64,000 nt of DNA, taken from assembly GCA_963816355.1 (NCBI GenBank), contig CAWFKH010000001.1, positions 64,001-128,000 of the forward strand, written 5' to 3'. Under the pieces are notes generated by a model that saw only the letters and a list, made by a program, of their open reading frames with translations, was not told where the DNA came from and did not search any database. Below, in pieces: positions 1 through 64,000 of the stretch. Position 1 is the stretch's first letter. The number at the start of each line of letters is the position of its first letter. The translations under genes were made by a program, and so were the position numbers. This DNA is from an uncultured Gemmatimonadales bacterium (GTDB taxonomy: Bacteria > Gemmatimonadota > Gemmatimonadetes > Longimicrobiales > RSA9).

Positions 1-173
1 AAGAAACGGCGCGACCTGACCGGAACCCCGGCGACCCTTCCAACTACTATCGCATGCCGCATCCGGGCATTCTTGTGGAACGGCAACACCGGCGCGCCTC
101 TTCACGAGGATGGTGGGAGGAGGCGCCGCCTCGAGTCGAAGGCGAAGGGAAAGAACGGCAAGGCGAGCACGGT

Positions 174-227
174 CCCCCCCCCCCCCCCCCCCCCTCTCCC
201 CCCCCTCCGTGCCTCTCCCCCCCCCCC
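174..227. repeat. Poly-C tract (C21, then C8 and C11 runs)
   Basis: Directly visible: 21 C at 174-194, 8 C at 198-205, 11 C at 217-227. Confidence 0.9.
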
Positions 228-563
228 AGGCTCGCTGCGGAAAGGCGGCTCATGTCCAGCGCCCACCCGCCACCGCGTACCATGTCGCCCGCGCCGGGAA
301 GCGACGCGGCCCAGCATGATACAGCCCCGGCGCGCGCCTGCGACCGGCGCATCCCGGCCGGACCGAGCGGCCCGGGTGACCACCCCGTCGCTGGGCGCAT
401 CGACGTCCGATGGCTGCCCACGTAGGGATCTGTCGGGCCGCGCGCCTGAACCAAGCTTCTGTCCCCGCCCGACGAAGGAAGTCAGCGGAGGCAGCGCCGG
501 GCGAGGGCGGCGTCTCCGCAGATCCAAAGCGCCGTGGCCACAAAGTAGTATGACGCCTACATC

Positions 564-2006
564 CTATGGGACGCGGAGGGATAGCGCCCGGTACCCTGTG
601 GCGGCGTCGTGGTCGGCGGGGTGGTGGCGGTCGTGGATGCGGCGGAGGCCGGCGGTCCAGACGTGGCGGACGACGTCGGTGCCGGCGCAGAGGGTAAGGA
701 GGGCGGGGAGGGAGTCGGGGTCCCAGCCGGCGAGGGTGGGGTGGTGGAGGTCGATGGCGACGAGGTCGGCGGGCTGGCCGGCGGCGATGGCGGTGGCGCC
801 GGCGGCGAGGGCGGCGGCGCCGGCGGCGGTGCCCATCTCGAGGAGGCGCGGGGCCACCTCGGCGCGGGGGAGGCGACCGGGGTGGGGCGGGGGCTCGGGG
901 CGGGCGAGGACGACGCGGCGCAGGGTGCGGAGGCGCTCGTGGCATTCGACGAGGCGCATCTCCTCGAGGGGGTCGATGCGGGTCTGGCTGTCGCTGCCGA
1001 GGGCGATGGGGACGCCGGCGCGGACGAGGTCGGAGGCGGGGAGGAAGCCGTCGCCGAGGTCGCGTTCGGTGGAGGGGCAGGCGCAGACGGTGGCGCCGGT
1101 GCTGGCGAGGAGGCGGATCTCGGCGGCGTCGGCGTGGGTGGCGTGGACGGCGGTGAAGCGTGCGTCGAGGAGTCCCTCGTCGGCGAGGAGCTGGAGGGGG
1201 CGGAGGCGGTGGGCGTGGAGGCACGCGGCGACCTCGGCGGGCTGCTCGTCGGCGTGGGCGTGGCAGACGGCGTCGCGCGCGCGGGCCCAGTCGGCGAGCG
1301 GGCGCAGCCACGGGCGGGGGACGGCGCGCACGCTGTGGGGCGCGACGCCGACGGTGACGAGGGGCCGGCCGCGCGCGCGGTCGCGGAGCGTGTCGACGCC
1401 GGCGAGGAAGGCGTCGAGGTCTGGGGTGGCGAACCTGCGCTGCGCGCCGGCGAGGGGGGTGTCGAAGCCGCCGGTGGCGTAGCACGCGTCGAGGAGCACG
1501 ATGCGGAGGCCGACGTCCTCGGCGGCGGCGATCACGCGCGCGGCCAGCTCGACGGGGTCGTCGTAGGGCGCGCCGGCGGGGTCGCGGTGCAGGTAGTGGA
1601 ACTCGCCGACGGTGGTGATGCCGGCGTGGAGCATCTCGAGGAAGCAGAAGCGGGAGGCGGTCTCGAGGTCGTCGGGCGAGAGCGCCAGGGCGGCGCGGTA
1701 CATGGCGTCGCGCCAGCTCCAGAAGTCGGCGGCGTCTTCGCCGGCGGGCCGCCACTGGGTGCGGCCGCGGATGAGGCGCTGGAAGGCGTGGGAGTGGGCG
1801 TTGACGAAGCCGGCGACGAGGGCGCAGCCGGGGAGGCGCTCGACGGCCGCGTCGGGGAAGGGCGGCGCGGCGGCGCGGCGGTCGAGCAGGGGCGCGGCGG
1901 GGGCGACGGCGCGGATCGCGCCGTCCTCGATGGCGACGGCGAGGCCGGCGGCGAAGGCGCCGGCGGTGTAGACGAGGTCCGGGACGAGGATGCGCGGGCC
2001 GCTCAC
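564..2006 (-). CDS. hutF: Formimidoylglutamate deiminase (amidohydrolase)
   Basis: GFVNAHSHAFQR, DFWSWR, GITTVGEFHYLH, APHSVRAV, HADEQ, CPSTERDLGDG and LGSDS motifs; lies downstream of hutU. Start placed at GTG 2006 (ORF track extends to 2069). Confidence 0.92.
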   Translation of the reverse strand: MSGPRILVPDLVYTAGAFAAGLAVAIEDGAIRAVAPAAPLLDRRAAAPPFPDAAVERLPGCALVAGFVNAHSHAFQRLIRGRTQWRPAGEDAADFWSWRDAMYRAALALSPDDLETASRFCFLEMLHAGITTVGEFHYLHRDPAGAPYDDPVELAARVIAAAEDVGLRIVLLDACYATGGFDTPLAGAQRRFATPDLDAFLAGVDTLRDRARGRPLVTVGVAPHSVRAVPRPWLRPLADWARARDAVCHAHADEQPAEVAACLHAHRLRPLQLLADEGLLDARFTAVHATHADAAEIRLLASTGATVCACPSTERDLGDGFLPASDLVRAGVPIALGSDSQTRIDPLEEMRLVECHERLRTLRRVVLARPEPPPHPGRLPRAEVAPRLLEMGTAAGAAALAAGATAIAAGQPADLVAIDLHHPTLAGWDPDSLPALLTLCAGTDVVRHVWTAGLRRIHDRHHPADHDAATGYRALSLRVP

Positions 2007-2037
2007 GGTCGTGGTGGGGGGCGGGTGGCGGCGCGTC

Positions 2038-2685
2038 TCAGGCGCCGTCCATCTCGGCGACGGTCTCAATGACCTTGCCGACGAGGCCGTAGTCGCGGGC
2101 GGCGGCGGCGTCGAGCCAGAAGTTGCGGTGGGTGTCGTCCTCGATCTTCTCGAGCGGCTGGCCGGTGCGCTCGGCGAAGAGGCGGTTGAGGCGCTCGCGC
2201 ATGCGCAGGATCTCGCGAGCCTCGATCTCGACGTCGGCGGCGGTGCCGCGGGTGCCGCCGGCGGGCTGGTGCAGCAGGAAGCGCGTGTTGGGGAGCGAGA
2301 AGCGGCGCTCGCGCGGCACGGCGACGAAGATGAGGGCGCCGGCGCTGGCCACCCAGCCGGTGCCGACCATGCGGACGGGCGCGTCGATGAAGCGGATGAC
2401 GTCGTGGATCGTGTCGCCGGACTCGACGTGGCCGCCCTGCGAGTTGATGAAGATGGTGATCGGCTGGTCGGACTCCGCGGACATGGCGAGGAGCTGCCCC
2501 ATCACGTCCGCCGCCAGCTTCTGGTTGACCTCGCCGCTGATGATGAGCGTGCGCGAGCGGAAGAGCCGGTCCTTCACGCGGTCCGTCAGCGCGGCCACGG
2601 TCGGCCGCTCGCGCTCCTCCGGCTCCTCCCAGCCCTCGTCCGGATCCTGCGGCACCCTGCGGTCCTTCATCGCATCCCGATCCAC
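2038..2685 (-). CDS. clpP: ATP-dependent Clp protease proteolytic subunit (ClpP2-like)
   Basis: C-terminal part of ORF 2038..4539: IFINSQGG, VASAGA, RFLLHQP, YGLV. GTG 2685 has AAGGAG 6 nt upstream; alternative ATG 2670. Confidence 0.92.
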   Translation of the reverse strand: MDRDAMKDRRVPQDPDEGWEEPEERERPTVAALTDRVKDRLFRSRTLIISGEVNQKLAADVMGQLLAMSAESDQPITIFINSQGGHVESGDTIHDVIRFIDAPVRMVGTGWVASAGALIFVAVPRERRFSLPNTRFLLHQPAGGTRGTAADVEIEAREILRMRERLNRLFAERTGQPLEKIEDDTHRNFWLDAAAARDYGLVGKVIETVAEMDGA

Positions 2686-2726
2686 TTGCGGCTCCTTGCG
2701 TTGTCTCGTGATCGCCGCGCTGCCGC

Positions 2727-4487
<1,761 letters not shown>

Positions 4488-4708
4488 CGCTCTCCTCCGT
4501 TCGCTCGGCCCCCCGTGAGAATGCGCGCTCGCCGCCCATTCCTCAAGTGAGGCGGGGCCGCGGGGCGGCGCCACTGCCGTTCCGGCAGTCCCCGGCGCCG
4601 CGGCCGCCGGTTCCCGCCATTGTGGCACCGGAATTCCCGATTTCCAATGCTTGTTTGAACATGCGGAAGTCCAGGCAACACAAGGGGATCCGGGGGGTAT
4701 TCAGTGCG

Positions 4709-4724
4709 TGGCAAGCAACGTGCT
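4709..4724 (+). promoter_or_regulatory. Putative sigma54 -24/-12 promoter of lon
   Basis: TGGCAAGCAACGTGCT fits TGGC-N-TGC with GG-N10-GC spacing, about 70 nt upstream of the lon start. Confidence 0.55.
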
Positions 4725-4793
4725 TTGTGGATGTCGCGAGGCGCCGGGCCCCGCGGGCGGGGCGCCGAACCACGAATCGAGGAATCGAGGTCG

Positions 4794-7412
<2,619 letters not shown>

Positions 7413-7423
7413 GGGCGCGTCGG

Positions 7424-7454
7424 GCCGCGGCCGCGGCCGGGCGGCGGCCGCGGC
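7424..7454. terminator. GC hairpin between convergent genes (possible terminator, no U-tract)
   Basis: GCCGCGGCCGC / GCGGCCGCGGC 11-bp stem, 9-nt loop, right after the lon stop. Confidence 0.35.
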
Positions 7455-7514
7455 ATCCGGGGGCGGCCGCTTCGTCCGGGGGGCGGTAGCGGCGTCCGCG
7501 CACCCGCCCCGCGG

Positions 7515-7763
7515 CTACACCACCCGTTCCCAGCTTTCGCGCAGGCGGCCGAGCATCTCACGCGGAAGGAAGGCGTGGATGAAGCCGCACTGCGCGCAGA
7601 TCACGGTGTCGGGCGGCTTCTGCTTCACGAGTCCGCCCACGTGGCCCACGTCGACGATCATCTTCCGGGTCAGCCGCTCCGGTGAGCGGAAGAGGTCACC
7701 GCTGCCGCACGCCACGCAGGCGCGCACGGGCGGCGGCGCCCGGCGCGCCGCGTCGTCGCTCAC
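7515..7763 (-). CDS. Small zinc-ribbon protein (CxxC...CxxC)
   Basis: CVACGS and CAQCGF pairs; GAGGAGG RBS 5 nt before GTG; TATGCT -10 further upstream. Confidence 0.7.
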   Translation of the reverse strand: MSDDAARRAPPPVRACVACGSGDLFRSPERLTRKMIVDVGHVGGLVKQKPPDTVICAQCGFIHAFLPREMLGRLRESWERVV

Positions 7764-7905
7764 TGGGTCCTCCTCGAGGTGGGCGGTGTGCTGGTCGTGG
7801 ACGTAGCATAGCGCGACGGCACGGGCGGGGCCATGAGCGGATCGCGCGCGGGTCCGCGGCGGTGCCCGGGGTGTCCGGGCGCCGAGCCGCCGCCGTCGTG
7901 CGGGG

Positions 7906-8673
7906 TCAGGTCGCGGCGTCCGGGGTGTCGGCGCGGCGCCGCTCCGTCCACTTCACCAGCCAGATGCTGACTTCGTAGAGGAGCAGCAGCGGCAGCGACA
8001 TCAGCACCTGCGAGAAGACGTCCGGAGGCGTGAGCACGGCGCCGGCGATGAAGATGAGCACGATGGCGTAGCGTCGGCCGCGCCGCAGCATGTCGGACGT
8101 GACGACGCCCAGCGCGCCGAGCACGAGCATCACGACGGGCGTCTCGAACGCGACGCCGAAGCCGAGCAGCAGCTTGAGGACGAAGCCGAGGTACGGCCCG
8201 ATCGTGATCATCGGTTCCAGGCTCTCCTGCTGGAAGCCGGTGAGGAAGCGCAGCGCGATCGGGAGCACGCCGAAGTAGCCGAGCGCCATTCCCGCCACGA
8301 AGAGCACCAGCCCGAAGTAGAGCGCCGGCACGATCGCCCGCTTCTCCTCGCGCTTCAGCGCGGGCGAGACGAACGACCAGACCTGGTGGACGATCACCGG
8401 GAAGGCGAGCAGCACGCCCACCATGAGGGCGAGCCGCAGCGTGATGAAGAACGGGTCCGCCGGGCTGAGGTAGCGCAGCTTGCCGCCGCTCAGCAGCGGG
8501 CGGATCGGCCGCACCAGCAGCCCCAGCACGTCGAAGCGGCTCACCACGACGAAGCCGACGACGGCGCCGGCCGCCAGCGCCAGCAGGCTCCACAGGATGC
8601 GCCAGCGCAGCTCCTCGAGGTGCTCGAGGAACGGCATCTCGTCGCCCGTTCCGACCCGGCCTCGCAGTTTCAC
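7906..8673 (-). CDS. tatC: Twin-arginine translocase subunit TatC
   Basis: MPFLEHLEELRWR, FVSPAL, GVAFETP, AVLTPPD, LLYEVSI; about six TM segments. Confidence 0.96.
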   Translation of the reverse strand: MKLRGRVGTGDEMPFLEHLEELRWRILWSLLALAAGAVVGFVVVSRFDVLGLLVRPIRPLLSGGKLRYLSPADPFFITLRLALMVGVLLAFPVIVHQVWSFVSPALKREEKRAIVPALYFGLVLFVAGMALGYFGVLPIALRFLTGFQQESLEPMITIGPYLGFVLKLLLGFGVAFETPVVMLVLGALGVVTSDMLRRGRRYAIVLIFIAGAVLTPPDVFSQVLMSLPLLLLYEVSIWLVKWTERRRADTPDAAT

Positions 8674-8686
8674 GCCCGCACGCTAC

Positions 8687-8787
8687 GCCGCCGCGCGGGC
8701 ACGCACAAGCCGCCGCGCGGGCACGCACAAGCCGCCGCGCCGGCACGCACAAGCCGCCGCGCCGGCGCGCACAAGCCGCCGCGCCGG
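8687..8787. repeat. 22-bp tandem repeat, about 4.6 copies (GCCGCCGCGCSGGCRCGCACAA)
   Basis: Units start at 8687, 8709, 8731, 8753 and 8775 (partial), followed by (CACGG)3. Confidence 0.9.
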
Positions 8788-8908
8788 GGGCACGGCACGG
8801 CACGGCGCGGCGCGGGCGCGCGAGTGGGTCCCGATTGACTCGTTTCGATGCAGGTGTTCGCGGGCCGACAGCCGGCGAGGGCGGCGCCCTGGATGGCAAG
8901 CCGTGCGG

Positions 8909-8921
8909 TATCAACGACTTG
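8909..8921 (+). promoter_or_regulatory. IHF-consensus site
   Basis: TATCAACGACTTG is an exact match to WATCAANNNNTTR. Confidence 0.55.
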
Positions 8922-8937
8922 CGCGTGAACGCGGCTG

Positions 8938-8953
8938 CGGACCCGGTGTTGCC
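8938..8953 (+). promoter_or_regulatory. Possible sigma54 promoter of the 9011 lipoprotein gene
   Basis: CGGACCCGGTGTTGCC has GG-N8-TTGC spacing, with the IHF site just upstream. Confidence 0.35.
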
Positions 8954-9010
8954 TTCCATGGGGGGCGACGACAGGCAGCACGGACCCACACACCAGCACC
9001 GGAGGATCCA

Positions 9011-9514
9011 ATGACGAATCGCATCGCATCGACGATCGGCGCGCTCGCGCTCGTGGCCGCGTTCACGGCGTGCGCCGACTCGCCGGCCGGCCCGGCGACG
9101 GACGCCGCCACGCTGTCCGCGTCGCGCGGCAGCGACGACGGCAGCGTCGGCACGACCAGCGGCAGCGTGGACACGCGCCAGGAGGCGAACCTGGTGGCGA
9201 CGAGCGCGGCGTTCCCGCGGGCGAAGGGCCGCGCCCGCTTCCGCGACCGCGGCGGCGAGCGGGAGCTTCAGATCGAGGTGGAGAACCTGCGGCCGGGGAT
9301 CCAGGTCGGCTTCTTCCTGGACGGATCGGCGCTGATCTGCAGCGGCGGCGTGGCGTGCACGGCGACGGTGAACCAGTTCGGCAAGGCGCGCATCAACCTG
9401 AACACGGACGGCGGGCCGGGCGTGGACGGGACGGCGGTGCCGGCGTCGGTGAGCGGCAGCACGGTCTCGGTGGCGACGGGCGGCACGACGGTGGCGGCCG
9501 GCACGTTCAACTGA
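9011..9514 (+). CDS. Hypothetical lipoprotein
   Basis: GGAGG RBS; signal peptide with lipobox FTAC; beta-rich body. Confidence 0.8.
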   Translation: MTNRIASTIGALALVAAFTACADSPAGPATDAATLSASRGSDDGSVGTTSGSVDTRQEANLVATSAAFPRAKGRARFRDRGGERELQIEVENLRPGIQVGFFLDGSALICSGGVACTATVNQFGKARINLNTDGGPGVDGTAVPASVSGSTVSVATGGTTVAAGTFN

Positions 9515-9533
9515 GGCGGGCGCGGCGACGGGT

Positions 9534-9562
9534 GGGCCCGGCCGGCGGCGCCGGCCGGGCCC
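9534..9562. terminator. 13-bp perfect GC hairpin after the lipoprotein gene
   Basis: GGGCCCGGCCGGC-GGC-GCCGGCCGGGCCC; no U-tract. Confidence 0.4.
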
Positions 9563-9778
9563 TCGTCGCGAGCCTCCCGGGACCGGCATGCGTGCCGGCT
9601 CCGGGAGGCTCGCCGTCGTCCGGGGCGCGGCGATCGGCGTGGCGCGGCGATCGCCGTGGCGGCGTCGACGCCCGCCGCGCTACTGTTCAGCCGGGGGTGA
9701 TCCGCATCCCCGTTCGCGACGACCGCCCTCGACGACGAGCCCGACCTCGCGCGGTGGGGGGCGGAGATCGGAGGAGAC

Positions 9779-10222
9779 ATGAAGAGGAAGATCTGGCTGT
9801 TCGCGCTCGTGGCGCTGCCGCTCGCGGCCGGCTGCGGGCGCGCGGACCGGGGACGCGCGGCGGGGGCCGACGCCGCCGAGCCTGCGGCGGCGCCGGCCGC
9901 GACGAGCGCGGCGGGGGCGAAACCGGGCGCGGCGGCGCCGGCCGCGACGGCAGCGGCGGTCGTCTACGTCGACGTGCGGACGCCGGAGGAGTACGCGGCG
10001 TCGCACGTGGAGGGCGCACTGAACATCCCGTACGACCAGATGGAGGCGCGCGCGGGCGAGCTGGACGGCTACCGCGGCCGGCACATCGTGCTGTACTGCC
10101 GCACCGGCCACCGGGCCGGCATTGCGTACGACGTGCTGAAGGGGAAGGGCTTCGAGGACATCGAGAACGGCGGCGGCCTGGAGGCGCTGGCCGGCAAGGG
10201 CCTGCCGGTCACCGGGAGCTGA
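9779..10222 (+). CDS. Rhodanese-like domain lipoprotein
   Basis: Lipobox AAGC; VDVRTPEEYAASHVEGALNIP and active-site YCRTGHRA; GGAGGAG RBS. Confidence 0.9.
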   Translation: MKRKIWLFALVALPLAAGCGRADRGRAAGADAAEPAAAPAATSAAGAKPGAAAPAATAAAVVYVDVRTPEEYAASHVEGALNIPYDQMEARAGELDGYRGRHIVLYCRTGHRAGIAYDVLKGKGFEDIENGGGLEALAGKGLPVTGS

Positions 10223-10288
10223 GCGGCGCGATGGGCGGCGATCGGCGGGCGGGCGGCTGCCCGCGGCCGTCGGCTCGGGGCGCGGCGC

Positions 10289-11641
10289 TCAGCTCGAGGC
10301 GCGGCGGACGGCGCGCGAGAGCGGCCAGCTGGCGGCGAGGACGGCGAGCACGACGAGGGTGTTGGCGGGCTCGCCGGCGGCGACGGTGACGAGCAGGGCG
10401 AGCGCGACGGCGAGGGCGAGCGCGGGGACGGCGGGGTAGCCGCGAGCGCGGTAGGGGCGCGGCGCCTCGGGCTCGCGACGTCGCAGGACGAAGAGGGCGG
10501 CGAAGCAGAAGACGTAGCGGACGACGATCAGGATCGCGGTCAGCCCGAGGACGACGGTGAAGGAGCCGGTGAGCAGGAAGCCGGCGATGACGAGCAGCGT
10601 CAGGACGAGGGCGACTTCGGGCGTGCCGCCGCGGTTGACCTGGGCGGCGCGCTCGAGGAAGAGGCCGTCGCGGCTCATGGCGAGGAGCAGGCGCGGGATC
10701 TCGATGAGGATCGCGTTGAGGGTGCCGAGGACGGAGACGACGATGACGAGGCGGATGACGAAGTCGCCGCGGGCGCCGAAGAGGGCGCGGGCGAGGGTGC
10801 CGCCGACGAAGGGGTCGCGGGCCATGGTGGCGACGGGGAGCACGGCGAGGTAGGCGGCGTTGACGACGAGGTAGATGGCGATGATGACCCAGACGCCGCG
10901 GAACAGCGAGCGCGGGATCTCGCGGGCGGGGTCGCGCATCTCCTCGCTGCAGTAGACGACGGCGAAGTAGTTCTCGTAGGAGAAGATGACGCCCTGCATC
11001 GCGACGCCGAAGGCGACGAGCAGGGGCAGGCCGTGGGGGAGCGCGAGCGGGGGCGCGGCCACGGCGGGGTGCGGCAGGACGAAGGCGGCGACGACCAGGC
11101 CGAGCAGGGCGAGCGCCTTGAGGAGCGTGGTGAGCTCCTGGATGCGGCCGCCGGTGCGGACGCCGATCCACTGCAGCGCGGCGAGGCCGCCCAGGGTGGC
11201 GAAGCCGACGACGGCGGCGTGTCCCTGCAGCTGCGGAAGGAGGCCGCCCGCGTACTCGCCCACGATGAGCAGCAGCGCGACGCCGCCGAGGCAGAGCGTG
11301 ATCCAGTCCGTGTAGCCGATGAAGAAGCCGACGCCGTCGCCGAAGGCGCGCCGCGCGAAGACGTACGGCCCGCCCGCTCGCGGCATCATCGTCGCCAGCT
11401 CCGCGAAGATGTTGGCGCCGAGCAGCGTGTTGATCGCGCCGAACACCCAGACGGCCATGAAGAGCGCCGCGCTCGGCAGCGCCGCCGCCACCTCGCCGGG
11501 GGTGCGCGCGATGCCGCCGCCGATCGCGGCGCCTACCGTGATGGCGAGGCCGAAGGCGGTGCCGAGGACGCGGAGGAGGGCGCCGGGGCGGCCGGGGCGG
11601 GGCGGGCGGACGATCGCCGGAGGCTCGGAGGCGGGTTGCAC
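10289..11641 (-). CDS. APC-family amino acid permease
   Basis: VGAAIGGGI, ELATMMPRAGGPYVF, SEEMRDPAREIPRS, PRLLLAMSRDG, RPYRARGYP; about 12 TM segments. Confidence 0.92.
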   Translation of the reverse strand: MQPASEPPAIVRPPRPGRPGALLRVLGTAFGLAITVGAAIGGGIARTPGEVAAALPSAALFMAVWVFGAINTLLGANIFAELATMMPRAGGPYVFARRAFGDGVGFFIGYTDWITLCLGGVALLLIVGEYAGGLLPQLQGHAAVVGFATLGGLAALQWIGVRTGGRIQELTTLLKALALLGLVVAAFVLPHPAVAAPPLALPHGLPLLVAFGVAMQGVIFSYENYFAVVYCSEEMRDPAREIPRSLFRGVWVIIAIYLVVNAAYLAVLPVATMARDPFVGGTLARALFGARGDFVIRLVIVVSVLGTLNAILIEIPRLLLAMSRDGLFLERAAQVNRGGTPEVALVLTLLVIAGFLLTGSFTVVLGLTAILIVVRYVFCFAALFVLRRREPEAPRPYRARGYPAVPALALAVALALLVTVAAGEPANTLVVLAVLAASWPLSRAVRRASS

Positions 11642-11680
11642 CGGCGCAAGATGATCGGGCGCCGGTCGCGGCGCAACGGC
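11469..11680. repeat. 212-bp direct repeat, copy 1 (permease 5' end plus upstream region)
   Basis: Matches 12475-12686 with one substitution seen (CCGGGGCGG vs CCGGGACGG). Confidence 0.93.
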
Positions 11681-11787
11681 GTGGGGAACGTCTGGGCGCG
11701 GAGCGGCGCGGCGGGGGCGCCGACCAGGGCGAGGGCGGCGAGCGCCACCATCGTCATGGTCGGCGCTCGTGCGTGTGCCGTTCTCAT
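11681..11787 (-). pseudogene. Truncated 5' end of a secreted protein gene (signal peptide ending AQTFPT)
   Basis: GGGAGGG RBS, then MRTAHARAPTMTMVALAALALVGAPAAPLRA-QTFPT, which runs into the repeat and loses coding character. Confidence 0.6.
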
Positions 11788-12260
11788 CGTGATCCCTCCC
11801 GCTGACGAACTTCGGCTATGGGCCTGAGCGTCACATCGACGGCGACGCTGTCCCACGGCGGGCCCACGCGAAAGCTCACGCCTGGAACGATCGAGCTGTC
11901 CGGGCGAAGTGCCTGGTCCGGCGCGGGATCGAACCTCACTTTTATGCAGTCGTGTCGCTCGAAGGTACGCAATAGCACGCTGAATCGACCATCGACCCCG
12001 GTCGGCCTTGAGGCGGTTTCGTCCGACGACGCCATACACGTGCCATCGAGCGCAAAGACAGACACGCTTGCAGATGATACCGGACTTCCACCCGTATCGG
12101 TAACGACGCCGTAGACTACAATGCCGGGCGTGGGGAACGTGTCCACTAGTGTATCGCAAGCTCCCGTTGAAACAGCCGCGACGAGTGATGCCGCCCCCAG
12201 AAAGACCCGGCGCCTTCTCACCACGCTTCGAGCGGGAATCCCATTTTTAAGACTTGCCAA
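11784..12260 (-). CDS. Hypothetical lipoprotein with carboxypeptidase-regulatory-like (beta-sandwich) domain
   Basis: Lipobox-like TGAC; VYGVVTDTGGSPVSSASV...TGVDGRF pattern; visibly lower GC; start uncertain. Confidence 0.65.
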   Translation of the reverse strand: MASLKNGIPARSVVRRRRVFLGAASLVAAVSTGACDTLVDTFPTPGIVVYGVVTDTGGSPVSSASVSVFALDGTCMASSDETASRPTGVDGRFSVLLRTFERHDCIKVRFDPAPDQALRPDSSIVPGVSFRVGPPWDSVAVDVTLRPIAEVRQREGSR

Positions 12261-12474
12261 CTTGCACCTCGTGGTTGACGATACACGAACTTCTCGACGT
12301 CAGCGCCACCAGGTCATACTGCTGCGTCATCCGCACGGCATCCTGCCGTCGGCGTCCGGTACTTGCAAACCGGGTTGCGGGCGTTTCACCGTGCACCTGT
12401 CCGCATCGTTCGCGGCCGATTCCCGTCGCCCGTTCTGCGCAACCCATAAGTAGCGCAAGCTTGTCATATCCTCT

Positions 12475-12686
12475 GCGCTCGGCAGCGCCGCCGCCACCTC
12501 GCCGGGGGTGCGCGCGATGCCGCCGCCGATCGCGGCGCCTACCGTGATGGCGAGGCCGAAGGCGGTGCCGAGGACGCGGAGGAGGGCGCCGGGACGGCCG
12601 GGGCGGGGCGGGCGGACGATCGCCGGAGGCTCGGAGGCGGGTTGCACCGGCGCAAGATGATCGGGCGCCGGTCGCGGCGCAACGGC
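12475..12686. repeat. 212-bp direct repeat, copy 2 (orphan 5' fragment of the permease)
   Basis: Near-identical to 11469-11680; ORF 12327..12710 carries the same VQPASEPPAIV...AALPSA peptide and then diverges. Confidence 0.93.
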
Positions 12687-12778
12687 AACCCTTTTGAAAC
12701 TTTGCGCCATCCCACACGAAAGGAGCGGAGGGCTCTCGCTCCCGCTCGCGCGTGTTCCCGGTCGCCGCCTGGATGTGC

Positions 12779-15502
12779 ATGTCCGACTTCGCCATTCCGT
12801 CGCTCGCGCGCTCGGCCCTCCTCCTGGGGCTGGCCGCGCTCGCCTCGATGCTGCCCGCGCCGGCGGCCGCGCAGCGCGCGGCGCGCGCCGGGAACGACGG
12901 CGGCGGCGCGCCCGGCGTGCGCGTCATGCGCGCCGTCCGCCGCGCCGGCCCGATCGCGGTCGACGGCAGGCTGGACGAGCCGGCGTGGCGGGACGCGGAG
13001 GTCGCGGGCCGGTTCACGCAGAGCTATCCGGACCCCGGCGCGCCGCCGCCGGATCCGACCGAGGTGCGCGTGCTCTACGACGACGACGCGCTCTACGTCG
13101 GCGTGCGCATGTTCGACGCGCACCCGGACTCGATCGCGGCGCAGCTCGCCCGCCGCGACGCGAGCGGGATCTACTCCGACTGGGTGCACCTGATCGTCGA
13201 CTCCTACCACGACCGCCGCACCGCATTCCGCTTCACCGTCAACCCGCGCGGGGTGGAGAAGGACGTCTACACGTCGAACGACGGCAACGAGGACCTCAAC
13301 TGGGACGCCGTGTGGAGCGTGGGCGCCCGCGTCGACTCGCTCGGCTGGGTGGCGGAGTACCGCATCCCGCTCTCGCAGCTCCGCTTCGGGGCGGCGCCCG
13401 CGGACGGCGACCGCACCTGGGGGATCCAGGTCATGCGCGACATCGCGCGGCGCAACGAGCGCGACTCGTGGTCGCCATGGACGCCCAAGAGCCCCGGCTT
13501 CGTCTCGGCGTTCGGAGACCTGAGAGGCCTGCGCGGCGTGCCGGCGCCGAAACGACTGGAGATCCTCCCGTACGTCAGCTCGAAGGTCACCCGTTCCCAT
13601 GGCGACGAGACGAACCCGTTCTTCCATCACACGGACGCGTCCCCCTCGGTGGGCGCGGACGTGCGCCTCGGCCTGCCCGGCGGACTCACCCTCACCGGCA
13701 CCGTGAACCCGGACTTCGGCCAGGTCGAGGTCGACCCCGCCGTCGTCAACCTCTCCGCCTTCGAGACCTTCTTCCCCGAGAAGCGGCCCTTCTTCCTCGA
13801 GGGCGGAGACGTCTTCAACTTCGGTCAGGTGCGGCGGCAGAACGACTACGGCCAGCAGTTCTTCTTCTACTCGCGCCGCATCGGCCGTGCGCCGGAGGTG
13901 GGGCCCACCGCGCCGCCCGGCGATTTCATCCGCTTCGCCGACGCGCCGGAGCAGACGCGGATCGCCGGCGCCGCGAAGGTCACCGGCAAAAGCGGACCGT
14001 GGACGATCGGCGTGCTCGACGCGGTCACGACGGAGGCGGACGCGCGCGTCGCGCTCGCGTCCGGCGGCGTCGCGGAGGCACCAGTCGAGCCGCTCACCAA
14101 CTACCTGGCGGCCCGCGCCAAGCGCGACTTCGACCACGGCGCGTCCTTCGTCGGGGCGATGCTCACCTCGACCACGCGCAGCATGGACGACGCCGTCTTC
14201 CGGCCGCTGCTGCGCTCCGGCGCGACCCTCGCCGGCGTCGACTTCGAGCACGGCATGCGTCGCCGCACGTGGATCCTGAGCGGATTCCTCGCGGAGACGC
14301 GGGTGAGCGGATCGCCGGAAGCGGTCGGCCGCACGCAGCGCAACAGCACGCACTACTTCCAGCGGCCGGACGCGTCCTACCTGACCTACGACCCGTCGCG
14401 CACCTCGCTCGCCGGCTACGCGGGCGAGATCGCGCTGCAGAAGTCCGGCAGCGTCTTCGGCTCCCTCGCCTACAAGGAGCTGGACCCCGGCTTCGAGCTG
14501 AACGACCTCGGCTTCGTGGGACGCGTCGACTACCGCGCGCTGTCGAGCCTCGTCGGGTACCAGAGCTTCAAGGCGGGCAAGCACCTGCGCAGCTACAGCG
14601 CCTTCGCCTACGCGAACGACACCTGGAACTTCGGCGGCCGGCCCATCTACCGCGGCCTCGCGGCCAGCGGCAACGCCACGTTCAACAACCTGTGGAGCGT
14701 CTTCGGCGGCGTCACCCGCTCCCTTTCCGCCTACGACGACCGGCGGCTGCGCGGCGGCCCGATCGCCACCCAGCCCGCCGGCTGGAGCTACAATCTCAGC
14801 GTCAACAGCGACTCACGCTGGCCCGTCGTCGTCTCCGCCTTCGGCTTCCATCACGATGACGACGCCGGCGACCGTGCGGGAAGCTACGGACTGAGCTTCG
14901 ACGCGCGGCCCACCAGCACGCTGCACGTCACCTTCACTCCCTCGCTCGACGTGTCGCGCGGCACCGCGCAGTACGTGGCCGCGTTCGACGACGCGACCGC
15001 CGAGGCGACCTTCGGCCGGCGCTACGTCTTCGCCGACATCCGGCAGACCACGCTCTCACTCGAGACGCGCGTCGACTGGACCCTCAGCACCACGCTCAGC
15101 CTGCAGACGTTCGTCCAGCCGTTCGTCGCCTCCGGCGACTACTCCGGCTTCAAGGAGTTCACCACCCCCGGTCTGCGCGAGTTCGCCGTCTACGGCGGCG
15201 ACCGCGGCAGCATCGCCCACGACCCCGGCTCCGACACCTACACGGTCGATCCGGACGGGCCGGGACCCGCGCAGCCGTTCACCCTGCGCGACCCGGACTT
15301 CAACCTCCGCAGCGTGCGCGGCAACGCCGTCCTGCGCTGGGAGTACCGCCCGGGCTCCGCCCTCTACCTGGTGTGGCAGCAGCAGCGCAGCGCTTTCGTC
15401 GCCCGCGGTGATTTCGACACCGGCCGCGACGTCGGCGCGCTCTTCGACGCGGTGCCCACGAACGTCTTCCTGATCAAGGCGACGTACTGGATCGGCCACT
15501 GA
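12779..15502 (+). CDS. Secreted/outer-membrane DUF5916 protein with N-terminal CBM9-like domain
   Basis: Signal peptide; IAVDGRLDEPAW, TEVRVLYDDDALYVG, GWVAEYRIP, TVNPDFGQVEVD, FFPEKRPFFLEG, FYSRRIG; C-terminal FLIKATYW. Confidence 0.88.
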   Translation: MSDFAIPSLARSALLLGLAALASMLPAPAAAQRAARAGNDGGGAPGVRVMRAVRRAGPIAVDGRLDEPAWRDAEVAGRFTQSYPDPGAPPPDPTEVRVLYDDDALYVGVRMFDAHPDSIAAQLARRDASGIYSDWVHLIVDSYHDRRTAFRFTVNPRGVEKDVYTSNDGNEDLNWDAVWSVGARVDSLGWVAEYRIPLSQLRFGAAPADGDRTWGIQVMRDIARRNERDSWSPWTPKSPGFVSAFGDLRGLRGVPAPKRLEILPYVSSKVTRSHGDETNPFFHHTDASPSVGADVRLGLPGGLTLTGTVNPDFGQVEVDPAVVNLSAFETFFPEKRPFFLEGGDVFNFGQVRRQNDYGQQFFFYSRRIGRAPEVGPTAPPGDFIRFADAPEQTRIAGAAKVTGKSGPWTIGVLDAVTTEADARVALASGGVAEAPVEPLTNYLAARAKRDFDHGASFVGAMLTSTTRSMDDAVFRPLLRSGATLAGVDFEHGMRRRTWILSGFLAETRVSGSPEAVGRTQRNSTHYFQRPDASYLTYDPSRTSLAGYAGEIALQKSGSVFGSLAYKELDPGFELNDLGFVGRVDYRALSSLVGYQSFKAGKHLRSYSAFAYANDTWNFGGRPIYRGLAASGNATFNNLWSVFGGVTRSLSAYDDRRLRGGPIATQPAGWSYNLSVNSDSRWPVVVSAFGFHHDDDAGDRAGSYGLSFDARPTSTLHVTFTPSLDVSRGTAQYVAAFDDATAEATFGRRYVFADIRQTTLSLETRVDWTLSTTLSLQTFVQPFVASGDYSGFKEFTTPGLREFAVYGGDRGSIAHDPGSDTYTVDPDGPGPAQPFTLRDPDFNLRSVRGNAVLRWEYRPGSALYLVWQQQRSAFVARGDFDTGRDVGALFDAVPTNVFLIKATYWIGH

Positions 15503-15512
15503 GGCGCGGCCG

Positions 15513-18185
15513 CTACCGCGTCTCGATCCCCTTCGCGACCGTCACCTCCAGCGTGCGCTCCATCTTCACGCCGCCGTACGTGAGCGTGACGGTGTACTTC
15601 CCCCCCGCCACGAACAGCCGCCCCTCGCCGCCATACGCCGTCAGCACGTCCGACGTCGGCTTGAGGTCCCACCACACGCGGCCCAGCCCCGGCACGCCGG
15701 GCGCCGAGAGGTTTGCGACAGGGACGCCGTCGGCGTCCGTGATCGCCAGCGCGACGTCCGCCCCCGTGTACGCCTTCACCCAGAAGTCGAGCGGCACGCC
15801 CTCCGGCGGGTTCTCGCCGCGATAGACGGCGCCGCCGTTCCAGTCGGCGAAGCCGGCCTGGCGGTTGGTGCCGAACGCGGCCGGCGGCTGGAAGAGGTAC
15901 GCCGCCGAGTCGCGCACGGCGGCGGTCAGCTCCTCGAGCGGCCGCACGTCGTCGACGATGTAGAGGGAGCGGCCGTGCGTCGCGATCACGAGGTCCCGCT
16001 CCTCCGGCTGCAGCTCGATGTCGTCCACGGCGACCGTGGGCAGCCCGCCGAAGCGGACCCAGTGGGAGCCGCCATCGCCGCTCGCGAAGAGGCCGAACAT
16101 GGTGCCGACGTAGAGGAGATCGGGATTGAAGCGGTCCTCGGCGACGACCTCGATCGGGCCGTCCGCCGGCAGGTCGCCCGCCACCGAGCGCCAGCTCCTG
16201 CCGCCGTCCGCCGTGCGCCAGAGCAGCGGCCGGTCGTCGCCGCTGCGGTACGCGGAGACGGCCACGTAGGCGACGTCGGGCGACGTCACGCTCGGCGCGA
16301 TGCGCTGGATCCAGCGCCCCTTCGCGTCCGCGGGCAGCGACGCCGTGAGGTCGGTCCAGTGCGCGCCGTCGTCGCGCGTGATCCACAGCTTGCCGTCGTC
16401 CGTGCCCGCCCACAGCTCGCCCGCCTGCACCGGCGACTCCGCCAGCGCGTAGACGACGCCGTACGTCTCGGCGCCGCTCCCCGTCGCCGTGATGCGGTCG
16501 ACGTTCTGCGTGGAGAGGTCGGGGCTGATGGGACGCGAGCGCTCGCCGTCGTCCGTCAGCTTGAAGACGCGGTTGCCGGCCAGGTACATCGCGTCCGGGT
16601 CGTGCACGCTGCCGATCAGCGGCGCGTTCCAGTGGAAGCGGTAGGCGGGTTGGCCCTCCGCCGGGCTCGGCTGCAGGAACTTCTCCTCGCCGGTGGCGAG
16701 GTCGTAGCGGTAGACGGTGCCGCCCTGGCTCTCGGTGAAGACGTGATCCGGGTTCCGGCCGAAGACGCAGTAGAAGCCGTCGCCGCCGTCGATCGGCTTC
16801 CAGTCCGAGTTGCGGATCCCCTCCTGCGAGTCGGTCTGGCTCGGGCCCACCCAGTTGATGTTGTCCTGCAGGCCGCCGCAGATGCGGTAGTGCGGCTTCA
16901 TCGAATCGAGCGAGATCCGGTAGAACTCGCCGCCCGCGAAGCGGTTCAGGTGCGCCCACAGCGCGCCGCCGTCCCAGCTCTGGTAGATGCCGCCGTCGGT
17001 GCCCAGCAGCAGGTGCCGCGGGTCGTGCGCGTCGATCGCCAGCGCGTGGTTGTCCGGGTGCACCTTGGAGAAGCGGTCCTCGCGCCACGTGCGGCCGCCG
17101 TTCTCCGACACGTGCACCATCGACGTCAGCTCGTAGACGCGGTCCGGGTCCGACGGATCGACGCGGATCTGGCTGAAGTAGAACGCGCGTGCGTCCAGCG
17201 CGCTCCGCCGTGTCCACGTCGCGCCGCCGTCGTCGGAACGGAAGACGCCGCCCTCCTTGCTCCGCACCTCGTCGATCGAGATCGGGCCGCCCGCGTCCGT
17301 CTCCACGATCGCGTACACGATGCGCGGGTCCTTCGGATAGACCGCGAGTCCGATGCGGCGCGTGCCGGAAGGCAGCCCGCCGCCCAGCTTCGTCCAGTGC
17401 GCGCCGCCGTCCGTCGACTTGAAGATCCCGCCGAGGTCCTTCCCCTCGGTGGCGGCCGGCCCGGCGGTGAAGGACCACGGCGTGCGCCGGCGCGCGTACA
17501 GCGCCGCGTACACGGTCGAAGGGTCCTGAGGATCGATGGCGACGTCGCCCGCGCCGACGCGGTCGTCGTACGGCGCCGGCGCGGCGAGCACCTTCGTCCA
17601 CGTCGCGCCGCCATCCGTCGTGCGGTACAGGCCGCGCTCGCGGCTCGCCTGCCACAGGTCACCGACCGCCGCCACGTAGGCCGTCTTCGGGTCCGTGGGG
17701 GAGACGACGATGCGCGCGATGCTCTTCGTCCCCTCCAGCCCCACGTGCGTCCACGTCGCGCCCGCGTCCGCCGAACGGTAGACGCCGTTCCCCCACTGCG
17801 AGCTGTTGCGGTCGTTCGCCTCGCCCGTCCCCACCCACACCACACTCGAGTCCGACGGCGCCACCGCCACCGCCCCGATCGACGCCACCGGCTGGCCGGT
17901 GAAGATCGCCGAGAACGTCGCGCCGCCGTCCGTCGTCTTCATCACGCCGCCCGTCCCCAGCCCCACGTAGAACGTCTGCGGATCCGTCGGGTCCAGCGCG
18001 ATGTCCGACACCCGACCGCCCATCACCGCCGGCCCGATCGCCCGCGCCTTCAGCGCGGAGATCGCGAGGGAGTCGAGCGCGGCGGGCTTCGCGGCCGCCT
18101 GCGCGTGGAGGGCGCCGGCGCCCGGCGCCAGCAGGGCGGCCGCGGCGAACAGCAGCGCGGCGGCCGTATTCGACCGTTTGTGCAT
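15513..18185 (-). CDS. Secreted VPS10/BNR-repeat beta-propeller protein (glycosyl hydrolase-like)
   Basis: Signal peptide MHKRSNTAAALLF; RAIGPAVMGGRV, many SxDGGxTW Asp-boxes, GGLQDN, GGDGF, ATHGRS. Confidence 0.9.
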   Translation of the reverse strand: MHKRSNTAAALLFAAAALLAPGAGALHAQAAAKPAALDSLAISALKARAIGPAVMGGRVSDIALDPTDPQTFYVGLGTGGVMKTTDGGATFSAIFTGQPVASIGAVAVAPSDSSVVWVGTGEANDRNSSQWGNGVYRSADAGATWTHVGLEGTKSIARIVVSPTDPKTAYVAAVGDLWQASRERGLYRTTDGGATWTKVLAAPAPYDDRVGAGDVAIDPQDPSTVYAALYARRRTPWSFTAGPAATEGKDLGGIFKSTDGGAHWTKLGGGLPSGTRRIGLAVYPKDPRIVYAIVETDAGGPISIDEVRSKEGGVFRSDDGGATWTRRSALDARAFYFSQIRVDPSDPDRVYELTSMVHVSENGGRTWREDRFSKVHPDNHALAIDAHDPRHLLLGTDGGIYQSWDGGALWAHLNRFAGGEFYRISLDSMKPHYRICGGLQDNINWVGPSQTDSQEGIRNSDWKPIDGGDGFYCVFGRNPDHVFTESQGGTVYRYDLATGEEKFLQPSPAEGQPAYRFHWNAPLIGSVHDPDAMYLAGNRVFKLTDDGERSRPISPDLSTQNVDRITATGSGAETYGVVYALAESPVQAGELWAGTDDGKLWITRDDGAHWTDLTASLPADAKGRWIQRIAPSVTSPDVAYVAVSAYRSGDDRPLLWRTADGGRSWRSVAGDLPADGPIEVVAEDRFNPDLLYVGTMFGLFASGDGGSHWVRFGGLPTVAVDDIELQPEERDLVIATHGRSLYIVDDVRPLEELTAAVRDSAAYLFQPPAAFGTNRQAGFADWNGGAVYRGENPPEGVPLDFWVKAYTGADVALAITDADGVPVANLSAPGVPGLGRVWWDLKPTSDVLTAYGGEGRLFVAGGKYTVTLTYGGVKMERTLEVTVAKGIETR

Positions 18186-18335
18186 GGAGGCCTTCGGGCT
18201 GTAGGACGACGAACGGGAACGGGGGAGCGTAGGCCGGCGGCGCGGCGGCGGCAAGCGGGCGGCCGGCGAGCGGGCGTCGTCGCGCCGGCGCTGCGCAGCG
18301 GCGGTGGAGGCGTCGCCGGGGCGCGGTCGTGTTCC

Positions 18336-18365
18336 TTGACCGGCGTCGCGCGGCGGACCTAGACT
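18336..18365 (+). promoter_or_regulatory. Sigma70-type promoter of the SnoaL gene
   Basis: TTGACC-N18-TAGACT about 65 nt upstream of the start. Confidence 0.55.
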
Positions 18366-18431
18366 CGGTCCACTCCACACCGCAGGACTGCCCGAACGGT
18401 TTCGATCGCCCACCCGAGCCGGAGGAGCCTC

Positions 18432-18818
18432 ATGTCGGTCGAGCGCACGCGAGAAGTGCTGGAGTCGTACTGGCGCGAGCACGACCCCCGCCACGTCGCC
18501 GAGGATGCCGTGTTCGTCATGCAGCCCACCGGCGAGGAGATCCGCGGCCGCGACGCGATCGCCGAGCACCTCGACGCGTTCTACCACGTCACGCTCGACG
18601 CGCACGCCGAAGTGGTCAACGCCATCTTCGCCGACGGCAAGGGCGTGCTCGAGGCGGTCGTCGTCGGCAGGCACACGGGGGAGTTCGCCGGGATCCCCGC
18701 CACGGGCCGTGACGTGCGGGTCCCGCTCTGCGTCTGCTACGACATGGAGGGAGAGCGCATCCAGCGCGCGCGCATCTACCTCATGGCGAACGTGCTGATC
18801 CAGCAGATCTCGGGGTGA
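18432..18818 (+). CDS. SnoaL-like / NTF2-fold ester cyclase
   Basis: GRDAI, GRHTGEFAGIPATGRDV motifs; GGAGG RBS. Confidence 0.88.
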   Translation: MSVERTREVLESYWREHDPRHVAEDAVFVMQPTGEEIRGRDAIAEHLDAFYHVTLDAHAEVVNAIFADGKGVLEAVVVGRHTGEFAGIPATGRDVRVPLCVCYDMEGERIQRARIYLMANVLIQQISG

Positions 18819-21714
18819 GCCGCGGCCAGACGTTGTCGTCCGGATCGGCGTCGGGAAAGCGGCCGTGCGGATCGAGCGTGACCTTCTCGACCGCGCGGCC
18901 GCCGAAGTCGAGCACCGCGTCGTAGGTGCGGCGGCCGCCGAACCAGACGTCCACCGGCCAGCGGACCTCCGCCGTCGTCGCATCGATCATGGTGCTGTTC
19001 GGCATCGGCCGGATGGCGGGGCCGGTGGGCGCGAGCTCGACGCGCAGCACGATCGGCGCGGGCATCTGTCCGTCCTGGCGCACGGTGACGGTGGTGCGGC
19101 CGCCGGCGCTCGCCACGCGCTGGATGGAGCCGTCCACGGCGTCCGTCGTGAAGAGCCAGGAGTACCAGAACCAGCCGAGGTCGCGGTGCAGCGCGCGGCT
19201 CATGAAGAAGGCGTAGTCCCACGGCGAGGGGTGCTTGAACCGCCACGCGCGCGCGTAGTCGCTCATGGCGCGCAGGACGGCGGTGTCGCCCACGATGCCC
19301 CCGAGCATGGACAGCATCATCGGCGCCTTGCCGTACGCCTTGAACGCGTAGAGCGGGCCGGCGTAGTTGCCGTCCCACATGAGCGGCGCCTCGCGCTCGT
19401 CGCCGCTGGTGCGGCCGTAGGCCTGGCCGCGGCCGTCGAGCGAGGGGATGTCGCCGCCGGCGTCGAGCGGCGGCGCCTCGCCGCGGCGGTCGACGGCGGA
19501 GAGGATGTTCATGTACTGGTTGAACCCCTCGTCCATGAAGCCGTACCACGTCTCGTTGGTGCCCACCATCATCGGCCACCACTGGTGGCCGGTCTCGTGG
19601 TCGGCGGCGCCGGTGCTCGACATGATGAACATCGGGTACTCCATGCCGCCCTCGGGTCCGTCCACGACGGTCATCTTCGGGAACGCGTACGGCATCCACA
19701 GCTTCGAGTAGAAGCCGAGTGCGTGCCGCACCACCGCGCCCGCGCTCGCGTAGCGCTGCGCGTGCCCCGGCAGGTAGAGGATGTCGACCGGGACGAAGCC
19801 GCGGCCCGGGATCGGCGCGCGCGTCGCGTCCCAGACGAAGCGGTCCGAGGCGGCCCAGGCGACGTCGGCCACGCTGTCCGCGACGAAGTGCCACACGAGC
19901 CGGCCGCCCGCCGCCGTCGCGCGCTCCGCGCCGCGCCCTTCAGGGGCGACGATGCTGCGCTGTTCGTCGGACTCGAGCGCGTGCGACAGCCGCTCGCGAA
20001 CGCCGGGCGAGAGCACCTCCTCCGGATTCTGCAGCACGCCCGTCGCCCCCACCAGCCAGCCCGCGGGGACGTCGATCTTCACGTCGAAGCGGCCGAAGTC
20101 GTTGTAGAACTCGGCGGTCCCGAGGTACGGGTCCGTGTCCCAGCCACGCAGGTCGTCGTAGACCGCGACGCGCGGGTACCACTGCGCCACCTGGAAGAGC
20201 GTGTCCGCCCAGGCGCCCATGCGCAGACCGCGCTCGTTGAACGCGCGCGGCACCTGGAAGCTCCACTCCGCCTGCATGCGGCCGGTGCCGTGCGCCGCGA
20301 TCGGCGTCGGCAGCGGGATGCGGGCCGACGTCTCGGTGATCGCGCTGGCGATCGGCGTGCCGAAGCGGCGGCCGCCGCGCCCGACGTACGGCGGCACGGT
20401 GTCCGTCAGATCCACCGCCTGACCGTTCAGCACCAGCCGCTTCAGCTCCAGGCCGCCGGTGATCTCCGTCACTTTCTCCGCGCGCGCCACGTTCGCGCGG
20501 AAGACGTTCTGGTCCAGCCGCAGCACGATCTGCGACAGCGTCGAATCGCTCTCGTTGTGGATCACCACGTCCTCGCGCCCCGTCAGCGTGCGCGTGGCCG
20601 GTTCCAGGCGCGCCTCGATCGCGTACTCGGTGCGCAGCTGCCAGTACCGCGGGCCGGGTCGCCCCGTGGAGTCGCGCGTGCCGGCGGCGAACGCGCGCCG
20701 GATCATGTCCGTCATCGGGATCTCCCGGCGGATCGCGCGCGCCGGCGCCGCGAACGCCTCGCCCTGCGACGACGCCCCACCGGCCGCGCCGGCGCCGCCC
20801 AGCACGCGGTTCAGCAGGTCCGCCAGACGGTAGCCCGCGAGCGCCGCCCGCCGCTCCGCCGTCGCGAACGCCGCCTCCCGGTACGCCGCCCCCGGCTCCC
20901 GCCCCGGCGGCGTGTCGTAGATCGTCTTCGCGATGCCGTAGCTCTCGTTGGCCCACGCGGCGAAGTCGCCCGGCTCCAGCTCGCCGGCGACGTCGGCCGG
21001 GGTCACGCGCGCCGTGATGCCGCGGGCGGCTCGCTCCAGCCGGTGCGCCTGCAGCTCCCCCGGCTGCGTCGGGTACGCGCGCGAGATGCCCGAATCCCAG
21101 TAGCCGTGGAGGTTGTGGCGGTCGGCGAGGCGGAACAGGTTGCCGCCGCGGTCGCCTTCGGGGAGGGCGGGCGTCACGCGCGAGACGGCGTGGAGCGGCT
21201 GGTGGATGTCGCCGACCAGGTGGAGGATCCAGGCGAGGTCGACGGCGCGCCGCGAAGCGGAGACGCTTTCGTCGCCCAGCTCGGCGCTGAGCCGCTCCAG
21301 CTCGCTCACCGCGTTCACGGGATCCGGCGCCGGTTCGGCCAGGTCCACCGGGCCGCGCGGCGTCGCGCGGAAGTAGTGGTCGATGTAGTGCCAGCCGCCG
21401 TGCGCGTACTTCTCGAAACGTCGCCTCTTCGTGGTGTCGCGCACCACGTCGGGCCACGTCGCGGCGGCCGCGAAGTAGAGCCAGTCGCCGTCGGCGGAAG
21501 CGCCTTGCCGCGCGCGCAGATCGAGGAGTCCCGAGTCGTCGGGCGCCTGGCTCAGGAGCGCGAGCGCGGCGCGACGCGCCCGCGGCGTCATCCGCTCCCA
21601 CGCGATGCGGGCGATCACCTCGTGCCCGGTGGCATCCCACGCCCCCGCCGGCGTGGCGATCAGCAGGCCGAGCAGCAGCGCGGCGGTCCAGCGCTTCGAT
21701 GTGCGAACGGGCAT
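18781..21714 (-). CDS. Secreted fusion: S1/P1 nuclease + M1-family metalloaminopeptidase
   Basis: Signal peptide, then WDATGH, ATWPD, WHYID, LHLVGDIHQPLH, GDRGGN, NLHGYWD (S1/P1). After a Gly/Ala linker: AQWYPR, GGMEYP, HETGH-x18-E, YGK (M1). One uninterrupted ORF. Confidence 0.88.
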   Translation of the reverse strand: MPVRTSKRWTAALLLGLLIATPAGAWDATGHEVIARIAWERMTPRARRAALALLSQAPDDSGLLDLRARQGASADGDWLYFAAAATWPDVVRDTTKRRRFEKYAHGGWHYIDHYFRATPRGPVDLAEPAPDPVNAVSELERLSAELGDESVSASRRAVDLAWILHLVGDIHQPLHAVSRVTPALPEGDRGGNLFRLADRHNLHGYWDSGISRAYPTQPGELQAHRLERAARGITARVTPADVAGELEPGDFAAWANESYGIAKTIYDTPPGREPGAAYREAAFATAERRAALAGYRLADLLNRVLGGAGAAGGASSQGEAFAAPARAIRREIPMTDMIRRAFAAGTRDSTGRPGPRYWQLRTEYAIEARLEPATRTLTGREDVVIHNESDSTLSQIVLRLDQNVFRANVARAEKVTEITGGLELKRLVLNGQAVDLTDTVPPYVGRGGRRFGTPIASAITETSARIPLPTPIAAHGTGRMQAEWSFQVPRAFNERGLRMGAWADTLFQVAQWYPRVAVYDDLRGWDTDPYLGTAEFYNDFGRFDVKIDVPAGWLVGATGVLQNPEEVLSPGVRERLSHALESDEQRSIVAPEGRGAERATAAGGRLVWHFVADSVADVAWAASDRFVWDATRAPIPGRGFVPVDILYLPGHAQRYASAGAVVRHALGFYSKLWMPYAFPKMTVVDGPEGGMEYPMFIMSSTGAADHETGHQWWPMMVGTNETWYGFMDEGFNQYMNILSAVDRRGEAPPLDAGGDIPSLDGRGQAYGRTSGDEREAPLMWDGNYAGPLYAFKAYGKAPMMLSMLGGIVGDTAVLRAMSDYARAWRFKHPSPWDYAFFMSRALHRDLGWFWYSWLFTTDAVDGSIQRVASAGGRTTVTVRQDGQMPAPIVLRVELAPTGPAIRPMPNSTMIDATTAEVRWPVDVWFGGRRTYDAVLDFGGRAVEKVTLDPHGRFPDADPDDNVWPRLTPRSAGSARSP

Positions 21715-21846
21715 GCGTGGTCCTCGCGACGGTGGGCGGACGGAGCTCGATCCGGATTCGATCCGGCGCCCCGCTGCGGCGCCCGCGACCCGGCGCCCGA
21801 ACTCTGCGTGCTGCGCGCCGATCCGTCAACGCCGGCCACGGCGCGC

Positions 21847-21896
21847 GGCGCCCGCGTCAGCCGCCGGGCGCCCGCGTCAGTCATTCGGCGCCCGCG
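21847..21896. repeat. 20-bp-period repeat GGCGCCCGCG(TCAG) x3 over the ChaN stop
   Basis: Copies at 21847, 21867 and 21887. Confidence 0.7.
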
Positions 21897-22881
21897 AACG
21901 TCGACATTCGATCGACTCCAGCGTGCGCGCCTCGTCGGTCTGGATCACGAAGTCCGCCCACTGCCCCGCCGGCGCGGGCTCGAACGTCTCCACGTCCTTC
22001 ACGGGTCGCAGCGCCACGACCAGGGATTTCGCGTTCGGGGCGTACGCCCGGAGCTGTTCCGGGATCCCGGTGCCGCGCTCCACGTGGAACGCGCCCGTCA
22101 CGTGCAGCACCAGGGCGTCCGGGTGCGCGTCCAGGTGGCGCGCGATCGAATGCGCCATCGTCGCATCCCACAGGACCTGGCTGTCGAGCTGACGGCCCAT
22201 GTTCCCGTGGCTGCCCACGGGCGCCGACGCGTGCGCCACCGGCACGCCGCACTTCATCCCCTCCTGCTCCATCACCTCCGAGATCGTCGCGATCCACTGA
22301 TCCCGGTACGCCTGCGACGCCTGGCCGTACGGCAGCGGCGGCAGGTAGGCGAGCGCCGCCGGGCTCAGCTCCGTCAACGCCTCGCGGCCCCGCCGCGCGA
22401 CCAGCGTCACGTAGCGCCGCGGCGCGTTCGCCGCGATCACCGGCATGCCGCGCTCCTTCGCGAGCTCGACCAGCGGCCGGTAGTCGCTCTCGTAGCGCTC
22501 CCACGGCCGCGCATCGGCGAGGAACGAGGCCTCCGGGATGAGACCCGCCAGGTACTCGTCCAGCGGCAGTTGCACGTCCCGCTCGAAGAACTCCAGCGAC
22601 AGCGCCACAGGTCGCGCGCCGGCGACCGCCCTCCGCAGCAGCTCCAGCTCGAGCATGTGCGCCGTCGGGTCGTCGTGCGTCTCCCCGACGAAGACCACCT
22701 GCACGCGCTCCATGGCGCGCGCGATGTCGTCCAGCGACGCCGCCCCGCCCGCTCCCGTGTGCACCCGGTATTCGCCCGGCGCGTACGCGGTGTCGAGCGC
22801 GGCGGGCGCCTTCTGCGCCGAAGCCGGAAGTGCGCACAGGAGCGGGAGCGTCCCCGCTGCGAGCATCGTCGTGGTCCTCAT
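21877..22881 (-). CDS. ChaN-family (heme/iron-uptake-associated, DUF399) protein
   Basis: VVFVGETHDDP, LSLEFFERDVQ, YRPLVELAK, IAANAPR, WDATMA, GAFH; ATG 22881 with purine-rich RBS. Confidence 0.85.
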   Translation of the reverse strand: MRTTTMLAAGTLPLLCALPASAQKAPAALDTAYAPGEYRVHTGAGGAASLDDIARAMERVQVVFVGETHDDPTAHMLELELLRRAVAGARPVALSLEFFERDVQLPLDEYLAGLIPEASFLADARPWERYESDYRPLVELAKERGMPVIAANAPRRYVTLVARRGREALTELSPAALAYLPPLPYGQASQAYRDQWIATISEVMEQEGMKCGVPVAHASAPVGSHGNMGRQLDSQVLWDATMAHSIARHLDAHPDALVLHVTGAFHVERGTGIPEQLRAYAPNAKSLVVALRPVKDVETFEPAPAGQWADFVIQTDEARTLESIECRRSRAPND

Positions 22882-22976
22882 CTCTCTCTCCCCCTCGTTT
22901 GCACCCGGCGGCGGACCCGCGTACGCTACTGCCGACGACGGCCGCGCACCATTCCTCCAGCTCCGCACGAGGGCAC

Positions 22977-23858
22977 ATGCGTCTGCCCCCCATCGCGCTC
23001 GTCGCCCTCCTGGGCGCCGCGCCGACCCTCTCCGCGCCACCTCTCTCCGCACAGGCGGTCCCGCGCGCGATCGCGGCCGATCCCGCGCGCGACACCGCGA
23101 ACCCCGCGCGCATGGAGGTCCTCCACATCCCGAGCGGCGGCGTGAGCATCAACGGCGTCGCCTATGTCGCCGCCGGCGCCGGCGCGCACCCCACGCTCCT
23201 CTTGCTGCACGGCTTCCCGGGCAACGAGCAGAACCTCGACCTCGCCCAGGCCGTCCGGCGGGCCGGCTGGAACGTGGTCACCTTCCACTACCGCGGCTCC
23301 TGGGGAAGCCCCGGCGACTACCGCTTCGCGCAGAACCTCGAAGACGCCGACGCCGCGCTCGCCTTTCTGCGCGACGGCGCTCACGCCCGCGCCCTCGGCG
23401 TTGACACGGCCCGGCTGGTCCTCGCCGGCCACAGCATGGGCGGCTGGGTCACGGCGCTCACCGCCGCTCACGACCACCATCTGCGCGGCGCGATCCTGAT
23501 CTCCGCCGCGGACATGGGGCTGCTCGGCACGATGAGCCGCGATCCGCTCGTCGCCTTCATGAGCCAGAACATGGAGTCGCTCGCGGGCGTCACCCCGGCC
23601 GATCTCGCGCACCAGCTGCTCGCCGCGCCCGCGGCGTGGCGCTTCGCGAGCGTCGCCGCGGGCCTCGCGGCGACGCCCATGCTCGTCGTCACCGCCGACG
23701 ACGGCATCGCCGGCCACTCGGACCGGCTCGTCGAGGCCGCGCGCGCGGCAGGGAACGATCGCGTGAGCACCCTCCACATCGCGACCGACCACTCCTATTC
23801 CGACGCGCGGATCGCCCTCGAAGCGGCCGTCCTGCGCTGGCTGGACGCGCTGCGCTGA
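22977..23858 (+). CDS. Secreted alpha/beta hydrolase
   Basis: Signal peptide; LLHGFPGNE, YRGSWGSPG, nucleophile GHSMGG, TDHSYS. Confidence 0.9.
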   Translation: MRLPPIALVALLGAAPTLSAPPLSAQAVPRAIAADPARDTANPARMEVLHIPSGGVSINGVAYVAAGAGAHPTLLLLHGFPGNEQNLDLAQAVRRAGWNVVTFHYRGSWGSPGDYRFAQNLEDADAALAFLRDGAHARALGVDTARLVLAGHSMGGWVTALTAAHDHHLRGAILISAADMGLLGTMSRDPLVAFMSQNMESLAGVTPADLAHQLLAAPAAWRFASVAAGLAATPMLVVTADDGIAGHSDRLVEAARAAGNDRVSTLHIATDHSYSDARIALEAAVLRWLDALR

Positions 23859-23862
23859 AGGG

Positions 23863-25725
23863 TCAGTCCAGCTCGCGCACGGCGGCGACGGCGGGCGCGG
23901 CGCGCCACCCGGCGAGGCGCCGCCGCAGCGCCGCGGCGCGGTCGGCGAGGTAGCGCGGCAGGCGACGCGTCGTGAAGAGCCGGACTTCGCGCGCCACCAG
24001 CAGCGCGGCGATCGCGGCGAGCGACAGCCACGGCGCGAAGCGGCGGTTCCCCGGGAGCCGCCAGAGCAAGTCGTCCTTCTGGAAGCGCGGCGCGGCGGCG
24101 GGGCCCGCCAGCATTCGACGCGCCGCGGCGAGCGCCTCCTCGCGGCCGCCGCCTTGCGGCAGCTCCAGCGCGCGGTCCACCGCCGCGACCGCCTCCTCGC
24201 TCGCGTCGATGCGCGCCACGGCGGCGTCGCACGCCGTTCGGTCCGTGAGGCCGTATTCGGCGCGCAGCCGCGCCAGGCCGCGCATCGCCTCGTAGGTCGC
24301 GGCCACGATGTCGTCCCGCGTCATCCACTCGGTCTCGTAGTTGAGCACGTGCTTCCAGCTCGGCGCGGCGAGGGCGGCGCGGTGCTGCTCCAGCGTGCGG
24401 AAGCGCACGCGATAGCCGAAGCGCTCCGGCTCCTCGTACGCCGGGCTGCCCGGATCCAGGAACGGCGACAGCGGCGCCACGAAGAAGGAGAGGCGGCGGT
24501 CTGCGCCGAACCGCTCGAGCAGCGCACGGCAGTACTCCACGCATCCCACCGCGTCGTCGCGACTCTGGCCCGGCAGCCCCACCATGAAGAAGAGGTCGAC
24601 GCGCCCGACGCCGTTCTCCAGCGCCCGCTCGAGCGTCTCCTCGATCGCCTCGTTCGAGCACGCGAAGCGGTGGTTCGCGCGCCGGATCCGCTCCTGGTGG
24701 GACTCCAGCGTGATCTCCAGGCTCCATCGCGGCACGGCCTCCCCCACGCGCCGCAGGAAATCGTCCCGGGCCGGGTAGAACAGCTCGAAGACGAGCTCGT
24801 TGCGCGGCTTCATCTCGCGCAGGAGCTCCAGGAAACGGCGCTCGTACGCCCGGCCGCCGTGCCGCAGGTCGTGGAACAGCAGGATCGGCGCGCGGCTGAA
24901 CCGCTGGATCCGGCCCACGTCGGCCACCAGCGCCTCGGGCGCGCGGAACGCCGGTCGCGAGCGGTTGCAGATCAGCCGGTAGGCCGAACGCGAACCGCCG
25001 CAGATGGTGCAGTTCATCGAGCACCCTCGCGACGTCAGCAGCGCGGTCATCGGATAGTTCATCCAGCCGCTGAACGGAAGCACGCTCGACAGGCTGCCGT
25101 ACTTGAAGACGGAGCGGATGACGTAGAAGATGTCCGGCACCGACGTCCCGTCCATGCGCGCCGGAACGTGCGAGAGCGCGTTCGACACCGGCGCGCCGTC
25201 CGCGCGCTTCCAGTCCAGGTTCGGGATCGACTCGAAGCCGCCGCCCGCCGCGAGCGCCCCCATCAGCATCGCCATCGGCGCCTCCGTCGAGTCGCCGCGC
25301 AGCACGAAGTCCACGAAGGGCGAGCGGATCAGCTCGTCGTGAAAGTACGACGACGACAACCCGCCGAAGACGACCGGCGTGTCCGGATGATGGCGCTTGA
25401 GGATGCGCGCCAGCTCCATCGCGCCGTGCGCGTGGGGGAGCCAGTGCAGCCCGATCCCGAAGACCGCCGGGTGCAGCGCGGCCAGCTCCGCTTCCGGGTC
25501 GTAGGCGCCATCGGCGAGCATGCGATGCGCGATGTTCAGGATGCGGACGTTGTAGCCCCGCTCCTCCAGGTGCTGGGCGATGCTCGTCAGGCCGATCGGG
25601 TACATCTCGAAGACCGGCGTCGAGAAGACGACGTCGCTCACCGGACCGTACACCGAGCCCGTCTCGCGGAAGCCGTAGACGCTCGGCGGATGGAGAAGGA
25701 CCAGGTCGGTGGCGAAGAGTCGCAT
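23863..25725 (-). CDS. B12-binding domain radical SAM protein (TIGR04190-like)
   Basis: DLVLLHPPSVY.FR, FEMYPIG, LHWLPHAHGA, FGGLSSS, LRGDSTE, CxxxCxxC (CSMNCTIC), PFLDPGS, W...LNYET. Start uncertain (25725 or 25791). Confidence 0.85.
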   Translation of the reverse strand: MRLFATDLVLLHPPSVYGFRETGSVYGPVSDVVFSTPVFEMYPIGLTSIAQHLEERGYNVRILNIAHRMLADGAYDPEAELAALHPAVFGIGLHWLPHAHGAMELARILKRHHPDTPVVFGGLSSSYFHDELIRSPFVDFVLRGDSTEAPMAMLMGALAAGGGFESIPNLDWKRADGAPVSNALSHVPARMDGTSVPDIFYVIRSVFKYGSLSSVLPFSGWMNYPMTALLTSRGCSMNCTICGGSRSAYRLICNRSRPAFRAPEALVADVGRIQRFSRAPILLFHDLRHGGRAYERRFLELLREMKPRNELVFELFYPARDDFLRRVGEAVPRWSLEITLESHQERIRRANHRFACSNEAIEETLERALENGVGRVDLFFMVGLPGQSRDDAVGCVEYCRALLERFGADRRLSFFVAPLSPFLDPGSPAYEEPERFGYRVRFRTLEQHRAALAAPSWKHVLNYETEWMTRDDIVAATYEAMRGLARLRAEYGLTDRTACDAAVARIDASEEAVAAVDRALELPQGGGREEALAAARRMLAGPAAAPRFQKDDLLWRLPGNRRFAPWLSLAAIAALLVAREVRLFTTRRLPRYLADRAAALRRRLAGWRAAPAVAAVRELD

Positions 25726-25887
25726 GCAGCCCTCGGGGTCGAACCGGTGCCCCCCGCGGGTGGCCGGCTGCTTCCACGATATCCCGTGCAATGGCGGCGC
25801 GCCGTCGGAATCCGGCCGATGCCCCGTCGGGAAAGACCCCCGGCGGCCGTCCCCTGCGACGACCCGGCGACCGCGCGCCGCGCCGAC

Positions 25888-25960
25888 GTGACGACGCGCC
25901 GCGGCGATGACGGCCCGTCACCCGGCCGTGACGGCGCGCGACCCGGCCGTGACAGTGCGC
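25888..25960. repeat. Degenerate ~21-bp tandem repeat (RTGACGGC...CCCGGCC)
   Basis: Units at 25888, 25907, 25928 and 25949 in a divergent intergenic region, just upstream of a TAAGAT -10-like hexamer. Confidence 0.65.
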
Positions 25961-26044
25961 CCGTCGCGCGTTAAGATCGCTCCGGCCAGCGTGCGAGACA
26001 CGCACTCGTCCGCATTCGTTGCCCGCAGCCGCGTCGCCTCTCCC

Positions 26045-26761
26045 ATGACATCTGCACGACAGCGACACCCACGCCGACACCCCGGCGGACGCCCACGCCC
26101 GCACCGGCCGTTGCTCGCCGCGGCCGCGGGGATCCTGGCCGCGGCCGCGACCATCGCCCTCGCGAGCTCGCCGCTGTCCGCGCAGCGCACGGCCGCGCCG
26201 CCGCGCGACCATACGCAGGCGGACGCCGCGTTCATGCAGGGGATGATCGTCCACCACGCGCAGGCGGTCGTGATGTCCGACTGGGCGCCGTCGCACGGCG
26301 CGAGTCCGGCGCTGCGGGTGCTCACGCGACGCATCGCGCTCTCGCAGCGCGACGAGATCGCGCTGATGCAGCGCTGGCTGCGGGACCGGCATCTGGACGC
26401 TCCGGATCCCCTGCACATGCTGGACGCCGACACCGGCGCCGTGCACGACACGAGCCCGCTGCACATGCCGGGCATGGACATGGGCGACCACCCGATGATG
26501 ATGGCCGGGATGCTCACGCCCGCGGAGATGCGCGCGCTCGACGCGGCGCGCGACACCGCCTTCGACCGCCTCTACCTCACCGGCATGATCAAGCACCATC
26601 AGGGGGCGCTCGACATGGTCGCCCACCTGTTCGCGCAGCCGGGTGCGGGACAGCAGCCCGAAATCTCCACGTTCGCCACCGACATCGACGCGGGCCAGCG
26701 GGCCGAGATCGGCCGCATGCAGGCCCTTCTGGAAACCCTCACTCCGGGTGGAACACGATGA
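26045..26761 (+). CDS. DUF305 domain protein (ferritin-like, Met/His-rich)
   Basis: ADAAFMQGMIVHHAQAVVMS, QRDEIALM, MAGMLT, FDRLYLTGMIKHHQGA, QRAEIGRM; signal peptide. Confidence 0.9.
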   Translation: MTSARQRHPRRHPGGRPRPHRPLLAAAAGILAAAATIALASSPLSAQRTAAPPRDHTQADAAFMQGMIVHHAQAVVMSDWAPSHGASPALRVLTRRIALSQRDEIALMQRWLRDRHLDAPDPLHMLDADTGAVHDTSPLHMPGMDMGDHPMMMAGMLTPAEMRALDAARDTAFDRLYLTGMIKHHQGALDMVAHLFAQPGAGQQPEISTFATDIDAGQRAEIGRMQALLETLTPGGTR

Positions 26762-28710
26762 CCGATCCCGCTCGCCTCCGCGCCGCCTCCGCCGTCTGTG
26801 GCGGGCTGTGCCTCCTCGTCGCCTCGCTCGCCCTCGCCGCCCCCGCGCGGGCCCAGTCGAGCACGACCGATCCGCGCGCGGCGCTCACGGCCGGCCTCCA
26901 CGACGCGGGCGTCGCCAGCCGGGGACTGGAGCGGGTGGCCCACCGCGACAAGCCGGACGTGTTCCACCCGGACGATCCGGGCGGGCTGATCTACGCCAAC
27001 TCGGACCTCGCCTTCGGCGGCCACTACGCGTTCCAGGGGAACTTCAGCGGGCTGCAGATCTGGGACATCGCCGATCCGGCCGCACCGAAGCTGGTCGACT
27101 CGGACGTCTGCTTCACCGAGCAGGGCGACGTCTCCGTCTACGGCAACCTGCTCTTCGTCTCGGCGGAGAACACCGGCAGCCGACTCGACTGCGGCACGCA
27201 GGGCGTGCAGGACAGGGTGAGCGATCAGCGCATGCTCGGCATCCGCATCTTCGACATCTCCGATCCGCGCCACCCCAGGCAGGTCGCCGACGTCCAGACC
27301 TGCCGCGGCTCGCACACCCACACGCTGGTGAGCGACCCCGCGGACAAGGGCGTCGTGTACGTGTACGTCTCCGGGCTGGCCGGCGTCCGCCCGAGCCGCG
27401 AGATGCCCGGCTGCGAGAGCGGCGACATCACCGATCCCAACACCGCGCTCTTCCGCATCGAGGTCATCCGGGTGCCGCTCGATCACCCGGAACGCGCGGC
27501 GATCGTCAGCTCCCCGCGCATCTTCAACGACCTCACCGCACCGCCGTCGCACGGCGTGGCCTATGCCGACACGGCGAACGGCGCCGCGCTGGCCACCGCC
27601 CGCCGCCGCCTGTCCCGGCTCGGGCTGCCGCCGACGACGACGGCCGCGGACTCGGAGCGCGCGGCGCGCCTGTACGCGAGGGTGAGCAGCGACGGCGACG
27701 ACGCGGCCGTCGCGGCGGCCCGCGATTCGCTCGTCGCGATGGGAGCCAGCGGCCGCGCGATCAGCGGCCGATCCCGCGGCGGCCCGTCGCAGTGCCACGA
27801 CATCACGGTCTACCCGGCCATCGGGCGGGCCGCCGGCGCGTGCTCCGGATACGGCCTGCTCCTCGACATCCAGGACCCCATGCACCCGCGCCGCCTCGAC
27901 GCCGTCGCCGACTCCAACTTCTCCTTCTGGCACTCGGCCACCTTCAGCAACGACGGCTCGAAGCTGCTCTACACGGACGAATGGGGCGGCGGCACGCAGG
28001 CGAAGTGCCGCGCCACCGACCCGAAGGAGTGGGGCGCCGACGCGATCTTCACCCTTCGCGGCGGATCGCTCCGGCAGGCCGGCTACTTCAAGATGCCGGC
28101 GGCGCAGACGCCCGAGGAGAACTGCGTCGCGCACAACGGCGGCCTGGTCCCGGTGCCGGGCCGCGACATCATGGTCCAGGGATGGTACCAGGGCGGCATC
28201 TCCGTCTTCGACTGGACCGATCCGGACCACCCGAAGGAGATCGCGTACTTCGACCAGGGGCCGATCGACGCGTCGAAGCTGGTGCTCGGCGGCTACTGGG
28301 CCGGCTACTACTACAACGGCTACATCTACGGCTCCGAGATCGCGCGCGGCTTCGACGTGTTCGAGCTGACGCCCACGCCCGACCTGACGCAGAACGAGAT
28401 CGACGCCGCGAAGCTCGTCCGCTTCGAGCGTCTCAACCCGCAGAACCAGCCGAAGCTCGTGTGGCCCGCCGCCTTCCCCGTCGCGCGCGCCTACCTCGAC
28501 CAGCTCGTGCGCGACGACGGCCTGCCCGGCGCACGCACGGCCGCGATCGCGAAGGCGCTCGACGGCGCCGAGAAGATGCGGGGCGCCGCGCGGTCCGGCG
28601 CGCTCGCGAAGCTCGCCGGCGAGCTCGGCTCCGACGCGCAGCGCGCGAGCGACGCGCCGCGCGTGCGCGCGCTGGCCGACGTGGTGCGGGAGCTCGCGAA
28701 GACGCGGTAG
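26758..28710 (+). CDS. Secreted LVIVD-repeat beta-propeller protein
   Basis: NSDLAF, QGDVSVYGNLLFVS, CRGSHTHT, CHDITVYP, FWHSATF, TDEWGGG, ENCVAHNG; ATGA overlap with DUF305. Confidence 0.88.
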   Translation: MTDPARLRAASAVCGGLCLLVASLALAAPARAQSSTTDPRAALTAGLHDAGVASRGLERVAHRDKPDVFHPDDPGGLIYANSDLAFGGHYAFQGNFSGLQIWDIADPAAPKLVDSDVCFTEQGDVSVYGNLLFVSAENTGSRLDCGTQGVQDRVSDQRMLGIRIFDISDPRHPRQVADVQTCRGSHTHTLVSDPADKGVVYVYVSGLAGVRPSREMPGCESGDITDPNTALFRIEVIRVPLDHPERAAIVSSPRIFNDLTAPPSHGVAYADTANGAALATARRRLSRLGLPPTTTAADSERAARLYARVSSDGDDAAVAAARDSLVAMGASGRAISGRSRGGPSQCHDITVYPAIGRAAGACSGYGLLLDIQDPMHPRRLDAVADSNFSFWHSATFSNDGSKLLYTDEWGGGTQAKCRATDPKEWGADAIFTLRGGSLRQAGYFKMPAAQTPEENCVAHNGGLVPVPGRDIMVQGWYQGGISVFDWTDPDHPKEIAYFDQGPIDASKLVLGGYWAGYYYNGYIYGSEIARGFDVFELTPTPDLTQNEIDAAKLVRFERLNPQNQPKLVWPAAFPVARAYLDQLVRDDGLPGARTAAIAKALDGAEKMRGAARSGALAKLAGELGSDAQRASDAPRVRALADVVRELAKTR

Positions 28711-28726
28711 CGCGAAGACGCGGTAG
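28695..28726. repeat. 16-bp perfect tandem duplication including the LVIVD stop codon
   Basis: CGCGAAGACGCGGTAG x2. Confidence 0.9.
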
Positions 28727-28737
28727 CGCGGGGCCGA

Positions 28738-28772
28738 GCGCAAGCGCGAGGCCGCCGGATCAGGGCGGCGTC
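28738..28772. repeat. 35-bp direct repeat, left copy
   Basis: GCGCAAGCGCGAGGCCGCCGGATCAGGGCGGCGTC; recurs at 32599-32636 with one extra GCC. Confidence 0.85.
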
Positions 28773-31700
28773 AGTGAGAACACCGCGTCGCGGCTGACGA
28801 CGCTGCCGGCGACGTTCCTGGCCAGGAGCTGGAAGCGCGTGGTCGCGGCAGGGACGGGCCGGTACACGTAGTAGTAGACGAAATCGGCGGCGGCGGGGCC
28901 GCTCGAGAGCTGGACGTGCACGTCGGCCGGCAGGCTTCCGTAGCGGCCTATCGGCATGGCGGGCACGAGTTGCGTCCACGGCTGGCGCGGGTGCTCGGCG
29001 TCGCCGTCGAAGACGCGGAGGAAGAGCTCGTCGGCCCACGACGTCGTGACCTGCAGCCGCAGCTCCGTCACCCCTTGCAGGGGCGCGAGCGACACCGCTT
29101 CGGCGAACGCCATCGCCGCCGGATCGAACAGGAGGAGCACCGGCACTGGCGGGGGGCTGAGCGTCCGGACATCGGCGATGAGGGCGTACTCGCTCAGGCT
29201 CGCGATCTTGTGCTCCCCGTCGGCACCGTCGTCGAAGCCGACCGGTACATCCACGGAGGCCTTGCTCAGCCAGTCGTTCGGATTGAACCAGGGGAAGCCG
29301 GGGTTGTCGAACTCGATGCCGGCGGCGGTGAGGAGAAGATGCGAGTCGGGCTTGAAGCTGCCTTGGAGGGGAGGCGCGTCGAGGCGGACATGGTCGCCGG
29401 CAGCGGCCTGGATGAAGATCTTCCTGCGGCCGACGGCGGTGTAGTAGTCGTCCGTCGAGAGGCGGTCGACGGAGAGCCAGTACTGGAGCTCGCCTGGACC
29501 GACCGGATCGAAGTCGCGGAAGACTTCCACTCGCGGGGCGGAGACCTCGAGTCGTTTCGGGACATGCTGGATGGGGACATCGGCGCTCGCAACCCGGTTG
29601 CGCAGGCCGACGTGCGCCGTGAGCGCGTGGTCGTCGTCGTGCAGCCGGAGCGTGGTGCCGGCGACGCCGAGCGGGATGCCCCACTCGCGCTCGTCGGCCC
29701 AGTCTCCACTCTGGCGTTTAAGAACCGTCGCCTCGACGGCTCCGAGGAGGCCAGCGGCGGTGTGCACCTCGAACCTCACATCGAAGCTCTCGTCGTCGCC
29801 GGCGGACTCCGGCAAGTACAGGGACGTGGTCCACGGACCGCCGCCGAGAGGCACCACCGCGCCGGAATCGATCGCGGCGACGGCGGGGTCGGCGTGCGGC
29901 CGCAGGGCGAAGGGGGCGCGTCCGATTTCGCCGCCGTCGACGAGGGCGACGACGTCGAAGCGGCGGCCATCGGCGAGCGCGGCCAGCGGATCCGACTGGG
30001 GGTCGCGTGAGGCTCCGCCCTTGGAACCGGTCCCGGCCTGCACCTCGAAGCTGTCGAAGGAGACGACGAGCCAATCGAGGTCCTCGGCGCCCAGGGTGGC
30101 ACGGTCGAAGACGAAGTCGACGTCCACCATCGCGCCGGTGGCGGTGACCACGTTGGGGCGGCCGTTCGCCGCGGCGGTCATCTGGCCCAGACCCGTCCGA
30201 TCGTCGACGCGGACCGAGGCGGCGAAGGTGCCGAGATCGAGGACGAACAGCTGGAACTCGGCCTCGAGGGTCTCGCGCGTGAGCGGGTAGGCCGCCGGCT
30301 CGCCATCGGGAGTGGCGGACTGCCCGCGGGCCCGCCCCGCGCGCTCGCGGCCCAGGCCCTCGAACAGGATTTCGAGCAGGACGCCGCCGCAGCCGCGCGG
30401 CGTCTTCGGCCGCCAGTATTCGAGGCGTGCGGCACCCTCAATGTGCAGCCGGCCGACGCGGTCGACGTCGTGCGCGGCCGTGTCCCCTAGCAGCGTCGAC
30501 GAGAGCTCGAGCAGCACCGGGCGCGGGTGTGTCGGCGGGCGCAGCGTGGCACCGTCGAAGTGATCGCGCTCGGTCGCCCCCGGCGCGCCGGCCGGGCCGG
30601 GGAGATCGATCAGCGTACGCGTCTCCTGCATGCTGAGCACCTGCGCGGGGCCGCCGGGCAGGCCATCGTGCTCGGTGGAAAGCGTGTACTGGAGGTGAAG
30701 CACCGGCAGCCCGAGCTCCGGACTCTCGCGTCGTTCTCCGCGCAATCGCCGCAGAACCTCCGCAAGGCCGGACTGCAGGTACGCCATCCAGCGGGCGAAC
30801 GGCTTCTCTTGGTCGTTCAGCCGGAGCTGCAGCGGCCGGAACTCGAAGCCCTCGCGCGGCACGACCTCGTGACTCAGCCGGGCGCCCGCGCGGCCGTGCT
30901 GGGCGAGCCGCTCGAAGTCAATCTCGAGGCGGAGTGATCCGGGTTCGTCGGGGTCCGGCGCCACGGCGATCCGGCCGTAGCGCACGAAACGGTCGGCGGC
31001 GCGCTGGATGTCGATCCCTCGCGGCAGGTCCAGGACAGCGAGGAGGTTCATGGGCAAGAGCGTCGAGGGCAGGACCGGGTCGCGCCACCGCGCCTCCGTG
31101 ATGAGACGGGTCACGAGGTTGAGGCCGACGCCGAGTGCTGCCTGGTCGGCGGCAGTGGCCGGGAACGCCGCGTCGTCGAGCAGGATCGGCAGTCCGAAGA
31201 GGATTGCGAGCGGCAGCGTTAACATCTGCGGATCGATCGCACCCGACACCGCCGCCGCGACCGCCTGCTCCAGAGCTGCTCTTCCAGCGAACCGGGTATC
31301 CGCGTCGACCACCACATCGGTGCTCCAGTCGAGGCGGCTGGCGCGAACTCGTGGCAGGAAGAAGACGGTCACGGTCAGGCTGTGGATCTCGATGTCGGGG
31401 CCGTCGATCACCTTGACCTCCGGCACGCCGGCGTCGACCGACTCGAGCGTGAGGCTCGCCGCCACCGCAGGTCTGCCGGACCGCTCCACGACCCGCAGAT
31501 CGAGCGCCCCGATCCCGCGCGCGGGATCCACGGCGAGATTCTGCGCGATCGCGATCTGAGTGAGCCCAAGTGCGAAGGCGGCCGGAAGCGTCCAGAGCCC
31601 GAGGAAGGGGAGGGCGAGTAGTGCCAGCGCCTCGAACGGCAGCGGAGCGTTCTCGTCGATGGCGTTCGCCGCGAACTCGCCGACGACCACCGGCAACTCG

Positions 31701-32533
31701 ATGGGCACCTCGGCGCGGGCGCCGAGCGCCCGCAACAGCGGTTGCACGAACGGCGGCAATGAGATCTCCGTTCGGCCAGCGTTCAGATACGCCGCGAAGC
31801 CGCCGGCTCCGCCGCCGAACTTAAGGCGGCGGTCGACGATCTCGACGTGGCCGGCGTCGGACCACGGTGCATCCGTGAACCAGCGGGGATAGTCGATCAC
31901 GCCGTCGGGCGGGAAGCCGATGTACGCCGTCACCGGCACGGGGAACGTACCGAACCGCTCGCCGCCCGCGACGGGCGTCGTGCTGTTGAACATTAGATAG
32001 GCGGAGCCGCTGGCTCCCTGCAGGTCGGCGAAGAATGCGGAGGACGCCGCGCGAATGCTCGCTTCGTCGCTCAACGCGCGCGTGCCGTCCGGCTGGTGCA
32101 GCGGAAGCTGGCTCCGCTCCGCCTCATCGTAGTCCGAAGACGGCGGATCGAAGCGGATCTCGACGCCCCGGCCGGGATCAACGCTCAGCCCTTCGCCGAC
32201 GAGGATCACGAAATAATTGTAGCTGCCGCCCCCGGGGGGCGCCTGCCACGCGTCGGGCTGATTGATGACGCTCTCCGGCCCGTTGAGGTCCGGCACATCG
32301 ACCGGGTCGGACGCGGGGAAAGCGCGCTTCCGTACACGATAGCGGGGCCGCCACGCCCTCAGCGGCGCGGCGTCGAAGAACGCCGCCACCGCGCTCGCGA
32401 GCGTGTCGTTCCAGAGACCCTGGCGCACCATCAGGTCGAGAAGGTGGAGCGCCGGATCGGAGGACGAGAACGCGTTGCCGGCGAGCAGGTCGGCGACCGG
32501 CCGCAGGACGCTCGACGGGATGTGTCGTTGCAT
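28760..32533 (-). CDS. Large hypothetical protein (1257 aa), no recognised family
   Basis: Long ORF with natural amino-acid composition; GAGGGGG RBS; more A/T-ending codons than neighbours. Confidence 0.85.
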   Translation of the reverse strand: MQRHIPSSVLRPVADLLAGNAFSSSDPALHLLDLMVRQGLWNDTLASAVAAFFDAAPLRAWRPRYRVRKRAFPASDPVDVPDLNGPESVINQPDAWQAPPGGGSYNYFVILVGEGLSVDPGRGVEIRFDPPSSDYDEAERSQLPLHQPDGTRALSDEASIRAASSAFFADLQGASGSAYLMFNSTTPVAGGERFGTFPVPVTAYIGFPPDGVIDYPRWFTDAPWSDAGHVEIVDRRLKFGGGAGGFAAYLNAGRTEISLPPFVQPLLRALGARAEVPIELPVVVGEFAANAIDENAPLPFEALALLALPFLGLWTLPAAFALGLTQIAIAQNLAVDPARGIGALDLRVVERSGRPAVAASLTLESVDAGVPEVKVIDGPDIEIHSLTVTVFFLPRVRASRLDWSTDVVVDADTRFAGRAALEQAVAAAVSGAIDPQMLTLPLAILFGLPILLDDAAFPATAADQAALGVGLNLVTRLITEARWRDPVLPSTLLPMNLLAVLDLPRGIDIQRAADRFVRYGRIAVAPDPDEPGSLRLEIDFERLAQHGRAGARLSHEVVPREGFEFRPLQLRLNDQEKPFARWMAYLQSGLAEVLRRLRGERRESPELGLPVLHLQYTLSTEHDGLPGGPAQVLSMQETRTLIDLPGPAGAPGATERDHFDGATLRPPTHPRPVLLELSSTLLGDTAAHDVDRVGRLHIEGAARLEYWRPKTPRGCGGVLLEILFEGLGRERAGRARGQSATPDGEPAAYPLTRETLEAEFQLFVLDLGTFAASVRVDDRTGLGQMTAAANGRPNVVTATGAMVDVDFVFDRATLGAEDLDWLVVSFDSFEVQAGTGSKGGASRDPQSDPLAALADGRRFDVVALVDGGEIGRAPFALRPHADPAVAAIDSGAVVPLGGGPWTTSLYLPESAGDDESFDVRFEVHTAAGLLGAVEATVLKRQSGDWADEREWGIPLGVAGTTLRLHDDDHALTAHVGLRNRVASADVPIQHVPKRLEVSAPRVEVFRDFDPVGPGELQYWLSVDRLSTDDYYTAVGRRKIFIQAAAGDHVRLDAPPLQGSFKPDSHLLLTAAGIEFDNPGFPWFNPNDWLSKASVDVPVGFDDGADGEHKIASLSEYALIADVRTLSPPPVPVLLLFDPAAMAFAEAVSLAPLQGVTELRLQVTTSWADELFLRVFDGDAEHPRQPWTQLVPAMPIGRYGSLPADVHVQLSSGPAAADFVYYYVYRPVPAATTRFQLLARNVAGSVVSRDAVFSLTPP

Positions 32534-32598
32534 TCAGCCCCCTCGGATTCGATGCTTCAGGAGATCAGGGTGCTTCGCGGGCATGAGGATGGTCTTAC

Positions 32599-32636
32599 GC
32601 GCAAGCGCGAGGCCGCCGCCGGATCAGGGCGGCGTC
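32599..32636. repeat. Direct repeat, right copy (38 bp)
   Basis: GCGCAAGCGCGAGGCCGCCGCCGGATCAGGGCGGCGTC. Confidence 0.85.
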
Positions 32637-32757
32637 CACGCTGCGGCCGACGCGGTTCGCCGGCGCCATCCCCGCGCCGCGACGCACGAGGCCGCGAGCA
32701 GCCTGCGCGGCGCCCCCCACCCCGATCCCGCCTCTGCTCGCTTCGCCCGCTCTCGCC

Positions 32758-33498
32758 TCACAACGATTCTCCCAGCGCAGATTCCACCCGCTCCCTGTAG
32801 GTACGGCTGAGGCGCAGTTCGGTGCCATCGTCGAGGCGGACGCGATAGTCGCGGCCGTCGCGCGTGTGCAGCTCGCGGACGCGGTCGAGGTTGACGATCG
32901 TCGAGCGGTGGATGCGGACGAAGCCCGCGGCGGCGAGCGTCTCCTCCAGCTCCTGCAGTGTGCGCTGCACGAGGTGCGCGCCGCCGGCCCCGTGGACGCG
33001 GGCGTAGTCGCCGGCGCCCTCGATCCAGTCGACCTCGTCGAGGCGGAGCAGCACGGTGCGGCGGCCGGAGCGCGCGACGAGGTGGCGCGGCGGCTCCGTC
33101 CCGCCGGCGCCGGCCTCCGTGAGCGCGCGCCGGACGCGGCGCAGCGTGCGCGCGAAGCGGAGGTCGTCGAACGGCTTCACGAGGTAGTCGAGAGCGGCGA
33201 CGTCGAATGCGCGGACGGCGAAGTCGTCGTGCGCGGTGACGAAGACGATGTGCGGGCGCTCGCGGCGGCCGAGCAGGCGCAGCAGCTCGAAGCCGTCGCC
33301 GCCGGGCATGCGGACGTCGAGGAAGAGGAGGTCCGGGTCGGCCGCCTCGATCGCGGTCGCGGCTTCGCGTGCGGAGCCGAACTCGCCGACGACGGTGAAG
33401 CCGGGCTGGCGTTCCAGGCGGAGGCGCAGGTTGCTGCGCGCGAGCGGCTCGTCGTCGACGACGACCGTTCGGATCGGCGCGGCACGGGGCGGCCTCAT
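32758..33498 (-). CDS. LytTR-family response regulator
   Basis: VVDDEPLAR, LFLDVRMP, FVTAHD, DYLVKP; C-terminal FVRIHRSTIVN and LSRTY. Confidence 0.95.
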   Translation of the reverse strand: MRPPRAAPIRTVVVDDEPLARSNLRLRLERQPGFTVVGEFGSAREAATAIEAADPDLLFLDVRMPGGDGFELLRLLGRRERPHIVFVTAHDDFAVRAFDVAALDYLVKPFDDLRFARTLRRVRRALTEAGAGGTEPPRHLVARSGRRTVLLRLDEVDWIEGAGDYARVHGAGGAHLVQRTLQELEETLAAAGFVRIHRSTIVNLDRVRELHTRDGRDYRVRLDDGTELRLSRTYRERVESALGESL

Positions 33499-34754
33499 CC
33501 GGCCTCGCCCTCGCCGGATGGCTCACCGGCCGCGCGGAACGGCAGCGTCACTACCGCAGCGGTGCCGCGCGGGCGCAGACGCCGCAGCGTGAGCGCGGCG
33601 TCCTCGCCGTAGGCGACGGCGAGGCGGGCGGCGACGTTGGCGAGTCCGACGGCGCGGCGGTCGCCGTCGTCGGGCGGCGAGGCGCCCGGGGCGGCGGCGT
33701 CCGCGGCGGCGGCTTCGGCCCCGGGGCCGTCGTCGCGGACGGCGAGGCAGAGGCGGTCGCCGTCGCGGCGCGCTTCGATCGAGATGCGGCCGGCGCGCGG
33801 GTCGACGGCCACGGCGTGGTGGACGGCGTTCTCGACGAGCGGCTGCAGCAGGAGCGGCGGCACGAGCGCGTCGTCGCAGTCGGGCTGGATGCGGTACTCG
33901 ACGCCCAGGCGGTCGGGGAATCGCGTGCGCTCGACCTCGAGGTAGCCTTCGAGGAGGCCGATCTCGGCGGCGAGCGGGTGGAGGGCCCCGGGATCGATCT
34001 CGAGCGTCGCGCGCAGGAGGCGGCCGAGGCGCGCCAGCATGCGCTCGGCGGCGCGGCTCTCGCCCGCGACGACGAGCGAGGAGACCGCGTGCAGCGCGTT
34101 GAAGAGGAAGTGCGGCTGGAGCTGGCCGTGCAGCGCGTCGAGCTTCGCCTGCGCGAGCGAGGACCGGAGCTCGGCGGCCTGCGCGGCGAGGCGCGCCGCG
34201 GCGGCGTCGCGGTCGCGGAAGCGGCGGTGGAAGACGAGCGCGTAGTGGACGCCGACGATCATCGCGTACGTCAGCAGCCCGGTCGCGGACTTGATGGTGA
34301 GGTACTTGGCGAAGGCGTGGGGCAGCGCCTCGATGCGCGGATCACGCCAGATCACCCACTGCACGACGACGACGTAGATCGCGATCTGCGCCGCGACGGC
34401 GGCGACGGCGGCGATGGCGTGAAGGCCGACGACCGCGCGGCGGCCGCGGCGGCCGTCGTCGATGCGGGCGGCGACGCGGACGATGGCGGGCGCGAGCGCG
34501 GCCCACGTGTACCAGGCGACCATGGTGAGGCCGAGCGCGCGGCCGAAGCCGATCGGCGACCCGTCCATGGCGCTGCGCAGGTAGAGCTCGGCGCCCTGCG
34601 CGAGGCCGAGCACGGTCCAGCCGCCGAGCACGAGGAGCGCCGGCAGGTGGCGGCCGCCCGCCGGGGCGCGACGGTCTCCGGTGGGCGGGCCGGGGTACGC
34701 GACGCCGTTCGGCGGGGGAGCGGCGGGGGCGGAGGCGGGCGTCGTCGTGCTCAA
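33495..34754 (-). CDS. LytS/YehU-type sensor histidine kinase
   Basis: N-terminal TM helices; QLQPHFLFNALH, LLQPLVENAVHH, VRDDGPG, VGLANV; ATGA overlap with the regulator. Confidence 0.93.
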   Translation of the reverse strand: MSTTTPASAPAAPPPNGVAYPGPPTGDRRAPAGGRHLPALLVLGGWTVLGLAQGAELYLRSAMDGSPIGFGRALGLTMVAWYTWAALAPAIVRVAARIDDGRRGRRAVVGLHAIAAVAAVAAQIAIYVVVVQWVIWRDPRIEALPHAFAKYLTIKSATGLLTYAMIVGVHYALVFHRRFRDRDAAAARLAAQAAELRSSLAQAKLDALHGQLQPHFLFNALHAVSSLVVAGESRAAERMLARLGRLLRATLEIDPGALHPLAAEIGLLEGYLEVERTRFPDRLGVEYRIQPDCDDALVPPLLLQPLVENAVHHAVAVDPRAGRISIEARRDGDRLCLAVRDDGPGAEAAAADAAAPGASPPDDGDRRAVGLANVAARLAVAYGEDAALTLRRLRPRGTAAVVTLPFRAAGEPSGEGEAG

Positions 34755-34773
34755 TCGCGTCCGGGGTCCGGGC

Positions 34774-37020
34774 TCAGTACGCGAGCTGGTAGCTGGCCTT
34801 GAGGATGAGCGTGTGCTGCGGCGTCGCGTCCAGCGCGGCGTCGCCGCTCAGCGCGCGCGTGTAGATCAGGTAGAGGTCGCGGCCGTCGTCCAGATTGTAG
34901 CGCAGGCGGGCGTTGGCGGAAATGCCGCCGGTCGCGGTGGTGTACTGGAGCAGCGTCGCGAGGGACGCGTGCAGGTCGAGCGCGGCGCGCGCGCGCAGCC
35001 GGACGACGTCGCCGCGGAACGTCTGGCCACGCGCCGCGAAGCGGGCGCGGTTGAGCTGGTAGTCTGCGACGAGCGCGAGGTGCGAGGACGGGTTCCAGGT
35101 GGAGCCGAGCGCGAGCGAGGCGCGCCAGCCGTCGTAGAAGCGGCCGGCGTCGATGGCGAGGGTCGGACGCAGCAGCGTGCCGGGCCCCGCGACGACGTCG
35201 ACGACCGCGTGCGCGTAGCGGTACGTCCCGGGCGGCACGCGCGCTTCGCCGAGGCGGAGCGTATCGGGCAGGGCGTCGCCATCCTCGCGCAGCGCGAGCT
35301 GGAGGAAGGTGCCCGCCTTCAGCGAGGCGAAGCCGCCGCCGCTCACGGAGGCGGTCTGGGTGCGGCCGAGGTCCGGGTCGAGGAAGAAGCTGAGGTCCGT
35401 GAAGAGGCCGCTGGTGCGGAAGCGGGAGGCGCCGCCGTGCAGCCACGTCCGCGACAGGCCGCCGCCGAGCCAGGTGAAGTCGCGCCGCCGCAGGAAGCCG
35501 AGCGCCGGGTCGTAGCCGGCGCCGGAGTAGGTGAAGCCGCCGTAGTAGCCGAGCCCTTCCTGGCGGCGGCGCTCCCATTCGACGCGCGCGAGCGAGCCGC
35601 TGCCCTCGGCGGCGACGCCGGCGGCGGCGGTGTTCCGGTTGAAGCTCTGGCTCCACACGATCGAGAGGTAGTCGTCGCCCCTCACGCGCAGCAGCGCGTC
35701 GACGCCGTAGGCGAGGCCACGCTCGCCGCCGGGGCCGAAGCGGCTGGTCGTGATCGCGCCCACGTACGAATACGGGTTCAGCATAGTGCGCCGCGCGCGC
35801 AACACGGAGGCGTTCTCGCCGCGCCGGCCGCCGGCGCCGTCGACCTGCATCGTCAACGCACCGACGTCCCACGCGCCGACGCGGCCGGCCACGCGCGCGC
35901 CGCCGAGGATCGGCAGCGGCTCGCCCGCGGGGTCGAGTCCGATGCGGCGGCTGTGGAAGACGCGGCTCACGCCGCCGAGGCCGAAGTCGAAAACGGAGGC
36001 GCGCTCCTGGAAGAACTGCCGCTTCTCCGGCTGGAACAGCGAGAAGCGGGTCAGGTTCACCTGCTGATCGTCCGCCTCCGCCTGCGCGAAGTCCGTGTTG
36101 ACGGTGAGGTCGAGCGTGAGATTGCCGGCGAGCGCGTAGCGCAGGTCCCCGCCGACGTCGCCGGAGCCGAGCGCGCGCGCCGGCGCGTCCGGCGCCCCCG
36201 CCGGGTCGCTGCGACGCGCGAGCGCGTACGGCGTCAGGTAGACCGGGTTGCGCGGGTGGACGCCGCGCAGCGTGACCTTCGCCGCCTGCGACGGCTTGCG
36301 CTGGCCGCGCGACCAGAGCGGCGGCACATCGGGATAGATGTGGCGCTCGTTGGTGCGCGCGATGTAGCGCGACACGAGCAGTCCCATCGTGACGACGGAG
36401 TCGCGCGCCTGGAAGCGCAGCGACGACAGCGGGATCCGCATCTCCGTCGACCAGCCGTCCGCCGTGCGGACGCTGCGCACCTCCCACACGGCGTCCCAGT
36501 CGTTGTTCGTGCCGTTGCCGCGCGCGTCCGCCTCGCCGTCGTTGTAGACCTCCGTGTCGATCTTCAGCCCGAGCGGCGTCGTGATGAACTGCACCGCCGT
36601 CGTGTTGTCGTCGAACGTGTCGAGAAGCAGCTCGAACGTGTCGTCGCCGTCCCACAGGTCGCGGTAGAGCGAGTTGGCCTGCACCGCCACGTGCCGCTCG
36701 CCGAACACGCCGAGCGCGTAGATGTAGCGGTCGTCGTACGCCACGCGGATCTCACTCGACTCCGTCGGCGGGGCGCCGTGCGTGGGGGAATAGACGGCGA
36801 GCGGCAGCGGCGGCACCGCGCGCCACGCGGCGTCGTCGCCCCTGCCGTCCAGCTCGATCGCGCCGCGCAGGCGGGGCAGCGGCCGCGGCGCCGCGCCCGC
36901 CGCCGCCGGCTCCGCCGACGCCGCGTCGGCCTGGGCGGCAGCAGGCACCGGCACGGTCCAGGCGAGCGCCACGGCGAGCGCCGCTCCGGCGGATCGGACG
37001 GCGCGACAACGCGTTCTCAA
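34774..37020 (-). CDS. Second DUF5916 / CBM9-like outer-membrane protein
   Basis: TTG start with GGAGG; IELDGRGDDAAW, GWSTEMRIP, TVNTDFAQAEAD, NLTRFSLFQPEKRQFFQE, FHSRRIG; ends LILKASYQLAY. Confidence 0.88.
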   Translation of the reverse strand: MRTRCRAVRSAGAALAVALAWTVPVPAAAQADAASAEPAAAGAAPRPLPRLRGAIELDGRGDDAAWRAVPPLPLAVYSPTHGAPPTESSEIRVAYDDRYIYALGVFGERHVAVQANSLYRDLWDGDDTFELLLDTFDDNTTAVQFITTPLGLKIDTEVYNDGEADARGNGTNNDWDAVWEVRSVRTADGWSTEMRIPLSSLRFQARDSVVTMGLLVSRYIARTNERHIYPDVPPLWSRGQRKPSQAAKVTLRGVHPRNPVYLTPYALARRSDPAGAPDAPARALGSGDVGGDLRYALAGNLTLDLTVNTDFAQAEADDQQVNLTRFSLFQPEKRQFFQERASVFDFGLGGVSRVFHSRRIGLDPAGEPLPILGGARVAGRVGAWDVGALTMQVDGAGGRRGENASVLRARRTMLNPYSYVGAITTSRFGPGGERGLAYGVDALLRVRGDDYLSIVWSQSFNRNTAAAGVAAEGSGSLARVEWERRRQEGLGYYGGFTYSGAGYDPALGFLRRRDFTWLGGGLSRTWLHGGASRFRTSGLFTDLSFFLDPDLGRTQTASVSGGGFASLKAGTFLQLALREDGDALPDTLRLGEARVPPGTYRYAHAVVDVVAGPGTLLRPTLAIDAGRFYDGWRASLALGSTWNPSSHLALVADYQLNRARFAARGQTFRGDVVRLRARAALDLHASLATLLQYTTATGGISANARLRYNLDDGRDLYLIYTRALSGDAALDATPQHTLILKASYQLAY

Positions 37021-37191
37021 CGAGGCTCCTCCGCGTGCGGGTGAGCCTCATTGATCTCGCACGCGAAGCAGGACGGGCAAGCGGGCATCGGCGGGGCGGC
37101 GCCGCCGGGGGTCGAGCGGGCGCGCGGCGCCGGTGGACCGCCGGTGCCGCCGGCGGAGGCGACGCCCCGGCTGCGGGCCTCGTGCCGGCGC

Positions 37192-37566
37192 TCAGGTGGC
37201 CGGGATCACCATCGTGATGGTGTCGCCGGGCGCGACGCCGATCTCCTGCGAGATCGGCGTCGCGTTGCCGCCCACGGGGTCGCCGAGGAAGCGCAGGGCC
37301 GTGCTCCCGAAGAGCAGGCTGGCGGGGATCGTGAAGCTGGTGGTCGCGTTGCCGGGCGCGAGGCCGAGGCGGCGGCGCGCGCCGGACCTCGGATAGACGT
37401 AGATCGCCATGTCCAGGAAGTTATGGTTTTCGACCTGGATCACGGCGGCCGCCTGCGCAGGCGTCGAGTTCCGTCCGCTCTGCGGCGCGCTCGCGCAGGC
37501 GGCGAGCGCGCAGGCGGCGAGCAGCACCGGTGCCGCGAGACGGAGGGGGAGGCGCGGGCTCTTCAT
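37192..37566 (-). CDS. Hypothetical lipoprotein
   Basis: Lipobox LAAC; VENHNFLDMAIYV...RRRLG beta-sandwich-like body. Confidence 0.78.
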   Translation of the reverse strand: MKSPRLPLRLAAPVLLAACALAACASAPQSGRNSTPAQAAAVIQVENHNFLDMAIYVYPRSGARRRLGLAPGNATTSFTIPASLLFGSTALRFLGDPVGGNATPISQEIGVAPGDTITMVIPAT

Positions 37567-37682
37567 GGTTCCACCCTTCGTGGGAGGTGCGGGGCTTCAC
37601 GGTCGAGCGTACCCCATGATCCGCGCCGCCGTTCACTGGAGGAATCGTGCCGGCGCTGCCGCGGTGGCCTTTTCCCGCGACG

Positions 37683-37698
37683 AGGTGTACGTATTGCA
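37683..37698 (+). promoter_or_regulatory. Putative sigma54 promoter of the DUF1059 gene
   Basis: AGGTGTACGTATTGCA: GG-N8-TTGCA, about 42 nt upstream of the start. Confidence 0.5.
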
Positions 37699-37740
37699 GT
37701 GGGTCCGCACCCCCGACCGACACCTCAATCGAGCGAGGTC

Positions 37741-38043
37741 ATGATGAGGAAGACGCTGCGCTGCCGCGACGTCGGGCTGGACTGCGAGTTCGTTGCCCGC
37801 GGCGACACCGAGGACGAAGTCATGTCGCGCGTGTCGGAGCACGCGCGCGCCGCGCACGGAATGGGCGCCATTCCCGCCGAGATCCGCCAGCGGGCCCGCG
37901 CCGCCATCCGGGACGAGCAGATGGAGCGCCACGAGCCGCCACGCACGACGACCGGGCCGCTCACGGCGCCCAAGTTCGGCTCCGCCGGCAGCGGCGGCGC
38001 CGAGTACGAACGGCTCCCGGAGCAACACGACGACGAGGACTGA
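37741..38043 (+). CDS. DUF1059 small metal-binding protein with C-terminal extension
   Basis: KTLRCRDVGLDCEFVARGDTEDEV...HARAAHG...AAIRDE; GAGG RBS. Confidence 0.85.
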   Translation: MMRKTLRCRDVGLDCEFVARGDTEDEVMSRVSEHARAAHGMGAIPAEIRQRARAAIRDEQMERHEPPRTTTGPLTAPKFGSAGSGGAEYERLPEQHDDED

Positions 38044-38809
38044 TCGGCGCCGGGCGGGCGCCGCGGCGGTCCTCTCACTGGCGCTCCTCTCGGTGGCCGC
38101 GCCGCGGCTCGGCGCGCAGGTCGTGCGGGGCGCGCTCGTGCGCGAGGACACGGGCACGCCGATCGCCGGCGGCGTGGTGACGCTCGTGCTCGAGAGGCCG
38201 ACGACGACGGTCGACTCGACGCGCGCCGACGGCCGCGGCCGCTTCCTGCTGCGCGCTCCCCATCCCGGCCTCTACCGCCTCTACTTCGCGAGCGAGGGAT
38301 ACGCGACGGCGCCGTCGGACACCTTCGCCCTCGCGGCGAGAGACACGGTGGAGCGCCGATTCGCGGTGCCGCTGCTGTCGACCGCCGCAATGGAGAGCGT
38401 GGGCCGCACGATCGACTTCGAGAAGCGGCTGCAGGGAGACCTCACCGAGCTGTGCGGCGAGCGGCCGCGCTCGTGGGAGGCGGGGCTGCTCGTCGGCACC
38501 GTGCGAGCGCGGGAAGGCGGCCGCCCGGTCGCGGGTGCGGCCGTGCGCGTCGAGGCGCCGGCGAGGGGCGGCGGGGCGCCGTTCCGCCGCGCCACGCGCA
38601 CGAGCGCGAACGGCGTCTTCGTGGTGTGCAACGTTCCCGCGGGCGCCGCCACGCTGCGGGTCGAGGCGCCGGGGTTCCGGCCGGACACGGGCGCGGTGGA
38701 GGCGAGGGCGGGAGCGGTCGGGTGGTTCGACATCGAGCTCGAAACGGCCGCGGGGGCGGCGAGGGATACGAGCGCCGCCCGGACTTGCGCGGACGGGTCG
38801 GCGCCGTAG
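38027..38809 (+). CDS. Secreted protein with two carboxypeptidase-regulatory-like domains (start codon unclear)
   Basis: Signal peptide ending LGA-Q; VRGALVREDTGTPIAG...ADGRGRF and LVGTVR...PVAGAAV...NGVFVVCNVPAG...APGF; no ATG/GTG/TTG near the signal peptide. Confidence 0.7.
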   Translation, partial: TTTRTDRRRAGAAAVLSLALLSVAAPRLGAQVVRGALVREDTGTPIAGGVVTLVLERPTTTVDSTRADGRGRFLLRAPHPGLYRLYFASEGYATAPSDTFALAARDTVERRFAVPLLSTAAMESVGRTIDFEKRLQGDLTELCGERPRSWEAGLLVGTVRAREGGRPVAGAAVRVEAPARGGGAPFRRATRTSANGVFVVCNVPAGAATLRVEAPGFRPDTGAVEARAGAVGWFDIELETAAGAARDTSAARTCADGSAP

Positions 38810-38819
38810 CATTCCCCCC

Positions 38820-41471
38820 ATGACGACGAGAACGATGAGGGTGGCCGCCGCGGCGGCCACGGCGGTGGCCGCGCTGGCGGCGGCGCCGGCGTCGCGCACG
38901 CTGGCGCAGGCGCCCGGACAGACGCACGAGGGCGCGGCGGCGCTCGGCCTGGCGCTGCGCAAGCTGGGTACGACGAAGCGCGTGCTGATGGTGGGCGCCC
39001 ACCCGGACGACGAGAACACGGCGCTGCTGGCGGAGCTGGCGCTGGGCGAGGGCGCGGACGTGGCGTACCTCTCGCTGACGCGCGGCGAGGGCGGCCAGGA
39101 CCTGATCGGGCCGCAGCTCGAAGAGGGGCTGGGGCTCATTCGCACCGAGGAGCTGCTGGCGGCGCGTCGTCTCGACGGCGCCCGGCAATTCTTCGCCCGC
39201 ACTTACGACTTCGGCTTCTCGAAGAACGCGGACGAGTCGTTCGGGCACTGGCCGCGCGACTCGGTGCTCTCGGACGTGGTGGCGGTGATCCGCCGCTTCC
39301 GGCCGGACGTGCTGGTCCCCGTCTTCAGCGGCACGCCGCGCGACGGACACGGCCAGCACCAGGTGTCCGGCATCGTGGCGCGCGAGGCGTTCCACGCCGC
39401 CGCCGATCCGGCGCGCTTCCCGGAGCAGATCCGGGCGGGGCTGCGGCCGTGGCAGCCGAAGTACCTGGTGCAGGCGCTCTACCGGCCGCAGGGCGAGATC
39501 CGGCTCCGCGTCGAGACGGGCGCCTACGACCCGCTGCTCGGCCGCTCCTACTTCCAGGTCGCGATGGCGAGCCGCAGCCGGCACCGCTCGCAGGACATGG
39601 GACAGGCACAGCCGCCCGGACCGCGCACCGTCGCGCTCGACCCGCAGATGGGCGGCTTCCCCGCCGGCGCGCATTCCCTCTTCACCGGCATCGACACCAC
39701 GCTCACGCAGTGGGCGGGCGATGTCGACGCCGCGCCCGCCGGCGCCCGCGCGCGCGTCCTGGCCACGCTCGGCGCCTACCGCGACGCCGTCGCCGCCGCG
39801 AAGGCGCGCTTCAACCCGCTCGAAGAGGCGCCGACGCGAGCCGCGCTGCTGAGGGCGGTGACGCTGCTCGCGTCGGCCGACAGCGCCGCCGCGGCGCTTC
39901 CGGCGGACGCGGCCGCCGAGCTGCGCTTCCGCATCGCCGCCGAGCGCGCGCAGGCGCAGCACGCGGCGTGGGAGGCTTCCGACGTCGTCTTCGACGCGAC
40001 CGCCGACGCCCAGCGCGTCGTGCCGGGCGAAAGCTTCGAGCTGACGCTCACGCTGTGGAACGGCGGCGACACGCCGGTGCGGATCGCGGCGCTGGAGCCG
40101 CTGCTGCCCGAGGGCTGGAGCGCCCGGCCGCTCGCCGACGAGGGCACGGTGGTGCCGCCGCAGACGCTCGCGCGCCGCGCGTTCCGCGTCGAGATCCCGC
40201 GCGACGCGCGGCCGACGGAGCCCTACTACCTGCGCCGCCCCCGCAACGGTGATCTGTACGCGTGGCCGGACGATCCATCGCTGCGCGGCCTGCCGTTCGA
40301 GCCGGCGCGGGTGCGGGCGGCGGCGAGCGTCGAGGTGGGCGGCGTCGTCCTGACGCGCGACGAGGACGCCACCTTCGTCGACGTGGACAAGGCGCAGGGC
40401 GAGCGGCGCCTGCCGATCCTCGTGGTGCCGGCGGTGTCGGTCGCGGTGAGCCCGGACGTCGCGGTGGTGCCGGTCGGCGCGCCGGCCGCGGGCGGGGCGG
40501 CGAGCGACCGCTCGCGCGTGTTCACGGTGCAGCTTCTCGGCGAGGCGGCGAAGCCGCTTTCCGGCACGGTACGGCTCACGGCGCCGGCCGGATGGACGGT
40601 CGAGCCGGCGTCGGTGCCGGTGTCGTTCGAGCGGCCGGGCGACGAGCGCGCGGCGCGCTTCACCGTGCGGCCGCCAGCGTCGCCCGCCGCGGGCGAGGTC
40701 GAGGTCCACGCGAGGTTCGAGGCGGCCGACGGCCGCGGCTACGCGCGCGGCTACACGGTGATCGACTACCCGCACATCCGGCCGCGCACGCTCTACCACG
40801 ACGCGACGTCGATCGTCTCCGTCTTCCCCGTGACGGTGCCCGCCGGGCTGCGCGTGGGCTACGTCATGGGCGCGGGCGACGACGGCCCGGAGGCGCTGCG
40901 CCAGATGGGCGTGTCCGTCGACCTGCTGGACGCACGCGCGCTCGCGGCCGGCGACCTGTCGAGGTACGACGCGGTGGTCACCGGCATCCGCGCCTTCGAG
41001 GTGCGGCCCGATCTCACATCGCACAACGACCGCCTGCTGCGCTACGTGCAGAACGGCGGCACGCTCGTCGTGCAGTACAACAAGTACGAGCTGCCGCAGG
41101 GCGGCTACGCCCCCTATCCGTTCAGCATCGCGCGCCCGCACGACCGCGTCACCGACGAGGACGCCGCGGTCACGCTACTGAAGCCGGACGCGCGGGCGCT
41201 GTCGTGGCCGAACCGCATCACGCCGGCGGACTTCGAGGGGTGGATCCAGGACAAGGGGCTCTACTTCGCGCACGAATGGGATCCGCACTACACGCCGCTG
41301 CTGTCGATGCACGACCCGGGCGATCCACCGCTCGAGGGCGGCCTGCTCGTGGCGCCGTACGGCAAGGGGACCTACGTCTACACCGGCCTCGCCTTCTTCC
41401 GCCAGCTCCCCGCCGGCGTGCCGGGCGCCTACCGGCTCCTCGCCAACCTCGTCTCGCTCGGCCAACATTGA
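38820..41471 (+). CDS. Secreted PIG-L/LmbE-family deacetylase with NEW3-like Ig domains
   Basis: GAHPDDEN, LTRGEGGQ, RTEELLAARRLDG, DFGFSK, GHGQH, SRHRSQ, YPHI, FFRQLPAGVPGAYRLLANL. Confidence 0.92.
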   Translation: MTTRTMRVAAAAATAVAALAAAPASRTLAQAPGQTHEGAAALGLALRKLGTTKRVLMVGAHPDDENTALLAELALGEGADVAYLSLTRGEGGQDLIGPQLEEGLGLIRTEELLAARRLDGARQFFARTYDFGFSKNADESFGHWPRDSVLSDVVAVIRRFRPDVLVPVFSGTPRDGHGQHQVSGIVAREAFHAAADPARFPEQIRAGLRPWQPKYLVQALYRPQGEIRLRVETGAYDPLLGRSYFQVAMASRSRHRSQDMGQAQPPGPRTVALDPQMGGFPAGAHSLFTGIDTTLTQWAGDVDAAPAGARARVLATLGAYRDAVAAAKARFNPLEEAPTRAALLRAVTLLASADSAAAALPADAAAELRFRIAAERAQAQHAAWEASDVVFDATADAQRVVPGESFELTLTLWNGGDTPVRIAALEPLLPEGWSARPLADEGTVVPPQTLARRAFRVEIPRDARPTEPYYLRRPRNGDLYAWPDDPSLRGLPFEPARVRAAASVEVGGVVLTRDEDATFVDVDKAQGERRLPILVVPAVSVAVSPDVAVVPVGAPAAGGAASDRSRVFTVQLLGEAAKPLSGTVRLTAPAGWTVEPASVPVSFERPGDERAARFTVRPPASPAAGEVEVHARFEAADGRGYARGYTVIDYPHIRPRTLYHDATSIVSVFPVTVPAGLRVGYVMGAGDDGPEALRQMGVSVDLLDARALAAGDLSRYDAVVTGIRAFEVRPDLTSHNDRLLRYVQNGGTLVVQYNKYELPQGGYAPYPFSIARPHDRVTDEDAAVTLLKPDARALSWPNRITPADFEGWIQDKGLYFAHEWDPHYTPLLSMHDPGDPPLEGGLLVAPYGKGTYVYTGLAFFRQLPAGVPGAYRLLANLVSLGQH

Positions 41472-42490
41472 GGAAGACGACGACGCTGGCGCTGGCGCTG
41501 GCGCTGCTCGCCGCGTGCGGCGGCGACGGTCGCCGCACTGTCGTCGTCTACTCGCCGCACGGGCGCGAGCTGCTGTCGGCGTTCGAGCAGGGGTTCGAGA
41601 GCGCGCACCCGGACGTGGACGTGCAGTGGATCGACATGGGCTCCCAGGAGGTGCTCGACCGGATCCGCTCCGAGCGCGCCAATCCCCAGGCGGACGTCTG
41701 GTTCGGTGCGCCCTCGGCGATGTTCGTCGAGGCGGCGCGCGACAGCCTGCTGCAGCCGTTCCGTCCGCCGTGGGCGGACGCGCTGCCGGCCGACGCGCGC
41801 GATTCAGCGGGCGCGTGGTACGGCACGTACCTGACGCCGGAGGTGATCGCCTACAACAGCGAGGCCGTGAGCGCGGCCGACGCGCCCAAGGACTGGGACG
41901 CGGTGCTGGAGCCGCGCTGGAAGGGGCAGGTGCTGATCCGCGACCCGCTGGCCAGCGGCACGATGCGGACGATCTTCGGCATGATCATCGAGCGCTCGCT
42001 GCGCCAGACCGGCGACACCGCCGCCGGCTTCGAATGGCTGCGCCGCCTCGACGCGCAGACCAAGGAGTACGTCCTCAACCCGACGCTGCTCTACCAGAAG
42101 CTGGCCCGGCGCGAAGGGCTCGTCACGCTGTGGGACATGCCGGACATCGAGGTGCTGCGCGAGAAGACGCACCTGCCGATCGATTACGTCTTTCCCTCCA
42201 GCGGGACGCCGCTCGTCGTCGACGCCATCGCCATCCCGCGCGGCGCGCCGCACCCGGAGCTGGCGAAGGAGTTCGTCGACTACGTCGGCGGCGAGGCGGC
42301 GGTGGTGACGGCCGCGCGCCGCTTCTATCGCCTTCCCGCGCGCACGGACATACCGGCGGACTCGCTGCCGGACCGGCTGCGGCGCGCACGCGAGTCGATC
42401 GTCCCCGAGCCGGTCGACTGGGGCCTGCTCGAAGCGCGGCTGCCGCGGTGGATGAGCTACTGGGACGAGACGATCCGGGGGCGGAGCTGA
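41468..42490 (+). CDS. ABC transporter substrate-binding lipoprotein (Fe3+/polyamine/thiamine class)
   Basis: TTG overlapping the upstream TGA; lipobox LAAC; VVYSPH, NPQADVWFG, PKDWD, RDPLASGT. Confidence 0.88.
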   Translation: MRKTTTLALALALLAACGGDGRRTVVVYSPHGRELLSAFEQGFESAHPDVDVQWIDMGSQEVLDRIRSERANPQADVWFGAPSAMFVEAARDSLLQPFRPPWADALPADARDSAGAWYGTYLTPEVIAYNSEAVSAADAPKDWDAVLEPRWKGQVLIRDPLASGTMRTIFGMIIERSLRQTGDTAAGFEWLRRLDAQTKEYVLNPTLLYQKLARREGLVTLWDMPDIEVLREKTHLPIDYVFPSSGTPLVVDAIAIPRGAPHPELAKEFVDYVGGEAAVVTAARRFYRLPARTDIPADSLPDRLRRARESIVPEPVDWGLLEARLPRWMSYWDETIRGRS

Positions 42491-42497
42491 GGCGTCG

Positions 42498-43649
42498 ATG
42501 GTCCGGCTCGAGAGCCTGACCCGGCGCTTCGGCGAAACCACCGCCGTCGCGGACCTCTCGCTCACCGTCGAGCCGGGCGAGCTGCTCACGCTGCTCGGTC
42601 CCAGCGGCTGCGGCAAGACGACCACGCTGCGCATGATCGCCGGCTTCGAGACGCCCTCCGCCGGCCGCGTCCTGCTGCAGGGCCGCGACATCACCGCCGA
42701 ACCGCCGCGCCGCCGCGGCATCGGCATGGTCTTCCAGAATTACGCGCTCTTCCCCCACCTCGACGTCTTCGAGAACGTCGCTTTCGGCCTCCGCTCGCGC
42801 GGCACGCCGCCGCGCGACCTGCGCGAGAGGACCGAGCGGGCGCTCGAGCTGGTCGACCTGCGCGGCTACGGCGAGCGGCGCGTGCAGGCGCTCTCCGGCG
42901 GCCAGCAGCAGCGCGTCGCGCTCGCCCGCGCGCTCGCGCCCGAGCCGCCCGTCCTGCTGCTCGACGAGCCGCTCTCCAACCTCGACCCGACGCTGCGCGA
43001 ACGCACGCGCACCGAGCTCCGCTCGCTCCTCAAGCGCCTCGGCATCACCGCCATCTTCGTCACCCACGACCAGGACGAGGCGTTCGCCCTCGCCGACCGC
43101 GTCGCGCTTCTCGAGGCCGGACGGCTGCAGCAGATCGGCACCCCGGAACGGCTCTACCACGAACCCGCCAACGCGTTCGTCGCGAGCTTCCTCGGGCGTG
43201 CGAACTTCCTGCCGGGGACCGTCGTCGCCCTGGAAGACGACGGCGGCACCGCGGCGTGCGATGTGGGCGAGGGGATCGTCTGGAACGTCCCCGCGGGCGG
43301 GGTGCGGGTGGGGCAGCGCGTGCGCGTCATGGCGCGGCCGGAGGCGTTGGTGATCGGGAGCGCGGGCGGCGCGGGCGGCGGCGTGGCGGGGGAGGTGCTG
43401 GACCGCCGGTTCGCGGGAGCGCTGACGCAGTACCGCGTGGCGACGGCGGGGGGCGAGGTGCTGGTGTTCACGGACGGCGCGGCGGCGAGGGTGGGGGAGC
43501 GGGTCCGGCTGCGGCCGAAGGGCGCGGGGGCGGGGCTGCGGGCGTTCGCGGCGGAGGGCGCGGCGGAGGGCGTTGCGGAGGGGGCGGAGGAAGGCGCGGC
43601 GGAGGACGCGGCGGCGCCCCGGGGCGCGGGCGGCGGGGCGGGCGGGTGA
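42498..43649 (+). CDS. ABC transporter ATP-binding protein (PotA/FbpC-like)
   Basis: GPSGCGKTT, MVFQNYALFPH, LSGGQQQR, LLDEPLSNLD, VTHDQ; TOBE-like tail. Confidence 0.95.
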   Translation: MVRLESLTRRFGETTAVADLSLTVEPGELLTLLGPSGCGKTTTLRMIAGFETPSAGRVLLQGRDITAEPPRRRGIGMVFQNYALFPHLDVFENVAFGLRSRGTPPRDLRERTERALELVDLRGYGERRVQALSGGQQQRVALARALAPEPPVLLLDEPLSNLDPTLRERTRTELRSLLKRLGITAIFVTHDQDEAFALADRVALLEAGRLQQIGTPERLYHEPANAFVASFLGRANFLPGTVVALEDDGGTAACDVGEGIVWNVPAGGVRVGQRVRVMARPEALVIGSAGGAGGGVAGEVLDRRFAGALTQYRVATAGGEVLVFTDGAAARVGERVRLRPKGAGAGLRAFAAEGAAEGVAEGAEEGAAEDAAAPRGAGGGAGG

Positions 43650-45331
43650 GGGGGCGGCACACGCTCTGGCTGGCGGCGCCGGTGGTGCTGCTGCTGGCGT
43701 GGCTGGTCCTCTATCCGAACGTCTTCGTGCTCGGGGACAGCCTACACGTCGGGCGGCGCATCGGCGTGGACAATTACGCGCGCTTCTTCCACAGCTCGGC
43801 GGAGCTGCGGGCGTTGTGGAACAGCGTCTGGATCTCGGCGGCGAGCGTCGCTCTGGCGGGCGCGGTGGGCGTGCCGCTCGCCTTCCTCTTCCACCGCTTC
43901 GAGTTTCCCGGCCGACGCGTGCTCGGCGCGCTCGTCTCGCTGCCGGTGCTGCTGCCGCCGCTCGTCGGCGTCATCGCGTTCCTCTTCCTCTACGGCGAGA
44001 CCGGCTTCGTCACGCGCGGCATCCAGCTCCTGCTGGGGCTCCACGCGCCGCCGTGGCGGCTGAACGGGCCGGGCGCGATCCTGCTCGTGCACGCCTACAC
44101 GATGTACGTCTACTTCTACCTCTTCACGGCGGCGGGGCTGGCCCGGCTGGACGGGTCGCACGCCGAGGCGGCGGCCGCGCTCGGCGCCTCCCGCCTCACC
44201 ACGCTGCGCCGCGTCACGCTGCCGATGCTCGCGCCCGCGATCGGCGGCGCGGCGCTCCTCGTCTTCATGACGTCGATGGGCTCCTTCAGCGCGCCCTACA
44301 TCTTCGGCGGCGGCTTTCGCGTGCTCACCACGCAGATCTTCGCCAGCAAGCTGAACGGCGAGCTCGGCATGGCCGCGGTCGAGACGGTGCTCCTCGCGGC
44401 GACGTCGCTCCTCTTCCTCGCCGCGCTCCAGCGCTACGAGGCCGGCCGCGCCTACACGGGGAGCGCGAAGGGGACCACGGCCGCGTGGACCGGCGCCGCG
44501 GCCCGGGACGCCGGAGGGCGCGGCGAGGACGGCGGACGGCGGCTGAACGCGCCCTTCTTCGTCGCGCTCGGCGTCGTCGTCGTGCTGCTGCTGCCGCACG
44601 CGACGGTGCTGCTCGTCTCGTTCGTTCCCACCGGGACCTGGACGACGGAGCTGCTGCCCCCCTCCTACTCGCTGGTCAATTACCGGCACCTGTTCGGCGA
44701 CGCGTCGCTGCTCAGGCCGGTGCTCAACTCGCTGCAGATGGCGACGGTGGCGACCGCCGCGAACGTCGCGCTCGCGTTCGTCGCGGCGTACCTGATCGTG
44801 CGGCGGCGCTTCATGGGGCGGGGTCTGCTTTCGGCGCTCGTCGTGCTGCCGTGGGCGCTGCCGGGGACGGTGCTCGCCATCGCGCTTGCGACCACGTTCA
44901 GCGCGCACCAGCCGTGGGCGGGACGCTTCGTGCTCGTCGGCACGTTCGCGATCCTGCCGCTCGCCTACTTCATCCGCAACACGCCGCTGGTGACGCGCGC
45001 GGCGCTCGCCAGCTTCCGGCAGTTCGACCCGTCGCTCGAGGAGGCGGCCGCGTCGCTGGGAGCGGGCTGGGCCCGCACCATGCGACGCGTCGCGCTGCCG
45101 CTCGTGCTGCCCGGCCTGCTCGCCGGCGCGATGCTGGCCTTCGTCACCGCACTCGGCGAGTTCGTCGCGTCGATCCTCCTCTACACCTACCGCACCCGCC
45201 CGATCGCGATCGAGATCCTGTCGCAGCTCCGCGCCTTCGACTTCGGCACCGCCGCCGCGTACGGCGTGCTCCTGATCGTGCTGATGGCGATCGTCTTCAT
45301 CGCCGGCTCGGGCAGAGGAAGCGCGATTTGA
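43646..45331 (+). CDS. ABC transporter permease (FbpB-like, duplicated TM domain)
   Basis: GTGA overlap; two EAA loops (EAAAALGAS and EEAAASLGA). Confidence 0.92.
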   Translation: MRGRHTLWLAAPVVLLLAWLVLYPNVFVLGDSLHVGRRIGVDNYARFFHSSAELRALWNSVWISAASVALAGAVGVPLAFLFHRFEFPGRRVLGALVSLPVLLPPLVGVIAFLFLYGETGFVTRGIQLLLGLHAPPWRLNGPGAILLVHAYTMYVYFYLFTAAGLARLDGSHAEAAAALGASRLTTLRRVTLPMLAPAIGGAALLVFMTSMGSFSAPYIFGGGFRVLTTQIFASKLNGELGMAAVETVLLAATSLLFLAALQRYEAGRAYTGSAKGTTAAWTGAAARDAGGRGEDGGRRLNAPFFVALGVVVVLLLPHATVLLVSFVPTGTWTTELLPPSYSLVNYRHLFGDASLLRPVLNSLQMATVATAANVALAFVAAYLIVRRRFMGRGLLSALVVLPWALPGTVLAIALATTFSAHQPWAGRFVLVGTFAILPLAYFIRNTPLVTRAALASFRQFDPSLEEAAASLGAGWARTMRRVALPLVLPGLLAGAMLAFVTALGEFVASILLYTYRTRPIAIEILSQLRAFDFGTAAAYGVLLIVLMAIVFIAGSGRGSAI

Positions 45332-45473
45332 TCCGCGCTCGCGCCCCGGCGCTCCATCCGTTACTCTCGCCCGGTCCGCCGAGCGTGTGAGAGTGGCGCT
45401 CGCGCGGCCGGTGGGCGAGCCCGGTGAGCGGGCCGCGCCGCGTCGTCATCGATTTCCACGAAAGGGACCTTCC

Positions 45474-46682
45474 ATGCGGAGGAGCGTCGTTGCCGCGATC
45501 GCTGCGTCGCTGTGCGCCTTCGGACCGGCGGTGGCGCAGCGGCCGGGTGGCGGGCCGGGTGGGCGCGGGACGGTGGTCCAGCCGGGCGAGCCGTGCCCGC
45601 CGGGCACGACGGAGGTCCGGCCGCGTCGCTGCATGGCGCCGCAACTCGCGCCGCCGAGCATCCTCGACTACCGGCCGCGCTCCACGCTGGTCACCGCCGA
45701 ACACCTGGTGCCGCGGGCGAAATACGCGGCGATCGACTTCCACGGCCACCCCGGCGGCCTGATCCGTTCGGCGGCGGGGTTGGACAGCCTGGGCGCGGCG
45801 CTGGACCGGCTGAACGTCCGGCTGATGATCGCCGCGGACAACCTGTCGGGCGAGCGGCTGCGCGCCAGCCTCGCCGCGATCCGCGCCTCGCCGCGCATGC
45901 GGGACCGCGTGCGCGTCCTCGCCGGCATCGACTTCCGCGACGTCGGACCCGGCTGGGCGGAGAAGGCCGTGGCACAGCTCGATGCGGACGTGGCGGCGGG
46001 CGCCGTCGGCGTCGGCGAGATCCCGAAGAGCCTGGGACTGTCGATCCGCAAGGCGGACGGCACGCGCCTCCACATCGACGACCCGGACCTGGACCCGATC
46101 TGGGACGAGTGCGCCCGCCTCGGCGTGCCGGTCTTCATCCACACCGCGGATCCGCGTGAGTTCTTCGAGGCGCTCGACTACTCGAACGAGCGCTGGCTCG
46201 AGCTGTCCCTCTTCCCCGGCCGGCGCTATCCGCAGGACCGCTATCCGAGCTTCGAAGAGCTGATGAAGGAGCGCGACGCGCTCTTCCGCGCCCACCCGAA
46301 GACCACCTTCGTCGCGGCCCACATGGGATGGTACGCGAACGACCTCCAGCGCCTCGGCCGGCTGCTCGACGAGATGCCGAACGTCCACACCGAGATCGGC
46401 GCCGTGCTCTACGACATCGGCAGGCAGCCGCGCGCCGCGCACGACTTCTTCGTCCGCTACCAGGACCGCATCCTCTTCGGCAAGGACTCCTTCCAGCCCG
46501 AGGAGTACCCCTACTACTGGCGCGTGCTCGAGACCGCGGACGAGTACTTCGACTATTACCGACCTTACCACGCCTTCTGGAAGCTGTACGGCATCGATCT
46601 GCCGGATCCGGTACTGCGCAAGGTGTACTCCGAGAACGCCGAACGGATCACGCCGAAGCTGCCCCGCGAGGAACGGCGGTGA
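45474..46682 (+). CDS. Secreted amidohydrolase-family protein (Amidohydro_2)
   Basis: Signal peptide; IDFHGH, PVFIHTADP, FVAAHMG, QDRILFGKD. Confidence 0.88.
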   Translation: MRRSVVAAIAASLCAFGPAVAQRPGGGPGGRGTVVQPGEPCPPGTTEVRPRRCMAPQLAPPSILDYRPRSTLVTAEHLVPRAKYAAIDFHGHPGGLIRSAAGLDSLGAALDRLNVRLMIAADNLSGERLRASLAAIRASPRMRDRVRVLAGIDFRDVGPGWAEKAVAQLDADVAAGAVGVGEIPKSLGLSIRKADGTRLHIDDPDLDPIWDECARLGVPVFIHTADPREFFEALDYSNERWLELSLFPGRRYPQDRYPSFEELMKERDALFRAHPKTTFVAAHMGWYANDLQRLGRLLDEMPNVHTEIGAVLYDIGRQPRAAHDFFVRYQDRILFGKDSFQPEEYPYYWRVLETADEYFDYYRPYHAFWKLYGIDLPDPVLRKVYSENAERITPKLPREERR

Positions 46683-46728
46683 TGCGCCAGCGCACGGGCG
46701 CGCTCACGGAACTGCGGTGATGCGCCAG
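46670..46728. repeat. 21-bp direct repeat (one mismatch) spanning the amidohydrolase stop
   Basis: GGAACGGCGGTGATGCGCCAG (46670-46690) and GGAACTGCGGTGATGCGCCAG (46708-46728), 17 bp apart. Confidence 0.85.
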
Positions 46729-46905
46729 GGCGGCCAGATCGACGGCAACACGGTCACTTTCACCGACGGCAACGGCGTGTGCTCGTACAGCGGCACGGTG
46801 AGCGGCGACCCGGCGACGAGCGCGAGCGGCGACGTGTCGTGCCAGATCGCGGACGGCTCCGGTCAAACGTTCCTGCTGCCCGGCACCTGGCAGGCGACGC
46901 GCTGA
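46717..46905 (+). pseudogene. Probable 3' fragment of a beta-rich extracellular protein gene
   Basis: GQIDGNTVTF...CSYSGTV...SGDVSC...GTWQATR reads like the C-terminus of a small secreted beta protein; no signal peptide; begins inside the repeat. Confidence 0.5.
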
Positions 46906-46986
46906 CCGCTAACGGCGTTCGGGACGCGGAGGCGCCGCTCGGCCGGTTCCAGAGGTCGACGTCGCCGGCCGCCCTAGGCATTGCGC

Positions 46987-47991
46987 TCAGGGAAGCTGGA
47001 GCTCGGCGTAGACCTCCTGCTGCGTGACGATCAGGATACAGGTAGCCGGCGCCGAGCTGTCGACGACCGAGCCGCCGATCCCCGCCTGGAGGCACACGCC
47101 GAGACGAGCACCCGCGCCGACCGCGATGTCCTGCGGGTCCCCGGAATTCAGTGGATGGCTCAGCTCGTGGACGCCGGAACTCGACGTGAGCGTGACCGCT
47201 GCGTTGCCGTTCGCCACGTTGTCGTGGACGTAGTTGCCGCCGTCGAAGACCTGGTCCGAGAACCCGAACGACCCGCCGGCGATGAGGTCATCCCCGTCCA
47301 GCGCCAGATCGAGGCTATTGTCGAACCGCACACCGACGCCGTCCACCGAGTCCGGGTAGGTGACGAGAACGTAGAGGTTCGTCGCGTCGGCCATGAATCG
47401 CACCGTCGACCCGGTCAGCGTAGGTCCGCCGAAGACAGCGTACTCCTCCGCCGCATCCCACTCCCCCGGCGAAGCCACGCCGTCGATCGTCGGCGTGCCG
47501 GACGCCGCCACCCAGACGATGCGAACGCGCGAGGCGAATGGCGTCCCGGCAATCGTCGTCCCGTTCAGTTTGGCGATCAGCGTGTCGAAGCCGATTTTCG
47601 CGGGCGTGTACGACAGCGTGTGCGACCCGTCTCCGTTGTCGACTCCACCGGTGACCGTCCCCGGGTTCGTGCCCCGGATCTCCAGCTCGAGCCCCGGCAG
47701 CGGTCCGAGGAACGGCTGACCCTCCGTGTCCCGGGCATTCACCACGACGTCGGTCGGTTGCCCGGGCTCGCCAGCGGCCGCGGAAGCCACCAGGCTCGCT
47801 GGATCCAGCGTCTGTTCGGCGGGACCCGTGCCGCCGTCGCCGCCGCCACAACCGGCGGCGACGGCGACCAGCGCAAGCAGGCACAAGGGGCGCCGGAACG
47901 GAAGCAGCGTCGGCCCGTCCACCGGTCCCGGAGCGTCTCCGGTGGTCGGGGTCTTCCGGAGCGGACATGCGGCGGCGGATCGGACGTCCAT
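46987..47991 (-). CDS. Lipoprotein with filamin/Ig-like and CBM9/DOMON-like domains
   Basis: Lipobox AAGC; VDNGDGSHTLSYTP; PTIDGVASPGEW...NLYVLV; lower GC; alternative start GTG 47922. Confidence 0.75.
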   Translation of the reverse strand: MDVRSAAACPLRKTPTTGDAPGPVDGPTLLPFRRPLCLLALVAVAAGCGGGDGGTGPAEQTLDPASLVASAAAGEPGQPTDVVVNARDTEGQPFLGPLPGLELEIRGTNPGTVTGGVDNGDGSHTLSYTPAKIGFDTLIAKLNGTTIAGTPFASRVRIVWVAASGTPTIDGVASPGEWDAAEEYAVFGGPTLTGSTVRFMADATNLYVLVTYPDSVDGVGVRFDNSLDLALDGDDLIAGGSFGFSDQVFDGGNYVHDNVANGNAAVTLTSSSGVHELSHPLNSGDPQDIAVGAGARLGVCLQAGIGGSVVDSSAPATCILIVTQQEVYAELQLP

Positions 47992-48021
47992 TGATCCCTC
48001 GCTTTCGGATGGCCCCGCGAC

Positions 48022-49395
48022 CTAGTGGTGGCCGTGCCCACCGCTCGGCTTCGCGGGGCGCACGGGCTTGTTGCCGCCGTTCCCGCCGCGGGGATGCGCG
48101 GTGCGGGCGGTCGAGCCGCTGGAGGAGCCGGAAGAGGCGTCGCCATCGCGACCCGGCCCGACGTAGCCCTTCGTCGTCGCGCGCCCGTCGGACCCACCCT
48201 TCGGATGCGCAACGCCGCGCACGGTGGTGCCGTCGCGGCGCGTGTAGCCCTCCCCCTCCACGGCGCGGCCGTTCCGGTCGCTCGCGCGATCGACCACGAT
48301 CACGCGGCCGGATTGCCACGGCGCCCAGCCGTAGCCGTTGCCGCCGTAGCCATAGCCGTACGGAGCGTACGGGCTGTAGCGGCACCCGCCCGCATGACCG
48401 TAAGGCGCATAGCCGTAGTAGACGGGATAGACGGGATAGCCGTAGTAGCCGGGATAGCCGGAGTAGGCGTCGAAGCCGAAGTAATCGCAGTCGTCTCGAG
48501 TGTAGCCACGGCGGCGGCGCCCGTAGTCACCGCGATCGCGCCCGGCCACTGCGCCGCGGGTGCCGCGCACGATCGTGCCGTTGCTCGCGTCGACGTCGAA
48601 GCGGTCCGGGTTCGACAGCGCGATCATCATGTCGGTGACGCTGCCGGGGACGCCTGCGTCGGCGAGGCGGACGAGGGCGTCGCCGTCCAGGTCGAAGCCG
48701 GCGTGGCGCTCGGCGATGAGGACCTGCACCAATTCGGGGGAGACCCGCGTCGTCGCTTCCTCGACGTCGCTCACCGAGAGCGGCGCGGTCGCCGCGGTAC
48801 GCGCGATCCTGGCGTTGGCGGCGGGGGCCTCGACGCGCGCGGCCGCCAGCGTCGTGGGATCGGCCGGAAAGTAATGGCGAACGCGCACGAGAGGCTGGCC
48901 GTCGACCTCGATCGCCTGCGCGTCGAGCCACTCGTCGCCCGGCAGCATGGCGTAAATGCCGGAGACGTCGGTGGCGCTGCCGCCGCTGCACCGGAGCGAC
49001 GAGTGCAGGAACAGGCGCGCCCCGTCGTCCGACCAGCGCGCCGTGCCCGTGCCGGTGCAGCCGTCCTGCTCCACGGGGTGCGACGTGCCGTCGGCGACGA
49101 TCGTGCGCTCGGAGACCTTGCGCTCACCGCGGTACTCGGCGATGCGCACGCCCGCCTCCCCCGCCCGGATGCAGACGAGCGAAGCCTCCCCACCCGGAGC
49201 GCCCGCGGCCTCCTCCCCTTGCCAGCAGCCGACCCACGGCGCCCATTGCGCGTCCGGCGCCGTCTGGAGCGGCGAAGCGGCGGCGTGCACGACGGCGGGC
49301 GCCGCGCCTATCATCAACGCCGCGGCCACGAGCGCGGAGAAGGCACAGGCCGTCGCCCGCCGGAGCGACATCGGATTCCTTTGAAGACCCAGCAT
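48022..49395 (-). CDS. Secreted hypothetical protein with Tyr/Gly-rich low-complexity C-terminus
   Basis: AAGGAGG RBS before ATG 49395; signal peptide; WAPWVGCW domain; YGY/YPGY repeats. Confidence 0.82.
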   Translation of the reverse strand: MLGLQRNPMSLRRATACAFSALVAAALMIGAAPAVVHAAASPLQTAPDAQWAPWVGCWQGEEAAGAPGGEASLVCIRAGEAGVRIAEYRGERKVSERTIVADGTSHPVEQDGCTGTGTARWSDDGARLFLHSSLRCSGGSATDVSGIYAMLPGDEWLDAQAIEVDGQPLVRVRHYFPADPTTLAAARVEAPAANARIARTAATAPLSVSDVEEATTRVSPELVQVLIAERHAGFDLDGDALVRLADAGVPGSVTDMMIALSNPDRFDVDASNGTIVRGTRGAVAGRDRGDYGRRRRGYTRDDCDYFGFDAYSGYPGYYGYPVYPVYYGYAPYGHAGGCRYSPYAPYGYGYGGNGYGWAPWQSGRVIVVDRASDRNGRAVEGEGYTRRDGTTVRGVAHPKGGSDGRATTKGYVGPGRDGDASSGSSSGSTARTAHPRGGNGGNKPVRPAKPSGGHGHH

Positions 49396-49412
49396 GGTGA
49401 TCCTCCTTTCGC

Positions 49413-50285
49413 TCAGAAGCGGACGGCGAGGCCGACCGTCGTCTGCAGACCGTTCATGTCGATGCGGTCGAGGTCGGCGAAATCGGCGTTCATGTTGGCG
49501 CTCGACAAAATGTAGCGGGCCTCGCCGGTGAGGGCGAGGCTGGGGGTTATGCCGACGTCGACGCCGGCGAAGAAGGCGCCCATCGGCCCGACGCCGCTCG
49601 ATAGGAGGCGGCTGGAGAAGATCGACAGGTCCGTGTAGTCGACGAAGTCGCCGCGCTGCTGGAAGCGGTACCACAGCAGCCCGACGCCGGCGCCCACGTA
49701 CGGCGCGACGCGCGACGGCACCCACGCCAGGCGGCCGATCGAGCGGCCGGTGGGCACGAGGTACGCCTTGATGCCCGCGGTGACGGGTACGCTCGTGAGC
49801 GTCGTCGTCTGCCGGATGGGGAGGTTGTTCTGGTCCTCGTACAGGCGGTCCTCCGAAGGCACGCTCGTGCGCGAGACACCGGCGCCGAGCACCGCCTCGA
49901 AGCGGGGGCTCAGCCGGAACGACACGTCCAGCTCACCGGTGATCGCGTTGAAGTCGTGGCGGTCCACCGTAAGGTGCTGCGTCGTGAAGTCGAAGACGCC
50001 GCCGGTCGCACGCGGGAACGTCATGCCGCCGCGCAGCGCGACCGCGCCCTTCGGATGGCCGAACAGGAAGCCCTGCGCGGCGAGCGGCAGCGGCGAGAGC
50101 GCGGCGAGCGTGAGCGTCAGCGCCGTCGCCAGCAGGAGTGACAGCGCCCCGAGCGGTGCGGCGCCGCCGACGTGCGCCGCGCGACACGCCCCGCACCGAG
50201 CCGACCCTTCGTTCCGTTCGGGCGGACGACGAGGCTCGGCCGCGGCCGGGAAGGCGACGCGGCGTGCGAAGCGCGGCGTGATCAT
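49413..50285 (-). CDS. Outer-membrane beta-barrel protein (OmpA/OmpW-like)
   Basis: Signal peptide ending AA-Q; APYVGAGVG, LTGEARY; terminal Phe (GLAVRF); GGAGG before GTG 50285. Confidence 0.85.
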   Translation of the reverse strand: MITPRFARRVAFPAAAEPRRPPERNEGSARCGACRAAHVGGAAPLGALSLLLATALTLTLAALSPLPLAAQGFLFGHPKGAVALRGGMTFPRATGGVFDFTTQHLTVDRHDFNAITGELDVSFRLSPRFEAVLGAGVSRTSVPSEDRLYEDQNNLPIRQTTTLTSVPVTAGIKAYLVPTGRSIGRLAWVPSRVAPYVGAGVGLLWYRFQQRGDFVDYTDLSIFSSRLLSSGVGPMGAFFAGVDVGITPSLALTGEARYILSSANMNADFADLDRIDMNGLQTTVGLAVRF

Positions 50286-50340
50286 GCGGACCTCCGGTGG
50301 GAGACGTACGCGGCCAGGTGTGGAAGGTGCGGCGAAGCCG

Positions 50341-50392
50341 CGTTATGCTATATACGATAGGACCATGTCATACGTTCCACCAATGTTACGAC
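50341..50392. promoter_or_regulatory. AT-rich divergent promoter region
   Basis: Short AT-rich island between divergent genes, with TAGCAT (minus strand) and TACGAT (plus strand) hexamers. Confidence 0.45.
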
Positions 50393-50400
50393 GCAGCCGG

Positions 50401-50715
50401 ATGGATAAGATGCCCGCCAATCCGAGAACCGAAAGTCTGAGGCGCATGGTCGCGCGCGATCCCGCCGATCCGCGCCCGCACTTCGGCCTCGCCGCGGAGC
50501 ACGAGAAGGCGGGGGAATGGGAGAGCGTCGTCGCCGAGCTCCACGCCTATCTCGACCTCGCCGAGGACCAGGGCAACGCGTGGGGCCGCCTCGGCCGCGC
50601 GCTGCGGCGCCTCGGCCGCGAAGAGGAGGCGCGCGCCGCGTTTCGGCGCGGCGTCGAGCAGGCGCGCGCCCACGGCCACCCGAGCATGGCGCTGGAACTC
50701 GAGGAGGAGGCCTAG
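50401..50715 (+). CDS. Small tetratricopeptide-repeat protein
   Basis: DPADPRPHFGLAAEH...AWGRLGRAL...GREEEARAAFRRG TPR pattern; start 50401 or 50410. Confidence 0.82.
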   Translation: MDKMPANPRTESLRRMVARDPADPRPHFGLAAEHEKAGEWESVVAELHAYLDLAEDQGNAWGRLGRALRRLGREEEARAAFRRGVEQARAHGHPSMALELEEEA

Positions 50716-50720
50716 CAGAC

Positions 50721-51635
<915 letters not shown>

Positions 51636-51908
51636 GCGACACTCCTTCCGGTTACGTACACGTCGAGTGGAGCATCGCCGCAGACGCCGGGCCAGCGCCT
51701 TCGCCCGCAGGCGGACCGACGCGGGCGTCGGCGCGCGGGTGATCCCCGACGCGCCGTTCCCCTCGCTCCGACGCGGCCGCGATCTCGCCCATCACCTCGC
51801 CGACCTGCTCGATGCCGGAGCGCTTGGTCCAGAGCGGCAGGCGGAGCGGGCGGCGCGGCCGGTCGGAGGGCGCTGGACGCGCACTCCGCCGCGGGCGATC
51901 TTATGCGG

Positions 51909-52136
51909 ATGACGCCCGGTGCTCGCCACCTCCGCAAACGCAACCCCGCCCGCGTGACGCCGCCGCTCGCCACCGCGTTTCTGTGCGCCGTGTTTCTTTC
52001 ACTGCCCCTTGGCGCCTGCAAGCGCGGCGGCTCCGCCGGGGGCGACGGCGCAGCCGCCGACTCGACGCGCCGTCCGCACGCGCCGCCGGGCGTCGTCGAT
52101 GACCTCGTTCCGGTGGATACGAGCGTTGGCCACTGA
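51909..52136 (+). CDS. Small hypothetical lipoprotein
   Basis: Basic N-terminus, hydrophobic stretch, lipobox LGAC; short disordered tail. Confidence 0.45.
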   Translation: MTPGARHLRKRNPARVTPPLATAFLCAVFLSLPLGACKRGGSAGGDGAAADSTRRPHAPPGVVDDLVPVDTSVGH

Positions 52137-52944
52137 GCGGCAGGCCGCGCGAGGCCGAGCCCCGAGGCCGTCCCCGCCGGCCCGGGCCACACTGCGGCTG
52201 AGCCTCGCCGGCATCGTCGGCACCGTCGTCGCGATCACGGTCGCGGCCCTATGCGTTCGGCTCGGCATATGGCAGCTCCACCGGCTGGCGGAGCGGAAGA
52301 CGGCGAATGCGGCGGTCGCGGCGCGCATATCGGCTCCTCCGCTGCGGCTGACGCGGCCGTCGTCGGACACCGTCGGGCTGCTCTTCCGCCGCGTCGCCCT
52401 GCGGGGTGAATACGACGCGGCGCACTCCATGGTGCTCGCAGGTCGCAGCTTCGAGGGCGCGCCGGGGGTGGATCTGGTGACGCCGCTGCGCGTCGGTTCC
52501 GGGGCGGTGCTGGTGGACCGGGGATGGCTGCCGTCGCCGGACGCGGCGACCGTCGACCTCTCGCCTTACGACACGACCGGCACGGTCGAGGTGACGGGGA
52601 TCGTGCTGCCTCTGGGCGGACGCGGGGACGGCAAGGATTTCGCGGGCCCCCCCGACGCGGCGGGCTTCCGCCGGGTCTGGTACGCGGCCGACGAGGCGAT
52701 GCTGCGGCAGTTGCCGTACGCGACGCCCGCCGTCTACGTGCGCGCGACCCCGGAGGGCGAAGCGCCGCTGCGGCCGAGACTCGCGCCGAGCGAGCTGCCC
52801 GCGCGACGCCCGCCGCCGGAGCTGTCGAACGGCCCCCACCTGAACTACGCGATCCAGTGGTTCAGCTTCGCCGCGATCGCGCTCGTCGGCTGGGCCGTCG
52901 TGGTGCGGCGCGGCGGCGTCCACCGCCGCGCCGACCGGGAGTGA
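52099..52944 (+). CDS. SURF1-family protein
   Basis: LGIWQLHRLAE, FRRVALRGEY, VTPL, VLVDRGWLP, HLNYAIQWFSFA; start uncertain (52099 or 52126). Confidence 0.9.
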   Translation: MTSFRWIRALATERQAARGRAPRPSPPARATLRLSLAGIVGTVVAITVAALCVRLGIWQLHRLAERKTANAAVAARISAPPLRLTRPSSDTVGLLFRRVALRGEYDAAHSMVLAGRSFEGAPGVDLVTPLRVGSGAVLVDRGWLPSPDAATVDLSPYDTTGTVEVTGIVLPLGGRGDGKDFAGPPDAAGFRRVWYAADEAMLRQLPYATPAVYVRATPEGEAPLRPRLAPSELPARRPPPELSNGPHLNYAIQWFSFAAIALVGWAVVVRRGGVHRRADRE

Positions 52945-52956
52945 GGCGTTCCGCGG

Positions 52957-53451
52957 CTACTCGCGGACCGCGTCCAGGTTGACCACGCGCTCGGCGAGTC
53001 GGGTGAGCCTGTGGTCGGTCTCACCCTCTTCGTCCAGCGTCTTCTGCAACAGCTCCGCCTGGTCCGAGAAGCCGAGCGTGTTCGCGTACGTGCGGGCGCA
53101 GCCGTAGCCGGCCATCTCGTAGTGCTCGACGCGCTGCGCCGCCGCGATGAGGCCCGCGTCCAGCGCGTCCGAGTCGCCCTTCGCCTTCAGCACCTGCTCA
53201 CCCTCGCGGATGATCCCCTTCATCGCCTCGCACTCCTGGCGCGACGCCTTCTCGCCGAGCTTCTCGAAAACCTGCTCCAGACGCCGCGTGTGGCCCTTCG
53301 TCTGGTCGAGGTGCTCGTTGAACGCCTCGCGCAACTCCGGGTGCTTCGCCGCACCAGCCATCTTCGGCAGCGCATCGACGATGCGGTTCTCGGCGTCGTA
53401 CAGGTCGCGCAGCTGCTCGGTGTAGAGCTGCTTCAGTGATTCCAGCTTCAT
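52957..53451 (-). CDS. Ferritin-like DUF892 protein (YciF-like)
   Basis: LRDLYDAE, ALPKM, HLDQT, CEAMKGII.EG, AAAQRVEHYEMAGYG, TLDEEGETD; GGAGG RBS. Confidence 0.93.
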   Translation of the reverse strand: MKLESLKQLYTEQLRDLYDAENRIVDALPKMAGAAKHPELREAFNEHLDQTKGHTRRLEQVFEKLGEKASRQECEAMKGIIREGEQVLKAKGDSDALDAGLIAAAQRVEHYEMAGYGCARTYANTLGFSDQAELLQKTLDEEGETDHRLTRLAERVVNLDAVRE

Positions 53452-53589
53452 GTGACTTCCTCCAGGCAGGATTCCAGAACGAAGAAGCCGCCGCAGGCTG
53501 TAACCGGCGACGGCCCCATGCTTCACGAATCGCGGCGTCCCGCCCCGTGAGCGGAACGCCGGGCGGCGAAGCCGCCGTCGTCTCAACCG

Positions 53590-53605
53590 TGCAAGAGCAA
53601 TACCG
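53590..53605 (-). promoter_or_regulatory. Putative sigma54 promoter of the DUF892 gene
   Basis: Minus strand CGGTATTGCTCTTGCA: GG-N8-TTGCA. Confidence 0.55.
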
Positions 53606-53610
53606 GGGGG

Positions 53611-54040
53611 CTCGCCGGGGCGGCGAGGGAAGCTCGCCCTGGCGGCGAGGGAAGCTCGCCTGGCGGCGAGGGGAGCTTCGCCTGGCGGCGAAGGGAAGCT
53701 CGCCTGGCGGCGAGGGGCCGCCTTCGGCGGGGAAGCTCGCCTGGCGGCGAGGGGCCGCCTTCGGCGGGGAAGCTCGCCTGGCGGCGAGGGGCCGCCTCCG
53801 GCGGGGAGGCTCGCCTGGCGGCGAGGGGCCGCCTTCGGCGGGGAAGCTCGCCTGGCGGCGAGGGGCCGCCTTCGGCGGGGAAGCTCGCCTGGCGGCGAGG
53901 GGCCGCCTCCGGCGGGGAGGCTCGCCTGGCGGCGAGGGGCCGCCTTCGGCGGGGAAGCTCGCCTGGCGGCGAGGGGCCGCCTCCGGCGGGGAGGCTCGCC
54001 TGGCGGCGAGGGGCCGCCTTCGGCGGGGAAGCTCGCCTGG
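53611..54040. repeat. Hairpin array A: 4 short single-hairpin units plus 9 x 37-bp tandem units
   Basis: Unit CTCGCCTGGCGGCGAGGGGCCGCCTTCGGCGGGGAAG starting at 53699, 53736 ... 53995; partial copy at 54032. Confidence 0.95.
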
Positions 54041-54056
54041 CAGCGGTCAGGGCCCG

Positions 54057-54581
54057 GGGCTTCCCTCGCGAAGCGAGCCTCCCCGGCCGAAGGCCGACCC
54101 CCGCGCGCAGCGCGGACCCCGCCGCAAGGCGGGCTTCCCTCGCGAAGCGAGCTTCCCCGGCCGAAGGCCGGCCCCCGCGCGCAACGCGGACCCCGCCGCA
54201 AGGCGGGCTTCCCTCGCGAAGCGAGCTTCCCCGGCCGAAGGCCGGCCCCCGCGCGCAACGCAGACCCCGCCGCAAGGCGGGCTTCCCTCGCGAAGCGAGC
54301 TTCCCCGGCCGAAGGCCGGCCCCCGCGCGCAACGCGGACCCCGCCGCAAGGCGGGCTTCCCTCGCGAAGCGAGCTTCCCCGGCCGAAGGCCGGCCCCCGC
54401 GCGCAACGCGGACCCCGCCGCAAGGCGGGCTTCCCTCGCGAAGCGAGCTTCCCCGGCCGAAGGCCGGCCCCCGCGCGCAACGCGGACCCCGCCGCAAGGC
54501 GGGCTTCCCTCGCGAAGCGAGCTTCCCCGGCCGAAGGCCGGCTCCCCTTGCCGAAGGCAAGCTTCCCCGGCCGGAGACCGG
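54057..54581. repeat. Hairpin array B: 6 x 74-bp tandem units plus partial and degenerate hairpins
   Basis: Unit GGGCTTCCCTCGCGAAGCGAGCTTCCCCGGCCGAAGGCCGGCCCCCGCGCGCAACGCGGACCCCGCCGCAAGGC at 54057, 54131, 54205, 54279, 54353, 54427; partial at 54501. Confidence 0.95.
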
Positions 54582-54583
54582 CT

Positions 54584-55024
54584 TCACGCAATCTCCAGCG
54601 CCTCCGTGCGCTCCTTCAGCGCTTCGTTCATCTCCTCGAAGCCCTCGATCAGCGGTCGGCGGACGACGGCGCTGAGGAAGGGGACGCCGATGCCGATGAA
54701 ACGCTCGCGCTGGACGAACCGGACGCTGACGTCGCCGATCGGCTCGATCGCGAAGACGTGTTCGCCGTCGAAGAAGCCGGGCAGCAGGAGCTGTCCGATC
54801 CAGCGCAACTCGCGACCGGGATCGAAGTGGATGATGCGGGGGCGCACCTCGATGGAGCGGAAGCGGGGCAGGTCGAGCCGGACGTGCAGCTGCGATCCCT
54901 TCTCCGCGCGCCCCTCGACGAGCCGGATGAACGGATTCCACGCGGGGTACGCGTCGAAGTCCGTGAGGATGCTCCACACCCGCGCGGCGGGGGCGTCGAT
55001 CTGGATGTCGGTACGGATCTCCAT
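54584..55024 (-). CDS. SRPBCC (polyketide cyclase/dehydrase-like) protein
   Basis: IQIDAPAARVWSILTDFDAYPAWNPFI, ELRW.G, FDGEHVF, FEEMNEALK; GAGGAG RBS. Confidence 0.9.
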   Translation of the reverse strand: MEIRTDIQIDAPAARVWSILTDFDAYPAWNPFIRLVEGRAEKGSQLHVRLDLPRFRSIEVRPRIIHFDPGRELRWIGQLLLPGFFDGEHVFAIEPIGDVSVRFVQRERFIGIGVPFLSAVVRRPLIEGFEEMNEALKERTEALEIA

Positions 55025-55147
55025 GGCTCTCCTCGTCTGCCCTGCACTACCCCGCCCGGACCCGCCCTGGTTTCAAGCGACGCCGCACGGCCGCGCTCCC
55101 GGCATCCACGCGTCGGCGCCGGCGCGTCGGCGCCCGCCGGGCTCGGC

Positions 55148-56035
55148 TCAGGCGAGGGAGCGGAGCAGCTCGATCATGCGGACATCCCACGGGTCGGGGG
55201 TCGGGTCGTCGGCGCCGACGTCGGTCTCCTTCTGCGGCGTCTCGAGGATGAGCGGGATCCCGGCGGCGCGGCGGTCGTGGAGCAGCCAGCCGAACGGCTC
55301 GGCGCCGATCATGCCCTCGCCGATCAGCGCGTGCCTGTCACGGTTCGAGCCCAGATCGCCTTCGCTGTCGTTCAGGTGGAAGAACGACGGCGGCTCCCCG
55401 GTCTGCTCTTCGAAGGCGTCGAGCACCTCCGCGAGCGCGGCGCGCGAAGAGGCGATGTCGTAGCCCGACGCATAAAGATGGCAGGTGTCGAGGCCGTAGC
55501 CGGCGCGGGCACGGTGCTTCGCCGGGATCGCGCCGAGGATCGCCGCCACCTCCTCCGGCGTGCGGCCGACGGTGCGACCGGCGCCGGCGGTGTTCTCGAC
55601 CAGCAGCCGGGTCGGTCCGTCGACGGCCGCGAGCGCGTCGGACATCGCGCGCGCGACGCGCTCGAGCGCCGCGCCGGTGTCACCCCCCCGCGCCGAGCCG
55701 GGGTGGAAGCAGACGGCGCCGATCCCGAGCGTGGTCGAGCGCTCGAGCTCCTTGGCCAGGCCGGCCGCGGCGCGCGCGTACTTGGCGTCGTCCGACGTCG
55801 CGACGTTCAGCACGTACGCGGCGTGCGCCATCACGTGGGCCGGCGAGAGGCCGGTCTGCTCGAGCGCCGCGCGGAACCGCTCCACGCGCTCGGGACGGAT
55901 CGAGGAGCGGTCGCCGTAGAACTTCGGGATCGCGGTGAAGATCTGGAGCGCCGACATGCCGGCGGCGGCCGCGCGGCGCGCCGCCATGTCGATGCCGCCG
56001 TTGTCGATCGTGTGCGCGCCGAGGATTCGCTGCAT
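55148..56035 (-). CDS. nfo: Endonuclease IV
   Basis: LGAH, LQIFT, HAAYVLNVA, FHPGS, LVENTAG, LDTCHLYASGY, FHLNDS, DRH..IGEG, LILETP. Confidence 0.93.
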   Translation of the reverse strand: MQRILGAHTIDNGGIDMAARRAAAAGMSALQIFTAIPKFYGDRSSIRPERVERFRAALEQTGLSPAHVMAHAAYVLNVATSDDAKYARAAAGLAKELERSTTLGIGAVCFHPGSARGGDTGAALERVARAMSDALAAVDGPTRLLVENTAGAGRTVGRTPEEVAAILGAIPAKHRARAGYGLDTCHLYASGYDIASSRAALAEVLDAFEEQTGEPPSFFHLNDSEGDLGSNRDRHALIGEGMIGAEPFGWLLHDRRAAGIPLILETPQKETDVGADDPTPDPWDVRMIELLRSLA

Positions 56036-56073
56036 TCGACTGACCGTCAGGGTGCCACCGAGCGCCGCGGATC

Positions 56074-56646
56074 CTACCGGTGGTAGTACGGGTTCTCGCC
56101 GGAGTCGTGGTCGGTGATGTCGACGATCTCGCCGATCTCGGGCACCGCCTGGCGCAGCATCCGCTCGACGCCCTGGCGCAGCGTCACGCGCGCCATGCCG
56201 CACCCCTGGCAGCCGCCGCTCATCTCGAGAAAGACAGTCGTGTCCTCGACGTCCACCAGCGCGATCTCGCCGCCGTGGGCCGCGATCCCCGGGTTGATCT
56301 GCGTCTCGATCACGTGGGCGACGCGGTCGGCGAGCGGGCCGTGCGGCCGCGCCCCGTTCTGGCGCACCGGCTCCGGCTGGCGCACGAGGAAGCCGGAGCC
56401 CTCGGGGCCGTCGACGTAGTCTATCGTCCGGCCCTGCACGAGCTGCAGGCTCTCACCCGCGACGTACACCTTGAAGTCGCCCTGGTTGATCGCGATGTCG
56501 CCGGGCTCCTTCTCGTCGACGAGCGCCAGCTCGTACTCCGGCGCGATCGGGCTGCCGCCCGCGCACGTGATGCGCAGCGCCGCCCCCTCCATCTGCGAAG
56601 AGAGCGACACGATCGTCGTACGCGCGGCGTCGGTGAACGTCAGCAT
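56074..56646 (-). CDS. nfuA: Fe-S cluster biogenesis protein NfuA
   Basis: Degenerate A-type carrier N-domain plus INPGIAAHGG...GGCQGC...DITDHDSGENPYY. Confidence 0.9.
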   Translation of the reverse strand: MLTFTDAARTTIVSLSSQMEGAALRITCAGGSPIAPEYELALVDEKEPGDIAINQGDFKVYVAGESLQLVQGRTIDYVDGPEGSGFLVRQPEPVRQNGARPHGPLADRVAHVIETQINPGIAAHGGEIALVDVEDTTVFLEMSGGCQGCGMARVTLRQGVERMLRQAVPEIGEIVDITDHDSGENPYYHR

Positions 56647-56807
56647 CGGGCTCCATCCCATCCGTTTCCGGTAGCTTGCGGATTCCGTCGGCGCAGCACA
56701 ATACCCCGCCGTCCGGACGCCGTTCGGTGCCCTCCCCCGCGTCCGTGGCGCGCGGGATGCGTCCGCCGCGCGGAACCCCGAGCCGCTCCGGCCGGGTTCG
56801 GCGTTCG

Positions 56808-56871
56808 TACGGCGGAGCGCCGCATTCATCCGGCGAGGCGCCGCATGAGTACGGCGAAGCGCCGCGAAGCG
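56808..56871. repeat. Three 21-bp-period mini-hairpins (CGGCG-NNG-CGCCG)
   Basis: Units at 56808, 56829 and 56850 between divergent nfuA and DoxX. Confidence 0.7.
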
Positions 56872-56897
56872 CTCGAGAGAGGCAGGAGAGGTCGGCG

Positions 56898-57329
56898 ATG
56901 TTCGGCAGGTTCACGAAATTCGAGAAGGTCGCGCTCATCCTCTTCCGGGTAGCGGTCGGCGCGCTCTTCATGCAGCACGGAGGACAGAAGCTCTTCGGCT
57001 GGTTCGGCGGCCTCGGTGGAGGCGGAGCCACGGCGCCGATCCTGACACGCTTCGGCGTGGCCGGCGTGCTCGAGTTCTTCGGGGGTTTGCTGATCGTGCT
57101 CGGCCTTCTGACGCGGCCGGCGGCGCTCCTCCTCGCGGCCGAGATGCTCATCGCCTACATCCTGGCGCACGCCCCGCGCGGCGCCGTGCCGCTCACCAAC
57201 CGCGGCGAGCTGGCGCTGCTCTACCTCTTCTGCTTCCTCTACATCGCCGCGCGCGGCGCCGGCGTGTTGAGCCTGGACGCGGTGCTCTTCCGGCGCGGCG
57301 ATCGCGGGAGCGCCGCGGGCGGCGAATGA
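56898..57329 (+). CDS. DoxX-family membrane protein
   Basis: RVAVGALFMQHGGQKL, EFFGGLLIVLGLLTR, GELALLY, GAGVLSLD; AGGAG RBS. Confidence 0.92.
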   Translation: MFGRFTKFEKVALILFRVAVGALFMQHGGQKLFGWFGGLGGGGATAPILTRFGVAGVLEFFGGLLIVLGLLTRPAALLLAAEMLIAYILAHAPRGAVPLTNRGELALLYLFCFLYIAARGAGVLSLDAVLFRRGDRGSAAGGE

Positions 57330-57339
57330 GCGCGCGGTC

Positions 57340-58611
57340 TCAGTGGCCGCGCATCCGCTCGGCGTCGGCGACGCGGCGCAGCGCGATCGCGTAGGCCGCG
57401 GTGCGCAGCGGAACCGAGCGGCCGCGAGCGAGCTCGGTCACGGCGCGGTACGCTTCGACCATCTTCTGCTCGAGCGCTTCGTTCACGCGCTCGAGCGGCC
57501 AGCGGATCTGCTGCAGGTTCTGCGTCCATTCGAAGTAGGAGACCACCACGCCGCCGGCGTTGGCGAGGAAGTCCGGGAGAACGGGGATGCGCCGCGCCTC
57601 GAGGACCTTGTCCGCGATCGGCGTGGTGGGACCGTTGGCGGCTTCGACGACCATCTTGCAGTCGAGGTCGTCGACGTTGCCTTCCTTCGTGATGACGCCG
57701 CCGAGCGCCGCCGGCACGAGGAAGTCGCACGGGATGCGCCAGAGCTGGTCGTTGCTGACCGCGTCCGCACTCGCGAAGCCGGCGACGGTGCCGGCCTCGC
57801 CGGCGTGCTCGAGCAGCGCGGGGATGTCGAGACCGTCGTCGGCATAGACGCCGCCGTCGACGTCGGTGACGGCGAGGACGCGGACGCCGCGGGCGTGGAG
57901 CTCGGAGGCGAGATTGCTGCCGACGTTGCCGAAGCCCTGGATCACGGCGCTCGCACCCTTCCACGGCAAGCCGTAGTCGCGCGCCGCCTCGCGCATGACG
58001 ATCGCGGCGCCACGGCCGGTGGCGGCCTCGCGGCCGAGCGAGCCGCCGAGCTCGATCGGCTTGCCGGTGACGATCGCAGGCGTATAGCCGCGCCTGGCGC
58101 TGTACTCGTCCATCATCCACGCCATCGTCTGGCCGTTCGTGCCCATGTCCGGTGCGGGGATGTCGCGGTACGGCCCGAGCAGGATGGCGATGCGGCTGGT
58201 GAACTTGCGCGTGAGCCGCTCCAGCTCGGTGGCGGAGAGCGCGCGCGGGTCGACGTTGATCCCTCCCTTGGCCCCGCCGAACGGCAGGTCCAGCAGCGCC
58301 GTCTTCCACGTCATCAGCGCCGCCAGCCCGCGGACCTCGTCGAGATCGACGGAGGGGTGGAAGCGGATGCCCCCCTTCGTCGGGCCGCGCGCGCCGTTGT
58401 GCTGGATGCGGTAGCCCATGAACGAGCGGACGGTGCCGTCGTCCATGAGCAGCGGCACCTGCACCGCGATCTCCCGGAACGGCACGCGCAGGATGATGCG
58501 CATCGACGCGTCGAGCCCGAGCAGGTCGGCGGCGTCCTCGAACTGCGTGGCGATGATGCCGCCGGTCGAGATCGGCTGGCTCGGCACGGTGGGTACGGTC
58601 GCGGCTTCCAT
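57340..58611 (-). CDS. gdhA: Glutamate dehydrogenase (Glu/Leu/Phe/Val family)
   Basis: GPTKGGIRF, MTWK, PFGGAKGG, DIPAPDMGT, VTGKP, ATGRG, QGFGNVG, EAANGP, NAGGVVVSYFEW. Confidence 0.95.
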   Translation of the reverse strand: MEAATVPTVPSQPISTGGIIATQFEDAADLLGLDASMRIILRVPFREIAVQVPLLMDDGTVRSFMGYRIQHNGARGPTKGGIRFHPSVDLDEVRGLAALMTWKTALLDLPFGGAKGGINVDPRALSATELERLTRKFTSRIAILLGPYRDIPAPDMGTNGQTMAWMMDEYSARRGYTPAIVTGKPIELGGSLGREAATGRGAAIVMREAARDYGLPWKGASAVIQGFGNVGSNLASELHARGVRVLAVTDVDGGVYADDGLDIPALLEHAGEAGTVAGFASADAVSNDQLWRIPCDFLVPAALGGVITKEGNVDDLDCKMVVEAANGPTTPIADKVLEARRIPVLPDFLANAGGVVVSYFEWTQNLQQIRWPLERVNEALEQKMVEAYRAVTELARGRSVPLRTAAYAIALRRVADAERMRGH

Positions 58612-58708
58612 CGGCGCTCCCCGTCTGAGGCGGTCGTCGCAGGAGGATGCGCGGCCGGCGGGCGGGCGTCAATGCGACGACGGCCGGGCCGCGCGCCGCG
58701 TCTTCCGC

Positions 58709-59449
58709 TCAGTCCGTCGGACCGTCGACCTCTTCCAGGCGGCGGCACGCCTCCGCGAGGCGCTCCGGCGTGCCGATGTCGATCCAGAACGCGTCGCCGA
58801 TCGGATGCGGCCGGATCGTCGCGCCCTCGCCCGCCAGGCGAAGGTAGCTTTCGACGATCGAGAAGACGCCGCGTTCCGTGATGCGCTCGAGCAGCTCCGG
58901 CGACACCACGTGCACGCCGCAGAAGGCATACTCGCGCGTCGCTCCCCGCGGCTCGCGCGCCGTCCGCTCCTCGCCGCTTCGCCGGTCGCGCCAGCCGAAG
59001 AGACCGGCGTCGTCGAAACGCAGCACGCGCCGCGACCGCCGCTCGTTCACCGCGAGCGTGGCGAGCGCGTCGGCGCGCGCGTGCGCGGCCAGCATCGGTG
59101 CCAGCGGAAAGGTGGTCAGCACGTCCGTGTTGTGGAGCAGGATCGGTCCGTCGCGCCGCAGCAGCGGCGCCGCGTGCAGCAGGCCCCCGCCGGTCTCGAG
59201 CGGCCGCTCCGGCTCGCGCGAGAAGAGCACCTCCACGCCGAAGCCGTCGCGCTCGGCCACGTAGCCTTCGATCTGGAGCGCGTGGCGGTGGACGTTGACC
59301 ACGATGCGGTCCGCGCCCGCCGCGACCACGCGGCGCGCGACGCGTTCGATCATCGGCGTCGGCCCGATCCCGATCAGCGCCTTCGGCACGGTGTCCGTGA
59401 TCGGCCGCAGCCGCGTGCCGAGTCCCGCCGCGAAGAGGAGCGCATCCAT
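58709..59449 (-). CDS. Nucleotidyltransferase, MurU-like (MurNAc-1-P uridylyltransferase)
   Basis: LFAAGLGTRLRPITDTVPKAL, VNVH, LETGGGL, HNTDV, WIDIGTPERL; coupled to the upstream kinase (TGATG overlap). Confidence 0.88.
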   Translation of the reverse strand: MDALLFAAGLGTRLRPITDTVPKALIGIGPTPMIERVARRVVAAGADRIVVNVHRHALQIEGYVAERDGFGVEVLFSREPERPLETGGGLLHAAPLLRRDGPILLHNTDVLTTFPLAPMLAAHARADALATLAVNERRSRRVLRFDDAGLFGWRDRRSGEERTAREPRGATREYAFCGVHVVSPELLERITERGVFSIVESYLRLAGEGATIRPHPIGDAFWIDIGTPERLAEACRRLEEVDGPTD

Positions 59450-60894
59450 CACGACGCGCCCGGCCACGTCGGCTCCTCGCGGTGCGTCACGCGCGCCGCG
59501 ACACCGAGGTCGCGCTCGAGGTGGCGGCGCATGCGCTCGGCGAGATAGACGGAGCGGTGCTGGCCGCCGGTGCAGCCGAACATCACGGTGAGCGAGCGGA
59601 ACCCGCGGCGGAGGTACTCCTCGACCTGCGCGTCGACGAGGGCCGTGACGGAGTCCCAGAAGCGCGCGACCTCGGGCGCCGCCTCGAGGAAGCGGACGAC
59701 GGCATCGTCGCGGCCGCACAACTCGCGGTATTCGAGCTGCCGCCCCGGATTCGGCAGGCCCCGGCAGTCGAAGACGAAGCCGCCGCCGTGGCCGCCCCGG
59801 TCCTGCGGATAGCCGCGGCCGTAGGCGAAGCTGCCGACGTGCACCGTCAGGGCGCCGCCGTCGCCGCCATCCGCGTCGGCGCCGGCCCACTCGCGCGCGA
59901 TGCGGCCGAAGACGCGCTCGAGCTCCGGCAGGCGCAGCGGCAGGCCGTGCTCGACCATGACGGCGAGGTTGCGCGCGGCGAACGGGACACTCTCGAGGAA
60001 GCGCGGCTTGCGCTCGAAGAAGCCGCGGTAGCCGTAGGCGCCCATCGCCTGCAGGATGCGGATCAGGACGAAGCCGCGGTACAGCTCGAGGAAGCGGTCG
60101 CGGTCGACGGGCAGGAGGGCCGCAAGCGCGTCGAGGTAGTGGGCCAGGAGCCGCTCGCGCACCGCCTCCGGGATGTCCGCTTTGGCGTCGTAGAGCAGCG
60201 AGGCGAGGTCGTATTGCAGCGCGCCGCGGCGACCGCCCTGATAGTCGATGAACCAGGGACCGTCGTCGCGCAGCATGACGTTGCGGGACTGGAAGTCGCG
60301 ATAGAGGAAGTGGTCCGCGTCCGCCTCGAGCAGGAAATCCGTGAGGCGCTCGAAGTCCTCCTCCAGTCGCGCCTCGCTGAACGGCACGTGCGCCAGCTTG
60401 AGGAAGTGGTACTTGAAGTAGTTCAGGTCCCACTGGATCGACTGGCGGTCGAAGGCGGAGCGCGGGTAGGCGACGCCGTAGTCGACGCTGCGGCCGCCGA
60501 GCACCTGGAATCGCGGCAGCTCCTCGACCACGCGCAGGTAGTGCGGCACGATCGATTCCGGGAAGCGGCCGCCCTCCCGCTCGCGGGCGACCGAGAGGGC
60601 GTCGAAGAGCGTGGTGTCGCCCAGGTCCTCCTCCAGCCACACGCCCGCCTCCTCGTCCACACCGTAGATGCTGGGGACGCGCAGGCCGGCGCCGCGAAAG
60701 CAGCGGGAGTAGGAGAGGAACGCCCGGTTCTCCTCGCGGTCCGGCCCGATCGCGCCGACGGCGGTCGACCAGTCGCCGCCGATCAACCGGAAATACGTGC
60801 GGCTCGAGCCGTCGCCGGCGATCTCGACGATCGCCGCCGGCGCGGCGCCGAAGCGCTCCACGAAGAGCCTGGAGATGCGGTCGCGCAGAGTCAC
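59449..60894 (-). CDS. AmgK-like phosphotransferase fused to a RapZ C-terminal domain
   Basis: GDGSSRTYFR, EDLGD, YRDFQSRNVM, IDYQG, YDLASLL; then GGGFVFDCRGLPNPG and FGCTGGQHRSVY. Start placed at GTG 60894. Confidence 0.88.
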   Translation of the reverse strand: MTLRDRISRLFVERFGAAPAAIVEIAGDGSSRTYFRLIGGDWSTAVGAIGPDREENRAFLSYSRCFRGAGLRVPSIYGVDEEAGVWLEEDLGDTTLFDALSVAREREGGRFPESIVPHYLRVVEELPRFQVLGGRSVDYGVAYPRSAFDRQSIQWDLNYFKYHFLKLAHVPFSEARLEEDFERLTDFLLEADADHFLYRDFQSRNVMLRDDGPWFIDYQGGRRGALQYDLASLLYDAKADIPEAVRERLLAHYLDALAALLPVDRDRFLELYRGFVLIRILQAMGAYGYRGFFERKPRFLESVPFAARNLAVMVEHGLPLRLPELERVFGRIAREWAGADADGGDGGALTVHVGSFAYGRGYPQDRGGHGGGFVFDCRGLPNPGRQLEYRELCGRDDAVVRFLEAAPEVARFWDSVTALVDAQVEEYLRRGFRSLTVMFGCTGGQHRSVYLAERMRRHLERDLGVAARVTHREEPTWPGAS

Positions 60895-61109
60895 TTCTCG
60901 CTGCGTGTCCTGAGTGGGGAGGTCCGCCGTCGCTCCCGGTGCACGATGCGCACCACGGCCGAGGTGCGCCAGCGGCGCCGCCGCGACCGCCGCCGCGAGC
61001 GCGGCGACGAAGCCTTGCGCGCCGTGACGCATCGGCGCCTATTCGAAGGAGTCTCCGCGGACACGCGACGGTCCCGGAATCCCCTCCGCCGAACACCAGC
61101 AGATCGCCG

Positions 61110-62093
61110 ATGGAAACGAGACGCCCCACCGCGGCGGCGGCCGAAGAGATCCTCGGCGGCTACTTTCCCGTCCTCGACCACGGCTTCGTCGCGCTCGTCG
61201 ACTACATGGGCACCGACGACAGCGTCGAGCGCGCCGCGCGCGTTTCCTACGGCTACGGCACGCGCCGCGCCAGCGTGACACGGGGCCTGATCCGCTACCT
61301 CCGCCGCCACCACCACACCACGCCGAGCGAGATGGTCGAGGTGAAGCTCCACTGCGCGATGCCGATGTTCGTGGCGCGGCAGTGGATCCGTCACCGCACT
61401 GCGAACGTCAACGAGTACAGCGGCCGCTATTCGCTGATGCCGCTGCTCTTCTATACGCCGCCGCCGGAGCAGTTCGCCTTGCAGAGCGCGGCGAACAACC
61501 AGGGCAGGGAGGCGGAGGCGGCGGACCCGCACCTCTATCGCGAGGCGGTCGAGCGGTGGGAGCGGCTGCGCGCCGAGGCGGCGGACGACTACGGCTGGCT
61601 CGTCGGCAAGGAGGTCGCCCGCGAGCTGGCGCGCATCGACCTCCCGCTCTCGACCTACACCCAGTGGTACTGGAAGATCGACCTCCACAACCTGCTCCAC
61701 TTCCTCACGCTGCGCGTCGACCCGCACGCGCAGTGGGAGATCCGCGAGTTCGCCCGCGTCATCGCCGGCATCGTCAAGCGCGTCACGCCGCTCTCCTTCG
61801 AGGCGTGGGTCGACTACGACCTGTGCGGCGTCCGCTTCAGCCGCGCCGAGATGGACGCGATCCGCTCGCTGCTGCGCTTCGACGGGCACGGCCTCGGCGC
61901 CGCCGCGGACGCGGCGCCGCTCGACGAGCGCCACCTCGAAGAGCACGGGCTCTCCGCCCGTGAGATCCGCGAGCTCGCCGTCAAGCTCGAGCGTGCCGCC
62001 GTTCCGGACTTCGAGCTCGACGTTTCGCGCATGCTCAGTGCGGAAGAGATCGCTGCCCGCATGCAGGAGGCGGTGCCGACCCGCGTGTTGTGA
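61110..62093 (+). CDS. thyX: FAD-dependent thymidylate synthase
   Basis: AARVSY, HTTPSEM, ARQWIRHRTANVNEYSGRY, RELAR, LHNLLHFL.LR...HAQWEIR. Confidence 0.96.
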   Translation: METRRPTAAAAEEILGGYFPVLDHGFVALVDYMGTDDSVERAARVSYGYGTRRASVTRGLIRYLRRHHHTTPSEMVEVKLHCAMPMFVARQWIRHRTANVNEYSGRYSLMPLLFYTPPPEQFALQSAANNQGREAEAADPHLYREAVERWERLRAEAADDYGWLVGKEVARELARIDLPLSTYTQWYWKIDLHNLLHFLTLRVDPHAQWEIREFARVIAGIVKRVTPLSFEAWVDYDLCGVRFSRAEMDAIRSLLRFDGHGLGAAADAAPLDERHLEEHGLSAREIRELAVKLERAAVPDFELDVSRMLSAEEIAARMQEAVPTRVL

Positions 62094-62252
62094 TCGAGGC
62101 GCGGTGAGCGGGTGAACGGCGCGGGAACGGTGGGCGTCGGCGGCGGGCGGGGTGCGGCGCGTGAGATCGGCGGCCGATGGAACGGCGAGGTGGGCGGCAA
62201 GGTGCCGCTGCGACGGCGCCTCGCCCCCCCACCTTGACCGGGCGTGGCGCGG

Positions 62253-62513
62253 CTACTTCAGGTGCTGGTTGGCGAGCTTTGTCATCTCGAACATCGAGAC
62301 CCGCGACTTGCCGTTGAAGACCGGCTTCAGCTTGGCGTCGGCGACGATCGTGCGCTTGTCCTTCGGGTCCTGCAGGTTGTTCTTCTTCACGTAGTCCCAC
62401 AGCCGCTTCGTCACTTCGGTGCGCGGCATCGGCTTGTCGCCGACGACCGCCGCGAGCTCGGGGCTCGGAGTCATCGGCTTCATGAATGCCGCATTCGGCT
62501 TGCGCTGCGCCAT
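62253..62513 (-). CDS. Stand-alone SWIB/MDM2-domain protein
   Basis: SPELAAVVG..PMPRTEVTKRLWDYVKKNNLQDPKDKR.I.ADAKL, MFEMTK; GGAGG RBS. Confidence 0.93.
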   Translation of the reverse strand: MAQRKPNAAFMKPMTPSPELAAVVGDKPMPRTEVTKRLWDYVKKNNLQDPKDKRTIVADAKLKPVFNGKSRVSMFEMTKLANQHLK

Positions 62514-62738
62514 GCTCGACCTCCGACGCTGTGTGTTGGCGATAGGTGCCGGTGGTTCCCGGCCCGGGAGTGCCGGCTCACCGGCGCCCCCACGTTGCAG
62601 GGGGGAGGGGGTTTTCGCAAGACGCAGCGCTCGGGGCTCGCCTTGCCGCGCCCCACGCAGGGCCGGCATCTTGGGCCCCGAGGCGCGGGTCCGCGACGAC
62701 CGCGCGCCGTCCTCCCGAACCCCGGACCAGGCAAGCGG

Positions 62739-64000
62739 ATGATCGTCGTCGTGGGCGCCGGCGTGACCGGACTCGCGCTCTCGCGCGAGCTCGCCCGCCG
62801 CGCCGCGGAGCACATCGTACTCGAGGCGACCGACCGCGTGGGCGGCGTGATCCGCACCCGCCGCGCCGGCGACACCGTCCTCGAGGCGGGGCCACAGCGT
62901 ACGCGCTTCACGCCGGCGATCCGCGAGCTCGTGGAGGAGCTGGGAATCGAATCAGAGCTGCTTCTCGCGCCCGCCGACCTCCCGCTCTTCGTCTTCAGCC
63001 GGGGCCGCCTGCGCCAGGTGCCGTTCACGCCGCTGCAGCTCCTCCGCGGCGACCTGCTCTCCTGGCCCGGCCGGCTGCGCCTCCTCGCAGAGCCGCTCAT
63101 GTCGCCGGCCGGCCGCAACGAGAGCGTGGCGGCGTTCCTCACCCGCGGCTTCGGGCCGGAGGCGTACGCCCGCATGCTCGGCCCCCTCTTCGGCGGCCTC
63201 TACGGCTCCGACCCGGCCGAGATGCGGGTGCGCCACTCGCTCGGGCCGCTCCTCGACGACCTCGGCCTCGCGGACCGCAGCCTCGTCCTCGCGGCGTTGC
63301 GCCGCTCCGCGTCGAAGCGCCGCGCCGCCGACGCGTGCTCGTTCCGCGGAGGCCTCGAAACGCTCCCCGCCGCGATGGGGAAGGCGGCACTCGCGCGGAT
63401 CCGCCTCGCGACGCCGGTTCGCGCGATCCGACGCCGCGGCGAGGGCTACGTCGTCGAAGCGGGCGGCGAGCGGATCGACGCGCGCGCCGTCGTGCTCACG
63501 ACGCCAGCGGAGGCGGCGTCGCGACTGCTGCGCGCCGTCGCCGCGCCCGCCGCGGACGCGCTGCGCCGGCTGCACTACAACCGCCTCGCGATCGCATACC
63601 TGCGCTCCGGCCTGGACGCGCGCGGCCTCGGCTACCAGGTCGCGCTCGGCGAGCCGCTCGAGACGAGGGGCGTCACGTTCAGCGCCAGCCTCTTCGGACC
63701 GGAGGCGGCCGACGCGCGCGGCACCCCGACCCGCTCCGCCAACGGTCGCGGCGGCCTCTTCACCGCCTTCCTCGGCGGCTCCCGCAATCCCGGTCTCGTG
63801 GAGATGCCGGACGACTGGATCGGCGAGGTGGCGTGCAACGAGTTCCGCACGGCGACCGGCGCGGATGCGGAGGCGATCGCGATCGAGCGCGTGCGGATGC
63901 CGGCCTGGGACCGGAGCTGGGACGCGACCGATCACCTCGATCTGCCGCCCGGCCTCCACCTCGCCGCCAACTACGAGTCGCGCGTCGGCATCCCCGGCCG
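62739..64000 (+). CDS. hemY: Protoporphyrinogen/coproporphyrinogen oxidase HemY, truncated by the window end
   Basis: Not in the ORF track. Translated by hand: MIVVVGAGVTGLAL...LEATDRVGGVIRT...LEAGP, later GGLYGSDP, FRGGLETLP, LFTAFLGG. Confidence 0.88.
   Translation, partial: MIVVVGAGVTGLALSRELARRAAEHIVLEATDRVGGVIRTRRAGDTVLEAGPQRTRFTPAIRELVEELGIESELLLAPADLPLFVFSRGRLRQVPFTPLQLLRGDLLSWPGRLRLLAEPLMSPAGRNESVAAFLTRGFGPEAYARMLGPLFGGLYGSDPAEMRVRHSLGPLLDDLGLADRSLVLAALRRSASKRRAADACSFRGGLETLPAAMGKAALARIRLATPVRAIRRRGEGYVVEAGGERIDARAVVLTTPAEAASRLLRAVAAPAADALRRLHYNRLAIAYLRSGLDARGLGYQVALGEPLETRGVTFSASLFGPEAADARGTPTRSANGRGGLFTAFLGGSRNPGLVEMPDDWIGEVACNEFRTATGADAEAIAIERVRMPAWDRSWDATDHLDLPPGLHLAANYESRVGIPG

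Follow-up and report, generated by a model that had tools for sequence, protein, structure and literature searches.

A probable fusion of an S1/P1 nuclease and an M1-type peptidase, predicted to be exported and found in a single genome

Does one gene of this bacterium really encode two complete secreted zinc hydrolases in a single chain, and if so, does their joining serve a purpose? The question is raised by an open frame on the minus strand at 18781-21714 of the window, the 64,000-nucleotide stretch of DNA that was analysed here, which comes from a genome assembled in 6 contigs (3.85 Mb, 72% GC, 97.5% complete). A sequence-only reading had described a 977-aa protein with one signal peptide, an S1/P1 nuclease domain, a linker and an M1 peptidase. 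This anatomy was confirmed in the assembly: a single frame runs for 977 codons from an ATG without internal stops, and every motif quoted lies at its expected place (WDATGH at residue 26, HLVGDIHQPLH at 165, NLHGYWD at 201, GGAGAAGGASS at 306, GGMEYP at 689, HETGH at 706 and DEG at 728). The features are collected in Table 1. The signal peptide matches those of stand-alone S1 relatives in position and kind, and the 10-residue C-terminal tail has a codon adaptation of 0.077. A scan for promoters and terminators found none for the fusion gene. The S1 and M1 halves were modelled apart, and a joint full-length alignment, in which the S1 rows were misplaced (14-19% identity), was left out.

Table 1. 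Features of the 977-codon frame, in window coordinates.
Feature	Residues	Position	Strand	Basis or remark
Shine-Dalgarno-like GAGGA, 6 nt 5' of the fusion ATG		21721..21725	-	Sequence; putative function
Predicted Sec signal peptide	1-25	21640..21714	-	Read from sequence: basic n-region, hydrophobic core, A-G-A then Trp26
S1/P1 nuclease domain, complete	26-305	20800..21639	-	Pfam, zinc ligands, predicted fold
Gly/Ala linker (21 residues) with the junction inside	306-326	20737..20799	-	Codon adaptation
M1-type zinc peptidase, complete, without a signal peptide of its own	327-967	18814..20736	-	63-83% identity to stand-alone orthologues of relatives
GGMEY exopeptidase-type motif	689-693	19636..19650	-	Canonical form GXMEN
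HExxH-x18-E zinc motif	H706, E707, H710, E729	19528..19599	-	Invariant 20/20
Likely oxyanion-hole tyrosine (putative role)	Y794	19333..19335	-	Invariant 20/20
10-residue tail and stop		18781..18813	-	Within a 38-nt overlap with the 3' end of a convergent SnoaL-like gene

The nuclease half matches PF02265 from profile position 1 to 257 of 258 (residues 26-305, E 1.5e-45, 156.5 bits against a curated cut-off of 29.5). It holds all nine zinc ligands (W26, H31, D89, H109, H165, D169, H175, H203 and D207), together with the complementary Arg R92 and the nucleoside-site residues Y110, D112, R189 and N192. Nine zinc ligands, with an N-terminal Trp that coordinates through its main chain, are likewise described in passages of a report on SmNuc1 (PMC11705217). 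The model of this half (pLDDT 97) has the all-alpha S1/P1 fold, and its top Foldseek matches are S1/P1 nucleases only, SmNuc1 being the best (E 1.6e-9), with TBN1, P1 and S1 also among them. In a leave-one-out profile the fused domain scored 336.6 bits, compared with 332-358 for 29 stand-alone relatives, and it keeps 39 of 40 conserved columns; the sole miss is the start Met, which lies outside the domain. The source genome has one copy of the S1 gene.

Assignment of the C-terminal half rests on motifs, profile search and fold, because its PF01433 match (residues 706-853), although significant (E 1.4e-5), scores 25.2 bits and so falls below the curated cut-off of 27.7, and because an NCBIfam scan of the 977-aa protein gave no matches. 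Two close relatives are narrowly above the Pfam cut-off (P0019, 31.2 bits; P0026, 35.1 bits). Residues H706, E707, H710, E729, E692 and Y794 are invariant in the 20 aligned M1 sequences, as are M, E and Y of GGMEY, in which Tyr takes the place of Asn across the subfamily; in the profile search this motif aligns to AGAMEN. The marks of the M1 family, as given in passages of PMC12190285, are HEXXH-x18-E and GXMEN. In puromycin-sensitive aminopeptidase, the residue aligned with Y794 is the Tyr of 'Ysk'. The best matches in the profile search are all M1 enzymes, and the model (pLDDT 78) has ERAP1 as its best fold match (E 4.3e-22); 207 PDB entries matched at E<=0.001, and those listed are all M1 enzymes, with TM of about 0.5-0.58. 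Motifs and model thus point to an M1-type peptidase, presumably one with aminopeptidase activity. Its subfamily is secreted and belongs to Gemmatimonadota and Bacteroidota, and no biochemical study of this subfamily was found in the literature searched. The gene of the closest orthologue (L049, G012:C2:1342848-1344783; 78-83% identity) is broken by a frame change in its assembly, and it carries a lipoprotein-like leader of its own.

The fused peptidase keeps 305 of 315 conserved columns (0.968), the highest value among 11 close sequences (the others keep 0.899-0.965). A pseudogene, or decay of either half, was rejected on this column conservation, on that of the S1 half and on the S1 leave-one-out score. 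Five further full-length, stand-alone M1-type paralogues with signal-like N-termini are present in the source genome, and given these, the fate of the fused copy is probably under little constraint here.

We then considered how the two halves meet. In stand-alone S1 relatives the stop codon comes about 3-18 codons after the last helix of the domain (17 loci and 29 loci in two overlapping sets, the larger of which includes one locus from an unpublished genome, G136, on which no claim depends by itself), and every stand-alone M1 orthologue whose 5' end lay inside the fetched locus starts with its own signal peptide. In the fusion, the last S1 helix leads through 21 Gly/Ala-rich residues into the conserved peptidase start, and no hydrophobic signal peptide occurs over 20601-21000 in any of the three frames checked. 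With no such signal in any of the three, two ordinary genes could not give the fusion through a wrongly called base or stop between them. The linker has the codon adaptation of ordinary coding sequence (0.796, against a genome in-frame median of 0.778); of 5000 off-frame windows 0.14% come up to this value, as do 0.16% of 5000 base shuffles. These two grounds led us to reject both a single-base error and read-through across an intergenic gap. The junction is unique sequence and contains no repeat, and a repeat-mediated join was also rejected.

Within the linker, A-S-S-Q317 lies 9 residues N-terminal to a conserved Arg, and several orthologues show that cleavage-site spacing (range 4-23); the comparison covers 41 sequences, near-duplicates included, and the pattern is a permissive one in a Gly/Ala-rich linker. 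This gives a weak hint that A-S-S-Q317 could be the remnant of an M1 signal-peptidase site, which would place the join inside the peptidase's signal peptide. The sequence-only reading had offered a recent deletion-fusion as one origin. The junction does have the look of two coding sequences joined by deletion or recombination; 'recent' is undatable, because the family search gave no second genome of the genus.

We believe that the frame is probably a real, lineage-restricted, in-frame S1+M1 fusion, predicted to be exported, with two zinc sites that would work independently and without coupling. A deletion or non-homologous recombination would have taken out the nuclease stop together with the peptidase start and its hydrophobic signal, so that the last S1 helix would run on into the variable N-terminal tail of the peptidase. 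The S1 signal peptide would lead the whole chain through Sec, and cleavage would free Trp26, whose main chain would complete the three-zinc site. The nuclease is expected to cut RNA and single-stranded DNA to 5'-nucleotides, with 3'-nucleotidase action at the first site, and the peptidase to trim residues off peptide N-termini; both activities, periplasmic or extracellular, would serve nutrient salvage. Such a join would be tolerated because the nuclease-first order leaves Trp26 free, and because peptidases of this kind accept N-terminal tails of varied length. Against this reading stands the absence of a precursor arrangement, S1 beside M1, from the relatives examined.

An assembly chimera or a collapsed deletion, with genes that are separate in the organism and joined in the consensus, would account for a protein whose 90% cluster has one member. 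One DNA run (X1), with a 0.05 share, and no RNA run were found; its contig pieces are short and give no evidence either way. Identical pieces lie on both sides of the gene (17060-17552 and 22641-22862) and inside S1 (21395-21558), which shows that sequence of this kind exists; none of them bridges the join. The earlier reading had proposed read support at the linker as a check, with a stop or frameshift there as the refuting result: neither a read nor a contig was found across the junction, and the one-base explanation has been excluded as set out above. The consensus is imperfect and contains some pseudogenes or leftover errors, with 3 of 109 genes split by a frame change in comparison with a complete relative, and stops inside the match in 6 of the 109 (2 well inside, 4 near an end). 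Apparently artefactual M1 fusions also occur in the protein collection: four other long M1 proteins (P0020, P0025, P0034 and P0035) look on inspection like frameshift or chimera artefacts. A chimera would nevertheless need to keep the frame and to hit the exact boundary between two complete domains, at a place of unique sequence within a 654,889-base contig, and we consider it unlikely.

How widely is the pairing distributed? From the S1 side, one search gave 17 other proteins (537-1710 aa) and another, with a 57-sequence profile, gave 23 (575-2000 aa); none carries PF01433, with about 7990 candidates scored in each. From the M1 side, 149 proteins of 824-2350 aa were found, and among the 120 listed only the present fusion (P0001) has PF02265. 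None of the best 150 of 7130 matches among 1.84 billion representatives covers both halves; this search can hide fused forms, because the fusion itself is missing among its listed matches. No fused S1+M1 gene was found in the genomes of 60 relatives, in 72 genomes of the family (9 with S1) or in 400 genomes of the order (61 with S1), nor, with a junction-spanning query against 400 genomes of the phylum, among the 150 of 596 matches listed. Six ambiguous matches to the junction query proved to be stand-alone genes, and in five genomes the long frames that surround S1 (888-1217 codons) are extended upstream of it, not downstream. An atlas search gave stand-alone M1 clusters only.

Relatives carry S1 and M1 as separate, unlinked genes, and none of their fetched loci has the two side by side. 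The claim that both enzymes normally stand alone is therefore borne out by the relatives' separate genes. A literature search, whose coverage ended short of subscription journals and supplements, found nothing relevant on S1/P1 + M1 pairing, and the passages of PMC3482391 that came up concern Het-C, not this pairing. The earlier statement that the architecture is not known as a described one thus agrees with the proteins, genomes and literature searched.

Gene order around the fusion is not conserved: in 9 M1-orthologue and 9 S1 regions, only one contained any neighbour from the window (a 34% BNR paralogue). A ChaN/TIKI-family gene (21877-22875, minus strand) lies 162 nt upstream of the fusion on the same strand, a pairing unseen in relatives, and the two may be on a common transcript. 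Elsewhere in the window, a 212-nt direct repeat (11469-11680 and 12475-12686, one mismatch) flanks 794 nt of lower GC (0.63) that include a 158-codon lipoprotein-like ORF (11784-12260, minus strand). The repeat copies the 5' portion of a permease-like gene (10289-11641, minus strand; family judged from the translation), whose original start is likely now at 12710, and the arrangement at 11469-12686 looks like an insertion into the 5' end of that gene. This is one of 8 close near-exact repeats of such kind in the genome. A 1257-codon ORF at 28760-32533 (minus strand), in a stretch of slightly lower GC, has no Pfam matches, and a cluster of short-period tandem repeats with spacings of 74, 111, 148 and 222 nt occupies 53809-54547 (G000:C1:117809-118547).

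Both families are found in other fusions. The 23 other long S1 matches include 16 with a PF04185 phosphoesterase, 2 with PF03372 and 1 with a PF03767 acid phosphatase; BON or DUF4440 are further partners. The PF04185 form (P0002-P0015 and P0287-P0290) is a recurrent secreted protein that measures about 600 aa and occurs in 16 clusters, among them some with the label Thermoanaerobaculia, and is plausibly a nuclease-plus-phosphatase enzyme of phosphorus salvage. In P0019 and P0021-P0024 the M1 subfamily has a fusion partner, either SnoaL at the C-terminus (853 aa, 25 members) or a metzincin (about 1500 aa, 4 clusters); the window's convergent SnoaL gene has a faint likeness to the M1-fused SnoaL (25%, E 0.03). 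The S1+M1 protein, which has been seen once, thus combines in a new way two modules that are both prone to fusion, and it follows the pattern of other S1-first fusions.

These fusions bear on a further possibility, that of a selected bifunctional scavenger, a tethered enzyme that takes nucleic acid and peptide off the same dead-cell debris and so yields phosphorus, nitrogen and carbon. Both predicted active sites are intact, fusions of S1 to other hydrolases of salvage recur, and an unrelated protein that is also a cluster of one (P0294) combines a C-terminal S1 domain with an M28 peptidase that lies far upstream. Nevertheless, there is no second example of S1+M1, the two genes are not neighbours in the relatives examined, and the recurrent S1 partners are phosphatases that act on the nuclease's own product, as an aminopeptidase does not. 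Moreover, M1 enzymes trim short peptides and would not alone open nucleoprotein. The purpose-built nucleoprotein scavenger of the sequence-only reading is not upheld by these observations, and we regard selection for a joint function as rather improbable.

The gene might alternatively give two products, either the exported fusion together with a peptidase that starts internally at Met334 and stays in the cytoplasm, or two enzymes from a linker clipped after export. GGGAG lies 6 nt 5' of the in-frame Met334 ATG and is created by Glu331, and none of the 31 other N-termini listed has Glu at that position; as for clipping, the linker is Gly/Ala-rich and contains A-S-S-Q. This is very improbable, since Asp to Glu is a conservative one-base change, a start at Met334 would lose the conserved RAIRR stretch, and signal peptidase requires a membrane anchor that is absent here. 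That S1+M1 is a rare but established family missed by our searches is barely credible: the word-based searches scored about 8000 candidates each and the genome searches 3-13 per genome, fused forms can hide behind stand-alone representatives and the M1-side matches listed were 120 of 149, yet P0001 was the sole S1+M1 protein returned, whether the search began from S1, from M1 or from the junction.

If the fusion is real, as we favour, nature here provides a clean example of two complete zinc hydrolases, both secreted, in one chain, and with it a test of whether joins of this sort bring a benefit or are neutral. S1+M1, known from a single gene of a single genome, does not amount to a defined system. 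Were the scavenger reading true, an undescribed series of S1/P1-first 'salvage fusions' would extend from phosphatases to peptidases. The S1+phosphoesterase fusion, with its 16 clusters, is a better-supported lead than S1+M1 on bacterial phosphorus salvage from extracellular nucleic acid.

Compared with known systems, the fused S1 domain has the fold of SmNuc1 of Stenotrophomonas maltophilia (PDB 8QJL-8QJQ, 9EMG), P1 (1AK0) and S1 (5FB9), with TM of about 0.62-0.71 by query length, and has in common with them the nine zinc ligands, the complementary Arg, the nucleoside site and a mature N-terminal Trp. It is about 28% identical to SmNuc1, has no cysteine and thus neither of the two SmNuc1 disulfides, and has Asp112 where SmNuc1 has Asn91. 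Unlike these nucleases, it is followed by a 670-residue peptidase. That half shares HEXXH-x18-E, GXME, the conserved Tyr and the order of a beta and then a catalytic domain with ERAP1, puromycin-sensitive aminopeptidase, tricorn factor F3 and E. coli PepN, but reads GGMEY where they read GXMEN, has about 640 residues to their 780-960, and in its model ends in a beta domain without the large helical C-terminal domain; identity to solved M1 structures is 10-14%. The closest likeness in layout is to the S1 fusions with PF04185, PF03767 or PF03372, which also have a signal peptide, S1 first, a short linker and a second hydrolase last, and in the PF04185 forms the S1 domain is of the same subfamily (38-42% identity). 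S1+PF04185 recurs in many assemblies and would make up a nuclease-then-phosphatase pathway, whereas the partner in the present fusion is a peptidase, found once.

Follow-up and report, generated by a model that had tools for sequence, protein, structure and literature searches.

The stretch of DNA analysed here, referred to as the window, spans 64,000 nucleotides (C1:64001-128000) of a 3.85-Mb, 97%-complete host genome (G000) with 72% GC in six contigs. Two arrays of small hairpins, oriented away from each other, lie between two host genes as follows.

52957..53451, minus strand: DUF892 ferritin-like gene (PF05974), a host gene downstream of the insertion and outside the element
53452..53605, minus strand: leader of the DUF892 gene, host DNA kept in array-less relatives, with a CTTGCA motif at 53590-53597
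53606..54045, minus strand: array A (left arm), containing 22 perfect hairpins, of which 20 have GNA/GNNA loops on the minus strand; its outer end (53611-53714) consists of five single CTCGCC-type units, followed by 37-bp two-hairpin repeats in two variants
54041..54056, no strand: the short centre between the arms, without a leader motif; its counterpart at C5 is a leader plus a four-helix-bundle gene, about 470 bp
54057..54583, plus strand: array B (right arm), built of 74-bp repeats of four hairpins each, with single units at the outer end (54527-54582); of its 27 perfect hairpins, 22 have GNA/GNNA loops on the plus strand
54584..54586, minus strand: TGA stop codon of the SRPBCC gene, abutting the outermost B hairpin and in register with the linkers (TGAAG for GGAAG)
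54584..55024, minus strand: SRPBCC/polyketide cyclase family gene (PF10604), a host gene upstream of the insertion and outside the element

The coordinates, units, linkers and opposite polarity of the arrays were as described in the original prediction, and loop-blind tiling identified 49 perfect hairpins (22 in A and 27 in B) where about 50 had been claimed. The edge units were likewise found to pair perfectly, both CTTCGCC/GGCGAAG (53676-53693) and CTTGCC-GAA-GGCAAG (54547-54561). When hairpins with a stem of at least 4 and a C-G closed GNA/GNNA loop were counted, 42 were obtained, all 20 in A lying on the minus strand and all 22 in B on the plus strand. Dinucleotide shuffles (n = 500) gave a mean of 2.2 and a maximum of 8 such hairpins.

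Tandem Repeats Finder reported 10.7 copies of a 37-bp period at 53643-54045 and 6.6 copies of a 74-bp period at 54057-54547, in agreement with the periods first described. The special meaning once given to the exact half did not hold up: the two periods correspond to two and four modules of 18-22 bp, each a hairpin with its linker, and other arrays have other best periods (21, 39, 53, 55, 63 and 111, for example), so the ratio requires no special cause. Unit variants in array A alternate in an ordered fashion. In array B, CCGCG-CGCAA-CGCGG had been listed with the GNA/GNNA-type loops, but it is instead a mismatch derivative of CCGCGC-GCA-GCGCGG; the original is kept in the innermost unit (54101-54115), and the mismatched unit was amplified together with its mismatch. 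The folding energy of two B units is ordinary for their composition (z -0.49), and that of the outer part of A is unusual (z -4.84). Neither a sigma-70 promoter nor an intrinsic terminator was found in 53300-55200, and Rfam returned no match in the window at gathering score, with five weak, chance-level hits at E <= 10. As had been noted, there are no CRISPR features: the arrays contain no unique spacers, their units recurring within and between arrays, and none of the ten neighbouring genes scanned is a cas gene.

The SRPBCC gene was found in 5 of 72 relatives searched, and DUF892 is directly next to it in three of the five, none of which carries arrays. In those three array-less relatives the same leader motif stands 16-29 bases past the SRPBCC stop; in the window, the outer end of array A falls about 7 bases short of the conserved CTTGCA motif in the DUF892 leader. 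Because the two genes are adjacent without arrays in three relatives, this comparison of gene order shows that the 980 bp are an insertion in the host lineage at a stop codon. The relatives are too distant for exact placement of the junctions, and no target-site duplication was seen. Within the DUF892 leader (53452-53605), about 100 bases are conserved in two related genomes (G012 and G046), with possible pairing and no Rfam match; the leader could be a promoter or a structured leader.

The hairpin grammar recurs throughout the genome. An earlier loop-blind scan of hairpin density was swamped by GC-rich coding DNA. A search of the genome by grammar, as the original prediction had advised, was combined with BLAST using the window arrays, and identified 28 related arrays in G000, 8,317 bases in all; control loop classes gave at most one cluster of five or more. 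With the arrays oriented by CTTCC, there are 402 hairpins with 43 stem types, 343 of which carry GNA/GNNA loops on the CTTCC strand, compared with 3% in random genome segments. This recurrence bears out the earlier view of a structure-constrained, REP/BIME-like mosaic with DNA-type loops, and related genera keep the loops with other linkers. The arrays are polar: higher-order repeats occupy the inner part, and the outer end is made of single units with a variant of the terminal linker (19 of 28). Using a hexamer gene caller made for this analysis, 13 of the 28 outer ends were found within 12 bases of the stop codon of a gene reading into the array; one other follows the end of a tRNA-Lys, a called gene overlaps three more, and the other eleven face a start. 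Sixteen arrays form eight opposite-strand pairs, all eight pointing outward around centres that range from 0 to about 900 bases, and the remaining 12 of 28 are solo. Outward pairs in G000 also enclose an unrelated gene, a hydrolase. Array ends differ between copies both in G000 and in the related genome G041, with no fixed terminus found and no target-site duplication seen in the copies of either genome, and no excision joint across arrays was seen in low-depth contigs. In a wobble-pair count aimed at the working strand, true G-G mismatches in the hairpins number only about a dozen, most of those listed being parser artefacts, and GC skew was too patchy for assigning replication strands.

The loops themselves bear on whether the arrays work as DNA or RNA. 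Among the 343, there are 210 GNA, 88 GNYA and 45 GNRA loops. Sequences such as GCGNAGC and GCGNNAGC are described as unusually stable, nuclease-resistant DNA mini-hairpins whose RNA forms are much weaker, and they are found in phage origins and in the N4 promoter (PMC13037366). Because 298 of the 343 loops are GNA or GNYA rather than the GNRA of RNA, and because they face outward whichever direction the neighbouring gene is transcribed, the loop sequences favour action at the DNA level. The low share of GNRA loops (45 of 343) counts against the RNA-tetraloop reading originally entertained, and the complementary C-UUCG-G, previously put forward as a stable RNA loop, is not such a tetraloop because, as read from the sequence, it is out of register with the stem on the opposite strand.

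A gene linked to this repeat family was missed by the original prediction, as it lies outside the window, on contig C5. PF05635 matches occur at four places in G000.

C5:369995-371262, arms of the C5 cassette: intact gene of 132 residues at C5:370461-370856, with leader and gene filling the space between the arms
C3:763763-764270 (L033), second family: gene at C3:763763 with arms of 13-bp TCCCGC-GT units; 18 arrays, control 0; gene-less arrays, for example, at C2:86139-86498, C6:102033-102310 and C6:450049-450294
C4:131278-132060 (L031), third family: gene at C4:131432 with CAGACCCC-type arms, the outer end conserved
C3:134672-134971 (L034), fourth match: scores under the cut-off; several conserved residues are altered, and there are no arms and no repeat family

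The C5 arms belong to the window's hairpin family and form an outward-pointing pair; of eight window unit types tested, three are present in them and five are absent. The C5 protein passes the Pfam PF05635 and TIGR02436 cut-offs, and its single-sequence model contains four helices (pLDDT 85). A structural search with this model ranked 2RLD, 2GSC and the Avd protein of diversity-generating retroelements (DGR) first, none at E <= 0.001, and a profile of eight relatives of the C5 protein matched 2GSC at 1e-11. In the second family, four of four opposite-strand pairs point outward, giving the same layout without hairpins. In the third, one 12-mer occurs at least 58 times at at least 27 places, and GNA hairpins are present in some copies; for this family, a looser regular expression had a high control (26) and was left unused. 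Three repeat families in one genome each closely bracket their own four-helix-bundle gene, and each is also dispersed without it. Such an arrangement of one gene to one repeat family is that of REP-RAYT systems, with a different protein.

A leader motif resembling GCTATGG-N4-TGCCC precedes 46 of 64 four-helix-bundle genes (L031, L032 and L118, for example), often about 40 bases before the start codon, the motif having been derived from the same 64 sequences in which it was counted. It is probably a promoter element. The idea that empty pairs keep the leader was dropped, as the motif is at background in empty centres, including the one before uvrA described below. In sequencing run X1, the contig with the C5 gene (L018:4431-4892) had a depth of 6.2, compared with 2.2-3.6 for other identical contigs, which is at most a hint, contig depth not being copy number.

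A DNA search with the arrays matched 6 of 40 relatives, three of them with real rows of hairpins in which the loops are kept and the linkers changed. An exact two-unit pattern gave 40 matches over GTDB, none of them an array, and one match over metagenome contigs, again no array, with no close relative of the C5 protein among those contigs; the exact sequence family was thus not found outside G000 with the queries used. Among 68 loci from G012, G046 and genus g35, opposite-strand neighbours point outward in 20 of 21 cases, the exception being an overlap, and three centres contain a four-helix-bundle gene or remnant. An outward pair in G012 encloses a UPF0047 gene, which is unrelated. One arm-spacer-arm unit of G041 is found again at 13 further sites with 76-96% identity, the spacer of about 55 bases being common to the copies and the outer modules variable, a pattern of sequence similarity that shows the gene-less form spreading as a unit in that genome. 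At L206 (G041:C72:6092-7200), a complete gene-less arm-spacer-arm unit lies nested, directly upstream of a four-helix-bundle gene with a downstream hairpin arm.

In 50 of 72 matching genomes, the region upstream of uvrA was inspected. Hairpin arrays stand there in G000, G012, G041, G048, G073 and G004, and weaker ones in G072 and G077, each with its own genome's linker; a four-helix-bundle gene is present in G012 and G061. This recurrent site (L020:3684-4388, L170, L185, L319, L335, L337, L330, L321 and L324) was seen filled, empty but paired, with solo arrays, or with a hairpin-less gene. At other recurrent sites (L037, L039, L042, L051 and L296; L031 and L314), the same host-gene pair encloses four-helix-bundle genes of different clades, with different arms.

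PF05635/TIGR02436 genes occur in 65 of 73 genomes of the host's family. A three-hairpin pattern was clearly above control in G046, G063, G012, G073, G048 and G004, and in the eight genomes without TIGR02436 reached at most 14 against a control of 10. G000 itself gave 66 against a noisy control of 56, and an excess is lacking in most gene-bearing genomes, so these counts do not establish that gene and pattern co-occur across genomes. G077 is without a TIGR02436 match, yet has its short hairpin cluster before uvrA. Hairpin-armed genes were predicted beforehand in G063, G073, G048 and G004 and found in three of the four; in G004, where arrays are present, none of the four genes examined (of eight) has hairpin arms. 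The arm linkers in G046 and G048 match the dispersed arrays of the respective genome. Hairpin-armed genes recur in nine genomes and account for 14 of 106 four-helix-bundle loci examined. On the protein tree they are scattered (11 changes compared with 13.3 in shuffles), and a single clade of hairpin-type proteins was not found. Over all 106 loci there is no significant outward bias, with 40 hairpins pointing outward and 35 inward (p 0.64).

Several known systems share part of this organization. REP/BIME/REPIN-RAYT (TnpA-REP) systems are described as having extragenic palindromic units, inverted doublets with variable spacers, solo remnants, placement beside stop codons, a gene in single copy with its own type of repeat on either side, and several gene-repeat families per genome (PMC3337134, PMC3733652). 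Multi-copy extragenic palindromes in inverted doublets are present here as well, with 28 arrays and all eight pairs in one orientation. Unlike in those systems, the Y1 transposase (PF01797) has no match in the 97%-complete G000; among five array-bearing relatives, G041 has two Y1 matches, neither bracketed by arrays. The two GIY-YIG and three DUF559 matches in G000 are not bracketed by arrays either, and no reverse transcriptase (PF00078) match was found in the genome, leaving the HUH/RAYT nuclease or reverse transcriptase that had been suggested as a partner without a candidate there. About 1 kb before a DUF559 match lies an unrelated 69-bp tandem repeat of about 2.5 copies with a GNA-loop hairpin (L341:300-480; G000:C6:36135-36315). 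Neither the GTAG nor the CGTC tag of REPs occurs in the window arrays, and near the 28 outer ends GTAG was found 2 times and CGTC 9 times.

ORF-bearing 23S rRNA intervening sequences, as described for Coxiella and Leptospira (S23p/PF05635; PMC4990558), share the protein family, a sporadic distribution and a gene whose borders can pair, although here own partners pair better than shuffled ones overall and not in the window. The present elements differ in lying between protein genes rather than in rRNA, in having hairpin arrays as borders and in their many gene-less copies; the C5 copy contains the PF05635/TIGR02436 ORF, and the window copy is without a gene. Avd of DGRs (PDB 4DWL, 8UB8; PMC10053308) has the same fold by comparison with the predicted model, at a TM-score of 0.71 to the C5 query, but is only 12-14% identical, and no template or variable repeat was seen here. 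Streptomyces telomeres are described as rows of tightly packed palindromes capped by GCA/GGA sheared loops on 3' overhangs (PMC7205883), and the loops here likewise lie on the strand with the outward 3' end; the window arrays are internal rather than terminal, so that the analogy is structural only. A MITE with terminal inverted repeats would have fixed termini and a target-site duplication; copies in G000 and in G041 end at different points and none showed a duplication, and the relatives are too distant to place the junction exactly. The Gut-1 RNA motif (Rfam RF01706; PMC2864571) gave no covariance-model match at gathering score or at E <= 10. The element resembles REPIN-RAYT in its working and has its protein in common with rRNA intervening sequences and Avd, but it departs from each of them in a defining feature.

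The window arrays are best read as a non-autonomous, REPIN-like derivative of a four-helix-bundle cassette. We consider it fairly probable that they are the inverted arms of a gene-less cassette copy, and that the protein would recognize such arms as single-stranded DNA mini-hairpins and aid their spread. This reading draws on the grammar shared by 28 arrays, the C5 arms enclosing an intact gene, the array-less relatives and the outer end at a stop codon. That a gene-less cassette copy inserted at the SRPBCC stop is very probable, the insertion being evident from the relatives and the cassette origin being deduced. A cognate role in trans is predicted for the C5 protein with a reasonable degree of likelihood, and with less for its details. 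Against the cassette reading stand the scatter of armed genes on the tree, the outward pairs around unrelated genes and the five of eight unit types absent from the C5 arms, and a two-armed element does not account for the 12 solo arrays unless they arose by decay.

Under the cassette reading, the copy would have inserted at the SRPBCC stop codon and lengthened later, with its arms assembled from a genome-wide stock of modules of about 20 bp by recombination between copies. Two- and four-module repeats may have arisen locally through slippage or unequal exchange, and the stems may have stayed perfect through selection for a folded binding site together with template switching. The C5 protein, as an Avd-like ring, is predicted to bind the linker plus GNA hairpin on the strand with the outward 3' end, to protect the bound strand and pass it to host repair enzymes, and to serve gene-less copies in trans as RAYT serves REPINs. 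No catalytic activity is known for this protein. A pentamer, as 2GSC is described (PMC4990558), is assumed for the C5 protein.

The most serious alternative, which we nevertheless regard as unlikely, is that the cassette acts at the RNA level, as a 23S rRNA intervening sequence transferred to mRNA would: the arms would form a long stem, RNase III would excise it, the protein would bind RNA as Avd does, and gene-less pairs would remain as processing or stability signals. Members of the same S23p/PF05635 family do lie in stem-bordered rRNA intervening sequences that are excised by RNase III (PMC4990558). By computed pairing energies, the arms could also pair in RNA form: a left arm with a right arm gains 40-170 kcal/mol, compared with about 6 for two left arms, and overall own partners have more 14-mers in common (p 0.0004) and form better pairs (p 0.02) than shuffled partners. 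The outer ends close to stop codons and the one after a tRNA would also suit such processing. However, arrays A and B have no 14-mer in common and are among the weakest-pairing arm pairs, the solo arrays have no partner arm, the loops are of DNA type and face outward regardless of transcription, and the unrelated 13-bp family has the same outward layout without hairpins.

Less likely still, the arrays could be REP-like repeats that owe their spread to an enzyme unrelated to the cassette or since lost, or solely to host recombination, with the four-helix-bundle gene a passenger caught between arms. The lack of a single clade of hairpin-armed genes and the unrelated genes between outward arms would fit a passenger, as would the two Y1 matches in G041; CGTC-type REPs are likewise described without a known transposase (PMC3733652). 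This is countered by the three repeat families of one genome that each closely bracket their own gene, by the recurrence of hairpin-armed genes in nine genomes, and by the lack of a Y1 match in G000 and in four of the five array-bearing relatives, with none of the Y1, GIY-YIG and DUF559 matches examined bracketed by arrays. A neutral local tandem repeat, or a copy number inflated by assembly, is very improbable: the mismatched B unit amplified along with the rest does look neutral, no read set spans the window arrays and the contigs of runs X1-X3 leave them mostly uncovered, but 28 arrays with 43 stem types obey one loop rule, unit variants alternate in order in A, and a short-read contig of run X1, which may be the source sample, joins unique DNA to a C5 arm with no difference.

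More broadly, and tentatively, four-helix-bundle (Avd/S23p-like) proteins may be the master proteins of transposase-free selfish repeats, each reading its own linker and driving gene-bearing and gene-less copies into gene ends. If so, the linkers here would be decorated, like miniature telomeres, with nuclease-resistant mini-hairpins of DNA on the strands whose 3' ends face outward, and three systems of this kind would coexist in one genome. Many bacterial intergenic repeats have no known mobiliser, and the PF05635 family is very common, with solved structures and no known function. A helix-bundle cassette with repeat arms was not described in the full-text literature searched, which covered few subscription journals, or in the main text of a 2026 preprint on intergenic features, whose supplements could list such motifs. 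The locus contributes an empty ancestral site, a near-complete genome with three gene-repeat families, and a recurrent site upstream of uvrA where the arrays carry each genome's own linker. In the arrays, GNA mini-hairpins are used naturally and on a large scale; such hairpins were previously known from Streptomyces telomeres and from the origins and promoters of phages. With three proteins, three dispersed repeat families and one degenerate armless gene, the genome offers a built-in test of specificity.

Elsewhere in the window, at 8673-8787, a 22-bp tandem repeat of 5.3 copies with 92% identity is unrelated to the hairpin arrays. On contig C6 of the same genome (G000:C6:406157-409191), about 20 tRNA genes lie on one strand within 3 kb, reminiscent of the tRNA arrays of mobile elements.
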